Source of the DNA: Eledone cirrhosa
Lineage: Eukaryota
DNA length: 64,000 nucleotides
Assembly (NCBI GenBank): GCA_964016885.1
Contig: OZ024753.1
Span: forward strand, 12,524,001 to 12,588,000
Direction of reading: 5' to 3'
Every line of letters starts with the position of its first letter. Position 1 is the first letter of the stretch. This document shows, piece by piece, positions 1-64,000 of this stretch. A program made the translations under genes and the position numbers. Below the pieces are notes generated by a model, which had not been told where the DNA came from, ran no database searches, and worked only from the letters and a program-made list of their open reading frames with translations.

Positions 1-45850: not shown

Positions 45851-47121
45851 CGTGTCGAATATACAAAAGGAGTGAACGTAGACGTATTGATAGAATAACA
45901 GATATGGAGTCAGTTAGATCGATAGATTTGCCATGATTGAGGCAGAGAAGCATATATGAATATAGGCAGACAGACGGGTATGACTGTTAACCTGGGTTGT
46001 GTGTAAAAAACAACAAGGAAAATAAAATTGAGAGATCAAAAGAATGATGAAAATACATATAAAATTGCATAGAAACGATATCAATGCTATCTATGACTAA
46101 TAACCAGTACAGAACCTATATAAAATTTAGTCCAATGAAGTAGCTCATGGATGTAAACTTTTGTCTAGTGTCACTAGTGTCTTTGATGTTTCTATTACAT
46201 AGTATCACGCACACTTGATCTGCTGAAGGGAAGTTAATGCACTGATAAAATCGTAGAGTCTGTACATCAAACGCACATGAATATATACAATCATATATAT
46301 ACTAGCATACACTCACATTCACACACATACGTACACGCACTTAAAGAAACATATGTACACCAAAGTCATACTCTCGTATGCTGTTTGTTGTTCCATCGGG
46401 AACGTTATTTCTGTTTCTTGTTTCTATTAAACATGCCACGTACATACACTGGTGTATATATAATTTGTCGACATTTAAATATACAAATTTCCTCATAGTA
46501 TACCTTACATTAAATGTATTTCAAATTTATAATGATTTTCATCGATATTGTAGCTTATGTCTTATTCATTCACAGATACAGCTTTTTGTCAGACAATTCT
46601 ATTTCCAATTACATTTCCTTTTTATATTTAGGGTAATTCCAGGTTTCTCTACGTTACGAAAGAGGTATTTATGATATTTGAATTGAAATTGTATCTGCTA
46701 TCAAACGAAATACTGATGACAGGTTTTTTAAACGGGACAGACATTTATATTCACAGGCATTCCATTTGGGAAATAAAAATATATTGGATATATACCAAAT
46801 GGGTTTCACAAATTTCCATACAAATTATTCATGCAAAACATTATCAATATGATCTTTCTTCTTTGATTTGAAGTTAATAGCATATCATTTATAATGATGT
46901 AATGGAGACAAAAATGTAAAGACTGGAGTTGCATATACGGGTTTTTGCTAACCCATTTGATGCGCCAGATGATGTCAATGAACCAGCACACGAGGTGGGT
47001 GACGTAATACATACTCATCGCAATTTCATTCCTGGGTCATTTTAACGACCTGACCTTACACTAGCCGGCAGTAGGTGATATATTTACCAACTGAGACTTT
47101 ACGTCCTATAGAATGGAAATA

Positions 47122-47172
47122 GCTTTCTGAAGAGCCGATCTTTCCATTGGAGGCGAAACCGTCGGTAAAAGC
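47122..47172 (+). ncRNA. Type I hammerhead ribozyme with canonical core
   Basis: gcttt CTGAAGA gcc-gatctttccattgga-ggc GAAA ccgtcg GTA aaagc; G10.1-C11.1 pair; predicted cleavage after 47167. Confidence 0.75.
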
Positions 47173-47245
47173 ATTTTGGATAGAAAGAGCAAGTAGCCCT
47201 ATACACTTCTCCATTGACTGTGTATTACTTGTGCTTTATATAATA

Positions 47246-47433
47246 ATTGTTTCTACTTTTGGCACAAGGCCAGCAAATACCCAGTGTATTACTGGTACTT
47301 TATTTTATCGACCCCATAAAGATAAAAGGCAAAGTTAACCTCGGCAGGATTTGAACTCAGAATGGCAAGGGCCGTAACTCTATGCGTCAAAGCATGTCGT
47401 CCGACCCCCTACCGATACTGCCAATCCACCGCC
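47246..47433 (-). mobile_element. tRNA-derived SINE, full length
   Basis: Same family as 28917-29100. Confidence 0.85.
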
Positions 47434-47714
47434 CTTTATATAATAATGATTATTATTATTATTATTATTACAGTTGCATTTATCTTGCTTTATGTTCATA
47501 CGAGTTATCACCAAGTCACAACCAGTGACCTCAAGAGACAACAAGGTCCGCCATGTTCAAGAAAGAACATACATATTCACACATGCATCTTTAGTGTTTA
47601 GACTTGTGATGTACTTATATTGACAGAATCTTCCTTAGTATATGGGCAGTTCCCATTAGTACTATCTTTTGTATTTCTCCTATACGCGGGTTTCCTGGGA
47701 TTTGCGATATGTAA

Positions 47715-47768
<54 letters not shown>

Positions 47769-49448
47769 TGTTTGAAGTGAAAATATTCTGGGCTCCAGTC
47801 AACTTTTTAATGGAAAGATGAAATTTGATATAGAAACCAGCTTTTGCCGATGAAATGGATCGCGGCCCTTCCTCTCACTCTTCTACCACCACCACCACCG
47901 CTGTGCATGGCAGAGGTCCAGCCTCTGAAGACAGGCCCAAGGCCGGCTGCTCTTGGGACTGCCGCCAGATAGCGATGTTCGACCCATTTATCTAATCTAA
48001 TCTAATCTGGCCGAGTTACACTCTCAAAAAAGAAGAACCACGGCCGTCCCTAGGAGCAGTGGATGTGGTGTACTTCATATTTGTTTCGGTTGCTGAATAC
48101 AATCGGGGGTCGCTGCTTCTCTTCTAACTCGAGTGGGAGCACCTTCTCCATTGTCAATTTGCATTGATCATCTGCAAAGCCACATTGTTCTCAGAAACAC
48201 TACACCAGTCTAGAGATGTGTGTAGCTGGAACTACTCCCCCCCCCCACATTGATTTGGCAGGATTCTTTTTATTTATTTATTTATTATTTTTTAGATGGC
48301 TGTTGACTCTTATGAGTTCTTCCGCCCTTTGACAGGTTTAGTTTTTTGTTCTGCAGGGTGTCCTAAATCACCCACCTCAACAAGCAAGTTTGATGGGGTT
48401 GCCGGTTTAATCGCCGACTATCTGGCCATGCGACAGGTTGTACAGGGGTTACATGCTACCAGTAGCACTCAAGAGTGACCTGGCTGATAGTTCAATATAT
48501 AGGTATTCGTGCCAGCCCTTAGCTATGGTCACGGATCTTGGGTAATACCTCAAAGAATACGATCGCGAATACAAGCGGCCGAAAAGGGGTGTCTGCGAAG
48601 GGCATTATGAGTAACGTTGCTCGATAGTGTGTGTAGCTTGGAGATCAGAGTTGCTCCAGGTGGAGCCATTACGTTTCCGAATTGAGAGATAACAGCTCCG
48701 TTACTATGAGCATGTGGTTAGAATATCTCAGAAAAAAATCGCTGGGCAGATTTGAAGAAGAAGAAAAAGAAGAAGAAAAGAAGTAGAAGAAGAAGAATTC
48801 AATTGATATGTTACCGGCCAAACGTGTTATTCGCCGAGCAATTAGTATATCTATCTCCCACACATACAAGAACTGCTACTTGAGAATTTCGGACATATGC
48901 TGAAAATGTTTTCCCTTCGATTTATATGAAATTTAAACCAGAGGTAAATGACAAGATATTATGCCTATTTAAAAAATGTTGAATCGATATTTTAAAAAAA
49001 ATTATTTACAAGAAACAAAATAAGAATAAGATTTCATAATTGTTTCTACTTTTGGCACAAGGCCAGCAAATATCCAGTACATTACTGGTACTTTATTTTA
49101 TTGACCCCGTAATATAAAGAATAAGATTTAATAATGTAATTTTGATTTGATATATTACCAAAAAATAATGTTTTTCAATTTTTCATGCATTACATTTTAC
49201 ATTGAGTAATATTGAAATGCAGATTTTTTTCCATAAATTATATCACTGATTTAAAATCAATCATCATTTTCTTACAAAAGAAAAATGTGTGAAACGCGGC
49301 AAGGCGTGGGTATTTCGGCTAGTATATATATATATATATAGTAAGAATGTTTTCGAAACAGCGAGTATTTTGAATAAAGAAATTAAAGAAATTATTTAGC
49401 CTGATAGTGGGGTTAAGAACCCTCGGAGAAATGGAAAGAGATGAGTAT

Positions 49449-49520
49449 TGACGTACATGGGAGTCGAACCCACATATTTGTTTATCCGAACCACTGTGCT
49501 ACCATTTACACCAACACATC
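49449..49520 (-). pseudogene. tRNA-like sequence (pseudogene or repeat head); isotype not assignable
   Basis: GATGTGT TG GTGT AAATGGTA GCAC...GTGGG TTCGACT CCCAT GTACGTC A; acceptor, D and T arms pair but the anticodon stem does not. Confidence 0.55.
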
Positions 49521-49677
49521 ATATATATATAACAAATAAAGCGGGTGTGGTAAGATACTAGGTGGATCATAACGCACCAGAGTACTCAATACTTAGGGCA
49601 GTAGAGTGGGAAATAGGAAAAGTCCGGATCTAGCTGTCGAAACGGCTGGAGCTTAGTCGCTGGGGTCCTGACAGTTT

Positions 49678-49730
<53 letters not shown>

Positions 49731-49732
<2 letters not shown>

Positions 49733-49928
49733 AACGAGTAGGACCCAGACGGCTGAGTTCAAGCCGTTTCGACGGCTAATTCTGGACTAAGTTTAGTCCA
49801 GAATTAGCCGTCGAAACGGCTTGAGCTCAGCCGTCGGGGTCCTACAAATTCCTATTACCCACTCTACTACCCTAAGTATTGAGTACTTTGGTGCGTTATG
49901 GTCCACCTGGTTCCTTACCACATTTCCT

Positions 49929-49931
<3 letters not shown>
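49731..49931. mobile_element. (TA)n-flanked palindromic cassette of two half-hammerheads plus tail; relatives at 32813-32951, 49531-49681 and 52141-52292
   Basis: Palindrome centred ~49791; each arm GAAA cggct-tgag(c/a)tc-agcc GTC (g/t)gggtcct; CTGANGA half absent. Confidence 0.65.
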
Positions 49932-50001
<70 letters not shown>

Positions 50002-50265
50002 GGCGAGTGGGAGCAACATAAAAACATTGCAAAAACCAAAGTATATAAGTAAGTGGCGTATATTACATTTTATCTGCTTAGGAATAACCCAATGTATGTT
50101 TTAAATACTTCAATCTAATTACATATAATACTTCCAGCTAAATTAGCAACATTGGGATTTTGATACGATTAAACATTGTTAAAATATTTATTTTGTCATA
50201 AACTGTCTGAGATAACCTCCGGCTTTCCATACTCACAGCATGCATATCTGCCTATATTATATTTT

Positions 50266-50914
50266 TGCATTTCATCCTTACGGGGTCGATAAAATAAAGT
50301 ACCAGTAATGCACTGGGTAATTGCTGGCCTTGTACCTAAAGTGGAAACAATTATATTATATTATATTATATTATATAAAGTACCAGTAATGTACTGAAAA
50401 ATTGCTGGCCTTGTGCCAAAAGTAGAAACAATTATATTATATTACATTATATTATATAAAGTACCAGTAATGTACTGAGTAATTGCTGGCCTTGTGCCAA
50501 AAGTAGAAACAATTATATTATATTACATTATATTATATAAAGTACCAGTAATGTACTGGTAATTGCTGGCCTTGTGCCAAAAGTAGAAACAATTATATTA
50601 TATTACATTATATTATATAAAGTACCAGTAATGTACTGAGTAATTGCTGGCCTTGTGCCAAAAGTAGAAACAATTATATTATATTACATTATATTATATA
50701 AAGTACCAGTAATGTACTGAGTGATTGCTGGCCTTGTGCCAAAAGTAGAAACAATTATATTATATTACATTATATTATATAAAGTACCAGTAATGTACTG
50801 AGTAATTGCTGGCCTTCTGCTAAAAGTAGAAACAATTATATTATACTATATTATATTATATAAAGTACCAGTAATGTACTGGTAATTGCTGGCCTTGTGC
50901 CAAAAGTAGAAACA
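50266..50914 (+). repeat. SINE-derived minisatellite: eight ~81-bp units of the SINE 3' end plus (TTATA)n tail
   Basis: aaagtaccagtaat...aaagtagaaacaattatattata starting at ~50296, 50377, 50458, 50539, 50619, 50700, 50781 and 50862. Confidence 0.9.
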
Positions 50915-51274
50915 ATTATATTATATTATATTATACTACATTTGATTATATTATATTATATAGATATTATATTATTTTATATTACATTATATTATATTAT
51001 ATTATATTATACAGAATTATATTATATTATATTACAATATATTATATTATATTATACAATATTATAGTATACAGTATTGTATTATATTATTATATATTTT
51101 TTCAATCTTATATTGAGATGGATTAATATATATTCACAATGCTTGTTTTTAAGGCTATTTCTGCAATAAACACAAACATACTCTCATGTGTATGTATGTA
51201 TATTGTATTAGTGCGTATGTACACACACACACGCATATATATATTTATCCTTATATGCATATGTATCTATCTAT

Positions 51275-51759
51275 AAAAACGAAAGAGGGGCAGTTTTCCT
51301 CTGTACAGTGGCTATGGTGAAAGTGGTTATATGGTGACGAGATTTAGAGGACTGAGGACAGATGCCTTTCTCTCCGGACAACAATCGATTCCCTTCTTTA
51401 AGTATCACTTTAGAAGGAGAATCAGAGTGGGGAGAGAGGCACAGCACCCCAGTAAATTTACTGAAAGGTGGGTGAATGTGTCAAAAATGGCCCGAGTATT
51501 TGGGCCATCTCTGTTTATAAGCCTGTATGTTAAAGAAGAGAGCAAAAGGAAGAAAAGAGCACTTGCATAACACGCTCCTGAAGTTGAGGTCTGTTCTATC
51601 GACGGCGTATTAAACAAGCCATTTCTGGCGCTTGCCCCCTATGGGGATTTCGATTGTTATAATTGTTTGTTTTATATTTTTCACACGACTGTATGTAAAA
51701 TCCCCGGCATATCTTTGTATTGTCCCCTTTTCTTGTGCGCCCTTGTGGCAAATAAAGAA

Positions 51760-51809
<50 letters not shown>

Positions 51810-51816
51810 ATATCTA
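51275..51816 (+). mobile_element. 5'-truncated Tx1/L1-group LINE (same family as 57356-61419) with (TCTA)n tail
   Basis: High identity to 60915-61419; preceded by tatctatcta; ends AATAAAGAAA(TCTA)n. Confidence 0.9.
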
Positions 51817-52015
51817 CTTTTTTCGGGGGTGTGTGCCACCCTCCAAGGCGCCTCCTCTCTATTGAGGACTTTGTTATAAATTTTATATTTTGTTATATTT
51901 TATTTTATTTTTATATATTGTTATTGCCTCCTCCTTATTGAGGACGCCTTGTTTTGTAAACTCCCCCCATTGTACTTGTCCCACTTTTGATGCCCTGGTG
52001 GCAAATAAAAGAAAC

Positions 52016-52081
<66 letters not shown>

Positions 52082-52087
52082 TTATCA

Positions 52088-52137
<50 letters not shown>
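51817..52137 (+). mobile_element. 3' UTR fragment of a second Tx1-like family (as 56074-56285) with long (TCTA)n tail
   Basis: Matches the reverse complement of 56084-56285; starts directly after the previous tail. Confidence 0.85.
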
Positions 52138-52392
52138 GAAAAGCGTCAGGACCTTGACGGTTGAGATCCGGCCGTTTCGACAGCTAGATCCGAGCTAAGT
52201 TATATTGGATATAGCTGTTGAAACGGCCGGAGTTCAGCAGTCGGGTTCCTGACTCTTTTTCATATTACCCACTCTACTACCTTAATTATCGACTACGTTA
52301 CTGTCTAGCTGCCACAGCTTCTTTGTTTTACATCATGTATATATTAATATACATATATTTTTTCATATATGTATATATATATATATATATAT

Positions 52393-52745
52393 ATTAGGTA
52401 TAGGATTATCCAAGATGTAGTAATGGTTAATTACTACACTGGATATGGTTGACGTACGGTAAGAGGTTACTCTACGAGTTATGGAAGAATTGTTCAAGAA
52501 ACTTAGTTCCTGATCCTTCAGTATTCCGGAGTGTAGATAAAGAATGAATAATAACAGGTAGACATCATAAAAAGGTAATTTATTCCGTGTGCTTACAAAT
52601 GTTTCCACGGCGGTACTGCAGCCTAGTTATGCTACGTGCAAATTCACAAGTACTTGCAGAACTCGAATATCCAATGCTGTGACAAATGCTTGTAAGCACA
52701 CGGAATAAATTACCTTTTTATGATGTCTACCTGTTATTATTCATT

Positions 52746-52750
<5 letters not shown>
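52393..52750. mobile_element. (TA)n-flanked IR cassette (arms ~52537-52598 / 52691-52750), related in layout to 4158-5053
   Basis: Minus strand GAAAC-ATTT-GTA agcacacggAATAAA (hammerhead 3' half); tattccggag motif shared with ~4250. Confidence 0.55.
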
Positions 52751-52804
<54 letters not shown>

Positions 52805-52808
<4 letters not shown>

Positions 52809-53085
52809 GTTATACTTGGGGAGGGTCATATTGTTATAATATTGCCAGAAAGAATAACAGAACAAACTCACTGTTTGGTTTGGCTTGGTTTTCGCTTCTG
52901 TATCTTTTATATCTCTATAGTTAATTTATCTGGCAAAAATTAACTATGGTAATATAACAAGATACAAAAGCGAAAACCAATCCGAACCAAACAGTTAGTG
53001 TTTTCTGTTATTATTTCTGGCAATATTATAATAGCATGACCCTCCCCAAGTACAACAATATTTGTTTCGACACACGATTTCATAT
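52805..53085. mobile_element. Palindromic cassette centred ~52932 plus tail
   Basis: Arms 52808-52926 and 52940-53058 are imperfect reverse complements. Confidence 0.7.
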
Positions 53086-53240
53086 CACCTTATGCAGATC
53101 TTCAGCTGAAGATCCGTATAAGGTGAAACAGTTGTTCTAGGTAATGTGAACTAACTCTTGTGTTACCACTTCTACCAAACTAGTCCCATGGACTGAGTGC
53201 TTTACCATTACGGATATTACCGTACGGTTTTCTACCTATC
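53085..53240 (+). mobile_element. Cassette with fold-back exactly at the hammerhead core (cag|CTGAAGA)
   Basis: tcaccttatgcagatcttcag|CTGAAGA t-cc-gtataa-gg-t GAAA cagtt GTT; stem I 5' strand replaced by the inversion. Confidence 0.55.
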
Positions 53241-53246
53241 TCTCTC

Positions 53247-53316
<70 letters not shown>

Positions 53317-53317
<1 letters not shown>

Positions 53318-53507
53318 GTTATTCCGGGTTGAATCGGAGGTAACCACAGTAAGTAAGGTACTCAATACATTGCAGAGTATAAAAGTTTTAATATAGATGA
53401 GATTCTACAGGACTAGAACTGTTTCATTCTTTAGAAATCATCAGGAATCTTTAGAGATTCCTGATGATTTCTAAAGAATGAAACAGTTCTAGTCCTGTAG
53501 AATCTCA

Positions 53508-53510
<3 letters not shown>
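53317..53510. mobile_element. Twin-hammerhead palindromic cassette, dispersed copy with both folds intact
   Basis: Minus-strand fold 53400-53450 and plus-strand fold 53454-53506; long (TA)n on both sides. Confidence 0.85.
53454..53506 (+). ncRNA. Type I hammerhead ribozyme
   Basis: gagattc CTGATGA t-ttc-taaa-gaa-t GAAA cag-ttctagtc-ct GTA gaatctc; 7-bp stem I, 4-bp stem III, predicted cleavage after 53499. Confidence 0.8.
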
Positions 53511-53545
<35 letters not shown>

Positions 53546-54337
53546 AGATATGTGTGTATATATTTATGCCGGTTAGTATCTTTCGACATCGTTTCACGTT
53601 CTTCAGTGTTCAATTTCAGAATCATTTACGCTTCTCTCATTTACGCTTTCTTTATCATTATTCCGTGTAAAAACAACACAAAACGAAACAAATAAATCTC
53701 ACACCGTCTCCAGAATTCTATTTGCTCAGCATGACGACATATATATTAAGTCATATAAATATAACTTTCTAATACAACTACTTTTTTTTAGAGAAAGTAT
53801 AATATATTATATCCTTAGCAAAAAGGTGGAAAAACGATATAATGTAGTATGTGAAAGAATGATAAGGGATATATATCAGTAACTCTCAAACACTTGAACA
53901 ATCCTATATGGTAATGTTGACTATCTGGAAAGAAAAAAAAAAACGAAATGAAAATCATTTTGCACTTTATTATTATCTATAACACAACTTCCTTGTGTAA
54001 ATAAAACAAATATTTGTCAGTAAAGAATAGCAAGAGATAATTACAGAATGAAAAGCAACTCTGAAAGACTTAAGAATATATATAAACAAAAGAATGTAAG
54101 TAACCTTATTAAGAATAGCAACAATAATCACACTGTTCCAGAGAATAGAAAATAGAATTAGATAAATATAGAAGAGTAAAGCAATATATAATGAGTTCAC
54201 TATTGTTTTTTTTATATTTTCTATATCCTTCTTCTTATCTTTGAGAATCATATCATCTCACCCCTATTTTTCACAAACTTACTCTTTTTTTTGCTTTCTC
54301 TTTATATATATATATATGAATTTATGTATATGTAAAC

Positions 54338-54388
<51 letters not shown>

Positions 54389-54500
54389 AAGACTTTGAGG
54401 GGCGACTGGCCGAGGTGAAGAAAGCTAGTTAGTCAGTCGTCCTCTCAGTCTCTGATTTTTCGGACCCATGGTTTTTACATATTCCTTTGTTATATTTCGA

Positions 54501-54558
54501 ATACTTGATGATATCACCGGATTCATATGGAACCCGGTCATTGAAATGATCATAGTAT
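54501..54558 (+). ncRNA. Hammerhead fold with C3-to-U core change
   Basis: atac TTGATGA t-atcaccgg...ccggtcat-t GAAA tgatc ATA gtat; palindromic ATGATCAT stem III; followed by AATAAA, a ttgagtac motif and (TA)n. Confidence 0.55.
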
Positions 54559-55245
54559 AATAAATCTTTCAAGGATTTACACCAGTCCAGCCTCCTGTTA
54601 TTTTGTTTATAATTAACTCCGTATTAGCACCACCAACTACACAAACGAAGACGGGTGAACTGCACTACGTTGAGTACTTTCCACAATATTACACCAAGAT
54701 TGACCATACAGAATGACCAATTCTATCCAGTGGTGAACCAACAAACCTAAAGAAATATATATATATATATATATATATACATAGCTATAATATGTCTCTG
54801 TATGTCTGGGTGTCTGCATTAGATACATAGCTATAACGTTGCACGCTTATAATATCTGTCTGTCTTCACGAACCAAAGTATCGTCTTCCTGTTTTCCTTC
54901 GGTTGCAACGTTTTTCGAAATATTTACTTCTGCGTTCACAGATTGATTTTTTTTAGTTTCAGAATATCCCGTTAAGGTCGAAAGCAGCGATTCTTTGCTT
55001 AAACTTTAATCTGTTATTTTAATATATATATATATATTATAATTATATATTCGTGTATTATATATTCGTGTATATATTCTATTTTCATATATTCTTTCCT
55101 TTGTTCAATAACCTTTATTTAACCTTTCTTCTATCCAACTTATATATATTATTATTCCTTCCCTTTTACACTCATAATAATTCGTCCATTATACTATAAC
55201 AGAGAGACATCCTTCCCTCCATATGTCTTTGTCTCTATCTATCTA

Positions 55246-55930
55246 GCGCGACCAGGAAACCGTCGCGCACGCATTTGTACACTGCCCGAGCGTTACCGAC
55301 TGTGGGGCTATGTAGAACGACTATTGTCGCGGGTGGGACCAATCCAGTTGACCACCGAGTCCATTGTCATGATCAAACCGCCACCCTCCTTCAAAAACGA
55401 GGGAGAGGCGGTTTTCCTATGTATTATGGCTATGGTGAAAGAGGTTATATGGTGGAAGAGGTTAAAAGAGATGAGGTCAGACACCTTTCTCTCCGGCGAG
55501 CAACTGATTCGTTTTTTCAAATATCATTTTGGGAGAAGAATCAGGATGGAGGGAGAGGTGCTATACCCCAGAAAATGTTATATAAGGTGGGTGAATGTGG
55601 CAAAGATGGCCCGAGTGGTTGGGCCTTCTCTCTCTATAAGCCTGTAGGTTGAGGAAAAAGAGGAAGAGAGGAAGGGCGTACTCACTCTTGGTACTCCTGG
55701 AGATGAGGGTTGTACATTTTTTCGGGGTGTGTACAACCCCTGTGTAACGCCTCCCCCCCTGTTGGGGATATCAATTGTTATTTGTTATTTTATTCATAGT
55801 TTTATTTTCATATACCTGTATGTAAACTCCCAATTTGTATTTGTCTCCTTCTTTTGTGCCCTTGTGGCTAATAAAGAAAAACATTTACCTATCTATTTAT
55901 CTGTATGCCTGTATGTCTATTTTATATATA
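55246..55930 (+). mobile_element. 5'-truncated Tx1-like LINE (ORF2 C-terminus, 3' UTR, degenerate TCTA tail)
   Basis: ETVAHAFVHC...SRVGPIQLTTESIVMIKPP...RWVNVAKMARVVGPSLSISL*; begins right after ctctatctatcta. Confidence 0.9.
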
Positions 55931-56073
55931 GTTTATTGTTATTCATTATTGTTAAAGATTTTATGTAAAACCTCCGCCGTCACGTCTTGTAATGTCCCAT
56001 TTTTGTACCCCATTGTGGCAAATAAAGAAATATATCTATCTATCAATATATCTATCTATCTATCTATCTATCT
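55931..56073 (+). mobile_element. Short Tx1-like 3' end fragment with (TCTA)n tail
   Basis: gtggcaAATAAAgaaa-tatatctatc; identical inverted copy at 57244-57355. Confidence 0.8.
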
Positions 56074-57243
56074 TGATAGATAAGTTTCTTTTATTTGCCA
56101 CTAGGGCATCAAAAGTGGGACAAGTACAAAGGGGGGAGTTTACACAAAAAGGCGTCCTCAATAAGGAGGAGGCAATAACAAAATATAAAAATAAAATAAG
56201 ATATCACAAAAAATAAAATTTTTAACAAAATCCTCAATAGAGAGGAGGCGCCTTGGGGGGTCGCACACACCCCCGAAAAAAGTGTGCAACCCTTCTCCTC
56301 AGGAGCACAGAGAAGGGGTGCTCCCTTGGTCTTTCATCTTCCTCACCTATAGTCTGATGTAGAGTGAAGGCCCATTCACACGGGCCATTCTCGCCACTTT
56401 CACCCATCTTTCATAGAAACGGCTGGGGTGCAGCACCTCTCTCTCCATCCTGATCCTTCTTCCGAAATGATATCGGAAGAAACGGACCAGTTGTTGGCCA
56501 GAGAGAAAGGTGCCCGACCTCAGTCCTTTCAAACGCCTCCACCATACAACCTCTTTCACCATGGCTATTAGGCACAGAAACACCGCCTCTGCTTCATCTT
56601 TGAAGGGGGGAGGCGGCTTGATCATTACAATAGACTCGGTGGTCAACCGGATCGGTCCCACCCTTGACAGCAGTTTTTCGACATAGCCCCACAGATCGGC
56701 TGCGCCCGAGCAGTGTACCAATGCGTGTGCAACGGTTTCCTCGTCGCACACGCATCTGGGACAGATCTTTTTGGCGGGGTCCCTACCCGGGCGCCCGTGT
56801 CTGTAGAGCCTTTCTCGAACGGGTAAAGCCCCTCGGTAGCACTGCCAGGCCAGGGACTTCTGGAAGTTGTCCATAGGTCCCGGGCTGAATGTCCTACCGA
56901 ACAGGCTGGCCAGTTCGTCCTCCTCCATGTCTAGGGCTTCTCCGAGGGCGTCGTCGCACCTGCTGCGTACCAGCCCTCTATAGAATGTTGCGGTGGAGTC
57001 TCCACTGATAACCGGATCCGCCTGCCAGAGGGCGGTGAGCGCCTGGGCAACCTCAGTGTGCCAGGCGCCCAGTTTTCTCGGTCTTTGCTTGACCCAGGAT
57101 TGCAGCTCGGTGAGTGAGACGAGTCTGGGAAAGGTTCGTCTCACAAACGAGGCCCACACCGGTTGTCCGGTGAGGAATACGTAGAGGTGCCGTAGCCTTA
57201 ATGCGTGTTTACGCATCATTAGCCACGGCATCCCCAGCCCTCC
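56074..57243 (-). mobile_element. 5'-truncated Tx1-like LINE (ORF2 C-terminal ~298 codons, 57243-56347)
   Basis: GGLGMPWLMMRKHALRLRHL...CPRCVCDEETVAHALVHC...GPSLYIRL*; starts right after the tatctatcta tail of the 57244-57355 fragment. Confidence 0.92.
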
Positions 57244-57355
57244 TAGATAGATATATTTCTTTATTTGCCACAATGGGGTACAAAAATGGGACATTACAAG
57301 ACGTGACGGCGGAGGTTTTACATAAAATCTTTAACAATAATGAATAACAATAAAC
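57244..57355 (-). mobile_element. Short Tx1-like 3' end fragment
   Basis: Exact reverse complement of 55931-56042. Confidence 0.8.
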
Positions 57356-60300
57356 AAACAATACAACAAAAACACAAACAACAATACGCATACGTCAACA
57401 CAAACAACAAGAGTTTGATGGAGGTCATCTCCCAAAACCCCAAGGTGGAGACGGAGGGCAAAACTTTCGTCAAGGCAGAATCGTCTCCACACCTTAAACT
57501 TATAAGGGTTTCTATGGAAACCTATAAAGACCTGGAAATTAAATTTTCACAGGACGTGGGCAACCCCTGCCACAAACCCATCAACCGCGTCCTGTTGAAA
57601 GGTTTCCCCACCCCACCCAACACCCCATCCAGCACCCAAATGGAGATTGAACAACCCGATCTCCAGGAAACGAAAAGGTAAGTGCACCTTTCGTCCTTTT
57701 TCTCCAACTTTTCTTCACCAACATGGCTGGTTTTCGAGTTGGAACCGTGAATGTGCGTGGCCTAGGGATGCCCTGGAAACAGGGCCAACTTTTAAACGAC
57801 CTTAGGTCACACAGTATGGATGTGATAGCCATCACCGAGTCCAGAATCCACAACAGGCAGCAACTAACCCCCATCTTCGACGACTTTGAGATATACGCAT
57901 CTCTCTGTCAGCCAGGAGGTGGAGGTGGAGTGGCTGTTATGTTTCGGAAGAACCTGGACGTCGGAGTACAGCAAGTACTCTTGGACCCGGAGGGTAGACT
58001 GGTAGTCCTAGACGTGAACAGTATCGGAGGTGGAGCCTTCAGACTGGTGGCCGTTTATGCCCCGACCGGGCAATCGCAATCACGGCCAGACTTCTTTAAG
58101 CGTCTAGAGTCTTTTCTGGGAACGTCTCGCTCCTTACTTTTAGTGGGGGACTGGAATGGTATCCTAGATGCACGATGGGACTATGTGGGAGCATGTCCCA
58201 GTAGAGCGGGGTGCAACAGCCTCAAAACTTTAATCGGCCAATTCCAACTGGCCGATAGGTATCGACTGGATTTCCCGACTGCACCACAGTGGACGTGGGT
58301 AAACCGCAGTGGGACATCTAGATCGTATTTAGATAGGTTCTTCATTAGAGAAAGGGACAAGGATATGTTAAGCTGTCCACGAATGCACATGGTTGCCTAT
58401 TCAGATTACAAGTTAGTCGTCTGCTTAGTCAACCGTGATAGAATACATAGACAGGGTCCCGGATACTGGAAGCTGAACGTGTCGTTGCCGGCACGTAAAG
58501 CTTACAGTGAACGGATAAGTAAACTAGTCAAGCAACAGTTAACGGGAGCCATCGTCAACAATAGATGGTGGTACTCTCTCAAGAAAGCAATTAGAATAGA
58601 ATCGATAGGGTATAGCAGAGAGTTAGCCTTAGAGAAAAACAGAATAGAAAGAGAACTAGTAGCCAAGGTAGAGGAGGCACTTAGAAGTGGCAACGCGGCT
58701 AGAGTGTTAGCGTCGAGAACGGCACTGGACCAGTTCTTCGATGCGAAACACGAAGGCTGCGGGGTCAGAAGCAAAACACGTGCTCTAGGAAACGAAGGAG
58801 CGAAAGCTGTCAGCTGGGCCCGAGTGGCGGAGGCAAAAAGTGGCAACAAGTCCACGATTCGGTCTTTGAAAGACCAAAACGGACGCGTGCTACTTGACCC
58901 CAAGCAGATGTGCGCGGCCTTTCAGTGGCACTTTGCGCGACTGTTTGAGCAGAACGACGGTGAGCCGAACGGGGCAATGGACTTTAGTTCATACCTCGAC
59001 GGCCTGCCGCGTCTCTCGAACACGAACGCCGAGTTCTGCGAAAGACCGATCACGGACACTGAGATACGGGACGCTCTGGGCCGCTGCGGGAAACGCAAGT
59101 CACCCGGTCTAGATGGTCTACCCTAGGAATTTTACATAGGCATGCCGGACTTGTTCTCTGGCGTCCTCGAAGCCGTCTACTGCAATTGGCAGCAGAACAG
59201 GAGAATTCCCAGTTCTGCAGGCAAGGGCGTAGTGACGCTGATCAGGAAAGACGAGAACAAGGGGGACGAAATTAACAACTTCAGGCCCATAACTCTGCTC
59301 AACACAGAGTTAAAGATTTTGGCCAAGGTGCTAGCGACGAGGTTGGCGCTTGTCGTCGAGAACCTGGTAGGGAAAGCGCAAACGTGTGCAATCCCGACCA
59401 GGTCCATACACGACAACCTCCACCTCATGCGATACATCATAGAGAGGGTGGGTAGTAAACCCGGCTTCGGTGGGGCTCTGATCAACTTGGATCAGTCTAA
59501 GGCATTCGATAGGGTCGACCATCGATACTTGGAAGCGGTTCTCAAGGCGGCCGGTTTCGGTCCCGTGTTCAGAGGATGGATCGAGGCGATGCACACCAGC
59601 ATCTGCTCGAGGGTCAAGGTGAACGGCTACCTATCGGAGCCGTTCGCAATCACGGGTTCCATTCGACAGGGATGCCCTCTCTCCTCCATTCTGTATGTAT
59701 TGACTCTAGAGCCACTACTGCGGAAATTGGAGCTGTTGCAGGGCATCCCCCTAGAACCGGGACTGCGCAAAGCGGCGTTGGCTTATGCTGACGACGTGAC
59801 AGTAATGGTGTCGAGCACCTCGGAAATCGGGGTGATCGGCAACATACTGAAAGAATACGAAACGCTGACGGGAGCAAAACTAAACCCAGACAAGTCTGTC
59901 GGTTTGCAACTCGGTACGTGGAGAGGCAAACCGATGACATCCGACAGCGTCGTTGGACGCTGGACGGATGGACCGGTGAAATTGCTCGGGGTCTGGTTCG
60001 GTCCAGACCTCCAGGTGGAGAAAAACTGGAACGAGGTCACGGCCAAGGTGTTTGCACTCACTCAGAAGTGGGCAGAGTGCAAACTGTCCTTGAAAGGTCG
60101 AGCGGAGGTGGCGAACACTTTCATAGCGTCCGTCATCTACTACCGCTTGACTGTCGTGCCTTGTCCCCGTGAACACCTCGCCAAGATGGAACGCATGCTC
60201 TTCCAGTTTCTGTGGAAGAAGCAGGCTCCGCTGGTGAGGAGATCCGTCTGCTGTCAGCACCCTTCCAACGGAGGGCTGGGAATGCCGTGGCTGATGATGC

Positions 60301-61419
60301 GCAAACATGCGCTGAGGCTGCGGCATCTCCAGGTATTCCTCACCGACCCCCAACCGGTGTGGGCACCGTTTGTGAGACGGGCTTTCCCACAGCACGTCTC
60401 GCTAACGGAGCTGCAGTCCTGGGTGAAGAAAAGACCGAAAACGATGGGCGCCTGGCACATTGAATGCGCTCAGGCGCTCACAGTCCTCTGGCAAGCGGGC
60501 GCAGCAATCAGTGGAGACTCCACTTCGACATTCTATAGAGGGATTGTACGTTACAAGGGCGACGACGTGCTCGGAGAGTCTCTGGGCGTCGAAGACGATG
60601 AGCTCACCAGTATGTTTGGTAGGACTTTCCGCCCGGGACCTATGGACAACTTCCAGAAGTCCCTGGCCTGGCAGTGCTACCGAGGAGCTCTACCGGTTCG
60701 TGACAAGATCTACAGGCACGGACGCCCTGGCAGGGATCCTTCCAAGAGGACGTGTCCAAGATGTGCGCAGGACATTGAAACAGTTCTGCACGCAATTGTA
60801 CACTGCCCGGGCGTAAGCGACCTGTGGAACTATGCAGAACAACTGCTGTCGCGTATGGGACAAATACAGTTGACTGCCGAGTCCATAGTAAGGATCAAAC
60901 CGCCAGACTCTTTCAAAAACGAAAGAGAGGCGGTTTTCCTCTGTACGGTGGCTATGGTGAAAGAAGTTATATGGTGGACGAGGTTGAGAGGACTGAGGAC
61001 AGATGCCTTTCTCTCCGGACAACAATTGATTCCATTCTTTAAGTATCACTTTAGAAGGAGAATCAGGGTGGAGAGAGAGGCACTGCACCCCAGTAAATTT
61101 ACTGAAAGGTGGGTGAATGAAGCGAAAATGGCCCGAGTGATTGGGCCTTCTCTGTTTATAAGCCTGTAGGTTGAGGAAGAGAGCAAAAGGAAGAAAGGAG
61201 CACTTGCACAACACGCTCCTTGAGTTGAGGGTTGTTCTATCGACGGGGTATTAAACAACCCATTTGTGGCGCCTCCCCCCTATTGGGGATTTCGATTGTT
61301 GAAATTGTTTGTTTTTATATTTTTTTACACGACTGTATGTAAAATCCCCGGCATGTCTTTGTATTGTCCCCTTTCTTGTTGCGCCCTTGTGGCTAATAAA
61401 GAAATCTATCTATCTATCT
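57356..61419 (+). mobile_element. Tx1/L1-group non-LTR retrotransposon truncated within ORF1
   Basis: ORF1 C-terminus (to 57681), ORF2 57723-61169, 3' UTR with AATAAA at 61395 and (TCTA)n tail. Confidence 0.95.
57723..61169 (+). pseudogene. ORF2: APE endonuclease, reverse transcriptase and C-terminal Cys/His motif; one in-frame TAG at 59124-59126
   Basis: EN motifs VNVRGL, ITES, VYAP, VGDWN, YLDRFF, SDY; RT motifs PGLDGLP*EFY, FRPITLLN, LDQSKAFDRVDH, RQGCPLS, YADD; CPRC...HAIVHC; the two ORF-track ORFs share one frame. Confidence 0.93.
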
Positions 61420-61621
61420 TGATAGAGTAAGACACGCTTCACATCGGCTCCGCTATTCCATCGGGATTTACCCTTACTATTGTAAGTACCGGATAAATTT
61501 TTCAGTGCAACACATTTGGAACATTAACCCCTGTTATTTAGGGAAACATTTTTGCATTTACCCCCTTTTTAGGGGGTAAAATAAATATCTAATTTTGCCG
61601 AAAAATTTCGTTCTTGGCAGC

Positions 61622-63442
61622 ATGGCGGAAAAGATGGCAGACATATCTGCCATTAGCTCTGCCACGCCCCCCAAGTCTGAAGAACAAAAAATAATTACAA
61701 CAAAATTAGACAACGAAACAAACAAAGAAAATGAAAAAACAAATGTTAAGGAAAATGAGCAAACGGAAAACAAACAAACAGAACATAATACAAATAACAA
61801 CAGGGCAACTTTCGCCCAGAAAACAAAACAATCCATTACATACACACCAATTGACCTAACGGCCGCCAGAGAAAAACTGGCCGAAGCAAAGAAACACATT
61901 GTTTTGGGGGAAAATGGAATGTTTTCCATTAACTCCCCCCCCCCAGAATTCAAGAAAGCGAGAACAGAGAACACAGTTCTCTTCAGAACAATCCTAAACG
62001 AAACAAGAAAGCCAGCACAGCCCAGCCAAATGGAGATAGAGTTGGTCCTAAAAGACTATATGAAGAATATTCTCTTCATACGAAAGGACCGACTCTATGG
62101 CAGCATTTCGGTCCTAACAAAAGACAAGGAAACGGCGGAGAAGCTTTCCATAAGCCCACTCTCATCGACAACATACAGCTTCTATCCCTCCTACATGGGT
62201 AGAAGAACACAGAGAGTAAAAATACAAACAATGCTGCCCACAATGGACTTCTGGTGGGCTATTGCTGGCTTCATAGACATGGGCGAGGACACAGTGCTGT
62301 CAATGGGGAAGGCATCCGGAGATGCGTTCCTGGGAATGGGCCTCGACCTACTAGTCCAAATGAGGCCCGAAAGAATAGCACAAATCCCGGATCGCATCTG
62401 GCTGGATGAGCTCACCCCAATAGATATAATTGTAGAGGGGAGAAGACCAGCATGCTATTTATGCATGGAAAGGGGACACATTAAGGCTAACTGCCCGAAA
62501 CGTGTCCCCCAAAAAGGACTATTGCCCATACCCACCACAAACAGTACACCAACACCACCCACCTCCAAAAATACACTAATACCACACACAGCAAACAAAA
62601 TACAAACACCACCAAGCACATCACCACCACCAGCAGCAAACACAAGCTCGACACAAAAATCACCACCACCATCACCAACACAAACACCATCACCACCATT
62701 ACCAACCACAAGCACGACACAAACAGCACCACCACCACTACAAAACGCATTCCAAACAAATAATAAAAAAAACAGCAACAAATCTACCCCTCCCGCAAAA
62801 AAAAACCAGACACGACGTCCCTCCCACCTAGCGCTGAAGAGTTTCCCCCAACTTCTGAAGAAGAAGGAGGAGAAGCCTTCAGACAAGTTAAAAGAAAAAA
62901 AAGAAAGCACACACCCAGCACACCACAAATAACCCACACACAAACACCAACTCCAATAAAAAACACCCCACCCTCAACAAACAAAAATAAATCTGCGCCT
63001 CCCCTCTCCGAAACATTGACAGCATCACAAAAAAAGACATTGCAATACACATATATAAATAAAGAAAACAAAAAACTGTTTAAATTAATAAACAATAGCC
63101 CTTTGGTGCAGACCGAAGGGCCAAACTTTATCTCAACAGAGAACTTCACCCATTTAAAAATGATAAAGGTCCCTCTGGACCTTTATCGTTCCTTAAAAGA
63201 ACAATTTAGACAGGACGTGAGCCCCCCCCCCCTGTTTAAAACCGTTAAATCGGGTCCTCTTGAAAGATTTCCCCATAACCTCCCCTCTCCCTGACACAAC
63301 TCCAAACACCCCAACCCAACCACACTCGGGCACCCCCACACCACCACAAAACATCCCTCCACCCAACACACCTGACGCCATGGAAATTACACAACCCGGG
63401 GAGGTAAGTGCTTTTCTTTCTTCACTTTCAACACCAAAATAG
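61622..63442 (+). CDS. ORF1 (gag-like, CCHC zinc knuckle, Pro/Thr-rich), frameshifted near 62800 and 63280
   Basis: CYLCMERGHIKANC = CX2CX4HX4C; shifted frame reads EEEGGEAFRQVKRKKRK...LQYTYINKENKKLFKLINNSPLVQTEG, homologous to 57370-57681. Confidence 0.8.
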
Positions 63443-64000
63443 ATCAATTGAGAGTTGGCTGTTTGAACGCGCGTGTCCTGGGCTCAGCTTGGAAGCAAGC
63501 AAAGCTACTAAGTGACCTCAGGTCACGAAGTATAGATGTGATGGTTGTTTGCGAGAGTCGGATCAGCAGCGTGCGACAGCTGGCTCCCGCCTTCGATGAA
63601 TTTGAGATGCACGCATCTCTCTGTCAACCCGGAGGCGGGGGGGGGGGGGGGGTTGCCGTACTGCTGGATAAACGTCTGGCTCTCGACGTACAGATTGTTC
63701 ACTCGGACCCGGGGGGTCGAATACTGGTGCTGGACGTCGGAGGCGGTGAAGGCGGGGCTTTCAGACTGGTCGGTCTTTATGCCCCCTTCGGGGCTGAAAG
63801 AGCCGACTTCTTCCAGCGTCTGGAGACTTTTCTAGGAACGTCGCGTTCCCTGCTTTTAGTGGGGGACTGGAATGGAATCCTAGATGCGCGTTGGGACTAT
63901 GCAGGGGCATGTCCCGATAGAGGGGGGTGTAGCAGCCTCAAGGGGTTACTCGATCGATTCGACCTGGTCGATAGATTTCGACTAGATTGTCCAACTGCGC
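63439..64000 (+). CDS. ORF2 N-terminus (APE endonuclease), partial and open to the window end
   Basis: IDQLRVGCLNARVLG...VCESRI...GVAVLL...LYAP...LLVGDWNGILDARWDY; collinear with the 57723 ORF. Confidence 0.88.
   Translation, partial: MDQLRVGCLNARVLGSAWKQAKLLSDLRSRSIDVMVVCESRISSVRQLAPAFDEFEMHASLCQPGGGGGGGVAVLLDKRLALDVQIVHSDPGGRILVLDVGGGEGGAFRLVGLYAPFGAERADFFQRLETFLGTSRSLLLVGDWNGILDARWDYAGACPDRGGCSSLKGLLDRFDLVDRFRLDCPTA

Follow-up and report, generated by a model that had tools for sequence, protein, structure and literature searches.

Young L1/Tx1-group LINEs at TCTA microsatellites in Eledone cirrhosa and a possibly RNA-inherited choice of insertion site

The insertions of five LINE subfamilies (A to E) in the genome of Eledone cirrhosa are probably best explained by short-motif targets and a two-step choice of site, consisting of a loose nick and pairing of the RNA 3' end. 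The selector is likely this pairing, in which the 3' end of the RNA anneals to nicked DNA. The balance tips slightly towards a target specificity that is inherited through the RNA, in which the place where a master copy has landed supplies the guide carried at the 3' end of its RNA; a single landing would then have moved a lineage of some 100 copies away from TCTA microsatellites and onto dispersed CAATAT sites, without a change in the endonuclease. Subfamily A consists of two lineages, A1 ending in TCTATCT and A2 ending in TCAATAT. Gain, change, and loss of targets by site-specific LINEs are usually attributed to endonuclease evolution; in the A1/A2 pair, a natural experiment has set the RNA end apart from the endonuclease, so the question can be tested with a single swap.

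Element class and cluster layout

Judging from their sequences, subfamilies A to E are young LINEs of the L1/Tx1 group. ORF2 carries the Pfam domains Exo_endo_phos, RVT_1, and zf-RVT (the last below its cut-off, E 2.6e-5), and its best PDB match is human L1 ORF2p (E 5e-55), with R2 at E 5e-22. The hallmarks of TPRT are present, namely a shared 3' end, variable 5' truncation, and TSDs. Members of the Tx1 clade have two ORFs and a CCHC zinc knuckle in ORF1; the ORF1 of subfamily A carries CX2CX4HX4C, matching this Tx1-type two-ORF layout. No Pfam match was obtained for the ORF1 part of E, and the homologues returned by sequence searches included no named Tx1 sequences. Exact genome counts gave 1,050 TCTAT-ended and 125 TCAAT-ended A copies, and copies with an open ORF2 occur in both A1 and A2. 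The E head gave no Rfam match near the gathering score for a 5' ribozyme, none of the five 3' ends (0/5) folded better than shuffled sequences (z -0.57 to 1.0) when a conserved 3' hairpin was sought, and no spliced ORF2-less retrocopies were retrieved among the fetched loci, the narrow search patterns making this a weak test.

The window, i.e. the whole stretch of 64,000 nucleotides analyzed, contains 12 (TCTA)>=2 runs, nine of which fall within 51.2-61.5 kb, where the copies are clustered (Table 1). The original prediction had listed seven AATAAA(A)GAAA ends followed by TCTA in this cluster. All seven were retrieved (51751, 52004, 55870, 56021, and 61395 on the plus strand; 56095 and 57265 on the minus strand) and TCTA, exact or degenerate, comes after every one of them, although at 55870 and 56095 it is only degenerate or short; the window contains 14 motifs of this type, the remaining seven without a TCTA repeat downstream. 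The end at 57265 is not a separate one, as it lies within the inverted D duplicate. The five listed 5' junctions indeed come after TCTA, but the list omitted that of the largest element, the A1 copy, whose junction at 57356 is not at TCTA, and the element at 61420, called truncated, is a full-length E copy with its 5' end there. The older A-like copy matches 60915-61419 at 91%, the ORF2 of the A1 copy contains a single in-frame stop (59124-59126), and the two copies of a 23-nt duplication flank the head-to-head B(-)/A(+) pair.

Table 1. Features of the LINE cluster in the window
Feature	Position	Strand	Basis
TCTA remnant of the original target, 5' of the first insertion	51264..51274	+	sequence
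Older A-like subfamily copy, 5'-truncated: ORF2 end, 3' UTR, AATAAAGAAA	51275..51760	+	
(TCTA)~14 run into which the next copy inserted	51761..51816	+	
3' fragment of a subfamily B copy (199 nt), nested within the run behind the A-like copy	51817..52014	+	
(TCTA)~30 array	52016..52137	+	
(TCTA)3, 5' junction of the C copy	55234..55245	+	
Subfamily C copy, 5'-truncated, 634 nt; degenerate repeat then runs to ~55917	55246..55879	+	
3' fragment of a subfamily D copy (113 nt), nested behind C; then TCTA run to 56073	55918..56030	+	
23-nt direct duplication, left copy: TCTA run and first E-head bases	56058..56080	+	
B-type copy, 5'-truncated	56085..57243	-	
D 3' end, exact 112-nt inverted duplicate of 55931-56042; patch separating B(-) and A(+)	57244..57355	-	
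Subfamily A, lineage A1 copy, 5'-truncated inside ORF1	57356..61404	+	
ORF2 of the A1 copy: APE endonuclease, reverse transcriptase (YADD), zf-RVT	57723..61169	+	
23-nt direct duplication, right copy	61404..61426	+	
Subfamily E element, 5' part; whole element 5,692 nt, full-length, extending past the window	61420..64000	+	
E element parts: 5' UTR, ORF1 (CCHC knuckle; open frame 61580-62932), ORF2 start		+	

TCTA preference across the genome and the origin of the flanking repeats

Among the top-scoring (youngest) matches, which are not a random sample, 117 of 150 copies had TATCT behind their 3' end, compared with 0.21% of a 280-kb background containing 18 arrays. It occupied positions +3 to +7 past AAAGAAA in 19/30 copies of A, 25/30 of B, 23/30 of C, 21/30 of D, and 29/30 of E. 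The 5' junctions were counted on 108 of 117 resolved rows, nine rearranged or duplicated rows being left out. At least 8 nt of TCTA was present within 25 nt upstream of the 5' junction in 13/23 truncated A and 19/24 truncated B copies (32/47 together) and in all 50 full-length E heads (background 0.21%), 49 of which are preceded by TATCT. The proposal that several subfamilies favor TCTA repeats holds genome-wide and above chance, the 5' flanks of dispersed copies being strongly enriched. Against the criterion of more than 20% target-repeat flanks, as given in PMC4494074, A1 reached 56/62, B 19/24 (5' flanks), and E 50/50, with C and D exceeding it on their 3' flanks only. TCTCT was found at only 5 of 150 junctions; the (TC)n or (TTC)n target of Kibi and Koshi proper is not the one used here. 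Some A1 and B copies occupy isolated TATCT sites (L025, L027, L334). A B lineage aimed at TA repeats was considered and rejected: the four copies at CATATAT have the haplotypes of copies at TATCT, indicating mismatch tolerance. Nesting in the ends of other copies, also part of the original prediction, was found for E (26/50) and full-length A1 (22/35) versus about 3/18 background arrays (by eye), but for B (9/30) it was not significant.

An element-written TCTA tail was not borne out, as the 3' repeat is target sequence duplicated as TSD. Indeed, the 3' run never exceeded the target run at the 18 informative junctions (18/18, of which only two concern E; 87 of 105 junctions were uninformative), with the caveat that TCTA runs may alter in length after insertion. 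The junction phase is fixed and the repeat lies inside the TSD itself, which measures about 9-22 nt. New TCTA arises from the TSD and from the TCTA-like 5' leader of full-length copies. The 5' flank of full-length A copies ends in TTTCTGTCTA in 36 of 40 cases, and in four copies (L377, L384, L390, L422) the leader TTTCTGTCTA comes after the TSD in TCTA-free DNA.

Two lineages of subfamily A with different sites

In pooled, de-duplicated counts, A1 copies lie in TCTA repeats in 56/62 cases and have TCAAT ends in 1/62, whereas A2 copies have TCAAT ends in 27/27 and TCTA in 0/27, their sites being AT-rich and repeat-free; the de-duplication was crude, merging some unrelated TCTA-rich flanks, and counted L329 and L422, probably one insertion, as two. 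TCTA was present in the 5' flanks of 12/18 A1 versus 0/17 A2 copies, and A2 falls below the 20% criterion, the target repeat flanking none of its 27 copies and none of 18 further TCAATA copies. When test copies were chosen by internal SNPs alone, not by end sequence, 22/25 new loci with 5283A ended in TCAAT, versus 0/29 with 5283G. TSDs of the A2 type start with the same AATA motif in 12/22 truncated and 9/13 further copies; 10 of 22 truncated TCAAT copies lack a TSD of at least 9 nt.

No fixed amino-acid difference between A1 and A2 was found in the endonuclease (eight A2 copies covering it entirely). The fixed differences are two silent sites, D932Y in ORF2 (4918T; 25/25 A2, 1/42 A1), and a Q>R change in a Q/T-rich stretch of ORF1. 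The link between haplotype and end is not absolute: three 5283A copies end in TCTATCT, and L433 and L441 carry A1 alleles, yet have TCAATA ends at repeat-free sites. Furthermore, one-mismatch TCAATCT sites were used by L012 and L434 (both A1) and L446 (untyped).

Proposed mechanism, known systems, and alternatives

Insertion with TSD takes place at short motifs, the top strand reading roughly TAWY|WATMT. After a loose endonuclease nick, about 5-7 bases of the RNA 3' end would pair with the nicked strand. The RNA may read past AAUAAA into the flank of the master copy and carry that flank along, flank-derived bases rather than immediate poly(A) coming after AAAGAAAUC; from the DNA junctions, its end would be UCUAUCU in A1 and UCAAUAU in A2. 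Reverse transcription would begin two bases past AAAGAAA, and progeny would land where the RNA end can pair. As each TSD would put a fresh TATCT right behind the 3' end of the inserted copy, with a TCTA leader contributed in addition by full-length copies, later copies could re-use the site and nested arrays would grow, accounting for the TCTA arrays and nested LINE clusters of this genome. Lineage A2 likely goes back to a copy that inserted at a CAATAT site and then served as master, retargeting its progeny without endonuclease change. Since A1 and A2 are near-identical and have the same endonuclease, but differ in end and in sites, the last letters of the RNA likely help to choose; targeting had been placed on the endonuclease by analogy with Kibi and Koshi, and the pair suggests the RNA end as a co-determinant. 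If true, the family would represent a naturally occurring RNA-steered LINE that can be reprogrammed, relevant to the programming of gene insertion by LINEs.

As far as the accessible parts of the cited papers go, Kibi in (TC)n, Koshi in (TTC)n, and crocodilian Tx1 families in (TTCC/TTTC)n (PMC4494074, PMC3812793) are likewise APE-type LINEs in pyrimidine-rich microsatellites, well above the 20% threshold, but TATCT/(TCTA)n is absent from their described targets and, unlike Kibi and Koshi, the present family has an offshoot off the repeat with the endonuclease unchanged. Such targeting is ascribed mainly to the endonuclease (PMC4494074), its mechanism being described as not well understood (PMC3812793). 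No TCTA-specific Tx1 family was found in the papers searched. For RTE-clade LINEs and AfroSINEs, a correlation between 3' repeats and the start of the TSD has been described (PMC6007223, citing Gilbert 2008), and there too the 3' RNA end is proposed to pair with the target and may switch the integration site; that overlap spans 1-2 bases, the repeat forms the element tail, and the pair compared is non-autonomous, whereas the present case has 5-7 bases, an autonomous pair of ~99.9% identity, and an almost complete switch, and lacks an added tail. The L1 snap-velcro model similarly combines a nick with RNA-primer complementarity over the last bases (PMC3649969, PMC4014453), but L1 pairs via poly(A), while the present copies lack poly(A) and apparently pair via flank-derived sequence. 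RNA-target annealing at initiation is shared with SART1 and R1Bm (PMC7265360; R1Bm per PMC6007223), which are R1-clade elements with a single stringent target and for which the available text of these two papers notes no natural retargeting.

Alternatively, the protein may set specificity, ORF2p reading the target as the Tx1L endonuclease does, the shift of A2 stemming from D932Y or the ORF1 change, and the junction bases being merely target. This is rather unlikely, as the endonuclease lacks a fixed change, residue 932 varies among relatives (D/E/D/A), and there is one case each way of uncoupling, L351 carrying 4918T inside a TCTA array and L441 carrying 4918G at a TCAATAT site. It does agree with the almost exclusive nicking by Tx1L-EN of its own site (PMC1950540) and with stringent elements in which swapping endonucleases swaps targets (PMC4014453); D932Y and the ORF1 change are inherited together with A2, subfamilies A, B, and E have a common predicted hairpin-loop stretch (NRSG.SR), and the bases upstream of the nick are non-random too.

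Strict (TCTA)n specificity with a new TCTA tail made at each insertion, as originally predicted, is very improbable overall and is contradicted for A and B. It suits E (a 3' run of at least 9 nt in 25/30, and the 5' end in 50/50), but no 3' units were added at any informative junction (0/18), the target comes down to a short core motif, A1 and B also use isolated TATCT sites, and A2, without TCTA at either end, avoids TCTA repeats. Hardly credible is an absence of any targeting, with passive build-up in repeats or tails created by slippage after insertion. This genome is rich in microsatellites and its TCTA runs mutate fast, yet TA repeats, about 100-fold commoner than TCTA in the background (25,868 versus 224 nt), are seldom used, the junction phase is fixed, and the repeat lies within the TSD; the TCTA enrichment of the 5' flanks refutes this explanation.

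Target preference at both junctions

The LINE group (subfamilies A to E of the L1/Tx1 type) preferentially targets TCTA. Among 150 loci picked solely by their 3' UTR, six of which were the window's own copies, AAAGAAA was directly followed by two bases fixed per subfamily (mainly TC, CA, TT, GA, and TT) and then by TATCT in 117 loci, versus 0.21% in a background of 28 stretches of 10 kb. TATCT extended into a run of at least 9 nt at 10/21 to 25/29 junction sites, versus 50/1,201 in the background. The original prediction of TCTA targeting also held for the 5' flanks of dispersed copies, which held at least 8 nt of TCTA for 13/23 truncated A copies, 19/24 truncated B copies, and all 50 full-length E copies, compared with 0.21% of random windows (9 of 117 resolved rows were dropped and four more copies were unresolved).

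The TCTA tail had been thought to be regenerated by the element. Instead, the 3' repeat is duplicated target: where it ended within 24 nt and unique sequence followed, the same unique sequence recurred at the 5' junction as TSD. Furthermore, the 3' run was equal to the target run in three, shorter in 15, and longer in none of the 18 informative junctions (87 of 105 were uninformative). Repeat is carried in by full-length copies at their 5' end; TTTCTGTCTA preceded 36/40 A heads (5' ends), and a TCTA-like leader of 19–26 nt followed the TSD in repeat-free DNA at L377, L384, L390, and L422, the last two probably being duplicates of one insertion. As the TSD contains the target repeat and full-length copies add this leader, arrays would grow via both. 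E copies picked by their 3' end were full length in 28/30 cases, compared with 4/30 for A, and TATCT preceded 49/50 E heads, even with a short 3' repeat; annealing of the leader to the target may help E copies retain an intact 5' end.

Two lineages of subfamily A and site selection

Among the first 30 A copies, ten had a TCAAT end and lacked TCTA, and internal SNPs tracked this ending. In a blind test, the search used one internal 206-nt segment per haplotype, located about 500 nt from the end; new loci ended in TCAAT in 22/25 cases for 5283A (A2 lineage) and 0/29 for 5283G (A1 lineage), one further locus being left unscored. Pooled after crude de-duplication, A1 copies ended in TCTATCT in 58/62 and were accompanied by TCTA in 56/62 cases, and A2 copies ended in TCAAT in 27/27 and had TCTA in 0/27 cases. 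The TSD started with the lineage's own motif in both, and the bases immediately upstream were alike (TAWY). Exact genome counts were 125 copies ending in TCAAT and 1,050 in TCTAT.

The best reading of these sequences is a loose nick of the target, followed by site selection through pairing of 5–7 bases of the RNA that lie downstream of where reverse transcription starts and were likely inherited from the flank of a master copy by read-through. Alternatively, target choice may be set by the protein, via D932Y in ORF2, which is one of the fixed A1/A2 differences, together with two silent sites and an ORF1 Q>R change. No fixed amino acid change in the endonuclease was found among eight A2 copies spanning the whole domain; L235F occurred in 2/10.

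Exceptions to the split were three 5283A copies with a TCTATCT end. Of 20 further TCAAT copies sampled (four chosen as suspect, 16 spread), 18 were TCAATA with a TCTA-free 3' flank and two were TCAATCT variants within TCTA runs. Two of the 18 carried A1 alleles; recombination or a sister lineage may explain them.

Tx1 families specific to microsatellites have been described with (TC)n, (TTC)n, (TTCC)n, and (TTTC)n as targets (PMC4494074, PMC3812793), whereas the target is TCTA here. The literature searched, with Repbase and supplements outside its scope, yielded no TCTA-specific Tx1 family; excerpts of PMC9659126 and PMC4640811 held nothing further on TCTA, and those of an octopus repeat annotation (PMC13282606) list 13 recently active L1-Tx1 families without the word "target". 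The TCTA preference alone is a further case of known microsatellite targeting; the A1/A2 pair, a natural experiment, is the new aspect that sets this group apart. RNA-target pairing has been demonstrated for L1 (PMC3649969, PMC4014453) and proposed for SART1 (PMC7265360), and target switching via the 3' repeat has been proposed for RTE elements from 1–2-base overlaps (PMC6007223), compared with the 5–7 bases proposed here.

Nesting and the cluster in the window

Insertion into an older copy's end was found for 26/50 E (p = 0.012), 22/35 full-length A1 (p = 0.002), and 9/30 B copies (p = 0.49), versus about 3/18 background arrays, whose older-copy ends were counted by visual inspection as the search pattern had missed them. 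Of the nested E heads, 20/26 lay only 11–27 nt from the older end, at or near the same site. A duplicated E head with a short piece of upstream element end between both heads (L167:9121-9147) resembles the outcome of RT jumping between templates on reaching the 5' end of the RNA.

Features of the window
Feature	Position	Remarks
LINE pieces	51264-61425	two clusters
Largest LINE piece	57356-61404	ORF2: APE endonuclease, RT, zf-RVT; one stop
23-nt direct duplication	56058-56080 = 61404-61426	bounds head-to-head B(-)/A(+) pair
B(-)/A(+) pair	56058-61426	joined via exact 112-nt inverted copy of local D end
Splice-like motifs	57678, 61167-61170, 63405	donor-like GTAAGT shortly upstream of ORF2 in A and E; acceptor-like AG at ORF2 stop
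Old fragments	37540-37766 (-), 47902-47985 (-)	~70% identical, related to this ORF2
(TA)n-rich arrays	8073-20018, 32961-35956	12 kb and 3 kb
41-bp minisatellite	41318-45849	
81-bp tandem repeat	50294-50935	shares sequence with SINE-like repeat
SINE-like repeat	36419-36684	

All seven previously noted AATAAA(A)GAAA 3' ends were present, one being an exact inverted duplicate of its neighbour; position 61420, taken for a 5'-truncated junction, is a full-length head. The 5' junction at 57356 was not located at TCTA. The 23-nt duplication suggests that the B(-)/A(+) pair is a single complex insertion primed on both strands, possibly from two RNAs, although successive insertions combined with an inversion, or misassembly, may also account for it. 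Narrow patterns retrieved no spliced retrocopy. A resemblance among SINEs suggests that the host may be a cephalopod.

Human L1 ORF2p was the top match of the largest piece's ORF2 among solved structures, and the architecture makes placement in the Tx1 clade plausible. Genome searches with the five 3' ends gave 582–1,715 first-look candidates per query, top matches being 94–100% identical. ORF2 identity was 74% (A-E), 77% (A-B), and 85% (B-E), and ORF2 was open over at least 1,130 aa in 7/14 A, 0/5 B, and 4/56 E loci examined. Unnamed relatives P0002-P0028 were 38–44% identical, their clusters reaching 732 members in other assemblies. Tx1-like copies also occurred as tandem units spaced 6.2 kb (L152-L155; C1:271.07-271.10 Mb) and 5.7 kb (L269-L270), and one B copy (L042), bounded by a clean TSD, carried a short inversion of the twin-priming type at its 5' end.
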